From the sequence record MK310183: a stretch of DNA of 64,000 nt. One strand, written 5' to 3'. The stretch comes from Phage NC-B. The notes below the pieces were generated by a model, which was given only the letters and a program-made list of their open reading frames with translations, did no database searches and was not told the origin of the DNA. How positions within the stretch are numbered: position 1 is the first letter of the stretch; the number at the start of each line of letters is the position of its first letter. Of this stretch, positions 1 to 64,000 are shown piece after piece. A program made the translations under genes and the position numbers.

Positions 1-1
1 T

Positions 2-283
2 ATTTATAAGGTTTCTGGTGTCTTAGGTTTTAACTCTGACCCTTCTTGGGGAGGGACTTCTGGTGGATTCTCAGTTCCTTACAACTCTAACGGATTGGCT
101 CTGCTCTGGGTCGACTATGAGATTGAAGAAACTGGTGATATTATCCTGAAAACCTACCATCGTGTCCATGCTGATGCTCCTGTTTTTGCTAGAAATGAAA
201 TAGATGGATTAGCGGATGGGGATCCTGTAGATATTCCAGAAGGTCGGTGGATTGATCTTCGTGTCGAAATGCCATCCAAGTAA
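2..283 (+). CDS. 3' end of a gene starting upstream of the window (virion structural protein, possibly major capsid)
   Basis: Frame open from position 2 to stop at 281-283; followed immediately by a strong hairpin terminator. Confidence 0.5.
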   Translation: MYKVSGVLGFNSDPSWGGTSGGFSVPYNSNGLALLWVDYEIEETGDIILKTYHRVHADAPVFARNEIDGLADGDPVDIPEGRWIDLRVEMPSK

Positions 284-293
284 ATTTAAGAAT

Positions 294-314
294 GCCCTCT
301 TCGGAGGGCTTTAT
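294..314 (+). terminator. Rho-independent terminator
   Basis: GCCCTC-TTCG-GAGGGC hairpin followed by TTTAT. Confidence 0.6.
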
Positions 315-326
315 GGAGGATTATAA

Positions 327-2558
327 ATGTCTAGAGAGTTAATGCCCAAATCTGGGATAATGATGCCTCACGTGGTAGTTACTAGAGATGCCGCAGTAGT
401 GGGTGTATCTACTGTAGATGGGGCCGCTGGTGCTATCAACTTAACAGAAAAATACCTTCAGAAGTCTGACGCTGAAGCAACCTATCAAACGAAAGCAGAA
501 GGGGCTACTAAGCAATATGTAACCGACGCTATCAACCCCATTATGACAAATGCTCTTTTTAAAGATGACCCCTTTGTTAATAATGACACACCTATTCGCT
601 CTGGCGGTGGTAATGGTGTTGAATCGGTAGATATGATTAAAGTCACCCCTGAGAACACCATCAAACTAGGGAGCTATGCTTCTTCTGTTCAGGGGGTTGA
701 GATTCATTCTGCTGGTCGTCTTCAGGTTGTTGATCAGAACGATTCTGGAGTCGAAACTAAATATCCGGTATACTCCAAAAGATATCGCCCAGAAGTTGAG
801 GATTTACCTTTCGCTTCAATTGGCTCCTATGTTAAAGACTCCAAAGGACGCACTATTGGTGTAACTCGTACTGGTATCAACTCTGATATCAAACAGCTCA
901 CACAGAAAGTTACTTTCACTCAACCAGTAACTGTCCCTGATGCAGTTGGTGATTATGATGCGGTTACTTTGAGACAGCTTCGAAACAGTGGTGGCGGTTC
1001 TGGTGGTCCTACCATGAGCGGTATCTCTAACTTCGGAATTGGCGACTTTCATTTACGTGACAGCCGTGCTTTCATCCCAGCTTTTGAGGTAGTGTCTGAT
1101 GGGCAGCTTTTGAATCGTGCTGACTACCCAGATTTATGGGCTTATGCACAACTGCTATCTCCAATCGAAGACTCTCTTTGGTTGAGCGATTGGTCGCAGC
1201 GAGGTAGATATTCCAAAGGAGACGGAACAACAACTTTCCGTGTTCCCGATAGGAACGGGGTTCAGAGTGGTTCTATTAAGTCTTTATTTGCTAGAGGTGA
1301 CGGTGGCAACTCAGCTAACAACGGAGAGGTTAGACAATCTTCCATTCCTAATATTACTGGTAAGATTGGTTTTCATGGAAGTGGTGGTGATAACTCGGGT
1401 ACAGTTTTGGCGAATGGTAGCGGTGCTTTTTCAGTGTCTCAGACAATACCTAGATATTTAAGCGGTGCAACAATAGTAGCCGCTGGGGCTAGTTCATACG
1501 GAGAAGCTAACCTTAATGCGTCTACTGTTAACCCTGTTTATGGTAGGTATCCTGAACTGGCTGATGAAGTCTTACCTCGCAATTTTACAGGTGTCTGGAC
1601 TATTCGAGCACACGGTGGATTTACTGCTGCTAACACTTCTTGGTCTGTTATTAACAGTGATGCTACAGTGACACCTGACGTGTATGCGAAAGGTGGTTTA
1701 ATATCATCTGAATATAAAGTATCAGGGGTTGTTAGAGGGTCTGCTACTTTCCAATCGTCATACAGGTTAATGAATGATGGAAAGTCTGAAGCATTTGGTG
1801 ATATCGATGTTAAGACTTCCGAAGGTGGTCTTGGTCATTACTCTTTTAATGAAAAAGGAAGGCTACAGATAACTAACAGTGGTCCTGATGCTGCTGGTAC
1901 TTCAGTTTCACTGAAGGGGGTTAATCGAGGCTGGAATGACATACAATTAGACCCCGGATACTCAAGAGAGACCACAGGAGGTGGGATTAACGTTATTAGT
2001 GATAATCAGGTTCGAGATAAAATCACAACTGGTATTAACATCTTCTCCTCAATAGACACCGGATATCCTACCAAGACTGGTTTTGGGGCATACTCTCCTG
2101 GTTCAGATGATTTCGCCAAAGGTTTAATTTATGTCAGTGGGGATGGTGGATTTTTCTCTCGTTACTTCTTCGACCACTTTGGACAGATTAATGGTACAAA
2201 TAGAGATGGTCAATTTAGTTATACGAAAAATGGACCATCAGACGAAAGAATAAAACGTGAGATTAGAGATATTTCCCCAGAGAAAGCCATTAGTGTTATT
2301 AAGGGTTTAAATTTCAAATCTTTTATATACACTAATGATGAACAAGAAAGAGTTCGCCGTGGGGTTATTGCCCAACAGGCAGAGAAAGTGGAACCTCTTT
2401 ATGTTAAAACTCGAAAATACCCAGGAATGAAGGAAGGTGATCCAGAGATCGAGCAGAAAGAGCTAGACACTACTCCAATGCTTTTAGATACCATGCAGGT
2501 TGTTCAAGATCTGCTGAAGCGTATTGAAGTTCTAGAAGCGAAGTTAGCAGAGAAGTGA
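327..2558 (+). CDS. Tail fiber/tailspike protein with C-terminal intramolecular chaperone (peptidase S74-like) domain
   Basis: ATG with GGAGG RBS; 743 aa, Gly/Ser-rich beta-type sequence; C-terminal GLNFKSFIYTNDEQERVRRGVIAQQAEKVEP plus coiled coil resembles endosialidase/T5 L-shaped-fiber chaperone domain. Confidence 0.6.
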   Translation: MSRELMPKSGIMMPHVVVTRDAAVVGVSTVDGAAGAINLTEKYLQKSDAEATYQTKAEGATKQYVTDAINPIMTNALFKDDPFVNNDTPIRSGGGNGVESVDMIKVTPENTIKLGSYASSVQGVEIHSAGRLQVVDQNDSGVETKYPVYSKRYRPEVEDLPFASIGSYVKDSKGRTIGVTRTGINSDIKQLTQKVTFTQPVTVPDAVGDYDAVTLRQLRNSGGGSGGPTMSGISNFGIGDFHLRDSRAFIPAFEVVSDGQLLNRADYPDLWAYAQLLSPIEDSLWLSDWSQRGRYSKGDGTTTFRVPDRNGVQSGSIKSLFARGDGGNSANNGEVRQSSIPNITGKIGFHGSGGDNSGTVLANGSGAFSVSQTIPRYLSGATIVAAGASSYGEANLNASTVNPVYGRYPELADEVLPRNFTGVWTIRAHGGFTAANTSWSVINSDATVTPDVYAKGGLISSEYKVSGVVRGSATFQSSYRLMNDGKSEAFGDIDVKTSEGGLGHYSFNEKGRLQITNSGPDAAGTSVSLKGVNRGWNDIQLDPGYSRETTGGGINVISDNQVRDKITTGINIFSSIDTGYPTKTGFGAYSPGSDDFAKGLIYVSGDGGFFSRYFFDHFGQINGTNRDGQFSYTKNGPSDERIKREIRDISPEKAISVIKGLNFKSFIYTNDEQERVRRGVIAQQAEKVEPLYVKTRKYPGMKEGDPEIEQKELDTTPMLLDTMQVVQDLLKRIEVLEAKLAEK

Positions 2559-2562
2559 GATA

Positions 2563-2583
2563 AGCCCCTTCGGGGGCTTTTAG
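2563..2583 (+). terminator. Rho-independent terminator
   Basis: AGCCCC-TTCG-GGGGCT hairpin followed by TTTTA. Confidence 0.6.
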
Positions 2584-2647
2584 GAGTGAAACTGGTGAAT
2601 AAGTAATGAAACTACTATATCCAAAAGGAAAATGAAAGGAGAAGAAA

Positions 2648-2866
2648 ATGAAAATGATGAAACAGGTAACTTATGGTCTAGCTTGCTTAGGGACAGGTTT
2701 TGTGATTTCCACAGCAGTACCTGTAAATGCAGTAGGCTCTCATTCTATTATAGAAGCTCCTGTAGAGAAGCTTAGTTCTCAATGTAAACAAAGGACCATT
2801 CAAAATAATTTGGTTGTTATTTGCCCAGACGCTCAATCTTCAGCTCTGAGAAAAATTCTTCCTTAA
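2648..2866 (+). CDS. Small membrane/secreted protein, possible lysis-associated (adjacent to lysozyme)
   Basis: AAAGGAG RBS; 72 aa with one N-terminal hydrophobic segment (YGLACLGTGFVISTAVPV). Confidence 0.35.
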   Translation: MKMMKQVTYGLACLGTGFVISTAVPVNAVGSHSIIEAPVEKLSSQCKQRTIQNNLVVICPDAQSSALRKILP

Positions 2867-2899
2867 TTGACCTAAAATAACAACAAAAGGAGGTCAAAG

Positions 2900-3391
2900 A
2901 TGGACGCTATCGCATTGCCGCCTGTACAGATGAGCCTAAGTCCGGCTGGTATGGAGTTTATCATGAAGCATGAAGGCATGAGAACTAAAGCCTATAAAGA
3001 CTCCGCTGGAATCTGGACTATATGTGTAGGGGCTACGCGCGATATGAATGGGTATCCAGTAAGACAAGGATTAACGTATTCTATAGAGGATTGTCTAGCT
3101 CTGCTAGATAGAGACACACAAGACTCTGTTCGTGCTACTCAGAAAAACATAAGAGTTCCTATGCTAGCTCATGAATTTGATGCTGTCACTTCTTTCAACT
3201 TTAATGTTGGTGGTGGTGCTTTGTCAACTTCAAAACTTAGGAAAGTGATCAACGGAGATGTGAAGGGTGATGTTTACTCAGAGTTCTTACGTTGGGATAA
3301 GATAACTGTTAAAGGTGTAAAACAGCAGAGTCCGGGGCTTCACAATCGTAGGGTTGCAGAAGCAGACCTATACACCACAGGAAAATATTAA
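2900..3391 (+). CDS. Lysozyme (glycoside hydrolase family 24, T4 e / lambda R-like muramidase)
   Basis: AAAGGAGG RBS; motif HEGMRTKAYKDSAGIWTICVGAT matches the EG...AY.D..G..TIG.G catalytic region of GH24 lysozymes. Confidence 0.7.
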   Translation: MDAIALPPVQMSLSPAGMEFIMKHEGMRTKAYKDSAGIWTICVGATRDMNGYPVRQGLTYSIEDCLALLDRDTQDSVRATQKNIRVPMLAHEFDAVTSFNFNVGGGALSTSKLRKVINGDVKGDVYSEFLRWDKITVKGVKQQSPGLHNRRVAEADLYTTGKY

Positions 3392-3403
3392 TGGAGGTGC
3401 CTT

Positions 3404-4207
3404 TTGGCTATCGAAACAACTGCGGTAGTAACTACCGACTTAAACCCTCTGTACCCACGGGACAGGGATTATCTTTATGAAGGGGCTGCCCAGATACGAC
3501 TGGTCAAACAAGTATTAATTAACACCTTTCCTAACATCACAGAGCCAGTTCAACTTGACTCAGATTCTTTCAACATTCTAGCAAACAAGGTCTCCTTTAC
3601 TGGAGATTCTATGGATGTTGGAGGTTTGATGATCAAAAACTTAACTCCGGGAACAGGAGACAAAGACGCTGTAACCAAAGGTCAGATGGAAGCTTTCATG
3701 TTGAATTGGATGCAGAATAAACTATACCGTATTGGTGCTTACTACATCACTGAAGAAGATATCAACCCCGGAGATTCTAGCTCTCTTGGTTTTGGTTCTT
3801 GGGCTAAAGTAACTGGTGTTATTATGGGTACTGGTGTTGTTAACCCTGATGGATCTGTTCCTAATGCTCAGCGTGTTGAATTCCAAGCAGGTGGCACAGG
3901 AGGTCGAGTATTCAACACAATCCGTGCTGACAATATGCCTCTTACTACAATCAATGGTTCCAGTTTTCAAGTTAGTTCTTATTCTCACTCACATAATATC
4001 ACGATGGGTCGTGGAGATGCTAGCGGTCACAACAGCAGTCCTAATTGGTATAGTCCGGGTGGTGGTTATACTCAGGTAACTGATACTAACACTCACTCTC
4101 ACTCGATTACAGGTTCTGTTAGTTTTGGACGTGATGATGTATCGAGACAACCTATCAACACTTTGCCGCCTTTCAGAGCAGCGCATATCTGGAGACGTAT
4201 TAGCTAA
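3404..4207 (+). CDS. Putative tail fiber / receptor-binding protein with HxH motifs
   Basis: TTG start 6 nt after GGAGG RBS; Gly/Ser/Thr-rich; repeated HxH motifs (SHSHNITMG, THSHSITG) as in metal-binding fibre tips. Confidence 0.4.
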   Translation: MAIETTAVVTTDLNPLYPRDRDYLYEGAAQIRLVKQVLINTFPNITEPVQLDSDSFNILANKVSFTGDSMDVGGLMIKNLTPGTGDKDAVTKGQMEAFMLNWMQNKLYRIGAYYITEEDINPGDSSSLGFGSWAKVTGVIMGTGVVNPDGSVPNAQRVEFQAGGTGGRVFNTIRADNMPLTTINGSSFQVSSYSHSHNITMGRGDASGHNSSPNWYSPGGGYTQVTDTNTHSHSITGSVSFGRDDVSRQPINTLPPFRAAHIWRRIS

Positions 4208-4216
4208 GGAGGAACT

Positions 4217-7200
4217 ATGGCGCTTTATCCAATAAAATCTTTAGGGGCTGTAGGGGTTATTGCTGACCAAGCTCCGACTGATTTAGCACCTAATGCTTTC
4301 ACTAATGCTATCAATGCCCGCTTTGTAGAGCAAAGAGTTTTTAAGACGGGGGGCAATGCCCCTCTTTCTTATGTAGAAGAAGATAAAGAGATTACACCAC
4401 TTTCTTTTATATCAATGCCTTTTGACTACTATAGTGCAGGTAATAGCTTTCTGATTGTTGGTACAGACAAAAAGCTATACAAGCTAACAGATGAAAGTTT
4501 GACAGATATTAGCCGAAAGGTTGCTACTGTCACAAAAAGAGCTTCCGCTTCTATTAAGATATATCCGGTTGTTTCTCAGATTGTTCCTAAAGAAACTTCT
4601 ATTTCAATGAATTTCAATCAAACTAAAGCCTTGGAAGTTTCTATTCTTCCTGAAGATGCTAATAACACAGCTTTAGTTTGGGAGGTTAGTAATTCTTCTT
4701 ATGGTAAAGTAGAAGCTGACACCGAGAACCCTAAAACTGCAACTTTGACGTCTTATGAAAAAGAAGGGAATTTAGTAGTTACTGTATCAACAGCTGATAA
4801 ATCTATTAGTGCTCAGATTGCAGTAAACATCATAGATGGTGATTCTGGTATCTTCTTAAGTCAGGATACAATAACTGTCCGCAAAGGTGGTAACACAACG
4901 CTAACTGCTGTTACTGGAAAAACTCCTGTAACTTGGGTCTCTAGTAATGCTTCTGTTGTGTCTGTAACACCTAATGCTAATACACTGACAGCTACTTTGT
5001 CTGCTAATGGTGAGGGTACTGTAACAATAACTGCTGATAACGGAACTAAGAGTGCTTCTTGTCAAGTTACTGTTATACCTCAGATAGACAGTATCACTCT
5101 GAGTCAGACAAGCGTTCAAATGAGCAGGGGTACTCAGTATGTTTTAACTGCTACGGTTAATCCTTCAGATGCTCCCAATAAAAGCATAACTTGGACTTCC
5201 TCTAATCCTACCATTGCCACAGTTTCTGGAAATAGTACAGAAGCGGTAATAACAGGGTTACTAGCTGGGTTTACTGAAATCACAGCTGTTACTCAAGAGG
5301 GTGATAGATCAGCAACCTGTACAGTGAGAGTTGATTTAGCTGGGAGAATGATGCGAACTTCTGCAATGGCTTTATCAGAACCTGTTGTAGATTCTATACA
5401 AGAAGAAGAAACCAATAATACTCCTATCGAATCAGAAGAGGTTTTATATTTTGTTAATGAGCCATCTGGAGTTGATACCTCAGGAATGTATGAAGGTAAC
5501 AACTTCTATGATTACTCAAACGTCAACGATATGGAAGGTTTTGCACGAGCTGCACTCATGTCCAGCGATACTCCGTTGCAATCTTTATCACTAGATATCA
5601 TCGATGCCTCTCTTGATGTTGGGGAAGATATTGTAATTACAGCCAATGCTTTGCCTGAGGGAGAGTATTTCTATCAGTGGACAGTGGACAAAGCAGGATA
5701 TGTTTCAACCACATCTACTACCGGGAAATCTCTAAAACTGACAGCTATTCGTAAAGGTGAGATCAAAGTTACTTGTACTGCTAGTCAAATGACTCAGAAA
5801 GATTATGATGCTTTTGACGACTATCCTTGGTATCACACCATAATCTCTAACTGTGCAGTGGCTACCACTCACTATGAAACACCACAGGTCAAAGAGTTTG
5901 AATCTGAGTATTTCGTAGATCTTCCGGGATGGGGTGAGCAAACAGTCGTTGATAATGATGGCAACCCTTCTGTTAAGAAATTTAACTGGAAGTGTGAGCG
6001 TATTCGTGCATTCAACAACAGACTTTTTGCTCTGAATATGAGGGAATCTAATGCATCTGGTGTAACTACTCACTACCCTCTAAGACTTCGGTGGTCGAAT
6101 TTCGCTAACGAAAACAAAGCTCCATCTCTTTGGGATGATTATGCTTATGATCGTTTAACAACTTCAGACCTATCAGCAAACATCGTTGGTCAAACTGAGG
6201 CTTTGGAAAATGGGTACGCTGGGTATATAGATTTAGCAGATTCTAACGGAAGCTTGATTGATGTACTTCCTCTGAAAGATTACCTTTTTGTTTACACGGA
6301 GTTCGAAACCTACATTGGCTCTCCAACCAATAACACATATCAGCCCCTTATGTTTAAGAAGCTGTTTAATGACTCTGGCATACTTGCTCCTGAGTGTGCA
6401 GTTGAAGTCGAAGGTGGACACTTCGTAGTAACTCAAAATGATGTGATCTTACATAATGGTGCATCTAAAAAATCTATAGCATCTAACCGAGTCAAGAATC
6501 TTCTCATTAATGAGATCTGTCTAGTAAACCCTCTAGCTACTAGAGTTCACCTACACCAAGACAAGAAAGAGGTTTGGGTTTTATATGTAGGTCCGGGAGA
6601 GCCTAAAGAGAGTTTTGCTTGTAATAAAGCCGCTGTTTGGAATTATGAGTTTGACACTTGGTCTTTCCGTACAATACCATATGCTCAGTGTATTGGGTTA
6701 GTCGATCCACCAGTTCTTGAGAGAGGTCCAATCTGGGCAGATTTTCAAGAGATCACTTGGGATGATCCCTCTATTAACCAATTAGTCTGGAGAAAGGATG
6801 CTAATAACTTCCGTCAAAGGATTACAATAGTTGGCTCTTTCCTGAAGGGATTCTATCAAGTGGATGTTGGTGCTCTGGACTACATCTATGATAGAACCAA
6901 TGATAGGATTATAGAAAAACCTTTAGAAATGAGGCTAGAAAGAACTGGTATTGATTTTGATAATGTCACTAATGAGTGGAATCAAAAACATATTAATAGA
7001 TTTAGACCTCAAGTTACTGGTACAGGTACTTATACTTTTGAAGTCGGTGGAAGTCAATTCTCAAACGAGTATGGACACAATCACTCAACTAAAGAGTTTA
7101 GGGTAGGCTCAGATCGTCATGTATCCGTGAGACTGAACCATCCATACCTATTCTATAATGTTATAGATAATGATGTTAACAGTAATGCTTCTATGAATGG

Positions 7201-7237
7201 TTTAACCATAGAGTTTAGTGTTGGCGGTCGAAGATAA
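4217..7237 (+). CDS. Large virion structural protein with three Big_2 (bacterial Ig-like) domains
   Basis: AAGGAGG RBS; 1006 aa; three consecutive ~90-aa Ig-like repeats in residues ~100-380. Confidence 0.5.
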   Translation: MALYPIKSLGAVGVIADQAPTDLAPNAFTNAINARFVEQRVFKTGGNAPLSYVEEDKEITPLSFISMPFDYYSAGNSFLIVGTDKKLYKLTDESLTDISRKVATVTKRASASIKIYPVVSQIVPKETSISMNFNQTKALEVSILPEDANNTALVWEVSNSSYGKVEADTENPKTATLTSYEKEGNLVVTVSTADKSISAQIAVNIIDGDSGIFLSQDTITVRKGGNTTLTAVTGKTPVTWVSSNASVVSVTPNANTLTATLSANGEGTVTITADNGTKSASCQVTVIPQIDSITLSQTSVQMSRGTQYVLTATVNPSDAPNKSITWTSSNPTIATVSGNSTEAVITGLLAGFTEITAVTQEGDRSATCTVRVDLAGRMMRTSAMALSEPVVDSIQEEETNNTPIESEEVLYFVNEPSGVDTSGMYEGNNFYDYSNVNDMEGFARAALMSSDTPLQSLSLDIIDASLDVGEDIVITANALPEGEYFYQWTVDKAGYVSTTSTTGKSLKLTAIRKGEIKVTCTASQMTQKDYDAFDDYPWYHTIISNCAVATTHYETPQVKEFESEYFVDLPGWGEQTVVDNDGNPSVKKFNWKCERIRAFNNRLFALNMRESNASGVTTHYPLRLRWSNFANENKAPSLWDDYAYDRLTTSDLSANIVGQTEALENGYAGYIDLADSNGSLIDVLPLKDYLFVYTEFETYIGSPTNNTYQPLMFKKLFNDSGILAPECAVEVEGGHFVVTQNDVILHNGASKKSIASNRVKNLLINEICLVNPLATRVHLHQDKKEVWVLYVGPGEPKESFACNKAAVWNYEFDTWSFRTIPYAQCIGLVDPPVLERGPIWADFQEITWDDPSINQLVWRKDANNFRQRITIVGSFLKGFYQVDVGALDYIYDRTNDRIIEKPLEMRLERTGIDFDNVTNEWNQKHINRFRPQVTGTGTYTFEVGGSQFSNEYGHNHSTKEFRVGSDRHVSVRLNHPYLFYNVIDNDVNSNASMNGLTIEFSVGGRR

Positions 7238-7243
7238 CAAATA

Positions 7244-7268
7244 GGGGCTTCGGCCCCTTTTATTGTTT
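7244..7268 (+). terminator. Rho-independent terminator
   Basis: GGGGC-TTCG-GCCCC hairpin followed by TTTTTATTGTTTTT. Confidence 0.6.
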
Positions 7269-7284
7269 TTAATTGGAGGTACTT

Positions 7285-8253
7285 ATGGGTGCTGGAGGTT
7301 TTCGAAAGAATACTGGTAGAAACAACACCACACTTCCGTACAATGTTGGTTTTCTAAACAATGTGCAGGATACAGAAACTTACAACGTTGCCGTCTATGA
7401 TGAACTACAAAAAGTTAGTACAGCAACTAATCAGATGTTTCAAGCTATTGATGAAATACATGAAGAAATTGATGTTAGGATTAAAGCTCTTAATGCAATG
7501 AATCTTCAATTTGATGAACTTGAAAACAGAATTACTACAGAGATCGAAACAGCTATTGCTGATATTCAAACACAGATGGGCAATCTGTCCACTGAAGATA
7601 TTTGGGATAATTCAGTACAACCGCCAGTTAAGCTAGAAAGTTCTATGGCAGGGTTTAAAACTTCTATAGAAGGTAATGAGGTTAAGATACAGTCTGTTGA
7701 GGGAATCGTAAACCAGCAGGGAGAGGAAATTGGCTTAGTTCAAACAGAGATCTCCAACATTAACAGCAGTCTATCTTCTTATATGAAGCTATCTGACTAC
7801 GAAGCTACGTGGGGAATTAACTCAAACGTCAACGGCAGGTATGCTGGTGTCAAACTAACTAACAACGGCACGAATAGTCAGTTCCAAGTTACAGCTGATA
7901 AGTTTGTTGTAGGTGATGGTAACTCAGGTAATACACCTTTTGTGTTTGAAGGAGGTCGAGCTAAGATAGAGTTTGCTGATATTAAGAATGTCAATATCAC
8001 AACTGCTCAGATTGCTAATGCTCGTATCCAGTTTGCTCAGATAGATAACGTGTGGATTACTGATGGTCAGATTGCCAATCTTACAGCTAACAAGATCACT
8101 GCTGGCTCTATGAGTGGTTCAAACTGGAGACTTACTGTTGGCGGGGATTTTGTGATGGGTGGTACAGGTGGAGCACAGCTCTGGATGAATGGGAATAGAA
8201 TCGATTTCTATGACGGGAGTGGTGCACTGAGAATCAGGATAGGGAGTTGGTAA
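7285..8253 (+). CDS. Virion structural protein (coiled-coil N-terminus, beta-rich C-terminus; tail fiber-associated?)
   Basis: ATG at 7285 with GGAGGT RBS (ORF track starts at upstream TTG 7273). Confidence 0.45.
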   Translation: MGAGGFRKNTGRNNTTLPYNVGFLNNVQDTETYNVAVYDELQKVSTATNQMFQAIDEIHEEIDVRIKALNAMNLQFDELENRITTEIETAIADIQTQMGNLSTEDIWDNSVQPPVKLESSMAGFKTSIEGNEVKIQSVEGIVNQQGEEIGLVQTEISNINSSLSSYMKLSDYEATWGINSNVNGRYAGVKLTNNGTNSQFQVTADKFVVGDGNSGNTPFVFEGGRAKIEFADIKNVNITTAQIANARIQFAQIDNVWITDGQIANLTANKITAGSMSGSNWRLTVGGDFVMGGTGGAQLWMNGNRIDFYDGSGALRIRIGSW

Positions 8254-8254
8254 T

Positions 8255-9286
8255 ATGGCTTATGGAATATGGTGTCAACCTGTAGGACCGGGACCAGCTT
8301 CCCCGGCTCCTCTCTTTATTGATAGCGGAAGTACTTTTCCTCAAATAAAAAATTCAATAAGTGGGAGTTTTAACTTTAATGGGGCTGGAAGGTCTTTTCC
8401 TATTAGCGGGTGGGATGGGAGTGGTCAGATAGTGATTGTACCAACAGGCTCTCTTTGTTGGCAATGGGAGGTTCCTCCTAACTTAATTCCTGATGTATAT
8501 TGTGTCAACAATATTTATGTAGAGAATAACACATCGTTCAGGGTTACATTAAATCAAAATCCGGGAAGCAACCCTTTGTTTGACTGTGGTTTCAATGTAT
8601 ATCAAATCTACCCAAGAGCTGATAGGAACTATGGAATAACCTTCTCTAATACAGCTGATTATTTCTCTATCTCAGATGCTGGGATTGTGGGTCAATGCAT
8701 CTGGGCTTGGCAAGGAACTATAAACAACGCTCTACAGATACCTGATATTGGTGGTTTCTATATGCCTAATGCTGTAGTTTTTGCTAACTGGTCTGATGGT
8801 GGTGTTGGTTTATCTTATACATCAGGAGATAGGGTGATTCGAGTTTATCAAAACAGGTCTTATAACAATGGCAACACTAATGAAGGTGGTTCTGTGTTTG
8901 CTAGGGTTGCTGTATTTTGTAATGGTGCTGGGGTTCCTGAACACAACGGCGGTTTAAATATATATTCTCCCGGAACTACTCAGTGCGTATTCTCTACTTA
9001 TAGGTCTCCTTTTACAGTAGACACTTTCGTAGGCTCAGCAGGTGGAAATACTGGCTTAGCTTATCCTATGATTCCTCTGTCTTCTGGAGTTGGAGCTATC
9101 AGAGGAAGTGGGAGTGGTTGGTATTATCAACAAATGCGTTCTCATACCATGTCAGGGTCTTCAATAGGAACTGGATATGGTAGATATATGTTCCAATGGT
9201 CTAACAGTTATGACTTAGGTTCTAATGCTGCTGTTAATATCTCCATCCCTGTAATCAACGCTGCTAAGATTTTTGCAGGTTTATGA
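8255..9286 (+). CDS. Virion structural protein (Gly/Asn-rich, probable tail component)
   Basis: AGGGAG RBS; 343 aa; 1-nt gap from upstream stop suggests translational coupling. Confidence 0.4.
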   Translation: MAYGIWCQPVGPGPASPAPLFIDSGSTFPQIKNSISGSFNFNGAGRSFPISGWDGSGQIVIVPTGSLCWQWEVPPNLIPDVYCVNNIYVENNTSFRVTLNQNPGSNPLFDCGFNVYQIYPRADRNYGITFSNTADYFSISDAGIVGQCIWAWQGTINNALQIPDIGGFYMPNAVVFANWSDGGVGLSYTSGDRVIRVYQNRSYNNGNTNEGGSVFARVAVFCNGAGVPEHNGGLNIYSPGTTQCVFSTYRSPFTVDTFVGSAGGNTGLAYPMIPLSSGVGAIRGSGSGWYYQQMRSHTMSGSSIGTGYGRYMFQWSNSYDLGSNAAVNISIPVINAAKIFAGL

Positions 9287-9298
9287 TAAGGAGTTTTT

Positions 9299-10096
9299 AT
9301 GACAAAAATAATGGGAGTGTCAGAGCTTGACCCTTTGGTCCAACAAGCTTCTAAGAAATATGGCATTCCTGCTGCTCTTATACATGCAGTGATTCAGAGA
9401 GAGTCTAATGGAAGACCTTCTGTTGAATCTGGTACAGGACCAGTAGGTTTAATGCAAATCAGTAAGGGGTTGGCTAAAGATTATGGATATAAACTTGAAG
9501 ATAGGTTAGACCCTGCAAAGAATATTGACATGGGTGCTAGATATTTAAGAGATAACCTGAAAGCTTTTGATGGTGATGTGAGGAAGGCTTTGGTGGGGTA
9601 TTCAGAAGGAACTGGTGGTGCTAAGCAAATGTTTGCTGGTAAGAGAGGGTTTACACCTCAAGCTTTAGATTCAATGAATAATAAGCTGTTCCTACCATTC
9701 TTTGATAAGAATACAGCAGCGGCACAAGTGGCTAATCCTGTAGGTGCTTTGAAAGCAGTTCAGCCTGTGGACCAGTTTGATTCTAATACACTGACTAGAG
9801 AAGGTGCTGCAAACGCTCCTACTCAAGCAGAGATAGCTGCAAGCAAGGCTGGAGCTTTAGGTGGTCGTCCTGTAGAGTTTTACTCTGATGAACAATCTAC
9901 TGGGGAAAATCAAAAACCTCAACAGAACTTTGGAAATGCTGTATTGGCAGCTGCTTCTATGCTTGCAGGAAAACAGCCTAACTCTCAAACCGTACAGAGA
10001 GCACATGCCCCTACTCAAGCAGGTTCTCGATACAGTCCACAAACACAAGCCGTGCTGAGACGTTTGTCTAGCATAGGTACTGATATTTACAGATAA
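9299..10096 (+). CDS. Lytic transglycosylase (SLT domain), probable virion-associated peptidoglycan hydrolase
   Basis: AAGGAG RBS; motif IQRESNGRPSVESGTGPVGLMQIS matches SLT catalytic ES...G..GLMQ signature. Confidence 0.65.
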   Translation: MTKIMGVSELDPLVQQASKKYGIPAALIHAVIQRESNGRPSVESGTGPVGLMQISKGLAKDYGYKLEDRLDPAKNIDMGARYLRDNLKAFDGDVRKALVGYSEGTGGAKQMFAGKRGFTPQALDSMNNKLFLPFFDKNTAAAQVANPVGALKAVQPVDQFDSNTLTREGAANAPTQAEIAASKAGALGGRPVEFYSDEQSTGENQKPQQNFGNAVLAAASMLAGKQPNSQTVQRAHAPTQAGSRYSPQTQAVLRRLSSIGTDIYR

Positions 10097-10105
10097 GGAG
10101 GACGT

Positions 10106-11158
10106 ATGTCTCTTTTCGGTTCTGCTCCTAAATCTAAGACTACGGTAGCTCCGTCTTCTCAGGTTGATGCTCTTCTGAAACAGATTGTAGCAAATGCTCA
10201 GGCTATGAATCAAAACGATCAAGGTTTTATTGGTCGTAACGTAGCGGGTTTTAATGAAAACCAAACAGCAGCTCTTTCTAATTTAGCAAATTCTAACACA
10301 CTCAACCAACTCAGTCAGATGTACACCCCTAGAACTCAACAAGGGTTGGACCAGATGAATGAGTTGGCTCAGAAATATCAAAACCTAGTTAATAAAGGTG
10401 GTATCACTGCTCAGGATGTTAATAATTTTAGCTCTGGATTGAATAGCTCTGCTTTAGCTAAGTCTACAGGTAAAGCTGCTGCTAATGTATCTCTTGGTAA
10501 TGGTTCTGATTCAGGTTCTCTTAGACGTGCTGCTGCTCAAGGTGCTGCTCTCTCTTCAGCGAATACAAACCTTTCTCGTTCTATTCAAGGTAAAAACATG
10601 GGTGTTAGCAATCTTATGAATAACAACTCCTATCAGCAAGGTTTGCTCAATGCTCAATCGGGTCTAGCAAATCAGAATCTGAATCTAGGAGCTGCTGGGG
10701 TACAAGCTGGTCAACAGGCAATACAGAATCAGCTCACTGCTGGGAATCTTCAACAACAGCAAGATCAACTCCAAGCTAACAACAATTGGGAGAATGCTAT
10801 TGGCAATCAGCAGTATGGTTGGAATCGGCTTAACAACCAGCTTAATGTATTAAACTCAGTAAGCCCAATGGCTGGGTACACCATTACTAACAAAGGTGCT
10901 GCCCCTAATGTTTCACAACAAATCCTTGGTGCTGGGGTTACTGGTCTTGGTATTGCTGGACGTCTAGGTGCTTTTACCCCTAATCAGCAAACTACTAATG
11001 CTTGGAACTCATACAATGCTTCTGGAGGTCAAGCTGGGATGGCTGGTCCTATGATTGGTGGCTCAAACCTGTCTCAACAGAATGGTCAGAGCAACTGGTT
11101 ATCTACCGCAGGAAGTAATATCTTAGGTGGTGTTCTAGGAGCCTTTGGAGCAAATTAA
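10106..11158 (+). CDS. Q/N/G-rich internal virion protein (paralog 1)
   Basis: AAGGAGG RBS; N-terminus MSLFGS..SKTT parallels the next gene. Confidence 0.45.
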   Translation: MSLFGSAPKSKTTVAPSSQVDALLKQIVANAQAMNQNDQGFIGRNVAGFNENQTAALSNLANSNTLNQLSQMYTPRTQQGLDQMNELAQKYQNLVNKGGITAQDVNNFSSGLNSSALAKSTGKAAANVSLGNGSDSGSLRRAAAQGAALSSANTNLSRSIQGKNMGVSNLMNNNSYQQGLLNAQSGLANQNLNLGAAGVQAGQQAIQNQLTAGNLQQQQDQLQANNNWENAIGNQQYGWNRLNNQLNVLNSVSPMAGYTITNKGAAPNVSQQILGAGVTGLGIAGRLGAFTPNQQTTNAWNSYNASGGQAGMAGPMIGGSNLSQQNGQSNWLSTAGSNILGGVLGAFGAN

Positions 11159-11167
11159 GGAGGAGCT

Positions 11168-12136
11168 ATGGCTTTATTTGGTGGTGGGAGTAGCAAGACT
11201 ACTTCTAAAATGACAAGACCTGACTACATTCAATCCTATATTGACCAGTTGGTCAATCAGGTTAATAACACTAGTTCAGGTGATTATGTGTATCGAGAAA
11301 ATGTTGGACTTAATCAAAACCAACAAGAAGCTCTGAACAATCTATCACAATCTGGTGCATTAGGTGCACTTTCTTCTCAATACATGGATGCTGCTCAATC
11401 TGGCTTAGGTTATCTAGATAACGCATACTCTGGATATAACAACCTATCTAACTCTGGTCAAATCACTGGGGAACAGATTGGTGCTCTTGCAGGCCAGCTC
11501 TATGACGATGAGGCTGTGCAAGCAGCTATTGCAGCGAATAATGAACAAACCCAACAGAGTTTGGCTAGGAATGCACTTCCTCAAATCTCTCAGCAGTTTG
11601 CTGGTCAGCAAGGTTCTGGTGCACGTATGGCTAAATCTTTTGCTCAAGGTGATGCTCTGAACCAGATGCAGAACACAGCAACCAATATTACTAATAGTGC
11701 TTATGACTCCGCTCTAACTCAAGCACAGAACATTCTTTCTGGTAATAGACAAACACAAGCATCTGCTTTGGGTGGTTTATCTAACATTGGCTCCAATCTT
11801 GCTAATCTAGGAAACCAAGCTGGTCAGTTATCACAACAGCAAATGATGAATCAGTGGAATGCAGGACTGCAACAGCAGCAACAACAGCAGTCTGATTTGA
11901 ACAATGCTTATGAGAATGCTCAGAATGCCGCTAATTGGGGTTGGCAGGATATTAACAATCAACTAGGTGCTGCCGGGGTTCTTAATGGAGCTTTAGGGAC
12001 AACCACAACTACTAAAACATCTGGTGGTAGTGGAGGCTTCCTAGGTGGTGCTGCTAGCGGTGCTGCTGCTGGCTCAGCTTTTGGCCCTTGGGGTGCTTTA
12101 GCTGGCGGTGTTATCGGTGGCTTAGCTAGCTCTTAA
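11168..12136 (+). CDS. Q/N/G-rich internal virion protein (paralog 2)
   Basis: AGGAG RBS; N-terminus MALFGGGSSKTT and Q/N-rich body paralogous to 10106-11158. Confidence 0.45.
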   Translation: MALFGGGSSKTTSKMTRPDYIQSYIDQLVNQVNNTSSGDYVYRENVGLNQNQQEALNNLSQSGALGALSSQYMDAAQSGLGYLDNAYSGYNNLSNSGQITGEQIGALAGQLYDDEAVQAAIAANNEQTQQSLARNALPQISQQFAGQQGSGARMAKSFAQGDALNQMQNTATNITNSAYDSALTQAQNILSGNRQTQASALGGLSNIGSNLANLGNQAGQLSQQQMMNQWNAGLQQQQQQQSDLNNAYENAQNAANWGWQDINNQLGAAGVLNGALGTTTTTKTSGGSGGFLGGAASGAAAGSAFGPWGALAGGVIGGLASS

Positions 12137-12150
12137 TTAGGAGAATAATT

Positions 12151-13818
12151 ATGCAACAAACTTCTTATGCGTATCTTCGCAGTCAAGACCCAAGAAATCA
12201 GATTTATGGTGTTAAACAAGGGGCCGCTTCGGCCTCTCCATACATGGCAAGACCTGCTTACCCAGCTGCTGATGTTTCAATGTATAGTCAGAGACCTCCT
12301 GCCTCTCCTGTAGGTTTATCCTCTCTTGTTGCTACTGCTCAAGAAGACCAAGAAGCTATGTTAAATCCGGGATTTAGGCAGCGCCTTATGGAAGCAGAGA
12401 ATCAAGGGACTCCTACAAGCCTTCAGGGTATTGATATTGGCGAACCAGCTCCTGCTATGAATAACCCAGATCTATCCTCTGATGAGGGTCTACAAGCTGC
12501 TGGGTTGATGCCTAGTGACCCACTTCCTGTTACTCCTCCTCGTAAACCTCTGGAAGAAACAGATAAAGAGTTCTCTCCAGTTCAGGTGGAACAGGCTCAG
12601 AATGTTATTAACACTTTAGCTAATAGTAATCCAGCTCCTGAAGGTATGGCTGGTGCAACTCGTGCTAAAGACCAAGAACGTATTAATAATGATATTATGG
12701 AAGTAGCTAAAGCTAAAGATCCAGCGCAAGCTTGGAATGAGCTTCAGAAGCAACCGTTCTACCAGAAGTCTAGTTTCTATACTGGCTTAATGGGTGTTGG
12801 TCTTTCTATCATGTCAGGTAAATCTCCTATTGAAGCTTTCCAGATTGGTTCTGGCTTAGCTGCTCAGGATGAAACTAAACAACAACTAGAAGCCAATCGC
12901 GATGCTCTGTTAGAACAAGGCTACTCTCAAGATTCAGTTGCTGCTGCAATTGCTTCGGGAGATCCTTCTCTTCTCAAGATGCGTCAGATGAGTCCTCAGG
13001 AGAAAATGGCTCTTGCTGCTCAGGATGAAGAACGTGCTAATCGTGAGTGGGATAGACGTCAACAGATTCAGGATCAATCAGTTCGTGAACGTGCTGCTGA
13101 GACTCGTCGTGCTGCTGAAGAACGTGCTGATGCACAATTTGCTAAACAGAAAGAGCTTATTGAATATCGTGATAAGGTTAAAGCAGACCGCGCTGAACAA
13201 GCTGCTCAGAGCTTCAACTTCAGTACGAAAGAGCTTCGTAACGTTCAGAATACTGCTGAAGGTTCTGTTGCTAAGCAGTGGGCAGAAAAAGCTGCTCTGT
13301 TTAAACAGTCTCATAAGGACTTGGATTTGGCAGATCAGGCTATTAAAGATAAAGACTACCAATCCGCTCGTACCGCTTACATGCAGGCTATTATGAACTC
13401 CGCAAGGGCAGAAATTGGTGCTAACCGTTCTCTCCAAGCTGATGACTTGGCCCACTTTGCAGAAGACCCATCAATCTTTGTTAAGGTTGGTAACACTTGG
13501 TCCCTTAAAGCAGGCTATCGTCCTTCTGATGCTGCTCTGTCATACGCTCGTAAGCAGGCAACTGTTGGTGCTTCTTCGGCTGACAAAGGTGTTCTGGAGT
13601 CTAAGAAATCAACTATTGATGCTTATGTGGGTTCTGGCATGAATAAGAAACGTGCAACAGCTTTGGTTAACCGTGGTATACCTTCTGGCGGTTTCTATGA
13701 CCCATACAAGACTTTTGATGCAGAAGCTGAAGAATCTGTTGGTGGAGATGCAACCAATCCTCGCTTAACAGGTGCTCTTTCTTCTTCAGCGGCAGATACG
13801 AGTTGGATGTTCCAGTAA
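12151..13818 (+). CDS. Internal virion protein (Pro/Ala-rich N-terminus, charged coiled-coil centre)
   Basis: AGGAGA RBS; 555 aa. Confidence 0.4.
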   Translation: MQQTSYAYLRSQDPRNQIYGVKQGAASASPYMARPAYPAADVSMYSQRPPASPVGLSSLVATAQEDQEAMLNPGFRQRLMEAENQGTPTSLQGIDIGEPAPAMNNPDLSSDEGLQAAGLMPSDPLPVTPPRKPLEETDKEFSPVQVEQAQNVINTLANSNPAPEGMAGATRAKDQERINNDIMEVAKAKDPAQAWNELQKQPFYQKSSFYTGLMGVGLSIMSGKSPIEAFQIGSGLAAQDETKQQLEANRDALLEQGYSQDSVAAAIASGDPSLLKMRQMSPQEKMALAAQDEERANREWDRRQQIQDQSVRERAAETRRAAEERADAQFAKQKELIEYRDKVKADRAEQAAQSFNFSTKELRNVQNTAEGSVAKQWAEKAALFKQSHKDLDLADQAIKDKDYQSARTAYMQAIMNSARAEIGANRSLQADDLAHFAEDPSIFVKVGNTWSLKAGYRPSDAALSYARKQATVGASSADKGVLESKKSTIDAYVGSGMNKKRATALVNRGIPSGGFYDPYKTFDAEAEESVGGDATNPRLTGALSSSAADTSWMFQ

Positions 13819-13843
13819 TCTAAGACCTAAGTCCTATCTCTTA

Positions 13844-13852
13844 TAATGTATA
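13844..13852 (+). promoter_or_regulatory. Candidate phage-sigma promoter element TAATGTATA
   Basis: Motif 36 nt upstream of ATG 13889; same motif recurs upstream of several minus-strand genes. Confidence 0.4.
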
Positions 13853-13888
13853 TAGGAGGTAGGACATTTTTATTTATAAGGAGACGTT

Positions 13889-16800
13889 ATGGCTAATTTA
13901 AAATCGTGGGAAGAAGCTTCCAAAGCTCCTGCGTATCTGAACGCCTCTCCAGAGCAACAGGCTCAAATGAGAGAACAATACAAGGCAGCAGGGGGCACTA
14001 TTCCTGAGACTCAACCACAAGAGCAACCACAACAAGAAGAACGAGGTGCTATTGGGGAGTTTGCTCAAGGTGTGTCTAACGCTCTTCAATCAGGTGGTGC
14101 TAACATTGCAGCTAGTGCTGCTAAAGGTTTAGGTGGGCTGGTAGAGATTGGTGAAAACTTAACTGGTTCAGAAACAAGCTATGGTAAGCGCATTCAAGAG
14201 AACTCTAAGCAATTGCTGGAAGAACGCTTATCCAAGATAGAAGACGGTTTTGGTAAAACAGCTGGTCAGTATGCTGGTGTTGCTGCTGATATTGGTTTGA
14301 CAGTTGCAAACCCTGCTGTTGCTGCTGCTGTTATCGCAGCTCGTGAAACAGGTCGTGCTTATGCTGATCAAACTCCTAAAGAAGATGAAGATAAGTCAGT
14401 CTTAGATGCTGCTCTTGTTGGTGGTGCTAACTACGCTGCTCAGAAGATACTTCCGGGCATGACTGGTACAGCTTCTACTACTCTTGGTCGTGTAGGACAA
14501 AGCGTAGCCTCTAACGCAGTTGCTGGTGCTAAGGGTGGTGCTATTGTTGGTGCTGCTGAAGCTCAGAACAAATATGGGGATGACACTACTCTAGCTAACG
14601 TATTAGAAGGGGCTATTGAAGAGGGTGCACTCGGTGCTGCTTATGGTGGGGCGATTGGTGGGGTTCATGGGTTAATAAGCCGTCCTAGCCCTCAAGTGTT
14701 TGATCGTACTCCTGAGCATGTTAAGACTGACATTGCTGCTGAAGATGAGGCTATTCGTAAAGCTGCTAACGCTGATGAACTTCGTGAAGCCTATGCTAAA
14801 GCTGAGAACGCTAATGCTGCCTCTGCTTTAAACCTTCTGGATGAAAATGGTTTCCGAATCACAGATGCAGTTGCTATGGACTCTCCTGCTGTTCAGCGTA
14901 TTTTAAATACAGACCAAAGCCGCGCTGAGAAGGCTGCTACGGTTCAGAAAGATAGCTCTAATGTTCCCGGTCTTAATCCTCTCGCTTCTCCTAAGAAGAC
15001 TCAAGGTAAAGCTTTTGCTGACAATGAGTACAACCAGAAACAAGCTGTGGCAATGAAAGATGCAATGGCTGACTACACTAAAGATAACACCAAAGCCCTT
15101 ACTGATGTTCTAGACAATCTAGACCGAGAGTTAGTAGCTCTGAGAGCAAGTGGTGATTTTACTGGTAGTACTATTGACATTAAAAACCGTACTCAAGCTG
15201 ATCGTGATTTTATTGATGCTTATAAAACTTTCTACAGCGAAGCTAATCGTTTCAAAGCTCGTGATGGTGAAGATCTAAACAACTTCATTGATAAAGCTAC
15301 TCAGTTGCAGAAGCTATCTGAGAATGTTTCTCCAGAGATGAAGAAGGCCATTGGTGGATTAAAGAAACTGAAAGGTATGCCTGAAGGTTTTAACCCTATT
15401 CAAGATGCTTTCACTCTGAATAATACAGCTAAGTTCATGAGTAACCAAGACCGTGGTTGGACCTCTCTGACTGATGATGGTTTTCGTGAAGCTCCGGCTC
15501 CTGTGCTAGTTAAGAACCCTCTCGGTGCAGCCAAGTATGTGCTTAATCGCTTTACTTCTGACCGTGCTCGTGCTCAACGTGAGAAGCAACAGTCAGCTAA
15601 TAGTGAAGCTATCCGCTCTTTGGCTAGGGCTGATTTAGAAGTACAACGAGCTAGGACTCAGGCTGAAGAAGCAAGAGCAAAAATGGAAGAAGAACCAACC
15701 ACAGAAGACATCAAATTCCGTACTCAAAATGATGCACCTTCCGAACCGGTTCGTGAGGAGCCTTCTGCTACTACTGTGACGGAAGAAATTCCTTCCTCTC
15801 CAGCTCCAACTGAAACACCTCTTACTGCGAGGGATTTAGTTGCTCAAAGACGTGCTATCCAACAAGCAGAGCTTAGACGTCAAGAAGCTGAAGCTGCTCA
15901 GGCTCAAGAAAGTGCTACACCAGAACCTGAACCACAGCAAGAAGCTCTTACAGCTAGAGAATTAGTAGCTCAGCGTAGGGCTGTAGCAGAGGCTAAGAAA
16001 CGTCAAGAGGCAGAGGAAGCAGAACGTGCTAAAGAAGCTCCTGAGGAAGCCGTAGAAGAGCCTAAAGAGAAACCTGAGCCATTACCTGCTCGTGCTCCTA
16101 AAGCTCCTGAGAAGGCTCCTGAGCCTGTTAAACCGTCCCTTGGTGTAGAACGTCTAGCTTCTATGTCAACTGCTGCTCGTCAAGCAACAAAAGACCGTGC
16201 TGATCGATTTGCTCGTTCTTTGTATTCGGCTGCTGCTAAAGCTAAAGCCACTGCGGAAAACTTCCTTTCTTACAAGGGAGATCCTAAAGAGCTTATGCGT
16301 CGTATCCGTCAGGAAGACCAAGCAAACAACACACAGCGTCATGAAGAGATGGCTAGAAACCAACTAGCTTCCCAGCAAGGCATTGCTTCTGCTAAATCTC
16401 AACATGTTCGTGCTTCTTTTGCTGATTGGGTGAAAGAACGTGGGTTGCCTTCTGATATTGCTACTAAGGCTTTACGGGCTGAAGAGAAAGGTTTAGGTGG
16501 GAACGTCACAAGTCTAGATTCACTGAAGCGAAGAGCTGAGCGTTTATATCAGAAACAAAGAGATGATGAGTTTGACCGTCTCTATCGAGAGGCTCTGGAA
16601 GAGAATAAAGCTTTTGATAAGAGAGATGCTCCTAAACTGGTAGACCAGAAGAAAGAGCTTCAGGATGAAATTGGTGCGTTGCTTGATGCTGAACCGTTAC
16701 GTCCTGCTCAGAAAGATGCTATGCGTAGGATTATGGAAGACTTCGTGGAGAGTAAGTTTAAATCTTCAGAGAAAGCTGGAAGGGTTGAGGCTTTGGAAGT

Positions 16801-18334
16801 TGGTCAGATGAAGGATGTGTGGGATGGGTTTATTAATACCTATAACCGAGAAGTTAACATGTTCAACAAGGCTAACAAGAATTCTCAATACGAAGCAGCA
16901 GCTAAACACTTGCAAGCACGTCAAGAACGTCTTGAGACGCTCCGTAACAGAGCTAAGGCTCGCAGTGATGCTAAGGCAGCCATGGAGGCTGAGAAGCAGT
17001 CCTTGGAGGCTATAGCGGCTCAGAAATCAGAGATAGAGAAGATGTTCAAAGAATTGCCTGAAAGTGTCAGAGAGGCTCAGGAAGGGCGTACTTTGAAACA
17101 GCTTGCTGCTCACCATGATAAGAACTCTCCAGTACCACCAGAGCGTTTCCGTAGTATCATTGAACGTATTCACAACGCTGAGAGTGATTACCTCGATCGA
17201 AAACGCCGTTTGACCGAAGCAGAGGAAGATGCTCGTGAAGCTAAGTGGAATAGGATGTATGAACAGGCTGAGGAAATGAACCGTAAGTTTGATATCGATG
17301 CTAGAGTGAAGAGAGATAAAGCTCTAAAGGAAGCTCAAGAACGAGAGAATGACTTAATGGCAGTTCAACGTCAGCGTGATGACATTCATAAGCGTTTAGT
17401 CAATACTCTGGAAGAGAAGGGAGTTTCTAGGGAAGATGCTGAAGCGTATGCTGGGTCTTACATGGATAATCGGTATGCTTTGTTAGAGAAACCAATGACT
17501 CCAGTGGAACATCAGAATGCTCGTGCTCGTATCGAATCTGACGTAGAGAAGTTTGTTAAGAAATACGAAACAGCTACTCCAATCGAAAGAGAGATTGCTA
17601 AGGCAACTGGTGATGCAGATGGGAAGGCTTCTGATCTGGATGCAGAAACAGCAAAAGCTATTGAAGATGCTCGTAAAGTGGATTCTGACTTTAAGAAACT
17701 TTTAGATGAAGAGAAGGAAATGGAGAAGATTCGTTCGGCTCTACCTGAAGATGAAAGATCTCAGGCGAACTCTGATATTCTGGAAAGTATCAAGAAACAG
17801 GAAGATGATTTTGCTAGCAAAGCAGAGAAAGCTTTTATTGAAGGGAAGGACTTGCAGGAGTTAGCGAGTGTTGCAGAAGTTCTAGATAGGGTTCATGGTG
17901 CAGACAAGGCTGGTAACAACCGTCGATTTGTACGTGCTCTACAGACTGCTGCCGAGAACAAGAAACGTTATGGGGATAATCCAGTGGCTTGGTTTAGTGC
18001 TGATGATTATTCTGCTATTGCGAAACTTGGTGCTGCTTCGGCAGGTGGTAACAAATCTCGAGCACTTGAGAAGATCTTTGGTTCTACAGCAGAACAAGCT
18101 AAAGGGAAACTTTTAGGGCGGGATGATGTAGCTAAGATTAGGCGTGTGATTGAAGCGAATCCTAATGTTAAGATTCCTTCTTACAAGACAACTACTAGAC
18201 AAGAGTACATGCAGTTCTTGGAGAAGTATAATGACGAGGGAGAGTTGAAAGTCAAACGTGGTTCTCTGTCTGACAAGTTGGAGAGAGGTAAGCGTCAAGC
18301 CAAACTCCGTGTTAGAGTTCGAGCTAAGGAGTAA
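13889..18334 (+). CDS. Large Ala/Glu/Lys-rich virion protein (internal core/ejection or tape-measure-like)
   Basis: AAGGAG RBS; 1481 aa, helical/charged with internal tandem repeat; last gene of the + strand block. Confidence 0.45.
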   Translation: MANLKSWEEASKAPAYLNASPEQQAQMREQYKAAGGTIPETQPQEQPQQEERGAIGEFAQGVSNALQSGGANIAASAAKGLGGLVEIGENLTGSETSYGKRIQENSKQLLEERLSKIEDGFGKTAGQYAGVAADIGLTVANPAVAAAVIAARETGRAYADQTPKEDEDKSVLDAALVGGANYAAQKILPGMTGTASTTLGRVGQSVASNAVAGAKGGAIVGAAEAQNKYGDDTTLANVLEGAIEEGALGAAYGGAIGGVHGLISRPSPQVFDRTPEHVKTDIAAEDEAIRKAANADELREAYAKAENANAASALNLLDENGFRITDAVAMDSPAVQRILNTDQSRAEKAATVQKDSSNVPGLNPLASPKKTQGKAFADNEYNQKQAVAMKDAMADYTKDNTKALTDVLDNLDRELVALRASGDFTGSTIDIKNRTQADRDFIDAYKTFYSEANRFKARDGEDLNNFIDKATQLQKLSENVSPEMKKAIGGLKKLKGMPEGFNPIQDAFTLNNTAKFMSNQDRGWTSLTDDGFREAPAPVLVKNPLGAAKYVLNRFTSDRARAQREKQQSANSEAIRSLARADLEVQRARTQAEEARAKMEEEPTTEDIKFRTQNDAPSEPVREEPSATTVTEEIPSSPAPTETPLTARDLVAQRRAIQQAELRRQEAEAAQAQESATPEPEPQQEALTARELVAQRRAVAEAKKRQEAEEAERAKEAPEEAVEEPKEKPEPLPARAPKAPEKAPEPVKPSLGVERLASMSTAARQATKDRADRFARSLYSAAAKAKATAENFLSYKGDPKELMRRIRQEDQANNTQRHEEMARNQLASQQGIASAKSQHVRASFADWVKERGLPSDIATKALRAEEKGLGGNVTSLDSLKRRAERLYQKQRDDEFDRLYREALEENKAFDKRDAPKLVDQKKELQDEIGALLDAEPLRPAQKDAMRRIMEDFVESKFKSSEKAGRVEALEVGQMKDVWDGFINTYNREVNMFNKANKNSQYEAAAKHLQARQERLETLRNRAKARSDAKAAMEAEKQSLEAIAAQKSEIEKMFKELPESVREAQEGRTLKQLAAHHDKNSPVPPERFRSIIERIHNAESDYLDRKRRLTEAEEDAREAKWNRMYEQAEEMNRKFDIDARVKRDKALKEAQERENDLMAVQRQRDDIHKRLVNTLEEKGVSREDAEAYAGSYMDNRYALLEKPMTPVEHQNARARIESDVEKFVKKYETATPIEREIAKATGDADGKASDLDAETAKAIEDARKVDSDFKKLLDEEKEMEKIRSALPEDERSQANSDILESIKKQEDDFASKAEKAFIEGKDLQELASVAEVLDRVHGADKAGNNRRFVRALQTAAENKKRYGDNPVAWFSADDYSAIAKLGAASAGGNKSRALEKIFGSTAEQAKGKLLGRDDVAKIRRVIEANPNVKIPSYKTTTRQEYMQFLEKYNDEGELKVKRGSLSDKLERGKRQAKLRVRVRAKE

Positions 18335-18341
18335 ACAAGAA

Positions 18342-18380
18342 AAGCCCCCAACCTGTAAAAAGGAAGGGGGCTTCTTTATT
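18342..18380. terminator. Hairpin terminator between convergent transcription units
   Basis: AAGCCCCC...GGGGGCTT 8-bp stem followed by CTTTATTT; lies between + gene ending 18334 and - gene ending 18440. Confidence 0.5.
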
Positions 18381-18439
18381 TCTAGATGTTAGAATCCATC
18401 AAATTCATCATACATCCCAATTTTCTTCTTCAAAGTCAA

Positions 18440-18706
18440 TCATAAAACCTCCCAATCATCTGCAAATAGATCACCTTGAGATGGAACCCATCCGGGCTGT
18501 ACAATACCTTGAGCATTCTTTAAAACCAGATGAGGGGCAATATAGAACTGACCTACAATATCAGCTTTTTCGTAAAGAGAACCCGGTAGAGCTTCTTCTA
18601 CTTCATAACCACCTGCTTTAAAGACAAACTGGTTTGCACCATTCCAACCAGAGCGAGTGACCTTTTTCCCTTCTTTTACTTTAATAAGCGCTGAACTAAA
18701 ATCCAT
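18440..18706 (-). CDS. DUF2829-family protein (Tad2-like candidate anti-Thoeris sponge)
   Basis: AGGAGA RBS; 88 aa; pattern F..AL...KEGKKV.R.GWNG ... GW.PSQ.DL.A.DWE.L matches DUF2829 as recalled. Confidence 0.5.
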   Translation of the reverse strand: MDFSSALIKVKEGKKVTRSGWNGANQFVFKAGGYEVEEALPGSLYEKADIVGQFYIAPHLVLKNAQGIVQPGWVPSQGDLFADDWEVL

Positions 18707-18714
18707 TTGTTCTC

Positions 18715-19014
18715 CTAGATTAAATCATAATACTTAATAATATCGGAGAGCTTAAACTCTCGAATGTCATTCTTGTCGTTGTCCCAAGCGGTCATTATCC
18801 AACAAGGTTTGCCCCCATTATGATAACGGGAAGAAGCAACTGAGGTTCGTAAAGGAATAACGGAGCGGTCTGCAATTTCACCTCTCCAATTACGATAGCT
18901 AAAACGAAGAGTTTGTGTCGTAGATACTTGATCATTTGTGCTTTCCTTGTTCATGGATTCAAAGACTTCCTTTTCTTCAGGAGTCTCTAGATTTTTTAAA
19001 TTCACGTCTTGCAT
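18715..19014 (-). CDS. Hypothetical protein
   Basis: ATG with AAAGAGGA RBS; 99 aa. Confidence 0.45.
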   Translation of the reverse strand: MQDVNLKNLETPEEKEVFESMNKESTNDQVSTTQTLRFSYRNWRGEIADRSVIPLRTSVASSRYHNGGKPCWIMTAWDNDKNDIREFKLSDIIKYYDLI

Positions 19015-19381
19015 CGTTTTCCTCTTTAGTTTTTATCTTATGGCAAGGCTCTTTGCATAAGACTTGAAAACCATCTTTCTCAACTAAAGCCCTCTCGATG
19101 ATTTCATCCCAAGTAGCTTCATGGTCCACTGGAACAATAGGCTTTATATGGTCTACTGCTACGTCTTTAAGAGGAGAATCATTACCACACATGGCGCACT
19201 TGTAATGCATTGCCAGTTTGCCAGTTTTAGGGTTGATTTTACGTTCTGTCTGAGCCTCTTTGAGAGAATCAAACATAGGTTTCCATTTCCTAGTCAGAGA
19301 ACGAATCCCTGACTTAATGAAGGAGTTATAACGTGCTTCAGTCCACTGACCAGAGCATCTTGTCTTCTCAGCTTTCGCCAT
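18977..19381 (-). CDS. HNH endonuclease
   Basis: Cys pairs flanking VDHIKP...H...H motif typical of HNH nucleases; 134 aa. Confidence 0.5.
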   Translation of the reverse strand: MAKAEKTRCSGQWTEARYNSFIKSGIRSLTRKWKPMFDSLKEAQTERKINPKTGKLAMHYKCAMCGNDSPLKDVAVDHIKPIVPVDHEATWDEIIERALVEKDGFQVLCKEPCHKIKTKEENDARREFKKSRDS

Positions 19382-19559
19382 AACCTACATCCATATCAGC
19401 ATCTTCCCAAATGCGTTTATTGACTCGGTGTGATTCTTTATCAGCACGAGGGATACGACCTGTGCGACGATCAAATGCTTGGTGCTTAATCTTTTGATCT
19501 TTACGAGATTCACGAGTAGAGAAGTTTTCATCATACGAACGATAGTCAAATTTACCCAT
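19368..19559 (-). CDS. Hypothetical small basic protein
   Basis: ATG start; 63 aa, Arg/Lys-rich. Confidence 0.35.
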   Translation of the reverse strand: MGKFDYRSYDENFSTRESRKDQKIKHQAFDRRTGRIPRADKESHRVNKRIWEDADMDVGYGES

Positions 19560-19569
19560 TATAATATCC

Positions 19570-20391
19570 TTATTCCCAAGTTTTATCTAACCATGACCAA
19601 TCAAAGAGGTCACCTTCAGCTTGTCCAACGAAGAGCAATCGAGCGTTTTCTAACATCTTATCTTCTGCTTCTTCCTCGAACCTCTTATAGTATTCCATTC
19701 GTATAATATGATAAAGAGTCCACTTATCGAATACCTTCTCAATAAGTTTGATTGCAGCCTTGCTACCAATGCCTTTACGACGCATTACTAGATTGCCACC
19801 CCATATCATTTCAACCTTCTCACCACATCCGGGAATGTTATCTGTGCTATCCCCGATCAGCATCTGGTAGAAGAAGTTCTGCCATGCTACTTCCTCTGGT
19901 ACATAGTGAGGAGGTACTTCTTTCTGTCTCTCCCCGCAAGCCCAACGGTAATGCCATCCGGGGGTGATTAACAAATCTTTATCACGGGTGCAAATGATAG
20001 TGTTCTTATCACGTCTCTGTCTTTCAGCTAAGGCATCATCTGCCTCTCTCCCAAAAACTTCAACGAATTCATAATTCTCTTTAATGTAATCGCTGACATT
20101 TTGCCAGTGGTGAGGTCTTTCTCCCGGTGGTCGATTAGCTTTATAACCTTGCTGCTTAGCAATATCAAACCGAAAATTACCACCTTCGCTGAAGTAAAAG
20201 ATTGTTTTCTCGCAACCAGACCTTGCAATGATTACATCTATTTTATGTTGAAGTCGTTCAATCAAGAATCCATAATCAACTGGAACACGACCTGTGTCTA
20301 GAAAAGGATGCTCTTGTGTAAGAGCACCGACTTCATATCGCAGAACATCTGCATCTACAATTGCTACTTCCGGATAGATTACATCAGACAT
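19570..20391 (-). CDS. 5'-3' exonuclease / flap endonuclease (FEN, T7 gp6 / T5 D15-like)
   Basis: ATG at 20391 with GGAGAGG RBS and ATGTCTGA overlap with upstream stop; motifs GYKANR, DDALA, IPGCGEK. Confidence 0.6.
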   Translation of the reverse strand: MSDVIYPEVAIVDADVLRYEVGALTQEHPFLDTGRVPVDYGFLIERLQHKIDVIIARSGCEKTIFYFSEGGNFRFDIAKQQGYKANRPPGERPHHWQNVSDYIKENYEFVEVFGREADDALAERQRRDKNTIICTRDKDLLITPGWHYRWACGERQKEVPPHYVPEEVAWQNFFYQMLIGDSTDNIPGCGEKVEMIWGGNLVMRRKGIGSKAAIKLIEKVFDKWTLYHIIRMEYYKRFEEEAEDKMLENARLLFVGQAEGDLFDWSWLDKTWE

Positions 20392-20980
20392 AGAGACCTC
20401 TCCGTGTCCCTTCAATAATCCACTCCAAATCCTCCACTGCCTCTTCTACAGAACGGTCGTTAAAGAGGAGATAGGTTGGTAGATTTGTTCCTTCAATATA
20501 AGAACGAGAGTCCCCTTCAAAGGAGCAGCCATCTCGGAGAATCTGAACTACTCGAACATGGAAGTGTTTCTCTAGTTCTTCAACTTCTGCTTTAAATCCA
20601 CCATCAGAGAAGACGATAACATCATTCTGTGATGGGATACGTTGTTGAATATTGCTAACAGCAAGTTTACCCATGCAGGTCTCACCAAACATGGGCTTCA
20701 GATAGTTCTCACTAGTTGCAATCATCAAGTCTCGAACTGACTTACCGTCCCATTCAGGACGGCTATGTTCTTTCCACTCACGATCGTTGTACAGCTCCAT
20801 GAACTCATAAAGAGGTAGACCTAATGCAGCAGCAGCCACTCGATACATAGGCTCCTTAAAAGCCTTTACATGCGGCCTAAACTCGGTGTTACCAAGTGTT
20901 TTCTCTAACCAAGAATTAGCGATTGTGTCTTTACCACAACCCGGTGGTCCATTCAGAATTACTACTAATGGTTTACTCAT
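20384..20980 (-). CDS. P-loop nucleotide kinase (dNMP kinase-like)
   Basis: Walker A GPPGCGKDT near N-terminus; 198 aa; TAATG coupling with upstream gene. Confidence 0.5.
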   Translation of the reverse strand: MSKPLVVILNGPPGCGKDTIANSWLEKTLGNTEFRPHVKAFKEPMYRVAAAALGLPLYEFMELYNDREWKEHSRPEWDGKSVRDLMIATSENYLKPMFGETCMGKLAVSNIQQRIPSQNDVIVFSDGGFKAEVEELEKHFHVRVVQILRDGCSFEGDSRSYIEGTNLPTYLLFNDRSVEEAVEDLEWIIEGTRRGLYV

Positions 20981-21630
20981 TATTGAATCATCCCTTGAAG
21001 ATCTTCTTTATCAAAGTGCTTCTCTACTACCGCTTCATACAGATCACGATTCTCTGAATAACGACGATAGAAGGTTCCGTGTGAAATTCCCAACTCTTGC
21101 TGGATGTGATCATGTGGGATGCCGAGAAAGAGCATTGAGAACATGCTTGCCATCTTACGGTTTTCCATAATGTCACTCAGGTCTTGGAAGAAGAAAAAGA
21201 TTCTAGATTCCAAGAACGGATCTCCAGTAGAATCATGCTTATCCATCGCAATCTCTAAAGGACTTTCCCATGAATTCATCTCAGGAGGTCTAAACATATC
21301 AGCCTCTGGAATAGAGTAGATACGTCGGTCTCCAACTGTCTGACGATTAGAACGAATCGACCAGATGATATTCTTGACACGATAAGTCATGTGCTCAATA
21401 TCTTTTTCATCAGTGAGCAGAAGTTCTTCTTGCTTTGCAAACACAAAACGCCAAGCGTTCAGTAATACTTCCTGAGCAACATCCTCTGCCTCGTGATAGT
21501 CTTTAATGTCATACATAAAATACTTATGCACAACTTTCCAGTTCTCTCGATAAAATTCATCGAAGGTTGGATAATATTTAATAGGTATGCCATGAATACG
21601 ATAGCGTGTGGGTGTTGTCTTTTTCTTCAT
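20980..21630 (-). CDS. Sigma-70 family (ECF-like) RNA polymerase sigma factor
   Basis: AAGGA RBS; region-2-like [12 protein letters not shown] and region-4-like [20 protein letters not shown]. Confidence 0.5.
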
Positions 21631-21654
21631 AAGTCGTCCTTAACTTACTTTACA

Positions 21655-21879
21655 TTAAACTACACAGAATAAATACATTGCTGTATCAGGACAAGGGATG
21701 GCTGTCTGAATGCCACTTACTTTAATCCACATATCCTCTTCAGAGTCATAATAAGCCCAATAGGACTGATCTCCATCTACAAAGAATTTAAAGGTTCGTC
21801 CCCAAACCTGATTATTGTATTCCCATACTGCATGAAGCTGAGTAACACCTTCTGGTATTGTAAGTTCCGCTCTGATCAT
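21655..21879 (-). CDS. Hypothetical protein
   Basis: ATGA overlap with upstream stop; 74 aa. Confidence 0.4.
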   Translation of the reverse strand: MIRAELTIPEGVTQLHAVWEYNNQVWGRTFKFFVDGDQSYWAYYDSEEDMWIKVSGIQTAIPCPDTAMYLFCVV

Positions 21880-22136
21880 TGTATTCCTCTCTCCTTGAGA
21901 GCTTTAAGCAAACCGTTGTGGTTAGCGGCACAGGTTGTATAATTGTCCTGATACCACTCGAGTGTTGTTGCAAGTGCTACTCCCTGTCCACTCTGAAGTA
22001 AAGGGAGGTCTACATCACATTCAGCTTTTAGGTTTGTTGGTAAGGGCATTAGCTGCCTGCTGTTGTCGCTCGTTGAACAAGCTGACATACTCATCACTAG
22101 CACACACATTGTAAAAAACTGGCTTAGTCTTTTCAT
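21876..22136 (-). CDS. Outer-membrane spanin (Rz1-like lipoprotein)
   Basis: Signal peptide with MSAC lipobox, Pro-rich mature region; 5' end overlaps the i-spanin gene in another frame. Confidence 0.5.
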   Translation of the reverse strand: MKRLSQFFTMCVLVMSMSACSTSDNSRQLMPLPTNLKAECDVDLPLLQSGQGVALATTLEWYQDNYTTCAANHNGLLKALKERGIQ

Positions 22137-22368
22137 AATGCATCTCTTTGTAAATAGTTTCCGTGTTCTTCTTCCAGTTTGATAAACCAGTCAGAACTTT
22201 CTGAGCCACTTCATCAGCAGCCTTAGCTCTCTCAATCTCAATCTCTTGCTGTTTCTTCTCTTGGTCAAGAGCATTGCTGTCATTTCGATATTGCTCAAAC
22301 TTGACACCACCAAAGAAAATCAGAGCTGTGAAGATTAAAAAACCTATATTGTTTTGAAGCTTTTCCAT
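22021..22368 (-). CDS. Inner-membrane spanin (Rz-like)
   Basis: ATG at 22368 with GGAG RBS (track start is GTG inside the terminator); N-terminal TM helix then charged coiled coil. Confidence 0.5.
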   Translation of the reverse strand: MEKLQNNIGFLIFTALIFFGGVKFEQYRNDSNALDQEKKQQEIEIERAKAADEVAQKVLTGLSNWKKNTETIYKEMHYEKTKPVFYNVCASDEYVSLFNERQQQAANALTNKPKS

Positions 22369-22384
22369 TTTAACTCCAACGAAA

Positions 22385-22408
22385 AAAGCCACCCGAAGGT
22401 GGCTAAGC
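22385..22408 (-). terminator. Rho-independent terminator
   Basis: Minus-strand AGCCACC-TTCG-GGTGGCT hairpin followed by TTTTTT. Confidence 0.6.
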
Positions 22409-22426
22409 TATTACAAGGAGAGATTC

Positions 22427-23167
22427 TTAGAATGGAGAGTCATCCTCTTCAAAGGTTGATTGCGGCTCTTCATTAATGGTAGGGATGCTTGGAGTAGCAT
22501 CTTTCTGTTCAGTGTCAGAAGCTTTAGTAACTTCACGACCAGCCAGAGGGATATTCTTAGCATCGTTAGCTTGAGTCAAGAGGTTACGTTGGAATGGGAA
22601 GATTGCTTGATAAGCAGCTAAGTTAGCGTCAGTCTCAGCATACGGTTCGAAGAAGATCAACTCACTACGAGGAGCACCTACCGCGTCACGATATTTAGTC
22701 GGGATTGGAGTGATGCTTTTAATGGAGTTTTTCTTCTCACCAGCTTTGTTTACATAGGAATTAACCAGAATGTTAACAGGCTGACCTAACAGCATATCTT
22801 TAAACCAACCCAAATCACCTTTCAGTGCTTGAACACTTGGGTCGATCATTTTAATCAGATTTAGAATACCAGAGTTCTTAGCTCGTGGATTTACATCGAA
22901 AGATTTAAACTGGCAAGCAGGACGAGGGTCCAGAGGTTTGCCTTCATTATCAGTCCCTGTTGCATCTACGCCAATCAGCTCAAAAGCTAAGTCCATACGG
23001 AAAGCTGGATTCTTAGGAGTAACTGCTTTGGTTTTAGGGTCAATCCAAGGGTCACGATTGTGAACACCCAAACCTACAACACGAACAATACGTGCTTCGT
23101 ACTCACCATCAGGGATTACATTGTAGTTGGATTTACGGGATACAGACAGTTCAGGGATCATAGACAT
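22427..23167 (-). CDS. ssDNA-binding protein (T7 gp2.5-like)
   Basis: 246 aa; acidic C-terminal tail ending EEDDSPF as in SSB C-termini. Confidence 0.45.
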   Translation of the reverse strand: MSMIPELSVSRKSNYNVIPDGEYEARIVRVVGLGVHNRDPWIDPKTKAVTPKNPAFRMDLAFELIGVDATGTDNEGKPLDPRPACQFKSFDVNPRAKNSGILNLIKMIDPSVQALKGDLGWFKDMLLGQPVNILVNSYVNKAGEKKNSIKSITPIPTKYRDAVGAPRSELIFFEPYAETDANLAAYQAIFPFQRNLLTQANDAKNIPLAGREVTKASDTEQKDATPSIPTINEEPQSTFEEDDSPF

Positions 23168-23226
23168 ATTAATATTTCCTTATATAGATTTAAGATTGTT
23201 GCTCTCTTTGAGCGGTTTGTATACTA

Positions 23227-23235
23227 TATACATTA
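23227..23235 (-). promoter_or_regulatory. Candidate phage-sigma promoter element TAATGTATA
   Basis: Minus-strand motif ~60 nt upstream of SSB start. Confidence 0.35.
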
Positions 23236-23297
23236 CACTTATACAGATAAGGTTCTATTATACTATAACCTTTTTGGTAGTAGATAATGACAAGTAG

Positions 23298-23306
23298 TAA
23301 TGTATA
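23298..23306 (+). promoter_or_regulatory. TAATGTATA motif on + strand with no + strand gene downstream
   Basis: Exact motif, divergent from the minus copy 70 bp away. Confidence 0.25.
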
Positions 23307-23500
23307 TATGGTATAGCTAGTAAAGCTATTGCAGGCTTGTATATTGGGCAATCATTGTAACCCTTGCAAGTACCGAAGGGCAGGAGACACCTGCGAGATA
23401 AAAATAGAGAATTAAGGAAATCCTTGATTTAGGTTGAGGACTCCTAGGACTTTGATTCTCTATTAAAATCAAAAGAAAACTTAACTTAAAACAATAACTT

Positions 23501-24121
23501 CTACCATTCTAAAAGACCTTTAAAACTAGTTTGTTCTACTGTTCTCTGATAAGGTAAGTTAGATTCTGCTTGTTTGCTTAACATCTCTTGTACTTTATCA
23601 GTAATTGGATAATCTTTTTGTAATAAAGAAGCTATCCACTCTTTCCTACTTTCCAGTTCTTTTCTAATCTCTTGCAGAGACACAGCTTTGTAATCAATTT
23701 GTTCCATAGAGGTACAAAAATATCTCCAATCTTTGATAGTAGAGTTATGAGTATGAGCATAGATATTATACTTTCCTCTCATTTCATCAGAGTGAATAGG
23801 AATATGAGTTACCCAAAATTCTTTGTATTTATAATCACCACTGATGTGTCTAAAGACTTTCATCATATCAGGGAGAAGTTCTAATCTGTCATGATTTCCT
23901 AAGACAAGATGTTTCTCTCCCTTTACTTCAGCGATAATATCAAGTGCATATTTCTCAAACACCCAATCACCTGTAAAGAAAGTTTTATCACGTTTAGTAA
24001 CATGGTCGAACGCTGCTAAGATAGCTTTGTCATGTTCTTCAATACTACTAAACTTCTTTCTAAAATTACAGATGTTACGATGGCCTAGGTGACCATCACC
24101 TGCAAAATAAACTTCAGCCAT
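23501..24121 (-). CDS. Metallophosphoesterase (calcineurin-like phosphatase)
   Basis: ATG at 24121 coupled by ATGGCTGA overlap; motifs GDGHLGH, GDWVF, GNHD. Confidence 0.55.
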   Translation of the reverse strand: MAEVYFAGDGHLGHRNICNFRKKFSSIEEHDKAILAAFDHVTKRDKTFFTGDWVFEKYALDIIAEVKGEKHLVLGNHDRLELLPDMMKVFRHISGDYKYKEFWVTHIPIHSDEMRGKYNIYAHTHNSTIKDWRYFCTSMEQIDYKAVSLQEIRKELESRKEWIASLLQKDYPITDKVQEMLSKQAESNLPYQRTVEQTSFKGLLEW

Positions 24122-24281
24122 TCTCGTATGTGTCCTCATAATATGAGTAGTTGAAGGATTCAGCTTTCGTTTCAGCCTCCTCCATATCGTCTGTTTCCAG
24201 AATCACTTTCCAGCCAGAACCTTCAGGATACTCAGCCCCTTCGTCTAGCCAGACTTTATACCGTTTAGATAGTGCAACCAT
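24114..24281 (-). CDS. Hypothetical small acidic protein (paralog of 24849-25028)
   Basis: Shares motif K.Y.VW..E......GW.VIL.TD..EEAE with 24849-25028. Confidence 0.35.
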   Translation of the reverse strand: MVALSKRYKVWLDEGAEYPEGSGWKVILETDDMEEAETKAESFNYSYYEDTYENG

Positions 24282-24468
24282 CGCAGATATAATCTCCACT
24301 CAAGGATTCTTGTAAGAGACGAGATTGCTCATCGGCATACAAAGCATCAATTTCTTCCTTGAGCTTTGCAAGCTCTACAAAGTTGATAAGTTGCCCATAA
24401 TCTGTCGCATCTGTGATAAATTGAAACAAACCTGTCGCATCATTTTTAATAATATATTCATTAGACAT
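24265..24468 (-). CDS. Hypothetical protein
   Basis: ATG start; 67 aa. Confidence 0.35.
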   Translation of the reverse strand: MSNEYIIKNDATGLFQFITDATDYGQLINFVELAKLKEEIDALYADEQSRLLQESLSGDYICDGCTI

Positions 24469-24692
24469 TATAGCAACTCCCTTTGTTTACTGTTGATAAC
24501 AGTCATCGCTGTTACTGGGTTGTTTGTTCCAAGATATTCTAGAACAGAGACACCCTTAGTCGGTTTATCAGCCTCTATGTAATTCTTAACCTTGCCACCA
24601 AGAACCGCTAGAGAAGCCTGAGCTTCTGCTTCATCAGTATGAACTCGGTCAACTGTTTTCTTTCCAATCGTGTAAGTGTGAACGTAAATCAT
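24468..24692 (-). CDS. Hypothetical protein
   Basis: ATG start; TAATG coupling; 74 aa. Confidence 0.4.
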   Translation of the reverse strand: MIYVHTYTIGKKTVDRVHTDEAEAQASLAVLGGKVKNYIEADKPTKGVSVLEYLGTNNPVTAMTVINSKQRELL

Positions 24693-24874
24693 TTAACTTC
24701 CTCAATATCGACTAATTCAAAACTTCCTATTTCTTCAAGTTTGATAATCTCTTTAACCTTCTCAACAGCTTTAATAGGGTTTTCTTCTTCTACAACTTTA
24801 CACCCTGACACTTCAAGACTTCCTGTTCCACGAAGGTATAAATTTAACTTATAAACTACTTTGTAGTATTTCAT
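24689..24874 (-). CDS. Hypothetical protein
   Basis: ATG at 24874 with GGGAG RBS (track start 24895 lacks RBS). Confidence 0.35.
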   Translation of the reverse strand: MKYYKVVYKLNLYLRGTGSLEVSGCKVVEEENPIKAVEKVKEIIKLEEIGSFELVDIEEVK

Positions 24875-25028
24875 CGTGCTCCCAATTTCTTTCATAATAT
24901 CCAGAGTTGTAGTTTAGGGCGCATTTCTCGGCCTCTTCTATGTTGTCTGTGTTTAGGATATTAACCCAACCACCAACTTCATCAAAACCCTCTTCTTCTT
25001 CATTAAACCATACGCTGTATTTCTTCAT
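24849..25028 (-). CDS. Hypothetical small acidic protein (paralog of 24114-24281)
   Basis: ATG at 25028; track start is TTG at 25049. Confidence 0.35.
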   Translation of the reverse strand: MKKYSVWFNEEEEGFDEVGGWVNILNTDNIEEAEKCALNYNSGYYERNWEHDEILQSSL

Positions 25029-25200
25029 CTTGATAAGACTCTCCCCCAATCCTTGATGTAACAGCGACCGTCAACCCACTTGGTCTCTGATTTAAACTCT
25101 TTTGAGATTCGAGTCTCGCAATCTTCTTTACTGTAATCTCCAAGAGCATCCATCGCCCAAAGAAACAGAGCAATTACAATAGACCAGATTAGAAACTTCT

Positions 25201-25593
25201 TCATCGTATCACCAGAGGCTCTTCAGAGTATACAGGAGAGGCTATTTCTACCGGAGGTGCTGCTCTAAGGTCATTAAGCCTTACGCCCTTCAGCATACCA
25301 TCTAGGTGGTCCATTTTAGGGATACCTACAGGGAAGTCATCAATCCAAACATCCACAAAGAAACCCAAGCTCTGGGTGACGGAATCCTTCTGAACACCGT
25401 TGCAAAAGATAACAGGAATATCTAGACTTGCTGCATCTGCTAGAAGCTCCTCATTTGAATACCCATTGGGTTGAGCAAAACGATAGGTGACAATACGTAC
25501 ATCATGTCCACGAGATTTCATAAGACCTACAATGTGGGTCCACATCTCTTTGTCCACTGTAAAAGTATCATCATAATCTAAACCAATATTCAT
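25201..25593 (-). CDS. HAD-superfamily phosphatase/nucleotidase-like protein
   Basis: AAGAGG RBS; N-terminal GLDYDDT (DxDxT-like) and later VWIDDF motifs. Confidence 0.4.
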   Translation of the reverse strand: MNIGLDYDDTFTVDKEMWTHIVGLMKSRGHDVRIVTYRFAQPNGYSNEELLADAASLDIPVIFCNGVQKDSVTQSLGFFVDVWIDDFPVGIPKMDHLDGMLKGVRLNDLRAAPPVEIASPVYSEEPLVIR

Positions 25594-25609
25594 ATTAGCC
25601 TCTTAGACA

Positions 25610-25632
25610 AGAAAAGCCACCCGAAGGTAGCT
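25610..25632 (-). terminator. Rho-independent terminator/attenuator
   Basis: Minus-strand AAGCTACC-TTCG-GGTGGCTT hairpin followed by T-rich tract. Confidence 0.5.
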
Positions 25633-25877
25633 TATTTATTCTGTGTTTCCAGTTCGCTGATACGAACTTTCAAACCGTTAATCTCAGCCTGAGCAGCTTC
25701 TAGTTTAATTAGAGCTTCTTCAGCGTCAGCTTCTGTTTGAAGAACCGCAGTGGTTAGTTCGTATAAAGCTTGGCGGAGAGAGTCTTTGCCCATAGCATGA
25801 ATCTGTGCAACAAAGAATTGCTTACCTTCCGTGGTTTCCAAAGTCTCTTTTAATTCTTTAGATGTTAAAGTCATCAT
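25632..25877 (-). CDS. Hypothetical coiled-coil protein
   Basis: AAAGGGAG RBS; 81 aa, helical heptad-like sequence. Confidence 0.45.
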   Translation of the reverse strand: MMTLTSKELKETLETTEGKQFFVAQIHAMGKDSLRQALYELTTAVLQTEADAEEALIKLEAAQAEINGLKVRISELETQNK

Positions 25878-26044
25878 TACTCCCTTTCATAAATTTTAAG
25901 AACTGTACCGCCATCTGCTTCAATCTGAGCAACTACTTCATCGCGCTCTTCATCAGAATAAACCAGTTGGTTGTGAAATTTGCCTGTACTATCTTGGAAA
26001 TATACATTCCATTTTGGAGCAGGTTTACGAATCAAATCCATCAT
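25877..26044 (-). CDS. Small ORF (55 aa) absent from the ORF track
   Basis: GAGGAG RBS; stop overlaps downstream start (TAATG). Confidence 0.3.
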   Translation of the reverse strand: MMDLIRKPAPKWNVYFQDSTGKFHNQLVYSDEERDEVVAQIEADGGTVLKIYERE

Positions 26045-26232
26045 TGATCTTTCTCCTCTCGTTCAACCCATGTACGGAAAAGCTCCCCATACACTTTGGC
26101 ATCATCAAAACGTCCTTCTTCCTGTGCGAGTTTTTGTTGCTTCAAGCACCATTCAGAACTTTTTACTTCTTCCACTTCCTTGTCTCCTTAAAAAGAACTA
26201 ATCAATAAGACTAGTTCATTTCGTAATACGAT

Positions 26233-26424
26233 TCAGCTCTTCCACGGGAGGTTGATGGTTAAATTCTTAATGGAGAAATCTTTATCAGGAAACTCTTCCA
26301 TTAACTCAGCCGCTTCTTGAATAGCTTTTCTTTCTGTGTTATAGATGCAGAAATGTCCATTACAGCAAACAATTGCATCTTTTGCTCCCGTAATGGCCCA
26401 TGTTTCATGTACATGTCTAGTCAC
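26233..26424 (-). CDS. Hypothetical Cys-containing small protein
   Basis: GTG start 4 nt after GGAGGA RBS; 63 aa. Confidence 0.35.
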   Translation of the reverse strand: MTRHVHETWAITGAKDAIVCCNGHFCIYNTERKAIQEAAELMEEFPDKDFSIKNLTINLPWKS

Positions 26425-26441
26425 TATTCCTCCACTACAAA

Positions 26442-28286
26442 TTAGTGAGTGTGATTCCAGTTTAACCCAATCTTACAGTCAGATGCCAGAGGGCATTCCA
26501 TTTTGAGATACTCACCTGCTTTACGAACACACTCTTCAGTGAGGGTACGAAGTTTGTTAACATCGTCACGATGTACAGTGAACTGGCCTTCATCATGCAT
26601 GTCAATAACCTTCGCACAACGAACACCATCACGCTCAATCCATTTATTAAGGAATAGCATTGCATACTTCATAACAATCGCCCCAGCGCTCTGTAAGAGA
26701 GTATTTAAGGCTTTATGAACCATAACCTTTCCAGTTGCATCTCTTCTCATTGTAATACGACGTCCATCCACACCGTAGATGTATCCACTTTGTGCTTTCT
26801 CTGTCATACGTTCAATAAGAATTGCAATACAAGGATTCTCTGCTAAGAATCTTGCCCTCATGACAGCTCCTTCATCAGAGCCACCGCCTACGATGCTTCC
26901 TAACTTAGCGTCACCAGCTCCGTAGTTGAATGCGTAGATAAATGTTTTAGCATTATCACGAGTAGGAAGGCCAGCAAGTTTTTGGTTATGTGAGTGAATA
27001 TCTCCTTCTAAAAGAATATCTCTGTACATAACAGCAGAAGCTAGACCGCGTTCAGCTTCTCGTTTCTTAGCCGGGTTGTTTTCTCGCTCTGCTTCAGCGA
27101 GCATCTCACGACATTCTTTAATAAGGTAGTGAGCTAGCATCCTCAGCTCAAGACCAGAGCCATCGTAACCTAAGAAGATTTCACGACCAGCAGGAACATA
27201 GAACTTATAGGCACCTACAGGTTTGTCTTTCTTGCCCGGTTTTCCCACTTCGTAGATAATGTTAGTACCCTTTCGTACGTAACACCCATCAGGGATATGG
27301 TTGGTAATGATGAAAGGATGGTTATGACTATCGTCTGAGGAATAGTCAGATTGAAAAAGACTGCGGCACTCGTGACCAAACAAACCGCGAGAAGGAATAT
27401 TAACAACAATGCGATGTTTAAAACGAAATGTCGGAGTAGCGCAGCTATTAGCTTCGGCGGACAACTTACCATCTTTACGTTCCTTGTCGATAAGCCCGCT
27501 AATCAAACCTAGCCTGTGAGCCGCTACAACGCGTCTCTTAAGCAAACTTCCTACACCCCCTAGCTCACCCCCAAGCCCTTCTTCAAGAGTCTCCTCAAGG
27601 TTTGTAGGGGCTGTAGGCCACTTGTTTGATGTAGCCAAAGCTTTTTTGATTTCATCAAAGGTTACAGGCTTCTTCCTATTAGGGTTAAGACCTAAACCGC
27701 TGACATAAGCTTTCATATAATTGACAGTGTGATAACGGAAGTGCTTATCCAAAAACCTTCGGATATCAGCATCTATCATCTCTGCTGTCTGTTTCTCTTT
27801 AGCGTTACCTCGAATCCAAGCAGAATACCATGCAGAGTATGTACCATACTTCTTCATAGCTTTACGAATTTCAAAAGTATTCCAAGGTTTCTTAGAATAA
27901 TTCCACTCTGGAGGTATAAAACCTTCATCCATCAAGGCTTCTTTAATACGTGCATCTTTTGATGGGTCAAAATCTACATACTCAACGCAAGTAAACGCCC
28001 CACCGATATCTTCTCTTTTAAGACCAACCCTATCGCAATAGAGCTGAGGCCACTTCTGTAAAGCACCTGACTTCTTAAAAGGCTTAGCATAAGTTGAACC
28101 ATCCACCCGCATTTTAGGGAGGAGAGGAATCAGTTCTTTATCAATATTGACAATAATCTCTTTGAGAAGGTGAACAAACCACCGAGCGTTTCTTCTGTTG
28201 AAGTTGACTCCATGCTTCGCTTGTTTTGAGATTATATCAGCGACTGTCATCTCCGTTATGAAAGGTAACTTATCAGGGTTATCCAT
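26442..28286 (-). CDS. DNA polymerase, family A (T7 gp5-like polymerase domain, no exonuclease domain)
   Basis: ATG at 28286 with AAGGAG RBS; motif A GYDGSGLELRMLAHY, motif B PTRDNAKTFIYAFNYGAG, motif C VIDMHDE. Confidence 0.8.
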   Translation of the reverse strand: MDNPDKLPFITEMTVADIISKQAKHGVNFNRRNARWFVHLLKEIIVNIDKELIPLLPKMRVDGSTYAKPFKKSGALQKWPQLYCDRVGLKREDIGGAFTCVEYVDFDPSKDARIKEALMDEGFIPPEWNYSKKPWNTFEIRKAMKKYGTYSAWYSAWIRGNAKEKQTAEMIDADIRRFLDKHFRYHTVNYMKAYVSGLGLNPNRKKPVTFDEIKKALATSNKWPTAPTNLEETLEEGLGGELGGVGSLLKRRVVAAHRLGLISGLIDKERKDGKLSAEANSCATPTFRFKHRIVVNIPSRGLFGHECRSLFQSDYSSDDSHNHPFIITNHIPDGCYVRKGTNIIYEVGKPGKKDKPVGAYKFYVPAGREIFLGYDGSGLELRMLAHYLIKECREMLAEAERENNPAKKREAERGLASAVMYRDILLEGDIHSHNQKLAGLPTRDNAKTFIYAFNYGAGDAKLGSIVGGGSDEGAVMRARFLAENPCIAILIERMTEKAQSGYIYGVDGRRITMRRDATGKVMVHKALNTLLQSAGAIVMKYAMLFLNKWIERDGVRCAKVIDMHDEGQFTVHRDDVNKLRTLTEECVRKAGEYLKMECPLASDCKIGLNWNHTH

Positions 28287-28302
28287 CACCCACTCCTTAT
28301 AG

Positions 28303-28656
28303 TTATTGGTATATTAAATCTGTGAATGCTTGGTTGTCTTCAACAATATCTAAAGCTTCATATGAATCAGCCAATTCATCCACATAAAAGACTGCTGGAA
28401 TATCTTCTGCTCGTTGTCTACGAGCTTCTCTCTGTTCGTTGCTGTTTCTCTGAACCTGTGCAAGTTTCATACCCCACACCTGCTCATATAACTCTGGATA
28501 CTTGTCACTAACCACTACATAGTTTCGAGCTGATTGGTTTCTATTAATCTTCGCTGTCAACTCAATAAACTGGCGAAACTCTTGAATAGAGAGGTTGTCA
28601 TGAATATTATCCCACTTGAGAACGCAGTGACGTTCTAGGCGTTGAGGTACTGGCAT
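28303..28656 (-). CDS. Hypothetical protein
   Basis: GGAG RBS, ATG; 117 aa. Confidence 0.45.
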   Translation of the reverse strand: MPVPQRLERHCVLKWDNIHDNLSIQEFRQFIELTAKINRNQSARNYVVVSDKYPELYEQVWGMKLAQVQRNSNEQREARRQRAEDIPAVFYVDELADSYEALDIVEDNQAFTDLIYQ

Positions 28657-28659
28657 AAC

Positions 28660-28917
28660 TTACTCCACTGTAGGGAATGGTTTTAGGTTGTTCATGGCTG
28701 TACGAACATCAGCACAGATTTCAGGGTCACGATAAGAGAGGAATTTACCATCCTTACCACGAATCATTACATTAGTCCGTGCTGTTTTATTAGGCAATAA
28801 AGAAATCCCTTCAATAAGATGGTTGGTAGGGTGTTGTCCTTGATTAACCTTGTAGTCATGAGTCTGAGCGTCACCATTAAAGAGATGATCACGAATTTGG
28901 ATTAAGCTAATCTTCAT
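28660..28917 (-). CDS. Hypothetical protein (tandem paralog)
   Basis: ATG at 28917 coupled (TAATATG); shares KTARTNV.IRG.DGKF.S.RD....LKPFP with the next gene. Confidence 0.4.
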   Translation of the reverse strand: MKISLIQIRDHLFNGDAQTHDYKVNQGQHPTNHLIEGISLLPNKTARTNVMIRGKDGKFLSYRDPEICADVRTAMNNLKPFPTVE

Positions 28918-28918
28918 A

Positions 28919-29170
28919 TTATGCACCAAAGTTAGGGAAAGGTTTCAGATTTTCAATAGACTTAGCAATACGCTTAGGAACATCCTTATCACGGAAGGAG
29001 ATGAACTTTCCATCAGGACCACGAAGGGCTACATTAGTACGAGCTGTTGTTTTGTTAAACTGAATCATCTCAACAGAGCTTGTAACATTTTCTACAGGAA
29101 AAGTATAGCTCTCAGTTGTGTTCAGAGAAGGGAGGAAATCAGTTACAGTGATGTAAGTTACTTTAGACAT
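28919..29170 (-). CDS. Hypothetical protein (tandem paralog)
   Basis: ATG at 29170 with AAGGT RBS (track GTG start lies in the terminator hairpin). Confidence 0.4.
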   Translation of the reverse strand: MSKVTYITVTDFLPSLNTTESYTFPVENVTSSVEMIQFNKTTARTNVALRGPDGKFISFRDKDVPKRIAKSIENLKPFPNFGA

Positions 29171-29196
29171 ATTTATTACCTTAGGTTCTATAAAAG

Positions 29197-29222
29197 AAAA
29201 GGCCACCCGAAATGGGTAGCCT
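29197..29222 (-). terminator. Rho-independent terminator
   Basis: Minus-strand GGCTACCC-ATTTC-GGGTGGCC hairpin followed by TTTTCTTTT. Confidence 0.5.
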
Positions 29223-29226
29223 TATA

Positions 29227-29541
29227 TCAACTTGAGCTTAAAGCTCCTTTGCGACCGCCTGCTGATTTTCCAGCACGATCTCCACTTTTGCCGCCGTTCG
29301 AGCGATTTCGAGAGACTGATTCAACACGTAAGTTACTTGACGCATTAGAACCTCCCGACTTGATTGATCGTTTGTGTCCAACATCTTTACCTCGGACAGC
29401 AGCTTTTCCATCGCGCTTTTCAACGATGCGACGTGCACGGTGGCGCTGAGCATCTCCGCTCTTGCTACCAACGCCGGTCTCACCCCTTGCGATTGCAGTT
29501 CTTCGTTCTTGTGCATAATCACGTTTCGCCTTATCGGTCAT
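29227..29541 (-). CDS. Highly basic Gly/Ser/Arg/Lys-rich protein (possible nucleic-acid binding)
   Basis: AAGGAG RBS before ATGATG; 104-105 aa; an alternative overlapping frame 29238-29522 also exists. Confidence 0.4.
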   Translation of the reverse strand: MTDKAKRDYAQERRTAIARGETGVGSKSGDAQRHRARRIVEKRDGKAAVRGKDVGHKRSIKSGGSNASSNLRVESVSRNRSNGGKSGDRAGKSAGGRKGALSSS

Positions 29542-29576
29542 CATAACTCCTTAATATATCAGTGTACACTAAGGAG

Positions 29577-29585
29577 TATACATTA
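29577..29585 (-). promoter_or_regulatory. Candidate phage-sigma promoter element TAATGTATA
   Basis: Minus-strand motif ~33 nt upstream of start at 29541-29544. Confidence 0.35.
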
Positions 29586-29588
29586 TGT

Positions 29589-30326
29589 TTATGATTTTTC
29601 AGATTCCATTGCTTTAACAATAGCTTTACAGAAACCTGAACGAACAATATCATCCGATTCGCCATCTACTAGAGCGGCAAATTCAAATAACTGGTGACGG
29701 TAGATGAAATCAGTAGCCCAATCAAGACCGCTCTCACCACGCATGTCGTGCTGGTTAGTGTCCCCCATACAGAACATCTGAGAGGTTTCACCAAGACGTG
29801 TCATGATTGAATATGCTTCATCAGGAGTAGTGTTCTGGAACTCATCAACAATCACGATAGCATCGTTGAACGAGCGACCACGTAGATATTCCAGAGGTAC
29901 GAACTCAATATTACCATTACCTACTTGACATTCGTAGAAACCTTTACCGTAGCGCTGAGTAATAACATCAACGATTGGCATTAGGTATGGTTCAAACTTC
30001 TCACGAAGCCCACCGGGAAGTAATCCAAGACTATTACCCATACCAACAGCAGGTCGGCTTAGGATAATCTTCTCAATCTTCCCACTCTTCAGAGCATCAA
30101 TCACTGTAGAAGTGATTACGAAGGTCTTACCACAACCAGCAGGAGCATCTGTGAATACAACCTGTTTGGTTTTAATTGCATCAAGCAGCTCACTCTGGAA
30201 TTGGTTCTGAGGTACTACCGGCTTAGCAAGAACTACTTCTTCAAATTCCCGCTTTCCTTTCTTGGTGACGAGAGCTTCACGACGTAATTCTCTCCGTGAT
30301 GCTTTCCGAGATTCTCTACGACTCAT
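29589..30326 (-). CDS. phoH: PhoH-like ATPase
   Basis: GGAGGT RBS; Walker A DAPAGCGKT, Walker B IVIVDEFQN, CMGDTNQ motif. Confidence 0.7.
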   Translation of the reverse strand: MSRRESRKASRRELRREALVTKKGKREFEEVVLAKPVVPQNQFQSELLDAIKTKQVVFTDAPAGCGKTFVITSTVIDALKSGKIEKIILSRPAVGMGNSLGLLPGGLREKFEPYLMPIVDVITQRYGKGFYECQVGNGNIEFVPLEYLRGRSFNDAIVIVDEFQNTTPDEAYSIMTRLGETSQMFCMGDTNQHDMRGESGLDWATDFIYRHQLFEFAALVDGESDDIVRSGFCKAIVKAMESEKS

Positions 30327-30504
30327 TTCCTACCTCCGTGTTCTTCATATAAGAAGCTACAGGATTTACACTCTGAGCAATGGATACCTATAACCTTAAT
30401 TTCGACAAACTTCTTATTCTTCCCTTTAGTCGGGGAGCCTTTGGCAAGCTCCCGTATTACTTTCGAGTCCAAATGGAGAAGAGTTGATTCACATTTAAAA
30501 CATT

Positions 30505-30825
30505 TCAGATTGATTTGTCCTTATGTAAACGGTATACTTCAGTAGCCATACAAGCTATACGCTCGTCATGAGGAAGATGCATACCAGTGGAGCCATTCCA
30601 TCCATTGAACTCTGAATCAAAGAATCCGATAGGCTCAGGATACATCTCTTGCAAAGTGGTTAAGTCATCGGCCACTTGTTGCCATTTGTCATCAGACCAG
30701 ATTGGGTCATCCAACCAATAATACAAATAGGAGTGGATAAGCATCTGTGTTCTGTATCGTTTAATCACTTCAGCAGGACTAATCTCGTTTCCGTTACCAG
30801 TCCTAAATGTATTATCGTTGATCAT
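30505..30825 (-). CDS. Small protein resembling NAD-dependent DNA ligase adenylation subdomain Ia
   Basis: HSYLYYWLDDPIWSDDKWQQVADDLTTLQEMYPE parallels LigA N-terminal H.YLY...D.P...D..YD.L...L..LE...PE. Confidence 0.35.
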   Translation of the reverse strand: MINDNTFRTGNGNEISPAEVIKRYRTQMLIHSYLYYWLDDPIWSDDKWQQVADDLTTLQEMYPEPIGFFDSEFNGWNGSTGMHLPHDERIACMATEVYRLHKDKSI

Positions 30826-31020
30826 TTAGATAACCTTGTGCTCGTAGATGCTGGGGTTGAAATAATGCAACCAGTTTATATATTGTTTCTGTTCAAGGTA
30901 GTGTCTGCAATCATGACAAAAAGCATGACCCAAACCTGTTTCCTCGTTCAGCTTGAAGTTGATAAGAAGCTTCTGCTTTTGACAGAAGCTACATGCTTTA
31001 GTGGGCTTCACGTAGTGCAT
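30826..31020 (-). CDS. Putative zinc-ribbon protein
   Basis: Two CxxC pairs (CSFC, CHDC); start ambiguous, track ORF extends to 31134 overlapping thyX. Confidence 0.25.
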   Translation of the reverse strand: MHYVKPTKACSFCQKQKLLINFKLNEETGLGHAFCHDCRHYLEQKQYINWLHYFNPSIYEHKVI

Positions 31021-31648
31021 CCCATGAGATTGGGAAAAGTTTACGAAGCTCTTCATCAACAGTTGATGCGAACACTCGTACTTCATACTGAGCATGGTCT
31101 GACAGCCGCTGACGACATAACTCTGACCAACCATACAAAGAGCCTGTCCACACCCATTCAGTGATCATGCCCTGAGGCAATACAAATCGAGCTTGCTCTG
31201 GAGCAATAAACTTAATTAATTCATCATACGACTCAAGAGCTGTTTCATATGCCCGATTAATCAGAACTAGTGCAGAGTTTTGTGCTCCTGTGGTGAGGAG
31301 ATTCCCCGCACCTGCATGGAGGTCCGAAGGTCTTTCAAAAATCTCTTTAGGGATGAAGAGTTCAACTGCTCCATCTTTATACCGCCGGGACATTTCGTTC
31401 CACGAGAATCCAACTTGATGCTTGCCCAGCTGTCTCGCAATTGCGATTGGCGCTTTGCATCGGAAGCTAATTGTCGGATGACGGAATGGTGTGACATGCT
31501 TTTCTCTGGCAAGGAACTTGATAAGGCGTTCATCTCGTTCATTTAACTCTCCTTCACGAGTAACCCCAAAAGAAACTCGAGCTGCATTAACAACAGATTT
31601 ATCAGAACCCATTGCTTCGATTAGTGTTGCTTGTAATTGTTCATTCAT
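30998..31648 (-). CDS. thyX: Flavin-dependent thymidylate synthase (ThyX-like)
   Basis: AAGGAAGAG RBS; ThyX-type motif RQLGKHQVGFSWNEMSRRY. Confidence 0.6.
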   Translation of the reverse strand: MNEQLQATLIEAMGSDKSVVNAARVSFGVTREGELNERDERLIKFLAREKHVTPFRHPTISFRCKAPIAIARQLGKHQVGFSWNEMSRRYKDGAVELFIPKEIFERPSDLHAGAGNLLTTGAQNSALVLINRAYETALESYDELIKFIAPEQARFVLPQGMITEWVWTGSLYGWSELCRQRLSDHAQYEVRVFASTVDEELRKLFPISWDALREAH

Positions 31649-31662
31649 CCTTGAACTCTTCC

Positions 31663-31878
31663 TTAATAATGAATCTTTTTATAAACCATATTGCTTCCGC
31701 CTTCTGTTTCAATCCCTTTCTGAATTGTAATCTTAGAAGCGCCAGTGTTAGCAATTTTCAAAGCTCGCTTAAATCTGCGAGCCTCTTTCCGTGTGGAGTA
31801 TGTTGAGAAGCTAGGGATTGTACTATCAAAATTAAACCACTTAACTACCCAAAAAGTAATCCAAGGTTTCTTTGCCAT
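31663..31878 (-). CDS. Hypothetical small basic protein (paralog family with 33745-33957 and 33957-34157)
   Basis: 71 aa; shares TRKEARRFK...G and C-terminal ..HY with the two paralogs. Confidence 0.4.
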   Translation of the reverse strand: MAKKPWITFWVVKWFNFDSTIPSFSTYSTRKEARRFKRALKIANTGASKITIQKGIETEGGSNMVYKKIHY

Positions 31879-31879
31879 A

Positions 31880-32155
31880 TTACTTACCTTTCAGAGCCGT
31901 GTCTAAAAATGCACGGAGATTAGATTCAGTTTGCATACCTGACAAGCTGTAGTGAGCACCACTATTCTTATCAGGGACTACAAAGGCTGGGATACTGCGA
32001 ACACCGTATTCAATAGCTCGCTCTCGACCATCACCTTCAGAGATGTTTACCTCTTCAACTTCAACGTTGTAATCAGCCACAACCTTCTTAAACACAGGAG
32101 CCATAGCTGCACACGGAGCACATGAATTACTATAAAACTTAATTACTTTACTCAT
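31880..32155 (-). CDS. Thioredoxin-fold redoxin
   Basis: ATG at 32155 with AAGGA RBS; CAPC active-site motif in FYSNSCAPCAAMAP; 91 aa. Confidence 0.55.
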   Translation of the reverse strand: MSKVIKFYSNSCAPCAAMAPVFKKVVADYNVEVEEVNISEGDGRERAIEYGVRSIPAFVVPDKNSGAHYSLSGMQTESNLRAFLDTALKGK

Positions 32156-32345
32156 TCTATTCCTTGTTAATAAACAGGTTGATATGACGCTGGGTAGCAG
32201 GAACAACAATAAAAGATTTATACTGACCTTTTGCTAAGTCATGAGCAATCTTCTTTGTCTGACCAAGACCCATCACACAGCCACTAACGATAATGGCATG
32301 TGCTTGTAATTCTTCAGGTAGGTTTAGTTTCACTCTTTGGATTCC

Positions 32346-32531
32346 TTATAGCATACAAAGAATAATAACAAGAGGTAGTGTTATAGCAAAATGTACCAGA
32401 ACAACACTACCTAGCTTGATAGCTTTAACATCCTCTTCTGCTGGGTTTTCTTTAATTGCTAAATTTCGAGCTTTATATATAACAGTACCAACTATTAACG
32501 ACCACACGGCCCACACAATCAGTGAAATCAT
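32346..32531 (-). CDS. Small two-TM membrane protein (tandem paralog)
   Basis: 61 aa, two hydrophobic helices; paralogous to 32541-32762. Confidence 0.4.
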   Translation of the reverse strand: MISLIVWAVWSLIVGTVIYKARNLAIKENPAEEDVKAIKLGSVVLVHFAITLPLVIILCML

Positions 32532-32540
32532 GTCAAACCC

Positions 32541-32762
32541 TTATGCAGTCAACAGGTGGAGAAGGAAAGGAATGACAACAGAGAAAACTACCAGAGCAAT
32601 GCTACCATGTTTAATAGGTTTGGCATCATTTGGATTTTCTTTAAGCATCTGTTTCTGAGCCAGATAAACGATACCACCAACAAGAATTGCCCATACAGAC
32701 CACACGATTGCTGAAAACATATTCATATCCTTATAAAGAAGTTCGCCCCACCTCTTAAACAA
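32541..32762 (-). CDS. Small two-TM membrane protein (tandem paralog)
   Basis: 73 aa; shares IVW.VW.L.VG..IY.A......KENP......IK.GS..LV with 32346-32531. Confidence 0.4.
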   Translation of the reverse strand: MFKRWGELLYKDMNMFSAIVWSVWAILVGGIVYLAQKQMLKENPNDAKPIKHGSIALVVFSVVIPFLLHLLTA

Positions 32763-32783
32763 AGAGACAGGGCGGAGGTTTGA

Positions 32784-33359
32784 TTAGTAAGACACGTCAC
32801 CACTGGAGTGGGACATGTTGCTCTTGACGAAGTAACAGAACTTGCCAAGACCTTCATTAATTTCTTGAAGCATACTCTGATCAACTGGATAGGTGCACAA
32901 GTCTGAATCAAACTCGTCCATCTTCTCAATGATACACATAAGAGTCATGCACATGTCGGAAAGCATACCGTCCATGTCGAGATCAGCGTTACCTTCTCGG
33001 AACCAAGCATGACCTAAATAGTTACTAGCAGTAGCATCCACTTTAACACAGTGAAAGCGCATACGCTCTGCTATTCGGTCGCCTGCCTCACGAGCATAAT
33101 CTTCTAGTTCATCGAACATACCATGAACACCTTGGAAACCAGCTCCAGAGACGTTCCAGTGGTAGTTCTTTGCTTTGATGTGTAGAAGTTCAAGGTTAGC
33201 TTGCACACCACACAAGATGTGTTCTAAGCTGTTACCACTAATCAGTTTATTCATTCCCTCAAGACGAGAAATAGAAGAGTCAGTAGTAGAGAATGGGTTG
33301 CTAGGACCCACTCTTGTTAGCTCTGGTAAATCGAAGACATTATTATGCATTAGGTGCAT
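32784..33359 (-). CDS. dps: Dps/ferritin-like protein
   Basis: Motif KNYHWNVSGAGFQGVHGMFDELEDYAREAGDRIAERM matches Dps ferroxidase-site region; start may be ATG at 33350. Confidence 0.5.
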   Translation of the reverse strand: MHLMHNNVFDLPELTRVGPSNPFSTTDSSISRLEGMNKLISGNSLEHILCGVQANLELLHIKAKNYHWNVSGAGFQGVHGMFDELEDYAREAGDRIAERMRFHCVKVDATASNYLGHAWFREGNADLDMDGMLSDMCMTLMCIIEKMDEFDSDLCTYPVDQSMLQEINEGLGKFCYFVKSNMSHSSGDVSY

Positions 33360-33672
33360 CCCCTTCTAAGTTAGTTGAATTAGCTACATTACGAGCAATG
33401 TTATCCATGACCTGCTGTGTGATAACAATGCAATTCTGAGGGTCTACTGATTTAGAACGCCCCATTTCAGGGTCATAGACTTTGACTCGCTTGGCTGTTG
33501 AGCCAGTAACTTGCAACACTTTGAGAAGATAACCTTGATTTCCAATAGACCATGCAACAACATCACGATTCTTGATATAACGACCAAGCATATCCCGATG
33601 ATAGAACTGCTGCATAACTTTAGCTTTGCTAATCTCTTCAGATGGCGGAGCCACTTTACTCAAATCTAACAT
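33343..33672 (-). CDS. Hypothetical protein
   Basis: AGGAGAG RBS; 109 aa. Confidence 0.45.
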   Translation of the reverse strand: MLDLSKVAPPSEEISKAKVMQQFYHRDMLGRYIKNRDVVAWSIGNQGYLLKVLQVTGSTAKRVKVYDPEMGRSKSVDPQNCIVITQQVMDNIARNVANSTNLEGDAPNA

Positions 33673-33711
33673 TTCACTCTCTCCTGTTTAACACAATATT
33701 CTTATACTGTA

Positions 33712-33720
33712 TATACATTT
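33712..33720 (-). promoter_or_regulatory. Candidate promoter element (variant AAATGTATA)
   Basis: Minus-strand motif ~40 nt upstream of start 33672. Confidence 0.3.
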
Positions 33721-33744
33721 GAGAGTGATCATATCTACTACCAA

Positions 33745-33957
33745 TCAGTAGTAAACATATCCAGAGATATATGAGCCTTTATCCCCACTAAACTCAAACC
33801 ATCGATGCATGTCAGCACGTTTAACCGTACCGACTAGAGCTTTCATATTCTTCTTAGCAATACGAGCCTCTTTACGAGTGTTAAACAGTTTGATACTATC
33901 TTTACCTAGATGGACACCATCTTCCCAAACAACACGAACAGCCCACATCTTTTTCAT
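33745..33957 (-). CDS. Hypothetical small basic protein (paralog family)
   Basis: 70 aa; MKKMWAVRVVW...RKEARIAKK...GYVYY. Confidence 0.4.
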   Translation of the reverse strand: MKKMWAVRVVWEDGVHLGKDSIKLFNTRKEARIAKKNMKALVGTVKRADMHRWFEFSGDKGSYISGYVYY

Positions 33958-34157
33958 TAGTAATGTACCTTTCCGCTGATATAAATACGGCCTGAGGTAT
34001 ACTCATAGCCCTTGAGAATCTTAACAGAGATAAGATATCCAGTGTGTAATTCACTGAATGATTTCTTAAGCCTACGTGCATCTTCTCGTGTTTTCTGGTA
34101 GGTCATGGTCACACCCCCACTTGTCCACTCTGTCTTAACTAACCAAATTCTTTTCAT
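33957..34157 (-). CDS. Hypothetical small basic protein (paralog family)
   Basis: ATG at 34157 chosen by alignment with paralogs; track start 34172. Confidence 0.4.
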   Translation of the reverse strand: MKRIWLVKTEWTSGGVTMTYQKTREDARRLKKSFSELHTGYLISVKILKGYEYTSGRIYISGKVHY

Positions 34158-34172
34158 AAGACCTGCTCTCAT

Positions 34173-34706
34173 TTAGACACCCTTAGAAGCAACTACACCT
34201 TCGCTACCATTATAGCGACCCTTAACTGCATAGGAATGTTCACCAGCATGTGAATGCTCAAACATCACCATCTGACCAACACGCATACCAGCACGAACTC
34301 GTAAGCTGTGGTGCTTGGTTACGTTATGAAATTCGAATGTCAGCTTGCTGTTGTTAAACCCAGCGTCTGCCCAACCAGCATGTAAATGGTTCAGGCCACA
34401 ACGAGCCATCGAAGATCGCAAAACAAACAAACTGGAGATGTTATCTGGAAGGTTGAACTCTTCCATTGAGTGAGCCAAGAAGAATTGTCCCGGAGTGATG
34501 ATAATACCATCTTCAGGGATTTTTACTTCTTTCCACTTGAGGTTTTCTTTAGCATCAATGTCAACAATACCATCAGCCTGTTCTTCAACAAGGATAGTAT
34601 CACCAATGCGGATATCCACGCTAGCAGCGTTAACATATTTATGCTCCGCATCTAAAAAGCCATTATCAATAACGCTGTGTAATTCTTGAGAACCTAAAAG
34701 ACTCAT
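34173..34706 (-). CDS. dcd: dCTP deaminase / dUTPase-family enzyme
   Basis: Motifs ASVDIRIGD and GWADAGF consistent with dCTP deaminase family; ATGA overlap with upstream gene. Confidence 0.55.
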   Translation of the reverse strand: MSLLGSQELHSVIDNGFLDAEHKYVNAASVDIRIGDTILVEEQADGIVDIDAKENLKWKEVKIPEDGIIITPGQFFLAHSMEEFNLPDNISSLFVLRSSMARCGLNHLHAGWADAGFNNSKLTFEFHNVTKHHSLRVRAGMRVGQMVMFEHSHAGEHSYAVKGRYNGSEGVVASKGV

Positions 34707-36148
34707 GAGTTTCTGTTTCCTTGTACGGATGATGCCAAATTATTAATCATGTTGCGAGCTGTTTCACGAGATAGTGTAACACCTGCTAAGTTGTTACGAA
34801 GCTCACCAGATAGTTCACGAGCAGTAGCTCGAAGTTCTGCACCAAGTGCAGTGTCAGAGTGAGCCAGACCGTTACGACGACCAACAGGTCGAGGAGCTTC
34901 GTTAGCGTCATTAGCTAATGATGCAAAACCAATATGAGCAGCTTCACGAGCCGCTATAGCTGATACTCGATCTTCTGTAGGGGTTGGTAAATCACCAACG
35001 TCTACACGTTCGATATCACTAGCACGAATTCCACCAACAACAGATCTTACTGTTTCCCATGAACGACGAGAACGCTGCAAATCATCCATTGATGGAGAAG
35101 AAACAGGACGAGCAGTTCCCCCTGAGACATGCCATGTATGGTTGTGGGTGTCCGTCCCGGAAGAGCGTGAACTAACACGTAAGTCACCGGTAAAAGTTTC
35201 ACGAGGTGCCACTGTAGAAGGAGCTGCGAATCTTGCCTGTTGCCAAGAATCACGTCTGTTGGTTCCCGGAGTCCAAGGCTGCGTGATTGCTTCAGCACCT
35301 ATAGTGGTTAATCCGCTAGACCATTCTGTCTGTAGATTAACTTCCTCGTCCAGATAACTACGACCCCTTTCCTGAGGAATGTTTAATATAGTTTCCATCA
35401 TCTTCAGGGTATAATGACGACGCTGATTCTGATATAAATTTACACCAGCCATAGGTCCAACTAAATCACTAATCAGGTGAACTTCTGGCTCACCGAAAGC
35501 TCCCATTGCAAGGTGCATATATTCAGTAGAACTGCTATAAACTGCAACAGTTGCTTCAGGCCACTTCTTGTGAACATACTTCATTTCACGACTAGATACC
35601 ACAGGAATGTCACGAGTGTATGACATTGCAAACAAACCTTCGTTTGACACATACAGATTACCAAGAGTCATAAACCCTTGACAGATCATAGGGAAGCGAC
35701 GGCTTAAAGTGTCCATATCCAAAGGTAGATTAATCATCATCTGGATTTTAACTTGATCAATCTCAATTTCCAGAATCTCTTGGAAAGTGAAAAGCGCTTC
35801 AGCATAAGTTGTCCCGTTAACAGGTTGAACTAGTCGAGATGTTACTTGAAGTCCCTTACTCTCTGTCCAAGACAAGAAGTTGTCGAGGAACAGTGCAGCA
35901 TTGCCTACGTTAGCAGGGCTATTTTCCTGACGAGTGTTCCAACGAAGACCGCCTTGAACTAGGAAGATATCAACATCATTCGGAGTTCTATTTTGGAAGA
36001 ACGTATCACGGATAGCACCACCTGCAATAACAGGATAGATGCCATCAGGGACTACGTTATCTCTGATCAAATTACGAATCAGGTCAAGCCCTACACTGAG
36101 GGCTTCTCCTTCTTGAAGGTTCAATTCAGACAATGGAATCTTAATCAT
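34703..36148 (-). CDS. Pol-beta-superfamily nucleotidyltransferase (CCA-adding enzyme/poly(A) polymerase-like head) with Arg/Ser-rich low-complexity C-terminal half
   Basis: N-terminal VIAGGAIRD...PNDVDIF matches GG.VRD...D.DI head motif of class II tRNA nucleotidyltransferases; 481 aa. Confidence 0.45.
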   Translation of the reverse strand: MIKIPLSELNLQEGEALSVGLDLIRNLIRDNVVPDGIYPVIAGGAIRDTFFQNRTPNDVDIFLVQGGLRWNTRQENSPANVGNAALFLDNFLSWTESKGLQVTSRLVQPVNGTTYAEALFTFQEILEIEIDQVKIQMMINLPLDMDTLSRRFPMICQGFMTLGNLYVSNEGLFAMSYTRDIPVVSSREMKYVHKKWPEATVAVYSSSTEYMHLAMGAFGEPEVHLISDLVGPMAGVNLYQNQRRHYTLKMMETILNIPQERGRSYLDEEVNLQTEWSSGLTTIGAEAITQPWTPGTNRRDSWQQARFAAPSTVAPRETFTGDLRVSSRSSGTDTHNHTWHVSGGTARPVSSPSMDDLQRSRRSWETVRSVVGGIRASDIERVDVGDLPTPTEDRVSAIAAREAAHIGFASLANDANEAPRPVGRRNGLAHSDTALGAELRATARELSGELRNNLAGVTLSRETARNMINNLASSVQGNRNS

Positions 36149-36150
36149 TT

Positions 36151-36699
36151 CTACATTTTCCAGTTGAGAGATGGGGGATTTCTATAATCAAATCCTGCCA
36201 TTTGGCAAAGACACATGTAAACCTTAACTGTTAAGTTAACGTCTTGCTCACAATACGTGAACATGTCTTCAGTGAAAGCATCCCATGCTTCTTCCTGTTC
36301 ACCATAGTCACCCTTCAGCTCTCCCAGAAATTCGCCCCATTGCTTGAGGCCATGACCGCGAGGGCCATGTCTAGGGTCGCCTTTGGGGTATTCTGGACTG
36401 TCACCAATACGGTCAGGCTTGAGGTATCGACTCAGGCACAGGGTATCAAAGACATTAAAACGAAAAGGTATCACATGAGAGTAGAATTTAAAGAGAGCAC
36501 ATAAATCATAATCAATGATGTTATGTCCAATCACAACATCAGCCTCTTTGAGTTTATAAAGAGCATCCTCAATCTCATGTGGTCTAAACCCCCAACGCTC
36601 TCCTGAGAGAACATCAAAAATCCAAACACACCAGATATCAGAGACTTCTTCATACAACCCGTTGGCTTCTATGTCAAAAGCGTAAAGTTTCTTATCCAT
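36151..36699 (-). CDS. 3'-5' proofreading exonuclease, T7 DNA polymerase N-terminal domain-like, as a separate gene
   Basis: ATG at 36699 coupled (ATGGATAA) to EndoVII stop; Exo motifs [32 protein letters not shown] parallel T7 gp5 residues 1-190. Confidence 0.7.
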
Positions 36700-37135
36700 A
36701 AGATTTTTCCAGATACCGCAAGGCGGAGCGTATAATCTCAAGGTCATCTTTTAAATAACCTATCCCTGAATTGCACGATCTGCATAGGATTCCTCTAACA
36801 ACACCTGTTTCGTGACAATGGTCCACACAAGCAATTTTACTTATGTTTTTCATTTCATCCGAGATGCTTAACTCTTTGCCGCAAATAGCACAAGAGTTAT
36901 CCTGAGAACCCAATAGAGCTTTGACGTCATCAAGACTTAAACCATATTGCTTCAGTGAGTTTTTCCTAGAAGCTTTTCGGTGAATCTCTTTAACACCCTC
37001 TATATTGTGATATCTGAACATAGTCCTGTCATTCATGCAGACTTTACAAGAAGACCTATACCTGCCAGACTCAGACCTCTTATAGAAAGCGTCTAGGGGT
37101 TTTTCAACCCCACACTTACTACAGGTTTTTACCAA
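36692..37135 (-). CDS. Endonuclease VII-type (His-Me finger) junction-resolving nuclease
   Basis: CSKCG...C..C...CAICG...[17 protein letters not shown] motif pattern as in T4 gp49. Confidence 0.6.
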
Positions 37136-38919
37136 GGCCGTGCCTCCCCATCTTGTGTTAGAAGGGAAGCTGCATCTTCTCCGTTGGTGACTGTAAACGG
37201 ATTATCTTCATCAACTTCATGATCTTCTCGTTCCACAAGACGACCTGTTTCGTTGATGTATTTGGTATAGCAAACCCCTGTCTGTCCATAGTTACGCTCT
37301 TTGAGCAGACGTATGATTGACAAGTTTTTACCTAACCCATCCGCTTGCTTATTACGTTCGAAACCGATAATACATTGACACCAGCGCATTAATGAACGTG
37401 AGCCAGTAAACTGTACTTCTTTAACCTGACCACCTTCTTCGTGAGGGGCACCGCCCGCCGGAGCATTCAAGTGAGATAACACAAAAGCAGTGAAGTCTAA
37501 TTCCTTACACATACCAGCAAGCTCTGAAGCAATCTTACTGATTTCTGTATTCACTTCGGATGGAGTTAAGTGAGATACCAATGCAGTGATGTTATCAAGG
37601 ATGATAAACTTACACTGATTCTCAACTACCCAAAAGCGAATACACTGCTTAATGTCTTCCCACTCATTCTGTCCAAAGTTGTCGTATAAGAAAAACTTAT
37701 CAGCGTATCGAAGTGCTTCATCTCGTAGCTGACTTTCTTCATACTCAACATCTGGTCGGTGAAATGGAACAGATGCAGACTTACCAGCAATGTTCTTAAC
37801 AGACATGCCTACCTTCTCTTCCAAGAAGAAGCCACCACCATTAAAACCATGCTCAAGGCAAAGCCATGCTACCAGTTCGTGTGCGATTAAGGTTTTACCT
37901 GAACCAACACCACCTCCGATTGCAACCATCTCTCCCCAACGAATACCAAAGGTCATGTCATTGAGAGTTTTCCACGGATAAGGGATACCCCATTCCGCTT
38001 TCTTCAGAGCGTCTTCAAGGCAGTCAAAAACTGTAACAGCTCCAGCAGGAGATTCCCGCTTAGCTGAATACTTCAGATTATTGAAAAGCTCTTGACCTCT
38101 CCCTGCCAGTAACATGTCGTTTGCATCTTTGATTTCCTTTTCCTGTCCGTTGTAAGTAAACGTACCTTTTGGAATTCTTGCAAACTTGACATGTGGGTAC
38201 AGAGAACGACCTTTAGTCAATGCAATCTCACCTGCATCATCATTGTCCATGCAGAGTACAATCTCCTCGAAACCGTTAATAAAATCACGATTTCTTGATA
38301 ACACAGAAGAGATTGAACCTGCACCGAACGGAAGAGAGACACAAGCAGGTTTGATATTAGTTGCGTTTGTGAACGCAGTAAGTACGTGGAATCCAGACAT
38401 ACAAGAGAGTGGGTCTTCAAAGATGAAGAGCTTCTTATTGTAAACATCGCCACGTTGTGCTTGAGCCATACCAAATAAGTCGGCTTCTTTCACATTACCT
38501 ACATAATAGAACTTCTTGCTGTCTAGAAGTTTTACTTCATATCCAACAATATTCCCATCACGTTCACGAGGGAAGAAGTAGCTGTCAGGAGTTTGACCGT
38601 CTGTTTGACTTAAACCAATACGGCATCCATAACGTTCAGATACAGCTTTAGGAATTAAGCGACGAGTCAATTCTCCCTGAGGAAGCTCTAAGCAATCGTC
38701 TAAGACTTCTCGGAGTTCTTCAGGGGACAGCTCTTTCTTTTCATTAGGAGTGGGCGTCGTTCCTTTCTCGAAGATTTCATACGCACCACATCTGTTACAT
38801 GAACCCCACTCCTCACCGGACTCTTCATTTCGGAAGAGAATCATGTGATTGCGGGTCTTATCACGACCATGAGAGATACACTCTTTACAGCCCGTGTCTC
38901 CCAAAATGATCTTTGACAT
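37129..38919 (-). CDS. Primase-helicase (T7 gp4-like: zinc finger, TOPRIM primase, DnaB-family helicase)
   Basis: AAGGAGG RBS; N-terminal Cys4 zinc motif, Walker A GGGVGSGKT, 596 aa. Confidence 0.8.
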   Translation of the reverse strand: MSKIILGDTGCKECISHGRDKTRNHMILFRNEESGEEWGSCNRCGAYEIFEKGTTPTPNEKKELSPEELREVLDDCLELPQGELTRRLIPKAVSERYGCRIGLSQTDGQTPDSYFFPRERDGNIVGYEVKLLDSKKFYYVGNVKEADLFGMAQAQRGDVYNKKLFIFEDPLSCMSGFHVLTAFTNATNIKPACVSLPFGAGSISSVLSRNRDFINGFEEIVLCMDNDDAGEIALTKGRSLYPHVKFARIPKGTFTYNGQEKEIKDANDMLLAGRGQELFNNLKYSAKRESPAGAVTVFDCLEDALKKAEWGIPYPWKTLNDMTFGIRWGEMVAIGGGVGSGKTLIAHELVAWLCLEHGFNGGGFFLEEKVGMSVKNIAGKSASVPFHRPDVEYEESQLRDEALRYADKFFLYDNFGQNEWEDIKQCIRFWVVENQCKFIILDNITALVSHLTPSEVNTEISKIASELAGMCKELDFTAFVLSHLNAPAGGAPHEEGGQVKEVQFTGSRSLMRWCQCIIGFERNKQADGLGKNLSIIRLLKERNYGQTGVCYTKYINETGRLVEREDHEVDEDNPFTVTNGEDAASLLTQDGEARPW

Positions 38920-38954
38920 GCTCTATCCTCCTTGGAATTCCTTGAGCAATCTTC

Positions 38955-39161
38955 TTAGTAAAACGATCGTATTTCTTCCCACACATCATCTTGCAAGTTT
39001 CTAAAACCCTGCAAGGTTTGCTTTGTTCTGTGAATAAATTCTTCAGAGTGCTTATCAGGTGTGAGCATACTGACAAACTTTTCATAGCGATTAATCTTCC
39101 ACCGCATCTTCAAGTAGTCAGATTCCAGCTTTCTTAACTTCTGCCTGTCAGTTACTGTCAT
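38955..39161 (-). CDS. Hypothetical basic protein
   Basis: Internal ATG at 39161 chosen to limit overlap with upstream gene; start uncertain (track 39257). Confidence 0.3.
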   Translation of the reverse strand: MTVTDRQKLRKLESDYLKMRWKINRYEKFVSMLTPDKHSEEFIHRTKQTLQGFRNLQDDVWEEIRSFY

Positions 39162-39579
39162 CCTTCTCACCTGCCAGATATGCTGTCCAGTCACCAGATT
39201 CAACCAGAACATCTTGTTCTTCGTCGATGTGATAAATCCACGCTTCCACAGTTTCACCGCTGTCCAATAATACTGGAATCAGCGTACGCTTGTAAAAGGT
39301 GTATGGGTTATCATTACCACGATGACCTTCCAGACCGTCATACGGACCTTCCAGACCAGCTTGGGTTGTTTCAAAGACCTCTACACGAACAGGCTTACCG
39401 TTGCTGTCATGCTCCAGAGATACACTTGGGAAGTATGCTGTGCAATACTGATACAGGTTACAGTTGTTTACTGTCCACCCTTCACCAATAGACACACCAC
39501 CTGCGCGAGCATTGATAGCGTGGTTGTGTTGACCTTTACGAAGAGAACCATACGTTGCAACTAATACTTTATCAGACAT
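39148..39579 (-). CDS. Gamma-glutamyl cyclotransferase-like (AIG2/GGCT family) protein
   Basis: AAAGGT RBS; N-terminal VATYGSLRKG (YGSL motif); 143 aa. Confidence 0.55.
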   Translation of the reverse strand: MSDKVLVATYGSLRKGQHNHAINARAGGVSIGEGWTVNNCNLYQYCTAYFPSVSLEHDSNGKPVRVEVFETTQAGLEGPYDGLEGHRGNDNPYTFYKRTLIPVLLDSGETVEAWIYHIDEEQDVLVESGDWTAYLAGEKDDSN

Positions 39580-39583
39580 TACA

Positions 39584-39781
39584 TTACCTTTTGTTTAAAA
39601 TTTCTTTTGTACAAGAAGTCCCGTTACACACGAGAACTGTTTGAGTTATAGAATCGACAACTGTTACATGGCTGCCGCATTGAGTTATGATTTGACCTCT
39701 CCCTGAATCTTTAGAGATGCATTCATCAGCGGCGATTGCTGACACACTGAATAAGGAGAGGAAAAATAGAATCTTTTTCAT
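39584..39781 (-). CDS. Small secreted Cys-rich protein
   Basis: Signal peptide MKKILFFLSLFSVSAIA then 6 Cys in 45 residues. Confidence 0.4.
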   Translation of the reverse strand: MKKILFFLSLFSVSAIAADECISKDSGRGQIITQCGSHVTVVDSITQTVLVCNGTSCTKEILNKR

Positions 39782-39787
39782 TGCTGC

Positions 39788-40204
39788 TTACCAATCATGT
39801 TGGAAACCAGAATATCCAGAGAAGATGATTGATCGGATTGGCTTTTCAGGGAATTCTTCAAAACATCCCTTAATGGCTTTCTTGGTTTCATCAGACATTG
39901 ACTCTTTTTCGCCAAACCAGTATTCTTCAAAAATATCAGAGAAGATATAAGTTCGGTATCTTTCCAAGTCATAAAAACCTTCCACTGCACCTGTAACAGC
40001 TCGACTGATCGTACTAGAAGCTACAGGAAATAAATCACTGTGCTCCATAAATAAACACCAACGATCAAAGAGTGGAATCTCTTCATCTTTCAGAAGACTC
40101 TCTAATTCTTCCTTTGCCTCTTTCTTATTCTTCTCAAAGAGGTTTTTGGAATATTCTACATCTAAGATACGACTCTTAAACATATCCAGTTTATTGTCAA
40201 CCAT
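39788..40204 (-). CDS. Hypothetical protein
   Basis: GGAGG RBS, ATG; 138 aa. Confidence 0.5.
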   Translation of the reverse strand: MVDNKLDMFKSRILDVEYSKNLFEKNKKEAKEELESLLKDEEIPLFDRWCLFMEHSDLFPVASSTISRAVTGAVEGFYDLERYRTYIFSDIFEEYWFGEKESMSDETKKAIKGCFEEFPEKPIRSIIFSGYSGFQHDW

Positions 40205-40260
40205 TTACAACCTCCAGTTAAATTCGAACTAGCCTCCTCTTTCGAAGAGGCTAAAGCAAA

Positions 40261-40446
40261 TTATTCTACTTCGAAGTGTTTGATCACACCAGTTAGTACA
40301 TCAGATTGGAATGTACCCACTAGCTCTGCGCCTCGGAAGAAATTGACATTTGTTCCTAGTGTTTCAAAGCGCTCTGCTTGAATGTCCAGAGATTGAATAT
40401 TCCCTTCTGATGTTACTGTACGAAACATGATTGTATATTTATTCAT
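40261..40446 (-). CDS. Hypothetical protein
   Basis: ATGA overlap with upstream stop; 61 aa. Confidence 0.35.
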   Translation of the reverse strand: MNKYTIMFRTVTSEGNIQSLDIQAERFETLGTNVNFFRGAELVGTFQSDVLTGVIKHFEVE

Positions 40447-40685
40447 AGACTTGTTACTCCCTTATCTGCTTGTGCAATAGCAAAAATTCGCTCTACACAT
40501 TCCATTGAGTCTTTATCACCACGCTTTAAGAAGGTGACGATAGCAGAGAATTGATTACCAATCATTCTCTTATTGGTGATACCAAACTCTTCACAGAGTT
40601 GGTTAATCATTTTACGAGAGCCTACAATCAGAGGCTCTTTTTCTTCAGTCATTCCACGGCTGATCAAATCTTCGATAGACAACAT
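40443..40685 (-). CDS. Hypothetical protein
   Basis: AAGGA RBS, ATG; 80 aa. Confidence 0.4.
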   Translation of the reverse strand: MLSIEDLISRGMTEEKEPLIVGSRKMINQLCEEFGITNKRMIGNQFSAIVTFLKRGDKDSMECVERIFAIAQADKGVTSL

Positions 40686-40711
40686 TACAAATTCCTTTTT
40701 GTTTAATTTAA

Positions 40712-41947
40712 TTATAGAGTTACTGCTACTTCGCTACCTTCAACATTGACAGACTCTAACTTGCGAGGGTTATGAATCTGGACTGGATTGACCGGAACGT
40801 TCCAACCACTGCGGTAGAAGTTACGACCATCACAGAACAGGATGACATTGGCAGACATTGCATTCGGTTGCAGGTTGTTGTGGACATGACGGATATTTGC
40901 AATCCAGTAGCCACGAGACAAAGTGTAGCCAGTAGGTGCATTACGAATAGTTTGAGTATTCATCTGACCTTCCAGTTGCATTTCTTCAGGAACCATATCA
41001 ACTGAATCAATCGGCTGTGCTACTTGTCCTTCCAGTGCAAAGTTTTCATCATCAGCACTTTCACTGTCATCAACCAACTCACCATCTCCGTCTTCAATCG
41101 GAGTCTGGTAAACCACTTTATACTGAGGAGTATAGAGAGGGTTCTGAGCTTTAACAAACTCAAGAATGTTATGACGGTAGGTATCCAGAGTTGTACCAGT
41201 CAGGCCCGGTGCTGTATTAACTTCCAGTACCCACGCTTCTTGACCTTTGGTGATAATATCAACTGCACCGAAATCCAGACCCATTGATTCAACAGCTTTC
41301 ACTGCATTGATCAGAGAGGCGTCATTCGGAGCATCTGTGAAGGAGCTTGAGTAAACCCAGCCAGTGTGGTGATTACGAATATCTTCACGATAGTTAGGGT
41401 CTTCGCGATAACCATTGCGACGAATCTTCTTCTGAACATAGGTGATTACACCTTTGAACACATGGACACGCCACTCACGACGTGGGCCTTGAATGCCTTT
41501 AGTGTACAGTTCAGCTCGACCAAGACCATCACCCGGTTCTACAACAACAATGCCCGAACCAGAGTGACCAGTCAGCTCATGGCGCTCATACACAATATTA
41601 CCAGTGTTTGACCACTCTTGAGCAGTCTCTTGAGCATCTGTGTATTCCACAGTTTTAACACCTGCTTGGTCCATCACGCTGAAAGCACGACGTTTGTTCG
41701 CTGCCATATGTAAGGCTGCGGTACGGTTAAGGACGGTTGAAGAACCAAAGAATGATTCAGGATAGCGACGGTTCCCGTAGTTAACAACCACATCACCTTC
41801 ACGAGAACGCCAGCGGCTATTCTCTGAAAGAAGACCCATCACGTTAGCATTGATGCGTTCATCACGGATAGTATCACTGATAGCAGATACTAGAGCGTTA
41901 ACAGAATCAGACGGGCCATACGGAAGAACACGGATACGAGTAGTCAT
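40712..41947 (-). CDS. ATP-grasp fold ligase
   Basis: Motifs EWRVHVFKGVITYV and AWVLEVNTAPGL match ATP-grasp (RimK/glutathione-synthetase-like) signatures; 411 aa. Confidence 0.5.
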   Translation of the reverse strand: MTTRIRVLPYGPSDSVNALVSAISDTIRDERINANVMGLLSENSRWRSREGDVVVNYGNRRYPESFFGSSTVLNRTAALHMAANKRRAFSVMDQAGVKTVEYTDAQETAQEWSNTGNIVYERHELTGHSGSGIVVVEPGDGLGRAELYTKGIQGPRREWRVHVFKGVITYVQKKIRRNGYREDPNYREDIRNHHTGWVYSSSFTDAPNDASLINAVKAVESMGLDFGAVDIITKGQEAWVLEVNTAPGLTGTTLDTYRHNILEFVKAQNPLYTPQYKVVYQTPIEDGDGELVDDSESADDENFALEGQVAQPIDSVDMVPEEMQLEGQMNTQTIRNAPTGYTLSRGYWIANIRHVHNNLQPNAMSANVILFCDGRNFYRSGWNVPVNPVQIHNPRKLESVNVEGSEVAVTL

Positions 41948-41950
41948 TTT

Positions 41951-42172
41951 TTAGATACCTTTTAGTTTAAGAATTTCGTTACGACAGGATTGAATTTTAG
42001 CTTCGATTGCCCAATACTCAGCGAACATTTCGTCTTCTTGGGCATCGCTTGGAGAGTCGATTAAGTTAAAAGCAAACGGATACAGCTTTCGCTGCTCCGT
42101 TACCAGTTGTTGAAGTCGGAGTTGTTGATACTCCAGCATTGTCAGGTGAGGCTTAGCTCCCCTGTTTGACAT
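41951..42172 (-). CDS. Hypothetical protein
   Basis: ATG at 42172 (track start is TTG at 42181); 73 aa. Confidence 0.35.
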   Translation of the reverse strand: MSNRGAKPHLTMLEYQQLRLQQLVTEQRKLYPFAFNLIDSPSDAQEDEMFAEYWAIEAKIQSCRNEILKLKGI

Positions 42173-42386
42173 GAGGCTCAACTTTAATCCCCTTCATTTT
42201 AACATAGTCAGCCAACACGTTATTAATAACGGTTGGAAAAGGGATTTCTACTGGAGAGTCAACCAGCTTCCCAATACCTTCTTGCATCCACTTCTGGATT
42301 GCTCGGAGGTTATCACATCCTGTGCTTGTCATCGGAATACGGCGGGTAGTTACCACGTTATCCAACATCAGTTTACGAACTTCCAT
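42153..42386 (-). CDS. Hypothetical protein
   Basis: AAGAGG RBS, ATG; 77 aa. Confidence 0.4.
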   Translation of the reverse strand: MEVRKLMLDNVVTTRRIPMTSTGCDNLRAIQKWMQEGIGKLVDSPVEIPFPTVINNVLADYVKMKGIKVEPHVKQGS

Positions 42387-42397
42387 AACTATACCTC

Positions 42398-44401
42398 TTA
42401 GTGTTTACCTTTACAGTAATCTGAATTACAGATCACCCTGTTTTCTTTGTTCAGTGAGCAAGTTTCTGCATCACGCCACGGAATTTGTTTATAACAGACT
42501 GCACAAAACCCAATTGAAGTCCAGAGGGCTTTTGTAAACTCAGCTGTTCGTTGTCCATCGTAACTGACAACTGTTTTTCGGAGAGAGGTTGACTTTTCTG
42601 GAAATGTCTCCGCTTTCTCAGCGGGTACCTCCTTTGGGGCATTCTTTGGACCATAAACAGAGATGGCATAGGTATCACCACCACGTTTTTCCAAATACGA
42701 ATTAGGAACATCTGCAAGTGTGATATCCCCTGAACGTTTTGCTGAGCTAACCATTACAATCATACGGCTAAGCATACGTTCATCAACACGAACAGCTACT
42801 TCAGGACGACGTGGGTTGGTTGTGTCCACTGCTTTAGTCCAAATATAACCCTCAGACAGCGTAACATTCTTTACTTTGTCTTTGATTTCTTTGGAGCAGA
42901 TATAACAAACGTCTTCACCACGAAGTTTACTCATTTCGTTGTCAAACTCGAAATCAGTCTTGACTTCACCACAGATAGCACATACACCCAAAGGCACATC
43001 TTCTTCCTCTTCAGAGGTTTTAGATAACGCTTCGAAGCATTCTGGATGCCAGTATGCCTGATAAGCAAACACAGCCTTACGAGCATCTTTCCAGTCAATG
43101 TGCTTATCACAACCACCACAGTCACCATGAGAGTGAGACTCCCAGAACTTACGAGTGACTTCTACACCATTCTTAGTGATGAAGGAGTCCTCTGCATCAA
43201 AAGGGATATCATCATCAAAATCAGCAGTAGTGCTTTGAGGCTCCTTATCTGTAGCATCAACAAACAGCCCTGAAGTTAGTACGAGGCGAATCATACTGTC
43301 CACTTCGGAGATACAAGCAATCGTCCCGCGATATACTACCTTTGGGTTTTCAAGAGCCTTAAGATATTCATCTTTGGCTACGTTGTGAACATCCCCTTCG
43401 ACATACTCTTGGGCTTTATCATCGTAGATGTAACCAACCATCTTACCACGATCTGTGTTGTTATAAGCATGGAACTCGTGAGGAATAATATCCACACGAC
43501 CATCACGACGATAAGGAAGACCACGATCGGCAGCCAGTTTGTTCTGGTCTTCAATCGCTTTACGACGACGAATGTCTCCGCTTGTCACGCCGGGCTTGTC
43601 GTCTTTGTTTCCGTAAATGTCGCTTGTGCTGCTGCTTGATTTGTTTGTCTGTTGGTTCTGATATAGAGAGGAGTTCGAGTAATAGCCGCCCCAGCGACTC
43701 GTTATCGTAAAAACCGGAAGCTTGTGCTCCACCTCTTGAACCAGAGTCATACGACTGTTAGACACATCAAAGATATACTCAGTTCCCACTTTACACTCGA
43801 AGTGGTCATTGATACGGTTCTTATGGGACTTAGAACGCTCTAAAATCCACATAAGCATAGCTTCTTCAGAAGCCCCAAACCAATCTAAACCACAACGGGC
43901 TAGGTGGAAAGGACGCTCATCATTACGGATAATGTGAAGCGTGTTGTCTTTAGCATCATGCCAAATCAAAGTGAATGCACCATCCAGTTTTTGGATAGTC
44001 TCTGCTGCTCCAATGGTGTTAATTGAGTGGCAGATGTTTTCACTATCAACTTCGAAACGTTTACTGTCAGGAAGGAGATCTTGATCTAACAGGGTTCCAT
44101 TATGAACCAGAGTGATATCACCGTGAGTAAATGGGTGAGCGTTTCGAGCATTGACAGCCCCACGAGTGGCATGTCGGCTATGACCAACAATCCACGAAGG
44201 AGGAACTACGTAGTTCGTAAGTCCTTTGGTAATATTCTTATATTCTGTCTGGAGCATAAAAGCGTAAGAAGGAAGAGCTTCTTTGTAAGAGAAGACTTGC
44301 TTTTCACCTTTACGCTGACCAAACACACCAGTTGAGTGCTGTCCACGGAAAACACCAGCATACAGAAGTTGGTTGAAAATATCCAAATCTGTTGAGGTCA
44401 T
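42398..44401 (-). CDS. Ntn-hydrolase / class-II glutamine amidotransferase-like protein with C-terminal Cys-rich zinc-ribbon region
   Basis: N-terminal region has GAT-II-like HSRHATRG...NAHPF...LVHNGTL but begins MTST (no Cys2); C-terminal half has several CxxC pairs; 667 aa. Confidence 0.45.
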   Translation of the reverse strand: MTSTDLDIFNQLLYAGVFRGQHSTGVFGQRKGEKQVFSYKEALPSYAFMLQTEYKNITKGLTNYVVPPSWIVGHSRHATRGAVNARNAHPFTHGDITLVHNGTLLDQDLLPDSKRFEVDSENICHSINTIGAAETIQKLDGAFTLIWHDAKDNTLHIIRNDERPFHLARCGLDWFGASEEAMLMWILERSKSHKNRINDHFECKVGTEYIFDVSNSRMTLVQEVEHKLPVFTITSRWGGYYSNSSLYQNQQTNKSSSSTSDIYGNKDDKPGVTSGDIRRRKAIEDQNKLAADRGLPYRRDGRVDIIPHEFHAYNNTDRGKMVGYIYDDKAQEYVEGDVHNVAKDEYLKALENPKVVYRGTIACISEVDSMIRLVLTSGLFVDATDKEPQSTTADFDDDIPFDAEDSFITKNGVEVTRKFWESHSHGDCGGCDKHIDWKDARKAVFAYQAYWHPECFEALSKTSEEEEDVPLGVCAICGEVKTDFEFDNEMSKLRGEDVCYICSKEIKDKVKNVTLSEGYIWTKAVDTTNPRRPEVAVRVDERMLSRMIVMVSSAKRSGDITLADVPNSYLEKRGGDTYAISVYGPKNAPKEVPAEKAETFPEKSTSLRKTVVSYDGQRTAEFTKALWTSIGFCAVCYKQIPWRDAETCSLNKENRVICNSDYCKGKH

Positions 44402-44508
44402 GTTGCCGCCAGCTAATACGATACCACAAATTTTCTAATCCACCTGAAGGGTAAACCCTTTCATCTAATTAACCTTTAAATGCGCCCTTTATCAGAGCGC
44501 CCATTGTG

Positions 44509-45609
44509 TTACAGCAGTCGTTCTAACTGCATTTCCAGATGATCTGGAATATAACCAGTGACATTATCATCACTACTGCCTGATTCACGCATCAATGCAA
44601 ACATGTGACGAATCTCACCAACCGTTGCGGTTCGTGTATTCTCAATCTGGTTAGAGTAATGAGATAAGATTTCTTCATAGACACGGTTAGCATTACCACG
44701 AACATATCCCAAGAAACCATAGAAGTCATTCATGTCACGAAGATTAATCAAGATTTCTCCATCAGAACCTGTCTGATGTACACGAACTCGACCGACCAAA
44801 GTTACAGATCGCTCACGACAGAACAGAATATCTCGAGCAAGACGATACCCTTCAGTGAGATCACTATCTCTTGGGGTGTAGTCTAGAGGTAGATGTTGAA
44901 TCATAGGAGCGAAGCGCAGCTCATTCAACTTCTCAACATAAGCTTCATTGTCTAAATCTGCATATTCAACAGCCAGTTTCTTGAGAACCAAGAAACGATT
45001 GACCAGATTTAGCAGCTGACTCTTTTTCCACTTCGGCTCTGAGATACGGAACTCAACAGAACCAAACTGAGAGAGAGGTAACAGATTAAGGGAGGTGTAC
45101 TTGTCCCAGCTATTAACAAGAGTACGGAAGAAATCTTCCCCATCTCGGTTGAACGCTGATGAAGCATTCATAACTTGAGCTTGAACAACAGCAAAAGCTG
45201 GGCAGAAGTTACTACGGTAACGATGATATCCAGAACATTTGAACATCATCTTTTCATAGAACGTCCACCCAAGAATAACTTTCTTAAGGATATTACTATC
45301 AGCGTCCCGCATATCCATATGAACGTGAGTGGAGCAGCGCCAAGTTCCCTCGGCTCCAGAATCCTGTACCGCTTCACTCAGATTGTTAATAGCACGAAGT
45401 AATTCTTCACCGTTGTAAGGTCGTGAACAAACTAACTCACAACCATCACGAAGAGAGCCGTCTTCAGTACAAACCCACATATCGACGTCAATGTCAGTCG
45501 TACCTTCAACCTCTAACTCAATACCAACACCACACTGAAAGGCAATACTTGGATGCGGTTCAGATAAGCGAGGGTTACGGTATCCAAAAACTTGTGCTAC
45601 GGTTGTCAT
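44509..45609 (-). CDS. Amidoligase-family (glutamine synthetase-like carboxylate-amine ligase) protein
   Basis: GGTGGA RBS; motifs GIELEVEG and RCSTHVHMD fit the amidoligase pattern; 366 aa. Confidence 0.45.
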   Translation of the reverse strand: MTTVAQVFGYRNPRLSEPHPSIAFQCGVGIELEVEGTTDIDVDMWVCTEDGSLRDGCELVCSRPYNGEELLRAINNLSEAVQDSGAEGTWRCSTHVHMDMRDADSNILKKVILGWTFYEKMMFKCSGYHRYRSNFCPAFAVVQAQVMNASSAFNRDGEDFFRTLVNSWDKYTSLNLLPLSQFGSVEFRISEPKWKKSQLLNLVNRFLVLKKLAVEYADLDNEAYVEKLNELRFAPMIQHLPLDYTPRDSDLTEGYRLARDILFCRERSVTLVGRVRVHQTGSDGEILINLRDMNDFYGFLGYVRGNANRVYEEILSHYSNQIENTRTATVGEIRHMFALMRESGSSDDNVTGYIPDHLEMQLERLL

Positions 45610-46232
45610 AATGATTCCACCAACTCTACATTATATGATGACAGGTCTGAAGAAATATGCTTGAACTTCTCCAGAAGGTTTAAAGATTGACGACCATTGT
45701 CGCCATAACCAGCTTCAAGAAGCACGTTTCCAACGTAAGCCCCTTTGTAATAAACTTTTCCATCGACAGGATTGATATAGATGAAACGAGTAACCAACCC
45801 TTCAAACTCTGGATTAAACAGGTTGTACACCAAATCACCCGGAATCGAACGTCCGAGAGAAGGTGGAGCACCACGAAGTTTATTCCCCATCAAGCCTTTA
45901 GCTCGCTGACGAACAGGGTTAATATGGGTCCAGCTCACCATGTTATTACCATGCTGAAGGTATCCTACATCTGGAGACTCCAGAATGAGGTTGTGATCAA
46001 ACACTGGGATATTACTAACAATCTGACGTTCAAACTGACCTTCAGAGTTTTTAGTCCAGCGTTCCGCCTCAAACACTAAAGACATTTCAGCGTCGTGTGA
46101 GTAGTCGTCGATATCAAAGTTACCTTGCTGACGAACATCAAGCACATATAGAGGGAGGTTTTTACCATCAGGTGATCGCTGAGCAATCCATGTTCCACAA
46201 TAATAGTGTTGAAAATCTCTTAACAGGCTCAC
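45606..46232 (-). CDS. Hypothetical protein in amidoligase cluster
   Basis: GTG start 5 nt after AAGGTGA RBS; ATGA coupling to downstream gene; 208 aa. Confidence 0.45.
   Translation of the reverse strand: MSLLRDFQHYYCGTWIAQRSPDGKNLPLYVLDVRQQGNFDIDDYSHDAEMSLVFEAERWTKNSEGQFERQIVSNIPVFDHNLILESPDVGYLQHGNNMVSWTHINPVRQRAKGLMGNKLRGAPPSLGRSIPGDLVYNLFNPEFEGLVTRFIYINPVDGKVYYKGAYVGNVLLEAGYGDNGRQSLNLLEKFKHISSDLSSYNVELVESL
45625..45633 (-). promoter_or_regulatory. Candidate promoter element (variant TAATGTAGA)
   Basis: Minus-strand TATAATGTAGA ~20 nt upstream of amidoligase ATG. Confidence 0.25.
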
Positions 46233-46241
46233 AATATCACC

Positions 46242-47048
46242 TTATACAATCTGGAGTTTAGAGGAGAATTTATCCGCTTCTTTAACATCGTTACTGTTGA
46301 TGATGTTGTGAAGCTTTTCAATTGGAAGGCGAGAGTGAAGTGACATCAATACTTCTATATCACAACCCTGAACAACCTTATCCACTTGCTCATAAACAAA
46401 CTTGCGAGTGGACTTATCACCAATCCAGAAGTTAGAAAGAGAACGATATTCAATACCGTAATCTTTGTAGCGAATGGCAGAAGCCTTTCCGTACAACTCT
46501 TTACGACGAGTGTCTTTATCCATGATCACAGCTGGCAAGGACAGGAAGTAATCACACAACACACCCAACATCATTTGAGTTTGTCGAGTAATCTCTAAAG
46601 TCCCGGAGACACCAAGGTGCACATGACCCCCAGCAGTACGCAAACCTTTATCAGTTGCGACCGGTGAAGGGTTCTTTTGTCCAGTGAAGGCATTGAAATC
46701 AGGAGTACAACCAAATACAAAGGCTGACGGATGGAAAGATTCAAGCTCTTCTGAAGTGAACACATGAGAGCTAATCCCAAGTGCTGCCTCCATGCCACGT
46801 TCATTGAGAACTTTGTTAGTCAGATCAATACCGCGCTGAATGTTATCATCAAACGCTTCAAACCCTTTCTGTGGGTTAATATCAAACTCGGCCAGAACGT
46901 TGTCTTCTTGAAGACGAACATCAGGAGCCAGATCAATTTTATTATCTTTAGAACAGCCCAGCTTACCAGCCACAGAGGTGATAATACCGGAAGCAGTACG
47001 AACAAACATTTCAGGGTCAGAGCCAATAAGGAAAGCGCGCTTAGTCAT
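46242..47048 (-). CDS. Second amidoligase-like protein
   Basis: ATG at 47048 coupled (ATGACTAA); motifs GSDPEMFV and GGHVHLGV; 268 aa. Confidence 0.4.
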   Translation of the reverse strand: MTKRAFLIGSDPEMFVRTASGIITSVAGKLGCSKDNKIDLAPDVRLQEDNVLAEFDINPQKGFEAFDDNIQRGIDLTNKVLNERGMEAALGISSHVFTSEELESFHPSAFVFGCTPDFNAFTGQKNPSPVATDKGLRTAGGHVHLGVSGTLEITRQTQMMLGVLCDYFLSLPAVIMDKDTRRKELYGKASAIRYKDYGIEYRSLSNFWIGDKSTRKFVYEQVDKVVQGCDIEVLMSLHSRLPIEKLHNIINSNDVKEADKFSSKLQIV

Positions 47049-47991
47049 TGTAATACTCCACGAGTTCATCAAAAAGGGAAACAACACGAGCACCAGCTTC
47101 TTCTGGTGTCATTGAGGAAGGTACTGCTTGCATCAGACGTTCGATAAAACTTCGAACAGTAATTCTGTCCATACGCTGATCTAATACTTCTCGCTTGTGA
47201 CCTGCACAAGTTGACCAGAGACGTAACCACTCACTCATACTCTCATAATGGTCAGGGTCTTGGTCACGACGACGTGCCATACGACGGAGAACTCCATCAT
47301 TATGGTTTCGTACATAACCATCTCGGTTGTCATCAACACCGAATACATTCTGAACCCATACGTTTTCAGAAAATTCATCAGTGGTGCAAATTAATGGCAG
47401 AAATGCAATTGCACTCATGTCGCCATCAAAATAAGTCGCTGCTGACTCATCGGTTGAGTCTACGTCATTACTATAACACCAGCGACCAAAGAAGTTACGA
47501 CTTAAACCAGCTAAGCGTAGAGCTAAACCGATTCGTTGTCGCTTAAGCAACTCTTCCTTGTCTTGTACGCCTTCCTGAAGGAACTCCATTCCATTAAAAT
47601 CACCATCCAAATAGCTACGGATGGTCATTAGTCCAGTAAACACCTTGTCTGCTGGATGGTTTCGAAGGTTCACGGCAATGGAGTTCACCGAAGTGACAGA
47701 GAACATATCTTTATAGCAAGACATTGAGTTAAAAATATCTGTTGCTTCAACTAAAGCTCTTTCGATATCTTTAGCTGGCACGCCATAAAAATTGTGAGGC
47801 CAGAAGTTAATAACTTCAATTTCTGAAGTTCTATCACGAAGGCTTGTTCGGTTACGACTTTCACCGTTAATGTCTGTAACAGAATACATGTGCATGCAGT
47901 TAAAAGTACCAAAGCAAGCTCTTCCTTTGAACACTGACTCACCGAAATCCTCTGCCGGTGTTACCGGAGCAATCGATGCGGAGATTGACAT
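47041..47991 (-). CDS. Hypothetical protein in amidoligase cluster
   Basis: AGAGG RBS, ATG; 316 aa. Confidence 0.5.
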   Translation of the reverse strand: MSISASIAPVTPAEDFGESVFKGRACFGTFNCMHMYSVTDINGESRNRTSLRDRTSEIEVINFWPHNFYGVPAKDIERALVEATDIFNSMSCYKDMFSVTSVNSIAVNLRNHPADKVFTGLMTIRSYLDGDFNGMEFLQEGVQDKEELLKRQRIGLALRLAGLSRNFFGRWCYSNDVDSTDESAATYFDGDMSAIAFLPLICTTDEFSENVWVQNVFGVDDNRDGYVRNHNDGVLRRMARRRDQDPDHYESMSEWLRLWSTCAGHKREVLDQRMDRITVRSFIERLMQAVPSSMTPEEAGARVVSLFDELVEYYND

Positions 47992-47999
47992 ATTCGCCT

Positions 48000-49217
48000 C
48001 TATTTATTAAAGAATAGTTTTTCCATAATGGTTTCCCACTCTTCTGAGGGGAGGGTTGAGAACCCGTTTCCGTGAAGCCTGTTTGTCATGCAACTAATAA
48101 TATTGTACATGTTGTAGCTTCGGGTGGATTCTGTTCCATTGTTCCAGTTATAACCGAAAACAATTTTATCGAAGGAGGTTTTATCCGTAGTTACTTCTCG
48201 GATAAACTCAACCAAGAGCGATTTCTCTGTGATGACCGCACGTTCACCATCTGGCAGATTGCAATACTGAGGAAGAAGGATTGGTAAGAACATCGAATTG
48301 TTCACTCGACAATCACGAACACCTTCACTGCGATAGATTAGGCTTGAGAAGTCTTCATCACGCAGGTGTCCTTCACCTTCAGTGTATTCACACTGTCGCC
48401 ACTTGGTCTGGCGAGGCTCAATCATTGTACTACCAACGCCTACTGTATACAGAGACGCTTGGAAAATACATGAATCGTAATCATTCCCCGTTAAAGCAAC
48501 TTGCTCGTTGCCGAACACATCCACTGAAGAGTTAATCAGTCGGCTGAATGCAAGAGAGGCTAAAGGGGACCAGCCTTTCTTATACATCTTGTTCAGCATT
48601 TCATACACAGCAGATTTTTCATCATCTGTATAGAATGTACGATTCAGCATCAGATAGAACAGAGCGCGATCAGCAGGACAACCATCAGTACAAACACCCA
48701 TGAATCCTACTTCATGCCATACCAGACATGAGTCAGAATCTTTATCCATGAATGCTTCAAAGGCTTCCATTACAGCCCTGTCAGTAACATCAGGACGGTT
48801 GTTTTCTTCTGCCCATGTTTCTACATGAGAAGGAGGACGAGGGTCTCCATTCTCCACCCCTTCGCGGAAATATTGAGTGGTAATAGGCTTTTTATCACCA
48901 TAACGTTTTACACCATAAGCGGGAAGGTGTGTACCAGAGTTCCAGATGTACTTAATTTCGGACATAGGCATCATGTTTTCGAGAACGTTCTCTTCAGCAG
49001 TGCCTTGACGAACCATCATATTTTCACTCCACACCTTAATGCGGATATTCCAGCCGTAGTTGCTGTCGTATGTGCAGTAGTAGTCAGGATCACCGTCTTC
49101 ATCTTCACCATAATCACCACCCTGATAGTAACCCGCTTTCAGGAAACCATAACAAGGAGGCCAAACAGTTACAACGTCTTCTGATTCTTTCCAGCTTTGA
49201 AGTGTTACAGGGAACAT
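48000..49217 (-). CDS. Hypothetical protein in amidoligase cluster
   Basis: ATG at 49217 with AAAGAGG RBS (track start 49316 overlaps upstream gene); 405 aa. Confidence 0.5.
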   Translation of the reverse strand: MFPVTLQSWKESEDVVTVWPPCYGFLKAGYYQGGDYGEDEDGDPDYYCTYDSNYGWNIRIKVWSENMMVRQGTAEENVLENMMPMSEIKYIWNSGTHLPAYGVKRYGDKKPITTQYFREGVENGDPRPPSHVETWAEENNRPDVTDRAVMEAFEAFMDKDSDSCLVWHEVGFMGVCTDGCPADRALFYLMLNRTFYTDDEKSAVYEMLNKMYKKGWSPLASLAFSRLINSSVDVFGNEQVALTGNDYDSCIFQASLYTVGVGSTMIEPRQTKWRQCEYTEGEGHLRDEDFSSLIYRSEGVRDCRVNNSMFLPILLPQYCNLPDGERAVITEKSLLVEFIREVTTDKTSFDKIVFGYNWNNGTESTRSYNMYNIISCMTNRLHGNGFSTLPSEEWETIMEKLFFNK

Positions 49218-49227
49218 TTTTACCTCT

Positions 49228-49590
49228 TTACTCTGATACCAGAAGGCCCAGAGATTTGCGAATGTAGTCAATACTACGGAAGTTTCGATAGTTCTCTTGG
49301 AAGCGCATCTTTTCAAACTCTGCTTCCTGAAGCTCTACCTCTGCTGCTTTATATCCCGATAAAGCTAAACTCACCACATCCTGAGGCAAGACATTACGAC
49401 GACGAATAAGATATTTATTCGCTTTTAATTTACCTTGTGCACGAGCCATTTTGGCCTTTGCCGCCTTGATTCCATGAGAAATCCAAAGCAGTTGCTGCTT
49501 CAGGTCTTCCTCGTCCATACCACCTAAATCGTTTGCTACTTTATGCAGCGTAGACAGGTTTACATGGCCTTTAATGGGGCGTAGGTTCAT
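49228..49590 (-). CDS. Hypothetical protein
   Basis: ATG start; 120 aa basic helical protein. Confidence 0.45.
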   Translation of the reverse strand: MNLRPIKGHVNLSTLHKVANDLGGMDEEDLKQQLLWISHGIKAAKAKMARAQGKLKANKYLIRRRNVLPQDVVSLALSGYKAAEVELQEAEFEKMRFQENYRNFRSIDYIRKSLGLLVSE

Positions 49591-49754
49591 AACTTCTCCT
49601 GTTTGTCACATTGATTGGTTAGCCAGTTGTAAGACCCTCTGTTATTCTTGCTTAACTCACAAGATACAAAGGAAGTCACACGGGCAAACCCCACAGTGGC
49701 TAAGCAAATAAAGATTGCTGCCAATAAGAATTTAGCTTTCAACTTATTATCCAT
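49587..49754 (-). CDS. Small secreted/membrane protein (55 aa) absent from the ORF track
   Basis: AGAAGAGG RBS; signal-like KFLLAAIFICLATVGFA; stop overlaps next start (ATGA). Confidence 0.35.
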   Translation of the reverse strand: MDNKLKAKFLLAAIFICLATVGFARVTSFVSCELSKNNRGSYNWLTNQCDKQEKL

Positions 49755-49867
49755 ACAACCTCTTCTTTGAACTTAAAAAAGGACTCTCCTAAGAGAGCCA
49801 AGCTTTAAGGCCAATTAAATAGATATCACCCAATATCTGTGGATAACCTGCTCTTAAAATATTCTAT

Positions 49868-49999
49868 CCGACGGATGTTCGAGGATTACTCCTCTCCCTA
49901 GCATCGGCCCCATACGGGTAAGATTAAATTAAGTTTAGGTTAGTTGAGCCAGAATAGCTCACATAGCCCTCTGATACTCACAAGGGCTATAGATGTTAC
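49868..49999. repeat. ~130-bp intergenic repeat element, copy A, with 8-bp-stem hairpin
   Basis: Near-identical to 55319-55439; hairpin ATAGCCCT(12 nt)AGGGCTAT at 49963-49990. Confidence 0.6.
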
Positions 50000-50247
50000 T
50001 CTGTGGCTCCGTCGAATCGGAGGATTGCTGTTGGAACAGGAATCACCACCATGTCAATCTCTAAACGGAAGAGATGACCTGTACTTAGCTGAACTGCTGT
50101 TACAGGTTTAGCGATACCCCCAACAGAAGCTGAGGGGATTCGAATAAAGAACTCCCCCGGATATTCAGTTGCACGGAATACATCTCCCGGTGTCATGTCC
50201 TTTACTTGGACAACCAATTCAGGAGGTTGTTTATTAGCAATTTGCAT
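49996..50247 (-). CDS. Hypothetical small protein, PGDVF paralog family
   Basis: 83 aa; motif VKDMTPGDVFRATEYPGEFFIR and C-terminal VIPVP. Confidence 0.45.
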   Translation of the reverse strand: MQIANKQPPELVVQVKDMTPGDVFRATEYPGEFFIRIPSASVGGIAKPVTAVQLSTGHLFRLEIDMVVIPVPTAILRFDGATE

Positions 50248-50480
50248 TACAGACCTTTCTTAGCACGATCTTTGGCAGTTTTGCCGGTGCGAATACGGTG
50301 GGAAACATTAACCAATTCGCCGCCTTCGACGATGGTTACGCTTTTGTTTTTCGCAATATCGAATACAGTCTTCTCTGTACCGCCCAGACGAATCTGTTTA
50401 GGTTCGCTGTGGGTCTGAGTTGATTTAGACCGGAACTGGAACGGCTGACGGATGGCATCAATTGCGCTAACTTTAGACAT
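50247..50480 (-). CDS. Hypothetical basic protein
   Basis: AAGGT RBS, ATG; 77 aa. Confidence 0.4.
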   Translation of the reverse strand: MSKVSAIDAIRQPFQFRSKSTQTHSEPKQIRLGGTEKTVFDIAKNKSVTIVEGGELVNVSHRIRTGKTAKDRAKKGL

Positions 50481-50507
50481 GTTTTATTACCTTACATTAA
50501 AGAGAGA

Positions 50508-50921
50508 TTAAACAACAAATTGGAACGCTTTGTATCCAAACTTGTAAGAGAAGTCGTGCTTGAATTTCACTACACGACCACGATCACGGAAAGATTTCAG
50601 ACGGCTAATAAAGCCAGCCATCGGCTCAGGGTCAATAGGGCTACGAATCTTCATAGCTACAGAGTGCAGCTTGAAGCGTTTACCAGTGCTACAGGCCATC
50701 ATCACATACTCCATACGAGTAGTCCAGATGTTGAGCACCATGCTTGTTTTCTCCGCTGACCAACCAGTCTTGCGGGCGATTTCCTTGTGGACATTAAGCT
50801 CCAAAGGAAGAGGGAATTGCTTGTTGAATGAAGCCGGATATAGCTTGACCAGAAGGTCAATGTTTTCTTTATACGTTAAATAAGCCAATTTCTTGCTTAC
50901 GTTGGGGAATTTCCCAGCCAT
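50508..50921 (-). CDS. Possible ProQ/FinO-domain RNA-binding protein
   Basis: ATG at 50921 (track start is TTG at 50936); weak resemblance to ProQ N-terminal domain. Confidence 0.3.
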   Translation of the reverse strand: MAGKFPNVSKKLAYLTYKENIDLLVKLYPASFNKQFPLPLELNVHKEIARKTGWSAEKTSMVLNIWTTRMEYVMMACSTGKRFKLHSVAMKIRSPIDPEPMAGFISRLKSFRDRGRVVKFKHDFSYKFGYKAFQFVV

Positions 50922-51120
50922 TTTTTGAAGCTCCAAAACAGCGCCGAAAAGAGAGGCGTCATAGTAGCTAAAGGGAGGAGAGAAGAGGGCTTATTTACTT
51001 GCCTTTTTCTGTCCGTTAATGTACCAGATAACTGAGCCATCAGGCTGTCGCTGACCAAAGCCTTTCAGGTTAACCATTTCTTCTTCAGAGTAGGCACGTT
51101 TTCTCACTGAGTTTCTCCTG

Positions 51121-51378
51121 TCAATAGAAGGTGTGTGTAGAGTCATCGTTCATACATAACCAAACGAAGAAGACAATCACACAGAAAGCAATAACACCGA
51201 GAATTGCAAGGATTATAGTGTTAGCTAATGTGATATCTAACACGCTTTGCAGATACATAAAGAACTGTACGACACCACATATCATTAGCACGACACCAAC
51301 AACAATGAGGAGCCAATATGTGCAGAGAAGGGCTGCATCCAATAGTGACACATATTTTGGATGATCTTTACGTTTCAT
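51121..51378 (-). CDS. Small membrane protein (2-3 TM; holin-like candidate)
   Basis: 85 aa, highly hydrophobic with charged N-terminus. Confidence 0.4.
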   Translation of the reverse strand: MKRKDHPKYVSLLDAALLCTYWLLIVVGVVLMICGVVQFFMYLQSVLDITLANTIILAILGVIAFCVIVFFVWLCMNDDSTHTFY

Positions 51379-51634
51379 TAACCTTCTCCACTAAATCCAG
51401 AGTTGCTGATTCAAATACAACACCAACTGGCATATTAGGTGCCATATTACGAACGTACCCACTTTGCATAGACACGGCTCGAGAGTATTCAGAACCGTTA
51501 GAGCTTTTGTTTACCTTCATGTAAAGGGTTTGTTCTTTATCTTCTTTAAGGGTAAAGAAAGAGCCGGGAAGAATCCCCTGAACAGTCAGAGGGATATCTG
51601 CAACATGAGTCTTATTGATAGTAAGAACTGTCAT
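51368..51634 (-). CDS. Hypothetical small protein, PGDVF-family-like
   Basis: AAGGA RBS; motif GILPGSFFTLKEDKEQTLYMKV. Confidence 0.4.
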   Translation of the reverse strand: MTVLTINKTHVADIPLTVQGILPGSFFTLKEDKEQTLYMKVNKSSNGSEYSRAVSMQSGYVRNMAPNMPVGVVFESATLDLVEKVNET

Positions 51635-51637
51635 TGC

Positions 51638-51892
51638 TTATTCCTTAATAATTGCTTCAGCTTTAATAGGAATAACAGCAACATCTTTACGAGGCGCTGT
51701 CGCTCGACCTGTGTTAAGACAGGCTACAAGTCTATGCTCGTCCGCACCCTTAATGCACAAGCGAGTTGAGAACTCGGTAGACAGTAAGATGTACAAATCA
51801 TCATCTTCACTGTTAGAGTACATGAAGCAATCCCCAAGACGCAGAGCGCTGAGTGGTATTGCGTTCTTACTGGCTGGTTTGTTAACTTTCAT
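51638..51892 (-). CDS. Hypothetical small protein, PGDVF paralog family
   Basis: ATG at 51892 with AGGTGG RBS; motif LSALRLGDCFMYSNSEDDDLYIL, C-terminal AVIPIK. Confidence 0.4.
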   Translation of the reverse strand: MKVNKPASKNAIPLSALRLGDCFMYSNSEDDDLYILLSTEFSTRLCIKGADEHRLVACLNTGRATAPRKDVAVIPIKAEAIIKE

Positions 51893-52233
51893 TTTACCAC
51901 CTTTAATTATAGACCAAATAAAAACTATCGGGGAGTGCACTAGCTCTGGGCCACGTTGTGAACATCGGCCTACCTTTCACAACTAATTAGCTAATACACT
52001 CTCCGATAGTTTATAAATAGGGGGGAGGGGACGAATCCTCCCATATCCTATTAATTAATATTGCATGTAAGACCTAACAATCCGATGCTGTAGTGGATAG
52101 CGTAAAACGCTTACCGGCATTAAACCCAGCCCATGAGGGGCTTATGTGAATAAAATGCTCAACATTGAGCGGTTAGTTGATAGGAGATCTGAAGTCCTAT
52201 CTCAAAGGACTCTCGTAAGAATCCTTCACGATA

Positions 52234-52488
52234 TTACTTAGTAATAAAGACTGTCATCTTGTCCAACACCCACCCTAACAGGAGCATGAAAGGGATGAGT
52301 AAGAGGAATAATAACAAAATAGGCCAGAAGAATATTGCTATCCAGATAGAACATTCATCAGGCTTACCACTCCACGGGTTGTGGAAGAAGTTATAGAACG
52401 TATTGGTTTTGAAGCACCACTTAACTACGATGGCTGCTAACCACCAACCAATAACATAAATCAGGAAGACATACGATGCTGTAACCAT
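52234..52488 (-). CDS. Small membrane protein (2-3 TM)
   Basis: ATG at 52488 (track start is GTG at 52500); hydrophobic. Confidence 0.4.
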   Translation of the reverse strand: MVTASYVFLIYVIGWWLAAIVVKWCFKTNTFYNFFHNPWSGKPDECSIWIAIFFWPILLLFLLLIPFMLLLGWVLDKMTVFITK

Positions 52489-52715
52489 TGACCATTCCAC
52501 TGATAGTTGCGAGTGACCACGTTTCCGTGGATAAGGAAGTGCTGTCGGCGAAGTATATCTTTAACGTTGTAATAAGCAGCGTTTCCAAGATGATCTTCTT
52601 TTACAAGCCAACGCAGGTTTTGAATATCAACCAACAACATTTTTACTTGCTGTTGGCATGAAGTCTTAGCCGCTGTTTCAAGTAAAGCTTTTGTATCAGA
52701 ATAATGACCAGACAT
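52461..52715 (-). CDS. Hypothetical protein
   Basis: AAGGAG RBS, ATG; 84 aa. Confidence 0.4.
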   Translation of the reverse strand: MSGHYSDTKALLETAAKTSCQQQVKMLLVDIQNLRWLVKEDHLGNAAYYNVKDILRRQHFLIHGNVVTRNYQWNGQWLQHRMSS

Positions 52716-52716
52716 A

Positions 52717-53043
52717 TCACCACTCCTTACCCTTTGTTGTCACAGAGCCACTACACTGTACACCACGGGAGATAAAGTCATAGCGTGACCAATCACCTTG
52801 TGTTTCCATGTCGCGTTTTGCATAAGCTTTCTCGTCAACAGCACCGCCATTAGAACAAGAAGCGCCAGCATAACGCATATCAATTTCACCGCTAGGAACC
52901 TTCTCCCCGCTATGCCAACGGGAAACACAGACACCTTCTACAGATAATGCACACCACCCATCAGGACGATGCTGTACACAGCCTGTAAGAGCTACACAGG
53001 CGATAAAGATACAGGTTAAGGTAATTACACCACCCCAGCTCAT
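52717..53043 (-). CDS. Predicted lipoprotein (possible superinfection exclusion or spanin-like)
   Basis: AGGAGG RBS; signal peptide with LTGC lipobox; Cys-rich mature region. Confidence 0.45.
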   Translation of the reverse strand: MSWGGVITLTCIFIACVALTGCVQHRPDGWCALSVEGVCVSRWHSGEKVPSGEIDMRYAGASCSNGGAVDEKAYAKRDMETQGDWSRYDFISRGVQCSGSVTTKGKEW

Positions 53044-53061
53044 GATCCCTCCTACGTTGAT

Positions 53062-53137
53062 TGGTGCACCCTACAGGACTCGAACCTGTAACCAACGACT
53101 TAGAAGGTCGCTGCTCTGTCCATTGAGCTAAGGGTGC
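53062..53137 (-). tRNA. tRNA-Arg (anticodon UCU)
   Basis: 76-nt cloverleaf on minus strand: acceptor GCACCCT/AGGGTGC, D-stem GCTC/GAGC, anticodon loop CTTCTAA, T-arm ACAGG-TTCGAGT-CCTGT, 3' CCA encoded. Confidence 0.8.
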
Positions 53138-53146
53138 TAGATTTAT

Positions 53147-53356
53147 TTAACTAAAGATACGAATGGCTACATCGTGACCAATATGACCGGGAACTTTATG
53201 CTGCTCTATTTTCAGACAGCGCTTACAGATACGAGATACACGAGACTCTTTTCTCTCGACTGGAGTGTCTTTAGCGTGAGTGATTTGAAGGTTTTCAGTG
53301 ATCACCCACTCATGTTTACACTCAGAATCTTCGGGCTTTTTCTTACGAAAGAACAT
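53147..53356 (-). CDS. Hypothetical small Cys-containing protein
   Basis: ATG at 53356 with AAGAGG RBS (track start is GTG at 53398). Confidence 0.35.
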   Translation of the reverse strand: MFFRKKKPEDSECKHEWVITENLQITHAKDTPVERKESRVSRICKRCLKIEQHKVPGHIGHDVAIRIFS

Positions 53357-53364
53357 AACACCTC

Positions 53365-53529
53365 TTAGATCAGATCTGTTTTCTTGTGCAGACCACACAC
53401 TTTACAGCGAGAGTAGATACGCAACCCTTGTCGCTCTCTGTCAGTAAGTTTATTTGTGATCGTCAGTTCATAAGTAGAAAGATCTTCCCACTCATGGAAA
53501 TGAAATAGACGTTTGAACCATTTGATCAT
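53365..53529 (-). CDS. Small putative zinc-binding protein (54 aa; tandem paralog) absent from ORF track
   Basis: AAGGA RBS; MIKWFKRLFHFHEW...CKVCG parallels 53539-53685. Confidence 0.35.
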   Translation of the reverse strand: MIKWFKRLFHFHEWEDLSTYELTITNKLTDRERQGLRIYSRCKVCGLHKKTDLI

Positions 53530-53538
53530 AATGATTCC

Positions 53539-53685
53539 TTAGATTATGTCACGACGACTAACTTCACCACACACCTTACACTGGATAACGTAACGTACGC
53601 CCCTTGCATCTCCACAGATCAGCGGACGGGTGTCGATAATCTTCCAATCATGACAATGGAAGACACGCTTTAGCCACTTAATCAT
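53539..53685 (-). CDS. Small putative zinc-binding protein (48 aa; tandem paralog) absent from ORF track
   Basis: MIKWLKRVFHCHDW...CKVCG; TAATATG coupling to upstream gene. Confidence 0.35.
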   Translation of the reverse strand: MIKWLKRVFHCHDWKIIDTRPLICGDARGVRYVIQCKVCGEVSRRDII

Positions 53686-53686
53686 A

Positions 53687-53944
53687 TTAAGCACACGCCG
53701 GTAGTTCAATTAACTGAGGAGTACGACAAGGACCACCTTCATACACACCTACCAATGTTGGCATGTAAGGCCCAGCGCACTGGTATTCATCGAACAGTTC
53801 ATTGTAAGTAGGCTTCCACTTCCAAGCCCACACATAACCCATTCGATCAATGGCAATGTAACGAGTGTTCAGCGGAACCTGCATCATCACATCACCAACT
53901 GCTATTACTTTCGTAATAACTGCTGCTCGGAAGTTTGTCTTCAT
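53687..53944 (-). CDS. Hypothetical protein
   Basis: ATGA overlap; 85 aa. Confidence 0.4.
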   Translation of the reverse strand: MKTNFRAAVITKVIAVGDVMMQVPLNTRYIAIDRMGYVWAWKWKPTYNELFDEYQCAGPYMPTLVGVYEGGPCRTPQLIELPACA

Positions 53945-54249
53945 GACTTTGCAGCCTCCATCATTTTATTCATTTTAGCCACACCTTTACAGATAAGAGG
54001 CATGAATTCATCAGCCAGTTCAGTGGATAAAAGTTCAAGTCCACCTGACTTAATACCATTCACCGCATTCTCAACGTCATCCGACAACAACATCATTGTT
54101 AACCATGGGGATTTTATTCCCACAGTAAAGCCCGGTTCGTACCGTGAGTGACTATAGGTGAAATCTAAATGGGTCACACCGGGCATTTTAGACATTTGAG
54201 CACGGATGACTACCTTAGGATTGCAGCGAGTTGAAGATGAAATTGTCAT
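53941..54249 (-). CDS. Hypothetical protein
   Basis: ATGA overlap; 102 aa. Confidence 0.4.
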   Translation of the reverse strand: MTISSSTRCNPKVVIRAQMSKMPGVTHLDFTYSHSRYEPGFTVGIKSPWLTMMLLSDDVENAVNGIKSGGLELLSTELADEFMPLICKGVAKMNKMMEAAKS

Positions 54250-54497
54250 GGCTTTTTAATCTCAATCTGAACGTTGACGACGAATACAGTATGGTTTGCA
54301 CTGTAAACTGAAGTGCCTATGATTGGCTTATCATCACTGAGGATTTCAACAGCGTGCTCAAGGTTAATCTTCAGATGAAGACGCCCTGATTCCATGAAGA
54401 AATCACCAGCACGTATCTCACCGAACTTAGCTGGCACACCGATAGAGGGTATCAGTATGTCAGTGCGACCTTTACGGTCAAATAAACGATTGAACAT
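54246..54497 (-). CDS. Hypothetical small protein, PGDVF-family-like
   Basis: AGGGG RBS; motif GEIRAGDFFMESGRLHLKI. Confidence 0.4.
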   Translation of the reverse strand: MFNRLFDRKGRTDILIPSIGVPAKFGEIRAGDFFMESGRLHLKINLEHAVEILSDDKPIIGTSVYSANHTVFVVNVQIEIKKP

Positions 54498-54506
54498 ATC
54501 AACCCC

Positions 54507-54716
54507 TTATGTAATATCAACCTCAAACCAACAGGTAAGAGCTTTTTCATTGTTGCGTTTTGGCTCAAAGGATTTAACAACCGATAATACTCGGCGCTGT
54601 TCTCCATCAAACCAGATAGTTTCATCTTTTTCAGGGAGTAGGTTGTGTGCAGCACAAACGATTTCACCTAGCACAACCTGTCTGCCATCTTGCTTACGAA
54701 CTAAACGAATGTTCAT
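54507..54716 (-). CDS. Hypothetical protein
   Basis: AGAGAGG RBS, ATG; 69 aa. Confidence 0.4.
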   Translation of the reverse strand: MNIRLVRKQDGRQVVLGEIVCAAHNLLPEKDETIWFDGEQRRVLSVVKSFEPKRNNEKALTCWFEVDIT

Positions 54717-54765
54717 AACAACCTCTCTTGTTAGTTTAAGTAAGAGTTATCCCTTAATTAAAACA

Positions 54766-54790
54766 ACAAAGGCCACCCCTAAGGGCAGCC
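54766..54790 (-). terminator. Rho-independent terminator
   Basis: Minus-strand GGCTGCCC-TTAG-GGGTGGCC hairpin followed by TTTGTTGTTTT. Confidence 0.5.
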
Positions 54791-54796
54791 TCTTAT

Positions 54797-55000
54797 TTAA
54801 GCGCAAGCACTACGCAGTTTGTTATTCAAGAAGCGATCTTCTGCATTATACAGGAATGCATAGAACAACTCTTTAGCTACATCCCGATCGCAATTGAGAC
54901 ATTTAGAGATCTGTAACAACAAACCATCACGACTATTAGGATGGTCAATTATCGCAAGACGAATAATCTCACGAATACCAATGTCATGCTCAGCCGCCAT
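54797..55000 (-). CDS. Hypothetical protein
   Basis: ATG at 55000 (track start is GTG at 55012); 67 aa. Confidence 0.35.
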   Translation of the reverse strand: MAAEHDIGIREIIRLAIIDHPNSRDGLLLQISKCLNCDRDVAKELFYAFLYNAEDRFLNNKLRSACA

Positions 55001-55130
55001 AGAACCAATCACCCTGACGTTTACGAATGTTAGTTGTCAGACGAAGCATGGCAGACTCAATCTTCAGAGCACCATTTGCTACTGCATCCATACGTTCAGG
55101 ACGGTTCATACGTTTGGTTGTCTTTTTCAT
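54990..55130 (-). CDS. Small basic ORF (46 aa) absent from ORF track
   Basis: AGAGAGAG RBS; overlaps downstream start by 11 nt. Confidence 0.25.
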   Translation of the reverse strand: MKKTTKRMNRPERMDAVANGALKIESAMLRLTTNIRKRQGDWFYGG

Positions 55131-55318
55131 AACGTTCTCTCTCTTTATTGATGGAGGCAGGATTGCCAGTTAATATAAAGGGAAGCCCTACACGTTAAGG
55201 CTTCCGCTTGTACAAACTGTCGAGAACTCTCTACCCCTAGATTGTTCTCTATCCCAAACCGATACATACCCCTACATATCGGAATGCCATTCGAAAATTA
55301 ACAGGTTTTAGTCTATCA

Positions 55319-55439
55319 CCGGATGTTTGAGACAAGTCTCTCCCTAGCGGTGAGCCATATGGCGTTGAGATTATATTTAATTGAGGAACATCCTCACATA
55401 GCCCTCTGATAAACACAAGGGCTATAAGTCGATGTTACT
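55319..55439. repeat. ~130-bp intergenic repeat element, copy B, with hairpin
   Basis: Near-identical to 49868-49999 (shared GGATGTT.GAG, TCTCCCTAGC, CCATA.GG, CTCACATAGCCCTCTGATA..CACAAGGGCTATA, GATGTTACT). Confidence 0.6.
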
Positions 55440-55659
55440 TGTTGGTTAGTCGTGCGTTAGGTACAGGTCTGACTACAGTCGATTTACACTCAGAATCACG
55501 CTTACCTGTATAAAGGTTAACAAAATAACTTTTGTTTTCACCATAACACGCAGTACGCATGTAATATTGAGTTTCGTTATAGTTAAACTGGAAGACTTCA
55601 CCCGGATTTAGATCACCGAGAGTTACAACCTCTGGTGTATTATCAATATCAATTTTCAT
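55435..55659 (-). CDS. Hypothetical small protein, PGDVF paralog family
   Basis: GGTGG RBS; motif LGDLNPGEVFQFNYNETQYYMR, C-terminal VVRPVP. Confidence 0.45.
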   Translation of the reverse strand: MKIDIDNTPEVVTLGDLNPGEVFQFNYNETQYYMRTACYGENKSYFVNLYTGKRDSECKSTVVRPVPNARLTNK

Positions 55660-55890
55660 TTAACCACCAATATTAGTCACTTGAACATCAAATACAGGGA
55701 TAACTTCATGATGTTCCTGTAACTGGAATAGTGTTCCCTGACGAAGACCAACCACACGATGCATATCATTCAGGCAGGTGTCTGTCTTTAGATAGAGGTG
55801 TTCAGAGTTAGTTGGTAGACGGAATACATCACCCGGACGTAGATCGCTGAGTTTTTTAGTAACAACTAAAGATGGGAGATTAATTTTCAT
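55660..55890 (-). CDS. Hypothetical small protein, PGDVF paralog family
   Basis: Motif LSDLRPGDVFRLPTNSEHLYLK, C-terminal VIPVFDV; TAATG coupling. Confidence 0.45.
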   Translation of the reverse strand: MKINLPSLVVTKKLSDLRPGDVFRLPTNSEHLYLKTDTCLNDMHRVVGLRQGTLFQLQEHHEVIPVFDVQVTNIGG

Positions 55891-56078
55891 TTGATTAACA
55901 CCAAATCAGTACGACGTTCGAAGGAAGGGGAGGATTCACCATTCCACTGAACAAGATAACAGAGAACACCATCAATCGTTGTTCTCCGACGGATAACACC
56001 TGTAACAGTTCCACCAACAAGGCGAACGGTGTCGCCAACGGTAAATTTAACTTTTGAGCGCATCTCCTGTTTCCTCAT
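55887..56078 (-). CDS. Hypothetical small protein
   Basis: Internal ATG chosen; start uncertain (track 56216 overlaps upstream gene). Confidence 0.25.
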   Translation of the reverse strand: MRKQEMRSKVKFTVGDTVRLVGGTVTGVIRRRTTIDGVLCYLVQWNGESSPSFERRTDLVLIK

Positions 56079-56352
56079 TCTGGCGTTTAATTTCTTCAGT
56101 GAGTTGCTTATTAAGATCTTGAATACGCTTAATCTCCCAACCCAAAGAAGCCAAACGATCGTTACGTGCTTCGATTTGTTCCTGCATTTTAAGTAATTTG
56201 GAACGAACATCAGCATTAAAAACTTCTTCTTGCTTAAGAAGGAACTCGTAACGACGCTTCCAGCTTGCTGATTTATTTCTTAAAATAATAAATCCTAGAG
56301 TAGAAACAGTTACAGTGAGTACGAAAAGGAACTTATAAACCTCTAAAGACAT
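56047..56352 (-). CDS. Membrane-anchored coiled-coil protein
   Basis: AAGAGGA RBS; N-terminal TM helix then charged coiled coil; 101 aa. Confidence 0.45.
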   Translation of the reverse strand: MSLEVYKFLFVLTVTVSTLGFIILRNKSASWKRRYEFLLKQEEVFNADVRSKLLKMQEQIEARNDRLASLGWEIKRIQDLNKQLTEEIKRQNEETGDALKS

Positions 56353-56553
56353 ATCTTTATCCTCTTAAAGTAAGATATTATAAGAAATATTATTTAGAAT
56401 TTATTATTTCTAAACTTAATTCCTATCAATAATTTTCAGAGGTCTATATACAGTCATTACCTCTGGTCCCAAATCACTTCCACTTTTTACAGAGAAAATC
56501 ATAAGTGTGTGATTTATAAGGGAATTTAGTTTGTCAATCTTGGCACCTATGAA

Positions 56554-56940
56554 TCAGTCACGGGCACTATTATTGAACACTAAATCACCACAATACATTG
56601 GATTGGTATACCACTTTGGCACCCCTTCGCTCTTACTTTGAAAGTATGTACCACTGTACAAAGGCACATAATCTTTCTTCAGTGCACGTCTTGCAAGCCG
56701 CTCGCTCTCTCTGATTGACTTCTTCGTCAGAGGGTTATCATCACGAATTAGCTTTACATAACGCTTAAAAGGTTTCTCCTTCTTTAATAAGACGGGTATC
56801 CACTCGAACTGGTTTCGTTGTTTTATAACCTGCTCGGCAGTCAGTTTTCGTTGTGACATTCTGTTTATTACGGTATCCGCTACTAATGCTTTGCAAGCGG
56901 TTGGCTGATTCCCTGCCTCATAATAAATAGTCAATGTCAA
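56554..56940 (-). CDS. Cell-wall hydrolase, SleB/CwlJ (Hydrolase_2)-like
   Basis: Motif IYYEAGNQPTACKALVADTVINRMS...QFEW resembles Hydrolase_2 N-terminal signature; only TTG start available upstream of motif. Confidence 0.4.
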   Translation of the reverse strand: MTLTIYYEAGNQPTACKALVADTVINRMSQRKLTAEQVIKQRNQFEWIPVLLKKEKPFKRYVKLIRDDNPLTKKSIRESERLARRALKKDYVPLYSGTYFQSKSEGVPKWYTNPMYCGDLVFNNSARD

Positions 56941-56990
56941 AAGTAGCTGTGCTGTCGTTATCAGAACTTACTACCCCCTGTTTTACGGGC

Positions 56991-57018
56991 ATAAAAAAGC
57001 CCCATCCGAAGACGGGGC
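56991..57018 (-). terminator. Terminator-like hairpin 1 of 3
   Basis: Minus-strand GC-rich hairpin followed by TTTTTTAT. Confidence 0.4.
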
Positions 57019-57071
57019 GACCTGAAAGAGTGAACATGACCTCACTCATTTAAGAATCCTCGTAAAGACTC

Positions 57072-57098
57072 TTAAAAAAGAGGCCTCGTTAAAGGCCC
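57072..57098 (-). terminator. Terminator-like hairpin 2 of 3
   Basis: GGCCT...AGGCC hairpin followed on minus strand by TTTTTT. Confidence 0.35.
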
Positions 57099-57175
57099 GG
57101 TCAAATGACCATCCAATAGGGATTGAACCATGCCAATGATTCACAAAGGGAGTTCCCTTTAGGCATCACTAGCTA

Positions 57176-57200
57176 CGCAAAAAGCCGCACAAAGGCGGCA
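57176..57200 (-). terminator. Terminator-like hairpin 3 of 3
   Basis: GCCGC-ACAAAG-GCGGC hairpin followed on minus strand by TTTTTG. Confidence 0.4.
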
Positions 57201-57255
57201 GACAAAGACGCTCAAGAAGAGCGTCATAGTAGTTGACCACTGGTACAGAAGGGGC

Positions 57256-57699
57256 TTACTTAACTCTTGCTGTTTTGATTGGGTCAATATATTTTTCAAC
57301 TCCCCACTTGTGTTTGCTATCAGCGTAGAAAACATCAGGTGCACATTGGCTAGTAGTAGGGAATGCTTTCGGCGGCTTAGTGCTACCTTTATTCTTCTGC
57401 TTACCTTTAGTGCGACCGTTGCAGAAGATTTCTAAACGCTTTTCTTGTTCCGTTTTCGCCGCCCCGTTGGTTAACAGAGAACGCTTGTGATCAGCAAGAA
57501 GAAGCGCATCAGCACGATGAACACGACGACCTAACACCTTCGCTACGGTAGAAGGTTTATGTTCTTGAGCGGCTTGTTTGATAGCTCTTCGTTTAAGGCT
57601 ACGTTTGCTAATATGGTTAACAGCGGCTGGCTTTTCTTTTTCTAGCTCACTCATAGAGAACACTCGTCCACCTTTCATGCTGATTTTAGATTTAGCCAT
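57256..57699 (-). CDS. Hypothetical basic protein
   Basis: AAAGGA RBS, ATG; 147 aa, Lys/Arg-rich. Confidence 0.45.
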   Translation of the reverse strand: MAKSKISMKGGRVFSMSELEKEKPAAVNHISKRSLKRRAIKQAAQEHKPSTVAKVLGRRVHRADALLLADHKRSLLTNGAAKTEQEKRLEIFCNGRTKGKQKNKGSTKPPKAFPTTSQCAPDVFYADSKHKWGVEKYIDPIKTARVK

Positions 57700-57769
57700 T
57701 TCTTTATTCCTTTCGCTGATAAATTATATCGTGCAAGCCTTACCACACAGCAAGGCTTAACCAAATAAC

Positions 57770-57979
57770 TCAATCAATTAAACTAAATGACTTCCAACTA
57801 CGTGTAATTGCTACACGTTCGCCATCAAAGAGAACACTTACAGAGATCAGTTTACCGCGACAACTGGATACCGTGGTAATTCGTCCGGTTAATGCCTTAC
57901 CTTTATTCAGGTAGTGATAGCGGACACGACGTCCTAACAAACGAGTAGCTTTCTTCTCTAACGTGCTTAAGCTGGTCAT
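57770..57979 (-). CDS. Hypothetical protein
   Basis: ATG; TAATG coupling; 69 aa. Confidence 0.4.
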   Translation of the reverse strand: MTSLSTLEKKATRLLGRRVRYHYLNKGKALTGRITTVSSCRGKLISVSVLFDGERVAITRSWKSFSLID

Positions 57980-58200
57980 TAAATAGCCCCTTTATATTGG
58001 AGTGATCTTACACGACGATACATAACAGTTGATGCACTAATCGCCGCTTGTTTTCTTTCGTGCTCATGCTGATTCTTTTTAATCTTATCCATCTCGGCAT
58101 CATTACGACGACGCTGTAGTATTCTGCTACATTTGCGATGGTTGTTATTAGCACGTGCTTTCTTACAGATAGGGCACAAATGGGATTGAGTTAAGATCAT
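57979..58200 (-). CDS. Hypothetical basic protein with CxxC motif
   Basis: ATG; CPICKK motif; 73 aa. Confidence 0.4.
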   Translation of the reverse strand: MILTQSHLCPICKKARANNNHRKCSRILQRRRNDAEMDKIKKNQHEHERKQAAISASTVMYRRVRSLQYKGAI

Positions 58201-58421
58201 TTGCGTAACCCCAGCTTACGAAGGAATCGGCCTAGCTTAGTTTCCTGCGTGATAGTGTAAGTAACAGAGTTTTCAATCAATGCTTGTTCTTGAATCGGCG
58301 ACGGATACCACTCGCCAGTAAGAATGCATTTGCATTCGATTCCGTATTTATCGGTTTTACGATAGGTCATGTTGTTGAGAATGTTACGATACATCTTAAC
58401 TTCTGTTTTCAGTTTTGGCAT
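58197..58421 (-). CDS. Hypothetical protein
   Basis: ATG; 74 aa. Confidence 0.4.
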   Translation of the reverse strand: MPKLKTEVKMYRNILNNMTYRKTDKYGIECKCILTGEWYPSPIQEQALIENSVTYTITQETKLGRFLRKLGLRK

Positions 58422-58528
58422 GGTGTTTATCTCTTTTTAGTTTCTTTGATTAGCACACTGAATCAATGCACTAGTAAAAGAAAAAGGCGCTACCCTTTCG
58501 AATAGCGCCTCATGTGTTTTATTGTTGG

Positions 58529-59431
58529 TTATGCTGCCAGTTGACGCGCTGCCATAATCTCAGCGGCTTTGCGCAATATTTCTTCTTCTTCCTGCGCAGC
58601 TTTCTCATTAGCTTTGACAGTTGAAGCATTTGAGATACGACCGCGAAGGTTAGACAATTTTTCAGTCATTTCATTGATCGCCTTTTCCATTTCATCGGCG
58701 TATGAGTCCAGAGATTCAAGCTCTTTAGTCGAGGCATTAATCAGGTAGTCATCACTGATAGATACAGTTGATGCGGTCACTTTCTTAAGGAGTGAATCAA
58801 AAGTTTTCTTAACTTTGCCTACTTCTTCACTCAATGCGATAGTGTTATCAGAAGATGCGCCATTGCGTTCATCTGCTAGTAATGCCGCTTCAATACGGAT
58901 TGCAGCCAGACGGTCAACCAGTGCATAAATATCCTGATTAAAGTTTTCGTTAACCTTCTGGTTGATCTGGTTTGCTACCGGAACGTTGTCGTTGCAACCT
59001 TTGTAGAATGCTGGGTTATCAACCTGCACGTCTTCACCTTTCGCAAAGCGTTCGAAGGAGTTAGACCAGCGGGCGCGGTTTTGTTCCATTTTGGCCTTAA
59101 CTTGTTCCGGTTTAGCATCTTCTTTAGCTTTCGCTTCACCTTCCAGATTAATCCATTTCTTCTTACCGTTCGCCCCGTCGCTGTTGTACTTGATAGGAGT
59201 GAGGAAAGAGATTGCAACTGCAATCACATCTAAATCACGGTAACGCTCAGTTAACAAGAAATCAACCGCCGCCTGCAATACATCCAGTTTCTTACCGTTG
59301 GTGCGGAAGTGCTGCAAATGGCCTAACAGGAAGTTAGAAACATCTTGTTTGATTGCCGCGTTGTTGCTACGAATGTTGTTAGCCAGTGCATTAAAGCCGG
59401 ATTCGTTAACCAGATTAAAAACTTTAGCCAT
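58529..59431 (-). CDS. Hypothetical coiled-coil protein
   Basis: ATG at 59431 with AAGGTG RBS (track start is GTG at 59440); 300 aa. Confidence 0.5.
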   Translation of the reverse strand: MAKVFNLVNESGFNALANNIRSNNAAIKQDVSNFLLGHLQHFRTNGKKLDVLQAAVDFLLTERYRDLDVIAVAISFLTPIKYNSDGANGKKKWINLEGEAKAKEDAKPEQVKAKMEQNRARWSNSFERFAKGEDVQVDNPAFYKGCNDNVPVANQINQKVNENFNQDIYALVDRLAAIRIEAALLADERNGASSDNTIALSEEVGKVKKTFDSLLKKVTASTVSISDDYLINASTKELESLDSYADEMEKAINEMTEKLSNLRGRISNASTVKANEKAAQEEEEILRKAAEIMAARQLAA

Positions 59432-60344
59432 GATATTCACCTTTCAATTGTAAACGCACTATGCGCCGCTCTCTATGAGCTATTCAAGTCACAATGACTT
59501 AACACTAATCACTAACTGCTAGTAACCAGTGGTAAATCAGGCGGTCTTATCAGGAGTTAACCTTGCCGCCTAACTTGCCGTGATGTTTCATCTGGTGGAT
59601 TCAACTAATCGCTATAAACAAAGCCGATTTGCCAGCGATGATCAATCATCACAATAAGGCAAGCGCGTCCATCTCTAATTAGCTAAATTTCTAGCCGATG
59701 GCATTACTATTTACTTTGCTTTCGCTTCGTGATACCCTTTTATATCAACTCTCTAAACCTGCTTATCGCCTACTAAGGGAAAGCATATGGTAAAGAGTCA
59801 TTGACCGCCTAACACTTTGGCGTTTGATTATCTCTCTCACGATTTACTACACTACATGTTTATGTACTCACATCGCTATTGATGTGTATCAAAACACTCA
59901 CTTAGTAAATACTCACGCTTAAACCTTATTGTTAAATAGCAATTTGCTACTCTTTAACCCCCTCCCGCCGCTCGCTATTGAGCGTTAATTCGTCGGATTT
60001 GACTACCCCGATAAACGTCTATTATTGTAGCACTTTACTAGCACCGCCGCCGCTACCCTTTAACCGTAGGCGATTAGCTTAAGCCTTGCATGTACTCAAT
60101 AACTTCATTTATCAGTGGTGTCGTTTCCAGTAAGGGATTGTAAAGCGGTTTCCTCTGATACTCTAGAGCGCCTTACATCGTTTTATCTGGCATAGCTTGC
60201 AATGGTTATTATTGCTCACCATGTTCAACCGATATAGGAAGAAGTTTAAATTGTTAAAGAGCGGTAAATCTATCGAAGTGCTTTCTCACTTCCCGCCACC
60301 GTTCGCCGTGGTTTCACGTTTCACTAGTTGCCTAGTGAGTGCTC

Positions 60345-60373
60345 ATTATGAATCATCCTGTTTAGCGTGTCAA
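60345..60373 (-). promoter_or_regulatory. Sigma70-like promoter P-A (-35 TTGACA, 17-bp spacer, -10 CATAAT)
   Basis: Read on minus strand; A-tract upstream of -35. Confidence 0.5.
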
Positions 60374-60512
60374 CCACTTTTTAAATCTTTTTCTCGTCTA
60401 TTCTTTCGAATGACCAGTTAATCGCGTATTGGATTAACAAGATTGTAAGCGGTTGCGCTTAACTTTCTGATTCGTATTTTTAAAGAGCGGTGTTTCTTAC
60501 TGCTTAGTGAAC

Positions 60513-60540
60513 ATTCTATCAGAACGTTTCACCTTGTCAA
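60513..60540 (-). promoter_or_regulatory. Sigma70-like promoter P-B (-35 TTGACA, 16-bp spacer, -10 TAGAAT)
   Basis: Read on minus strand; A-tract upstream of -35. Confidence 0.5.
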
Positions 60541-60672
60541 CTCTTTTTATCGTCTTCTTTTTATTCTCTTCCCTTATCTCGCGTGAATCTTTGCGAAAGG
60601 GCTAGACGATAAATTGTTAAAGAGCGGGGCACTAAGTGCCGGATGTTTTAGGTCATCGCTGACCATGTGCAC

Positions 60673-60700
60673 ATCTTATCATAGTGATTCGACGTGTCAA
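60673..60700 (-). promoter_or_regulatory. Sigma70-like promoter P-C (-35 TTGACA, 16-bp spacer, -10 TAAGAT)
   Basis: Read on minus strand; A-tract upstream of -35. Confidence 0.45.
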
Positions 60701-60761
60701 CAACTATTTTTCGATTAATGCATCTTGATAAACTAGCGACCATTAAGGCCGCTAACATACC

Positions 60762-60962
60762 TTAGTTCATACGTTTAAAGGTTAAATCTTTATCCGTACT
60801 TACCAGCGATAACACTGCAATAGCTTTGCCTTTATCGGCATCGGCTACCATCTCTTTTGCCTGCTGTAATGTACTACCGACTATTCTCATAATCATGTTA
60901 GTAACGTTAATGCTAGTGCAAGTGATTTGCGTGTCTTTGCTTGAGAAGGTGTAAATATTCAT
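60762..60962 (-). CDS. Hypothetical protein
   Basis: ATG at 60962 with GAGGA RBS (track start is TTG at 61001); 66 aa. Confidence 0.4.
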   Translation of the reverse strand: MNIYTFSSKDTQITCTSINVTNMIMRIVGSTLQQAKEMVADADKGKAIAVLSLVSTDKDLTFKRMN

Positions 60963-61322
60963 TGATAAATCCTCATTATGGCATGGTTGGGAGTTTATCA
61001 AGATACACTAATCAGATTCTTAAAGAGCAAGGCTAAACATCTAGCCTATCAGGAGGTAATTTACTGCGTCACGTCCTGACAAGATTCAATATACACTATC
61101 CTAAAACCGTTGCAAGCCTTTTTCTAAAATAATTTCACTTTCTTTTGTGTACAGAGGAACGCGCACACGAATAACATCAGGGGAGGAAGAAAACAAGCCC
61201 TATAATCGAAATCTAGGCACGTAGGAAGCATCCTAGCGAGCTAAACAGGGGCAAGATGTGCAATCACCTTAGAAATGAAAAAAGCGCCTCAAAAGGGCGC
61301 TTAGGGAAGTTTTACGGATTGT

Positions 61323-61649
61323 TTACGGATTAGTGCATGTGCCGTTACCGGATGATATTTCGTTCATCGACTCATCGAACAACGTCATGCTAGACCGCAT
61401 CATGTGATCAATAGTAATTTGTTTGCCTGTAGTTTCGTTAACAAGCATCGCATACTTGCCATCAACGACCTTGTTGTCGTAATCATTCAGGTCAATCAAT
61501 ACTACCTTGCTGGACTTCTTGCCAGTGTCGTAATTTTCCATAAGATAGGTGCATTGTAGGCCATCGAGATTAGCCTCATTGAACACGGCAGCATGAGATA
61601 CGGAAGAAATAGCGAACAAGGCAGCACATACAGCTAACTTAATTTTCAT
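61323..61649 (-). CDS. Secreted protein (signal peptide)
   Basis: ATG at 61649; N-terminus MKIKLAVCAALFAISSVSHA; 108 aa. Confidence 0.45.
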   Translation of the reverse strand: MKIKLAVCAALFAISSVSHAAVFNEANLDGLQCTYLMENYDTGKKSSKVVLIDLNDYDNKVVDGKYAMLVNETTGKQITIDHMMRSSMTLFDESMNEISSGNGTCTNP

Positions 61650-61741
61650 AATCCAACCCTCATAAGGAACGTGCAACAAAGAAAAACATGTCATAGATAA
61701 ATAACATGATACAGAAAGCAATAAGGCAATGCAAAAAGTAT

Positions 61742-62014
61742 TTATGAATCACCACTTACAACCTTATCTAGATAGTCATCAAAGGTTTCACAAATGGCTT
61801 GCACCTCGTCAACGTCCAATAGTAGGCCATTACGGGCAAAGAATTTGGCTAGCTCAAGATAATCCGCACCAATAAGCATAATACCAGTGAAGGCAATAAT
61901 TTTCATATCGCTAGGGGTGATCAATAACAAATTACCAACGTCAGCCATAGCGTCATAATTCAGCGTAACGCCTACACCGTAATTGTGTGTTTCAATAATG
62001 GCAATAGTTTCCAT
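61742..62014 (-). CDS. Hypothetical protein
   Basis: ATG; 90 aa acidic. Confidence 0.45.
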   Translation of the reverse strand: METIAIIETHNYGVGVTLNYDAMADVGNLLLITPSDMKIIAFTGIMLIGADYLELAKFFARNGLLLDVDEVQAICETFDDYLDKVVSGDS

Positions 62015-62016
62015 CG

Positions 62017-62265
62017 TTAATTATCCTCGACGGTTAATAGTTCTTCTAGTGACAAACCGGATTTAACCAGCAAATCACGATATTCGTTAGCATCCATCGG
62101 ATCGAGGCCGGACAATTGAGCGATGGTCATGCGTGCACGTAATGAAGATAAGGAAGCTAAAGCACGGATAGGAATCAATACAAGGCCATATTTACCACTG
62201 ATAACTAAATCACCATGCTGAATGCACATATAGGAATTTACTACGGTTGCGAATGATTCATTCAT
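62017..62265 (-). CDS. Hypothetical protein
   Basis: ATG; ATGA coupling with upstream gene; 82 aa. Confidence 0.45.
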   Translation of the reverse strand: MNESFATVVNSYMCIQHGDLVISGKYGLVLIPIRALASLSSLRARMTIAQLSGLDPMDANEYRDLLVKSGLSLEELLTVEDN

Positions 62266-63122
62266 TGGATAGCCTCACAATTAGCAAAGTTAATAAAGGT
62301 TGTATAAACTGCTACACCGTCATTGTAGGCAGTGGTAGCGAGTACAGTTTCACTCACATCACCATAACTAACGAGATTAGTCACGAACTGTAATTTCTCT
62401 TTCTCAACCTTCTGATACAGAGAATAAGTAACCATGTCATGATCACTATCAGCACGCTTTAAATTAATAACCGACTGAATGCCTGATTTCTCACCTAACG
62501 GGGTAAGAGTGACACGCACATCTTTTACGGTTACAGAGTTAAAATGCACCTTCCAGAATGAATCATTACCATCACTGCCAACGTCACGGCAAGCCATATC
62601 AGGAGCATTCTTAAACGTGCTAACAAAGGATTGCAGACCTGTAGAAAGAGAGTCTTTTGCCTGCACATTGGTAGCGATAGCACTAACACCGATAGCTGCA
62701 ACCAGTGCATAACTTGCAAGGTTGACAGACTTCATAATCTTACTTGCAATAGAAGGCTTGCTATCTTTCTTCTTGTTCTGAATAGCTTCAACCATAGCAG
62801 ACAAGCGGGCTAATACTGCGTTAACATCGCGGCAAGATTCAGGCCAATCCTTTTGAGTCCAACTATCTAAATTAGCCTGAATGTAACAGTTGATAGCATC
62901 TTGCATATCGGTAAAACCATTCTCTTTCATCGACTCTTTATCTTCACACTGTAAGGCGTTCGCGGTGGAATCAATGATAAGGCAAGCCAGAATGACAGAG
63001 TTTTTGAAGCTGGTACGAGCTTGCTGATTATCCATCCATTGAGAAGGCACACCAACGGAAAGACCTAACGAAGAAAGTACATCATTTGCTTGATTCAAGT
63101 ATTTAATTGCTAACTTTGACAT
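62262..63122 (-). CDS. Hypothetical protein (first gene of minus-strand block)
   Basis: AAAGGA RBS, ATG; 286 aa with internal hydrophobic segment. Confidence 0.5.
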   Translation of the reverse strand: MSKLAIKYLNQANDVLSSLGLSVGVPSQWMDNQQARTSFKNSVILACLIIDSTANALQCEDKESMKENGFTDMQDAINCYIQANLDSWTQKDWPESCRDVNAVLARLSAMVEAIQNKKKDSKPSIASKIMKSVNLASYALVAAIGVSAIATNVQAKDSLSTGLQSFVSTFKNAPDMACRDVGSDGNDSFWKVHFNSVTVKDVRVTLTPLGEKSGIQSVINLKRADSDHDMVTYSLYQKVEKEKLQFVTNLVSYGDVSETVLATTAYNDGVAVYTTFINFANCEAIQ

Positions 63123-63309
63123 TTCATTAATCCTTTCGGTTGATGTGAACTACAAACTACGATTGCAACTATATATTAAAGGAAAAACCTGTCAACTACT
63201 TATTTTCAAACTATTTCATAACTCACTGAATATAAAAGGAATTTAATTTACTAAACTTACTTGTTCAGAGATACAGCTTACCAAATAGATGTTATTTTAT
63301 AACACTTAC

Positions 63310-63410
63310 AGAACGGGTAGCAGACCAACGGGATAGATAGATGGGTAAGACGTGCCGCATAGGTTAGCCAATGGGTAAGAAGCCTAACGGGGAACGGGAA
63401 ACGGGTAGGG
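63310..63410. repeat. Iteron-like direct repeats, cluster 1 (5 copies of (A/C)(C/T)GGGTA(G/A)G)
   Basis: ACGGGTAGC, ACGGGATAG, ATGGGTAAG, ATGGGTAAG, ACGGGTAGG within 100 bp. Confidence 0.5.
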
Positions 63411-63413
63411 TAT

Positions 63414-63422
63414 AATGTAAGT
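63414..63422 (+). promoter_or_regulatory. Candidate promoter element (variant TAATGTAAG) pointing rightward out of the window
   Basis: TATAATGTAAG next to iteron cluster; divergent from minus-strand early genes. Confidence 0.3.
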
Positions 63423-63779
63423 TAGTTACAGGTAACAGGTCAGACCATGCGGTAATAAATTACCAGTCAAATTCCTACTCATCAAAAGAAAAAAGAAACG
63501 CTGAAAAAGAAAAAGATTAAAAGAATAAACATAATCATTATTAAAATAATAACTTAAGTAAACTAAATCCAGTCTAATGATACATACATCAATAATCCAC
63601 TCATGAAACATTAACATAGGTTATCACTATTAAACTTGGGGTAGTGTGAGGATTGATATAATTGCATAGTGTTACCATATGGTGATCGTTAATTACGTTA
63701 GGTTATTGTTAGCTAGATCATAGTGCCTTAACTAGATTGTTATCAGTGCTAGCCTTTCATCCCTTCTCAACATGAGTAA

Positions 63780-63900
63780 GAGAAATACGGGTAGGAAATC
63801 ACTGGTTAGATATACATGGGTAGATAATCAATGTCTAATATTAATGGGTAGGGTATTTATGGGTAGGCGTACCACTGAACGCAGGTAGGGCAGGGCTTAG
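63780..63900. repeat. Iteron-like direct repeats, cluster 2
   Basis: ACGGGTAGG, ATGGGTAGA, ATGGGTAGGG, ATGGGTAGG, CAGGTAGGG; AT-rich tract 63480-63600 separates the two clusters. Confidence 0.5.
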
Positions 63901-64000
63901 GGCTTAAAGGCTGATTGATTTCCTAAAGGCAATTGCATTGGTAATAACCCTTTTTTAAATGAGGACTCCCCCCCTTTTAGGAAACGCGCTCGGAGAGGCT

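Follow-up and report, generated by a model that had tools for sequence, protein, structure and literature searches.

Tandem early promoters with putative rrn-type boxA signals lead into a large structured leader RNA in a phiEco32-like phage

The closest described architecture to the locus reported here is the early region of phage T7, in which three tandem strong promoters for the host RNA polymerase (A1, A2 and A3, ~125 bp apart) are located close to the genome end and face inward. A strict-consensus boxA (GCTCTTTAACA) is present on the T7 transcript ahead of the first gene (0.3), in a leader that measures ~175 nt from A3 to gene 0.3. In the rrn leaders of Escherichia coli, promoters with A-tract upstream elements are followed by a hairpin and then by boxA, and a long, untranslated and highly structured RNA lies downstream. 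The rrn complex is assembled on boxB-boxA-boxC with NusA, NusB, NusE, NusG, SuhB and S4; boxB and boxC are dispensable (PMC2724277), and rrn anti-termination complexes chaperone RNA folding (PMC8632103). A boxA also opens the long non-coding transcripts of CRISPR arrays, where it shields the untranslated RNA from termination by Rho (Stringer et al. 2020, PMC7665894).

The window analysed here is a 64,000-nt stretch of Phage NC-B (MK310183), identified by its match to the phiEco32 family as a phiEco32-like podovirus of the Gordonclarkvirinae; T7 and the phiEco32-like phages are unrelated families. The control region, whose distance from the PAS59 terminal repeat is 2.3–4.2 kb, was compared across 25 related genomes, comprising 17 close phage-record genomes and 8 distant relatives. 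The known phylogenetic range is narrow (97 phage records with 45 protein clusters, hosts all Escherichia or Shigella), and in IMG/VR a DNA pattern scan and a scan for the downstream protein gp124 returned the same five contigs only. An equivalent three-promoter array has been reported before: phiEco32 and SU10 are described as having three sigma70 promoters in the equivalent spacer, used by the host RNA polymerase early in infection (PMC4281155). What appears to be new is the identity of a repeated motif as boxA and of the ORF-free 0.9 kb as a large structured RNA; a literature search, partly too broad in its terms, found no paper connecting boxA or a leader RNA with phiEco32 or Kuravirus. The 1.3 kb region either carries no annotation in the public records examined or is taken up by spurious 'hypothetical proteins', which need correcting.

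The original prediction of three minus-strand sigma70 promoters at 60345–60700, with TTGACA boxes, 16–17 bp spacers, A-tracts and ~160-bp intervals, is borne out, and its comparison with the early promoter arrays of T7-type phages holds. P1 (60673–60700, TTGACA-16-TAAGAT, extended −10 TG), P2 (60513–60540, TTGACA-16-TAGAAT, likewise with TG) and P3 (60345–60373, TTGACA-17-CATAAT, predicted start near 60338) all have an upstream A-tract and match the hexamer consensus at 10–11 of 12 positions. They are arranged in tandem, with 160 and 167 bp between neighbouring −35 boxes, somewhat more than the T7 spacing. Only five minus-strand sites in the whole window have both a perfect TTGACA and an acceptable −10 box, three of them inside 330 bp, and three such sites within 400 bp were obtained in 1 of 600 shuffled strands. 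Weak promoter-like matches between 57 and 64 kb were no more frequent than chance predicts (13 against an expected 16.3), so the signal lies in the quality, clustering and conservation of P1–P3, not in the number of matches. P1–P3 are conserved in the 17 phage-record genomes, in which P3 is also aligned, and promoter-boxA modules are present in the 8 distant genomes as well. Upstream on the same strand is a weaker sigma70-like promoter, P0 (61088–61115, TTGCAA-16-TATATT, 9/12, A/T-rich upstream region), whose module is common to SU7, PAS59, MLP3 and TH43. A genome-end promoter at 63195 is followed directly by ORFs, and boxA is absent there.

The repeated motif TTAAAGAGCGG reads CCGCTCTTTAACAATTTATC on the transcribed strand. 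Its recurrence near 60247, 60476 and 60611, with a variant near 61016, was seen correctly at the outset (60247–60263, 60476–60489, 60611–60627 and 61016–61029). It had then been taken as a possible protein-binding DNA site for gel-shift assays; a site for such a regulator seems unlikely, and the motif is best read as an E. coli rrn-type boxA, a signal to NusB/S10 carried by the nascent RNA. The strict gamma-proteobacterial consensus, GYTCTTTAANA (PMC5725501), has exactly four matches in the window, all on the minus strand and all in the control region (0.55 expected; 0/100 shuffles). The first, boxA-0 (61018–61028, GCTCTTTAAGA), is found ~56 nt before a small ORF. boxA-1 (60615–60625) has an extended match, GCTCTTTAACAATTTATC, in which 18 nt of boxA and spacer are identical to the E. 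coli rrnB leader (rrnB P2 leader sequence from PMC10803263), a length that BLAST over 28 Gb cannot score as significant. boxA-2 (60478–60488, GCTCTTTAAAA) lies at about +19 from the predicted P2 start, and boxA-3 (60252–60262), the last, has the same sequence as the T7 copy.

All four copies are downstream of promoters, their positions relative to the predicted starts ranging from +19 to +77. Across the 25 genomes, boxA was found 93 times in the sense and never in the antisense orientation, at a median distance of 73 nt from the predicted start of the nearest upstream promoter. Every relative has 2–5 consensus copies behind its strongest promoters. GCTCTTTAA does not vary in any of their modules, in the 17 close or the 8 distant genomes, whereas the flanks of the modules diverge. 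In the array described here each promoter has its own boxA, whereas T7 has a single copy after all of its promoters.

A 5' hairpin is present at three of the four boxA copies, boxA-2 being the one without, and the hairpin-boxA order is that of rrn. Directly 5' of boxA-0, in a boxB-like position, is AGGCTAGATGTTTAGCCT (61030–61047), with a loop that varies in relatives (GATTCTT in PAS59, GACTTTT in TH43) and constant stem arms. The P1 transcript has two 5' hairpins (60628–60664), GGUCAGCGAUGACC (60664–60651) and GGCACUUAGUGCC (60640–60628), the second directly 5' of boxA-1 in the same placement as boxB in rrn; the CAGCGATG hairpin has compensatory variants in relatives (GGTCA/TGACC, AGTCA/TGACT, ATTCA/TGAAT). 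At the 5' end of the leader RNA, two covarying hairpins (60275–60311; helix 2 at 60311–60296, helix 3 at 60292–60275) show compensatory change in 4 of 10 pairs. The latter has a purine-rich loop, GAGAAAG, and stands 12 nt 5' of boxA-3, again boxB-like and in rrn order; a hairpin with a GUAGAAA loop occupies the same place before boxA-3 in the distant relatives. Unlike in rrn, no boxC-like GU-rich element was recognised in the sequence 3' of the window boxA copies.

As in the lambda nut/N system, a phage boxA on the nascent RNA is predicted to make the host polymerase processive. However, the lambda boxA is the weaker CGCUCUUA, in the order boxA-spacer-boxB, and needs N on a boxB 3' of boxA, whereas the window has the full rrn consensus and a hairpin 5' of boxA. 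The lambda nut arrangement is thus not reproduced, and an arginine-rich N terminus is absent from gp124, the first downstream protein and the only early protein examined.

The ORF-free 0.9 kb encodes a large structured RNA, the folding of which is strongly supported computationally by covariation. This untranslated leader of ~907 nt (59432–60338, minus strand), far longer than that of T7, has an MFE z-score of −8.17 and a consensus fold of 244 pairs in 42 helices, in which 98.9% of cells are paired. Compensatory change was found in 74 pairs (283 cells), compared with 7–11 pairs (9–23 cells) in register-shifted controls, and the observed values were reached by 0 of 500 shuffles. G·U outnumbers A·C by 411 to 17, an excess which indicates that the fold is strand-specific and selected at the RNA level. 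Among the options originally listed for this stretch, that of a long leader or non-coding RNA is therefore strongly supported. The absence of ORFs over ~900 bp is also confirmed (none of at least 30 aa on the transcribed strand at 59432–60340), although the lower boundary of 59441 had been placed 9 nt too high, the ATG of the downstream gene being at 59431.

The leader comprises a multibranched domain I (59953–60250, helices 5–18), an invariant hairpin 19 (GCAAAUUGC) with domain II (59651–59952), which has an invariant 10-bp closing helix (ACAAUAAGGU/GCCUUAUUGU), and domain III with five 3' hairpins (59453–59650, helices 33–42), all on the minus strand. Many single-stranded blocks are invariant, and the sequence is rich in G (222) and poor in C (157). 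A scan for additional covarying helices or pseudoknots gave three short, weak candidates only. A covariance model of positions 59650–59483 of the window (R1) detected the 3' domain in all 8 distant relatives (E-values of 1e-13 to 4e-34), with compensatory change in 35 of its 46 pairs. In a global alignment of 17 diverse leaders, which for the distant ones is sequence-based and under-reports pairs, 87 pairs were recovered (97% paired, 60 covarying). The leader is retained even in relatives in which the neighbouring gp124 is only ~50% identical. Relative to phiEco32, the nucleotide identities are 0.77 for the leader and 0.76 for the gp124 gene.

Against curated families, the covariance-model search suggested for this stretch gave no Rfam family in 59300–61400. 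Rfam 15, including the families for introns, RNase P, 6S, tmRNA, GOLLD, ROOL, OLE, HEARO, riboswitches and r-protein leaders, returned only a tRNA (53065–53137) over the window at gathering score, and four chance-level matches of 15 bits or less each in 59300–61400 at E ≤ 10. Unlike in the rrn operons, the RNA made is not an rRNA (none of the Rfam rRNA models matched) and the unit ends in a protein gene. The CRISPR case differs in being a host immune locus with a repeat-spacer RNA, whereas here a virulent phage carries a single large fold. GOLLD, ROOL and OLE (Kretsch et al. 2025, PMC12286853) are likewise non-coding, several hundred nucleotides long, rich in covarying helices and associated with phages, but their Rfam models show no sequence or structure match to the phage leader. 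The phage RNA, in contrast, is joined to a gene as its 5' leader, stands behind boxA and is found in coliphage relatives only.

The limits of the unit were also located on the minus strand. An intrinsic terminator with a 7-bp GC-rich stem followed by TTTTTCATTTC (61282–61302) closes the upstream, genome-end-proximal early operon, and SU7 has a terminator annotated at the homologous place. Between P0 and P1 is the small early ORF (60762–60962, 66 aa), a homologue of SU7_114 that is variable in the family, absent from the phiEco32 annotation and without a match in Pfam or PHROG. The leader is followed by the gp124 homologue (58529–59431, 300 aa, phrog_13018), with a Shine-Dalgarno sequence AAGGUG at ~59442–59437. 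gp124 had no match in Pfam, PADLOC-type or PDB searches, and its confident AlphaFold model (pLDDT 82.8) had no Foldseek match below E = 1. The unit ends in a strong intrinsic terminator (58484–58511, 12-bp stem and T-run), which is conserved in phiEco32, L025 and L022 despite different stem sequences.

We propose, with a probability of about 0.7, that the locus is an rRNA-operon-like, Nus-factor-antiterminated early unit that yields chiefly a large folded RNA. The host sigma70 RNA polymerase would start at the three strong UP-element-type promoters and the weaker upstream one, located 2–4 kb from the genome end and pointing inward, as their consensus and conservation and the phiEco32 and SU10 literature suggest. 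Each nascent transcript would show a consensus rrn-type boxA within ~20–80 nt, mostly behind a hairpin. Given its identity with the host signal, its orientation, position and conservation, boxA is predicted to recruit NusB-S10 with NusA, NusG and SuhB, and so to form a fast, Rho-resistant elongation complex. Such protection would let the polymerase cross ~907 nt without ribosome cover, and the complex may help the leader to fold, as with rRNA. The RNA adopts the conserved multi-domain structure of ~42 helices that covariation shows computationally, and the transcript would probably continue into gp124 and stop mostly at the conserved intrinsic terminator. The G-rich, C-poor and heavily paired leader may also resist Rho by itself, as has been argued for rRNA (PMC5725501), in which case boxA may contribute less to anti-termination than to speed or folding.

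That the leader RNA is itself a product, acting as an abundant early scaffold or decoy in host takeover, possibly with gp124, is the role we favour, although in our estimate at slightly short of an even chance. More tentatively, the phage may copy the whole logic of an rRNA operon, from UP-element promoters and a boxB-like hairpin with boxA to anti-termination and folding aid by the Nus complex, and mass-produce within the first minutes of infection a trans-acting RNA of a new class, ~0.9 kb in length with ~42 helices, for takeover or for the blunting of defence. The RNA would then serve as a scaffold or decoy or assemble into a particle by itself, perhaps together with gp124, and a trans-acting role would be in line with the unusual defence resistance that has been reported for the Gordonclarkvirinae.

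The best-surviving alternative, which we regard as a serious but clearly less than even possibility, is that the folded leader is a cis-acting 5' UTR only, blocking 5'-end-dependent decay and tuning the timing or level of gp124 translation. The leader immediately precedes gp124 in every case, with near-constant spacing: from boxA-3 to the gp124 ATG there are 825–836 nt in the 17 phage-record genomes (865 in LAMP) and 869–935 nt in the 8 distant relatives. The two share one terminator-bracketed unit, and no terminator or obvious processing site was seen between them, which favours a cis role. However, many of the single-stranded blocks are invariant, which suggests contacts within a tertiary structure or in trans. 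SU7 has a gp124 gene 95% identical to that of the window but a leader only 77% identical, so leader and gp124 recombine as separate modules. A helix sequestering the Shine-Dalgarno sequence is unsupported: the RNAalifold pairing of the boxA flank (60269–60259) with the gp124 Shine-Dalgarno region (59445–59435) is invariant, has a duplex energy no better than that of shuffles and is not found in the distant relatives. To our knowledge, ~42 helices and ~900 nt are also far beyond any bacterial or phage cis-regulator.

Roles other than a product RNA or a cis leader are unlikely even when taken together. It is doubtful that the boxA copies serve mainly as a sponge titrating NusB, S10 and SuhB off host rrn and so aiding host shut-off. 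Such a sponge would be consistent with the 2–5 consensus copies after the strongest promoters in every relative, with the mimicry of the host rrn leader over 18 nt, and with Nus factors that are autoregulated and limiting (PMC5725501), but one boxA suffices for T7, and an arrangement of one boxA per promoter has the simpler effect of giving every transcript a boxA near its 5' end.

We consider it very improbable that the locus is a transcription-activated replication origin at which the structured transcript primes synthesis or forms an R-loop, as happens with ColE1 RNA II or at the T7 primary origin. Strong promoters do lead into a non-coding stretch and invariant G-rich runs (GGGUAGCGGCGG, GCGGCGGG) occur in the transcript, but the GC-skew profile has no origin signature specific to the region, neither iterons nor an AT-rich unwinding element were seen, and selection is clearly on RNA pairing. 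phiEco32-like phages encode their own replication machinery, which also counts against an origin here. The 'replication hub' of the original prediction accordingly finds no support, GC skew being uninformative and the G·U excess pointing to selection on the RNA.

The notion that a phage or host protein recognises the motif as a DNA operator, and that small protein genes are hidden in the ORF-free stretch, draws on the recurrence of the motif near promoters and on the 5–9 'hypothetical proteins' annotated within the stretch in some database records, but can be virtually discounted, since the motif is non-palindromic, strictly strand-specific (93:0) and downstream of predicted starts rather than over promoters, and substitutions in the leader track helix pairing, not codon structure. 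Short conserved ORFs, once named as what might explain the region instead, do not do so: the leaders contain only TTG/GTG ORFs of 20–54 aa, plus one 89-aa GTG ORF confined to TH43, and none is common to all 17 genomes in position and frame.

Few non-coding RNAs are both large and elaborately folded, and most of those (GOLLD, ROOL, OLE) occur in organisms that are hard to handle. The leader RNA occurs in E. coli phages of public collections (phiEco32, SU10, BASEL Bas86-94), so that its function, partners and three-dimensional structure are directly testable. The unit would extend boxA/Nus-factor control, for which we found no earlier report in such phages, to a virulent non-lambdoid family, and in the unusually explicit form of one consensus boxA per promoter. 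It also offers a natural setting in which to ask whether Nus complexes mainly block Rho or chaperone the folding of long RNAs.

Two smaller sequence elements in the leader were also considered. The boxA-like GCTATTTAACAA in domain II falls outside the boxA consensus and is structural. The two copies of the GC-rich motif CCGCCTAAC noted in the original prediction do exist but are incidental: in the transcript they form the GUUAGGCGG strands of two separate hairpin stems (window 59572–59538; columns 580–596 of alignment A1), and they differ in relatives.

The 1.9-kb stretch was found to be 97% identical to Escherichia phage PAS59, in which it lies 2.3-4.2 kb away from the 275-bp terminal repeat; minus-strand transcription in the window is directed inward from the terminal-repeat genome end. 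Matches of lower identity, about 72-98% across the 1.2-kb leader part, come from 97 records, all of them phiEco32-like podoviruses with Escherichia or Shigella as hosts (Gordonclarkvirinae: Kuravirus, Suseptimavirus). The BASEL authors describe this group as abundant and little studied, with high resistance to the defence systems tested (PMC11990801). In phiEco32, the corresponding phi32_124-phi32_125 gap of almost 2 kb is unannotated.

The three minus-strand sigma70-type promoters of the original prediction were located at 60700-60673 (P1), 60540-60513 (P2) and 60373-60345 (P3). All three combine a perfect TTGACA with a spacer of 16-17 bp, a -10 box matching at 4-5 of 6 positions and an upstream A-tract, and two of them have an extended -10 TG. 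Minus-strand sites of this quality number five in the whole 64-kb window, three of them inside 330 bp, and three such sites within 400 bp arose in 1 of 600 shuffled strands. Since weak promoter-like matches between 57 and 64 kb are no more numerous than chance would give (13 against 16.3 expected), the promoter evidence consists of quality, clustering and conservation. The three-promoter array itself is already known. A further near-consensus sigma70 promoter (63168-63195, minus strand; TTGACA-16-TATAGT, 11/12) lies close to the genome end.

The repeated motif was present at the predicted positions, but had been misread: it is best taken as a boxA, found on the sense strand only, whose transcribed-strand sequence is CCGCTCTTTAACAATTTATC. 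For comparison, boxA is UGCUCUUUA(ACAA) in E. coli rrn and CGCUCUUA in lambda (PMC2724277), and the rrnB P2 transcript contains ...GCGGCACTGCTCTTTAACAATTTATCAGAC... (PMC10803263), with which copy 1 (60625 downward) has 18 consecutive bases of the host rRNA leader in common. The strict consensus that Baniulyte et al. (PMC5725501) give for gamma-proteobacteria, GYTCTTTAANA, is matched by all four copies and occurs exactly four times in the 64 kb (0.55 expected), always on the minus strand and in the promoter region. Relative to the predicted starts, boxA lies at approximately +42 after P1, +19 after P2 and +77 after P3, and the variant copy, boxA-0, at about +54 after a weaker promoter at 61115-61088. 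Just downstream of the copy that follows P2 there is a palindromic hairpin, TAAGCGCAACCGCTTA (60446-60461, both strands), which lacks a T-run and is therefore probably not a terminator.

Among 25 related genomes, the 2.4 kb upstream of the homologue of gp124, the gene directly downstream, contain 93 consensus boxA copies in sense and none in antisense orientation (2-5 per genome). The promoter-boxA modules vary in number and arrangement among these relatives, with GCTCTTTAA invariant. The strong early promoter at 63195-63168 has no boxA and is directly followed by ORFs (62262-63122 and onward). This distribution is as expected if boxA is needed where RNA polymerase crosses untranslated RNA, a need demonstrated for CRISPR arrays (PMC7665894).

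The predicted likeness to T7-type early promoters extends to boxA: in T7, promoters A1, A2 and A3 (498, 626 and 750) are followed by one strict boxA (813-823) before gene 0.3, the same design in a simpler form. By analogy, the region would work like this T7 early region and the rrn operon leader. A hairpin stands just 5' of boxA in three of the four copies, in the order of rrn boxB then boxA; as this reverses the lambda order and boxA has the full consensus, a lambda-type nut/N system was rejected. A literature search found no paper mentioning boxA together with phiEco32, and within the searchable literature neither the structured leader nor the reading of the motif as boxA seems to have been described before.

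Downstream of the promoters there is indeed no ORF of at least 30 aa on the transcribed strand (59432-60340). The lower limit of the region had been set at 59441; the downstream gene starts with an ATG at 59431, not 59440, preceded by the Shine-Dalgarno sequence AAGGTG. Short conserved ORFs, named in the original prediction as another explanation of the region, were not found: no frame is common to all 17 genomes compared, which contain scattered 20-54-aa TTG or GTG frames and, in TH43 only, one 89-aa GTG frame. The records MZ234017/NC_070982 place 5-9 'hypothetical proteins' within the leader, a doubtful annotation.

By computation, the ORF-free stretch is a large folded RNA, the non-coding leader anticipated earlier. 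The minus-strand sequence that runs from the P3 start to slightly beyond the ATG (919 nt) has a folding energy of -288.6 kcal/mol, compared to -235 ± 6.6 for dinucleotide shuffles (z = -8.2). RNAalifold applied to alignment A1 (17 genomes spanning the family, mean column identity 85%) gave 244 pairs in 42 helices, which were compared with controls in which the 3' partner was slid by 1-3 columns and with 500 column shuffles. Standard pairs fill 98.9% of cells (35-45% in the slid controls), 74 pairs (7-11) and 283 cells (9-23) are changed on both sides, and the covariation score is 0.263 (≤ 0.066); none of the 500 shuffles attained the observed values. The fold is specific to the transcript strand: G·U cells number 411 and A·C cells 17, and pairing would drop to 89% of cells on the opposite strand. 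Among the unpaired blocks, many are invariant, and the leader is as conserved as its neighbouring gene (nucleotide identity to phiEco32 of 0.77 and 0.76, respectively). The Rfam 15 covariance search of the leader returned no match at gathering score and only chance-level ones at E ≤ 10, placing the RNA outside every curated family. The sole Rfam or ARAGORN match in the window is a tRNA-Arg gene (anticodon TCT; 53062-53137, minus strand). In kind, the leader comes closest to the large ornate RNAs GOLLD, ROOL and OLE (PMC12286853), to which it has no homology.

In transcript order (minus strand), the leader comprises two 5' hairpins (60311-60275), boxA-3 (60262-60252), domain I (60250-59953), the invariant hairpin 19 (59952-59934), domain II with an invariant 10-bp closing helix (59932-59651), domain III (59650-59582) and five 3' hairpins (down to 59453), directly followed by the Shine-Dalgarno sequence and ATG. 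The two copies of CCGCCTAAC, previously taken for GC-rich motifs, are strands of two leader hairpins. The original observation was confirmed; of its interpretation, the T7-like array and the non-coding leader stood, while the motif and the GC-rich repeats had been misread; the region is of more interest than the promoters alone implied. A predicted helix joining the boxA flank to the Shine-Dalgarno sequence was not supported. An invariant boxA-like GCTATTTAACAA inside the leader (59929-59940, minus strand) departs from the boxA consensus at a critical C and contributes to hairpin 19 and to the 10-bp helix closing domain II. In phage LAMP, a segment of domain II is inserted or replaced, with about 33 extra nt (about 620-700 nt upstream of the gp124 start, A1 columns 549-632), and the helix-25 region is unalignable; such peripheral elements of the RNA can evidently be exchanged.

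Among phage records, gp124 homologues are confined to the 97 phiEco32-like ones above; metagenome assemblies contain further clusters, down to 45% identity. Eight such contigs (gp124 homologues 45-69% identical) were compared. Upstream of the homologue, all of them have a stretch of gene-free DNA, in most cases about 3 kb long, interrupted in L022 and L035 by one or two small called genes. All eight carry 2-3 consensus boxA copies, the last 869-935 nt before the gp124 ATG, and most copies are preceded by a TTGAC[AG] promoter (none matched in L023). R1, a covariance model of the leader 3' domain built from the 17 close genomes only, matched all eight at the expected place (E 1e-13 to 4e-34), with compensatory change in 35 of 46 pairs in a model-fitted alignment of which one of seven rows is a chance-level second match in the window. 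When 9 close and 8 distant leaders were aligned on sequence alone, 87 consensus pairs were obtained, 97% paired and 60 covarying, compared to 36-40% pairing in slid controls. The leader RNA predates the Kuravirus group. Peripheral hairpins are present or absent depending on the relative, and such gain and loss is usual for large RNAs. In six contigs (L023, L025, L027, L034, L036 and L037), 2.7-3.4 kb upstream of the gp124 homologue contain no called gene, which exceeds by about 1.5-2 kb the length taken up by leader and promoter modules; this surplus could hold further RNA, small genes or genome termini.

The phage SU7 and the window are 94.6% identical in the gp124 gene and only 76.6% in the leader, a mosaicism implying that a recombination junction lies on the leader/gene boundary or close to it and that leader and gene recombine as separate modules. 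What the computation shows is the quality and conservation of the promoters, the match of the motif to host boxA with its bias in strand and position, the conserved RNA fold, and the terminators. By analogy with rrn and lambda anti-termination, boxA in the nascent RNA would load NusB-S10 with NusA, NusG and SuhB, making RNA polymerase fast and Rho-resistant over the untranslated 0.9 kb, and the Nus complex may assist folding of the long RNA. Being rich in G, poor in C and extensively paired, the leader may in any event be a poor substrate for Rho, in which case boxA may matter more for speed or folding. We favour, at a probability of roughly 45%, the RNA being a product itself, a scaffold or decoy, perhaps acting with gp124, given its size, complexity, invariant single-stranded blocks, modular recombination and heavy promoter investment. 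A purely cis-acting leader, stabilising or tuning, is somewhat less probable, and is the reading favoured by the lack of a terminator or processing signal ahead of gp124.

The upstream operon ends in a terminator at 61302-61282 (minus strand), and gp124 is followed by a strong intrinsic terminator with a 12-bp stem and T-run (58511-58484, minus strand), kept with differing stem sequences in phiEco32 (L003, 1542-1569) and two distant relatives (L025, 5944-5969; L022, 5973-6000). Since these terminators bracket a unit of leader and gp124, the strongest early promoters may serve mainly this unit. The helical gp124 protein carries a long C-terminal coiled coil, and Pfam, PDB and fold searches found no recognisable relatives. 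The 'terminase' label given to the 132-aa early protein at 61323-61721 (minus strand) in several records and PHROGs (phrog_13168) is doubtful. Transcription of the next early genes (58421 downward) may depend on readthrough or on a promoter of their own.

Follow-up and report, generated by a model that had tools for sequence, protein, structure and literature searches.

What are two clusters of short, G-rich repeats doing on either side of an AT-rich stretch at one end of a phage DNA? The DNA in question is a 64,000-nt stretch of Phage NC-B (sequence record MK310183), the whole of which we refer to as the window, and the clusters lie close to its right-hand end. A sequence-only reading had proposed that they are iterons flanking a DNA-unwinding element, and had named a terminal-repeat or packaging region and a regulator-binding array as alternatives. 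Our analysis indicates that the two clusters are the short-repeat component of the genome-end region, and that they are real, conserved and cis-acting in appearance. The terminal repeat itself is already known for phiEco32-like phages; the arrays are the added element.

Judged by its sequence, the window is the final 64 kb of a phiEco32-like (Gordonclarkvirinae) podophage. The end region matches solely phiEco32-like podophages of E. coli and Shigella, with Bas87 as the best match (89.7% over 62900-64000). The two ends of the phiEco32 record have exactly 193 bp in common. This terminal repeat was mapped in phiEco32 by restriction analysis, primer walking and subcloning, and the data from SU10 (read drop-off) and YF01 (full-length nanopore reads) confirmed a repeat of 193 bp (PMC9965538, PMC4281155). 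Positions 63751 and 64000 of the window align with phiEco32 nt 1 and nt 193/77554, such that both repeat boundaries are homologous. The left boundary falls between CAGTGCT and AGCCTTTC, at 63751, and the right boundary follows GAGAGGCT (..GGAAACGCGC....GGCT), whose final base is the last base of the window, 64000. The records of SU7 and HC-25922 begin at the position equivalent to 63751, and that of UKE3 at 63752. From the boundary alignments and these record starts we assign 63751-64000 as a 250-bp direct terminal repeat (DTR); the assignment of its boundaries in this phage is by homology, the left genome end lying outside the window. Because the window ends exactly at the right boundary of the DTR, which is very unlikely to occur by chance, we take it to be the last 64 kb of a linear record. 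The suggestion of a terminal-repeat or packaging region therefore had the location right, since one of the two clusters lies inside the DTR by phiEco32 homology. By contrast, the idea that the genome might be circularly permuted across the window boundary was mistaken: position 64000 corresponds in the alignment to the right-hand physical terminus of phiEco32-type genomes. Its companion claim, that transcription units diverge here, was correct, with a leftward sigma70 promoter at 63195-63168 and rightward early genes after the copy of the repeat at the left end.

Other terminal repeats have been reported within the family. PhageTerm gave a 53-bp repeat for SU7, which was doubted by its authors (PMC8399022). 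The SU7 and UKE3 records have end overlaps of 53-55 bp, with their right ends inside the cluster that lies within the DTR, and several family database records end in or beside this cluster or carry the terminal repeat inverted. The 275-bp repeat annotated in PAS59 (equivalent to 63542-63817) conflicts with the phiEco32 boundaries; we take it to be an assembly overlap, since the paper describing that genome used Nextera reads and MIRA assembly with no termini analysis.

The features of the 880-bp non-coding end region, and the gene that borders it, are the following:

62262-63122, minus strand: first leftward gene (286 aa), with its start codon at 63122.
63168-63195, minus strand: sigma70-type early promoter for the 286-aa gene (TTGACA-16-TATAGT, 11/12).
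63312-63410, plus strand: cluster 1, A-Y-GGG-K-A-R units in unique right-end DNA.
63411-63421, plus strand: TATAAT / TAATGTAAG element, promoter-like, directly 3' of cluster 1.
63451-63464, no strand: palindrome GGTAATAAATTACC; the phiEco32 counterpart is GGTAATAATATACC.
63484-63603, plus strand: A-rich, purine-skewed tract of low stability.
63569-63609, no strand: conserved block CCAGTCTAATGATACATACATCAATAATCCACTCATGAAAC.
63654-63662, plus strand: extended -10-like element TGATATAAT, read from the sequence and pointing into the DTR.
63751-64000, no strand: DTR of 250 bp, assigned by homology to phiEco32.
63786-63867, plus strand: cluster 2, same units as cluster 1, inside the left half of the DTR.
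63881-63906, plus strand: G-rich tail of cluster 2, GCAGGTAGGGCAGGGCTTAGGGCTTA, with a tandem duplication of GGGCTTA.
63946-63989, no strand: most conserved part of the DTR, AACCCTTTTTTAAATGAGGACTCCCCCCCTTTTAGGAAACGCGC, near-invariant in both lineages.

The repeat is a short core, A-(C/T)-GGG-(T/G)-A-(A/G), present on one strand only and arranged in two arrays. Our searches recovered the two clusters of GGGTA(G/A)G at the coordinates and with the motif given in the sequence-only reading, all copies being on a single strand. MYGGGTARG matches exactly at eight places in the 64 kb; six of these lie in the end region, all on the plus strand (63341, 63371, 63401, 63787, 63844 and 63859). Allowing up to one mismatch gives nine plus-strand copies in the region. 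The shorter form YGGGTAR is not above chance in the window as a whole (21 matches vs 17.2 expected). Eight of these 21 matches fall inside 63314-63866, every one on the plus strand, where 0.06 would be expected from the background rate (one strand, 601 bp; Poisson P = 4.9e-15). Similarly, between 63300 and 64000 there are 11 plus-strand copies of GGGTA vs 0.73 expected from base composition, and none on the minus strand.

In addition to the eight exact YGGGTAR matches, there are about six degenerate units on the plus strand: CGGGATAG at 63329, AGGTTAG at 63361, CGGGGAA at 63388, CGGGAAA at 63395, TGGTTAG at 63803 and CAGGTAGGG at 63883. The strong sites in the arrays recur every 28-30 bp, and degenerate units occupy the gaps between them, such that each cluster is a near-regular array with a period of ~14.5 bp. 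Cluster 1 has strong sites at 63314, 63342, 63372 and 63402 and weaker units at 63329, 63361, 63388 and 63395, with core spacings of 28, 30, 16 and 14 bp; it sits between the first leftward early promoter and the A-rich tract, ~340-440 bp upstream of the DTR. Cluster 2 has strong sites at 63788, 63817, 63845 and 63860, i.e. at offsets +37, +66, +94 and +109 from the first DTR base (counted as 0), with core spacings of 29, 28 and 15 bp and a weak unit at 63803. Two 29-bp units lie in tandem at 63776-63833.

Both arrays are kept in related phages. We compared 18 junctions: ten from the window's own lineage (group A), seven from the phiEco32 lineage, and that of Bas89. All 18 carry between four and 11 copies of [CT]GGG[GT]A on the plus strand, and none of the 18 carries a copy on the minus strand. 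The clusters lie at -456 to -253 and at +37 to +140 relative to the start of the repeat, the window itself having four to six units between +37 and ~+135 of its DTR. Position, strand and the ~14.5/29-bp period of both arrays are maintained throughout. The core variant shifts in concert in both clusters, lineage by lineage: phages of the window's lineage have mostly A(C/T)GGGTA(A/G)G in both, those of the phiEco32 lineage have mostly ACGGGGA(A/G/T) in both, and Bas89 has ACGGGG(A/C/T)A. The GGGTA and GGGGA variants are each present in both lineages. At +37, all 18 phages have ACGGG without exception, and the spacers vary. The concerted variants and the conservation of the cores argue that the cores are under selection and that one reader serves both clusters; alternatively, gene conversion between the two clusters may be the source of the concerted change.

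Array copy number explains much of the difference in DTR length among the relatives, which have repeats of 193, 205 or 249-250 bp, or ~281 bp in the case of TH42, a phage with one additional 31-bp array unit. The 193-bp DTR of the Kuravirus members phiEco32, SU10 and YF01 has the same boundaries as that of the window, the same first site at +37, and the same CCCTTTTTTA...AGGAAACGCGC block. It differs in that the DTR is 250 bp here, mainly through more array units, and in its dominant core, which is GGGGA in those phages vs GGGTA here.

The conserved elements around the arrays differ in how far they extend across the family. The leftward early promoter has a homologous site annotated as a promoter in SU7, and its sequence is kept in 18 of 18 junctions. 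The promoter-like element at 63411-63421 resembles the phage-sigma promoter motif tAATGTAtA (described in PMC4281155), of which there are four perfect copies elsewhere in the window. This element is invariant in the ten group-A phages, reads TAATGTATG in Bas89, and is absent from the phiEco32 group in the junction comparison. The palindrome at 63451-63464 retains its flanks and most of its positions in both lineages, with its symmetry weakened by substitutions in several group-A phages (Bas88, TH34, TH42 and TH43). The AT-rich stretch that had been noticed between the clusters is real (GC 0.21-0.23 at 63450-63600). Among all 100-bp duplexes of the window, 63504-63603 ranks second lowest in stability, ~4 SD from the mean. 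The core of the A-rich tract, ACGCTGAAAAAGAAAAAG at 63498-63515, is the sole part of the tract kept family-wide and in GAP52 and 7-11; this core, in the form ACRCTGAAAAAGAAAA, is the only DNA element conserved out to these distant phages. The block at 63569-63609 is near-invariant within each lineage, with the core ATACATACATCA.TA.T.CACTCAT common to both. The extended -10-like element at 63654 is kept as TGnTATAAT or TGnTATAGT only in some group-A phages, and it had no match in a two-hexamer promoter scan. A variable stretch (~63666-63750) lies ahead of the DTR.

Within the DTR, the block at 63946-63989 contains the highly conserved AACCCTTTTTTAAATGAGGACTCCCCC(CC)TTTTAGGAAACGCGC and is the candidate recognition site for the small terminase. 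Conservation at repeat positions ~130-170 was reported for YF01 (PMC9965538), and CCCTTTTTTA-10 nt-CCCTTTTTTA was described in the terminal repeat of SU10 (PMC4281155). The block also loosely resembles GCCGGCCCCTTTCCGCGTTA, the PaP3 cos oligonucleotide bound by PaP3 TerS (PMC7672466).

Arrays of short repeats at the ends of a linear genome have a counterpart in phage T7, where the short-repeat arrays and terminal repeat reportedly carry the names SRR, TR and SRL from Dunn and Studier. Our re-analysis of the T7 sequence found 160 bp in common between its ends. Heptamers of the CCTAAAG type occupy a single strand there, with copies ahead of the repeat, four within it and 12 beyond it, the last with a period of mostly 12-13 bp. 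The arrays in the window are like those of T7 in combining a short core (7 bp in T7) with variable spacers and a regular period, in having all copies in one orientation, and in being located in or near the DTR of a linear genome with a T7-type replisome. They differ in motif, AYGGGKAR being unrelated to CCTAAAG, and in period (14.5/29 bp vs mostly 12-13 bp). Moreover, the T7 arrays adjoin the repeat on both sides, whereas here cluster 1 is 340 bp off and the unique left DNA lacks an array, none being found within 400 bp after the repeat in 12 relatives.

We tentatively favor, at somewhat less than an even chance, a role for the arrays in end processing, as sites in the concatemer-junction region to which a protein binds; by analogy, this would be the kind of role suspected for the T7 CCTAAAG arrays in SRR, TR and SRL. 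The arrays would be cooperative double-stranded DNA binding sites for a putative, probably phage-encoded protein. This protein would mark or organize the junction between genome copies, and the marked junction would then be the place where the terminal repeat is cut, duplicated and packaged. Cluster 2 begins 37 bp inside the left boundary of the DTR, i.e. near the terminase cleavage positions, and repeated sites near the cleavage positions of a packaging substrate are also a feature of the lambda cosB R sites and of SPP1 pacL/pacR. Against a role in end processing, cluster 1 is 340 bp from the repeat and beside an unstable A-rich tract that fits an origin equally well.

The lambda and SPP1 sites are terminase recognition arrays. 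The candidate small terminase is a 157-aa protein (phrog_8771; called PaP3-like in PMC9965538) to which, as to the four neighboring genes, neither PHROGs nor Pfam assigned a function. Its sequence identity is 90% when a phage of the window's lineage is compared with a phiEco32-lineage contig that has a different motif variant, and so gives no signal of co-variation with the motif. The comparison is uninformative but leans against the small terminase as reader of the arrays, as the protein does not track the motif variant. The block at 63946-63989 is invariant and would be a better fit to a conserved TerS, which leads us to regard the arrays as accessory sites for another protein, and not as the site of the terminase.

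An origin of replication is a possible alternative that still carries weight, at a somewhat lower probability than end processing. The arrays would then be iteron-like sites for a phage or host initiator, flanking an unwinding element at 63484-63603, or would belong to a promoter-primed origin; in a variant after the fashion of T7, the promoter at 63411-63421 would transcribe into the A-rich tract and prime DNA synthesis. Cluster 1 ends ~75-90 bp short of the tract, which starts at 63484, and ~95 bp short of the unstable 63504-63603, and direct repeats in one orientation beside an AT-rich, easily melted tract are what is seen in iteron origins (lambda ori; P1, RK2, R6K and pSC101). Iterons measure 17-22 bp, recur every ~22 bp, and are accompanied by a cognate Rep/O gene and, in many cases, by DnaA boxes, whereas the cores here are 7-9 bp with a period of 14.5/29 bp, and neither an initiator gene nor DnaA boxes were found. 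No match to the DnaA box TTATCCACA with up to one mismatch occurs in 63100-64000, and the array core itself matches the box at ~6/9 positions at best, so we reject the arrays as DnaA boxes. No Rep/O/DnaA-like initiator was detected by Pfam in the ten largest ORFs of the replication module, nor is one present in the Bas87 annotation; dozens of small hypothetical early proteins lie beyond this search. The conserved tract core does keep company with DnaA boxes in a distant phage: Cronobacter phage GAP52 has five perfect boxes within 190 bp, 170-370 bp to the left of the tract core. They lie in the homologous non-coding region and at the same place as the repeats here, with the leftward early promoters on one side and the conserved CTGAAAAGAAAAAG tract on the other. 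They are genuine copies of TTATCCACA, of which the window has none. Phage 7-11 has only two one-mismatch boxes, ~300-370 bp to the right of the core.

The promoter-primed form of an origin draws on the replisome of the window, which is T7-like (family A polymerase and DnaB-type primase-helicase), and on the promoter-like TATAATGTAAG, conserved between cluster 1 and the tract in the window's lineage. T7 origins consist of a promoter and an AT-rich region, and the primary origin of T7, with its promoter, AT-rich region and primase site, is matched here by the 63411-63421 element with the A-rich tract ~65 bp further on. However, this promoter-like element is missing from the phiEco32 lineage, and the arrays have no counterpart at the T7 primary origin; the analogous arrays of T7 are not located there, which counts against reading ours as an origin. 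Likewise, cluster 2 is ~190-220 bp from the tract, inside the DTR, and a less stable spot than the tract, the least stable 100 bp of the window, exists elsewhere (56334-56433). The T7-type primase site, which we take to be TGGTC, does occur as a reverse complement within the conserved CAGACCA beside cluster 1; CAGACCA is not enriched in the window.

Control of transcription is a quite unlikely role, in which the arrays would be regulator sites upstream of two divergent early promoters or would modulate read-through across the junction. Each cluster has an early promoter some 120-270 bp downstream of it (the leftward one at 63195-63168, the rightward one immediately past the repeat at the left end), the promoter-like elements at 63411 and 63654 are oriented toward the DTR, and in T7 the A0 promoter is annotated at nt 224, inside the left array. 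Nevertheless, the arrays are far upstream of both early promoters and, since they share one absolute orientation, face the two in opposite senses. The shut-off of early genes in phiEco32 is ascribed to the action of gp79 on RNA polymerase rather than to an operator-binding repressor (cf. PMC12276001), and no regulator gene was identified. We place a similarly low probability on the absence of any sequence-specific function, with the arrays arising as a by-product of slippage or unequal recombination and being kept because the region is needed otherwise. Copy number does vary by whole units (TH42; 193 vs 250 bp), the units are degenerate, and shuffled controls fold at least as well as the single strand. 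But the position, strand and core (ACGGG/AYGGG) are kept across lineages with diverged spacers and flanks, the two clusters, 380 bp from each other, carry one and the same variant within a lineage, and cluster 1 is part of a ~170-bp block with almost no variation among the ten group-A phages. This block is much better conserved than the DNA on either side, which is variable and rich in indels.

A small gene or structured RNA, including the 38-codon ORF at 63772-63888, is highly improbable. This ORF is open in nine of ten group-A phages and is annotated as a CDS in UKE3, yet its variable sites distribute 9/11/8 across codon positions, third positions showing no excess. It is truncated in TH42, it is absent from the phiEco32 lineage and Bas89, and we see no Shine-Dalgarno sequence before its ATG; we reject it as a gene. 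A structured RNA or single-stranded DNA is likewise rejected, as the arrays have no match in Rfam at E up to 1 and the repeat and cluster 1 have folding z-scores of 0.49 and 0.11, respectively, against shuffled sequences. Three further candidates were set aside. Two of them are Chi-like protection from RecBCD and the NarL heptamer: the motif is not Chi, and TACCCAT, the reverse complement of ATGGGTA, misfits the GGGGA variant. A potential G-quadruplex at 63389-63410 is not conserved in relatives.

End processing by an array-binding protein, the reading that we favor, could also be joined to replication. One array is inside the DTR and the other is beside a conserved A-rich melting tract, and on this ground we raise the idea, which we regard as unlikely, that a polymerizing phage protein nucleates on the arrays and links the start of right-end DNA synthesis to the steps that duplicate and cut the DTR. 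Such a protein would polymerize head-to-tail along one face of the end region.

We found no discussion of the arrays in the family literature that we surveyed, a survey whose scope stopped short of the primary phiEco32 papers (PMC2587145, PMC3275717), and full-text searches combining phiEco32 with iteron, and Kuravirus with origin of replication, returned nothing relevant. Gordonclarkvirinae are common E. coli phages, with natural variants of the end region in both motif type and array length, and members that grow on K-12 are available in the BASEL collection (PMC11990801). With these resources, mutational and pull-down tests of the arrays are straightforward. A correct map of the end region would aid genome finishing and annotation in the family, including the removal of a spurious CDS in the DTR. 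If the arrays do couple right-end synthesis to processing of the DTR, the end region of these phages would be an origin without a Rep protein that doubles as an end-processing device, and would provide a second, tractable system for T7-like short-repeat arrays.

Most relatives have GCT/AG at both boundaries of the direct terminal repeat (..GTGCT/AGCC.. and ..GGCT/AGG.., with the slash marking the boundary), as judged from window positions 63748-63752 and 63998-64000 together with the next bases in relatives; this is possibly a cleavage context common to the two boundaries. The AGCCTTT that opens the terminal repeat is mirrored by AAAGGCT ~150 bp further in. The records of SU7, UKE3 and PAS59 end inside cluster 2, the GGGTA-type repeat array within the terminal repeat, at the equivalent of window 63803-63817, and the "repeats" taken from these records are 53, 55 and 275 bp, respectively; the SU7 value is doubted by its own authors (PMC8399022), and the paper that is the source for PAS59 has no analysis of termini. 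In the WFI101126 record (MK373770.1, 1238-1430), the final 193 bp match the terminal repeat in reverse complement, such that the right-end copy is inverted rather than direct. We regard this inversion as probably a finishing artefact.

Features in the window and, where stated, in relatives:
13844 (+), 23227 (-), 23298 (+), 29577 (-): perfect copies of the phage-sigma promoter motif, TAATGTATA
40712-47093: domain cluster (ATP-grasp, glutamine amidotransferase, amidoligase, phiEco32-type COOH-NH2 ligase), adjoining the replication genes
60254, 60480, 60617: three exact copies of TTAAAGAGCGG
60700, 60540, 60373 (-): three near-consensus sigma70 promoters
61302-61282 (-): strong terminator
61323-61649 (-): 108-aa protein matching a PHROG labelled "terminase", with the same annotation in Bas87
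63389-63410 (+): sequence fit to the canonical G-quadruplex pattern, GGGGAACGGGAAACGGGTAGGG
63411-63421: TATAATGTAAG, similar to the phage-sigma promoter motif, immediately after the GGGTA-type array of cluster 1
63772-63888 (21-137 in phage UKE3): 38-codon ORF within the terminal repeat, annotated as a CDS in UKE3
443-631 of Cronobacter phage GAP52 (NC_019402.1): five perfect DnaA boxes (TTATCCACA)

Substitutions in the 38-codon ORF lack codon-position bias (9/11/8), so the UKE3 annotation is probably a spurious gene call. The G-quadruplex pattern is likely to be incidental, since several close relatives are missing its first or fourth G-run. The adjacent TATAATGTAAG is unchanged in 10 phages of the window's lineage. 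The "terminase" label of the 108-aa protein is doubtful, because the N-terminus starts with what resembles a secretion signal (MKIKLAVCAALFAISSVSHA).

The terminator, the sigma70 promoters and the TTAAAGAGCGG copies all lie in a spacer of ~1.9 kb (59441-61322) that has no convincing ORF, includes a ~900-nt untranslated leader, and gave no Rfam match; three promoters in the matching spacer are mentioned in the SU10 paper (PMC4281155). Within the domain cluster, the ATP-grasp match is weak and falls below the Pfam cut-off. Covalent DNA modification is suspected in the subfamily (PMC11990801, the BASEL paper).

The GAP52 DnaA boxes all fall within 190 bp of non-coding DNA, with leftward early promoters on one side and the conserved CTGAAAAGAAAAAG tract, an A-rich core, on the other. 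Salmonella phage 7-11 has imperfect DnaA boxes in a row on one strand (about 915-990). The presence of DnaA-type boxes in both phages suggests that these distant relatives may recruit DnaA.

Lastly, phage TH42 has an additional 31-bp array unit at terminal-repeat offsets +66 to +97, bringing its terminal repeat to ~281 bp. TH42 is a natural variant in array copy number, and would suit experiments.
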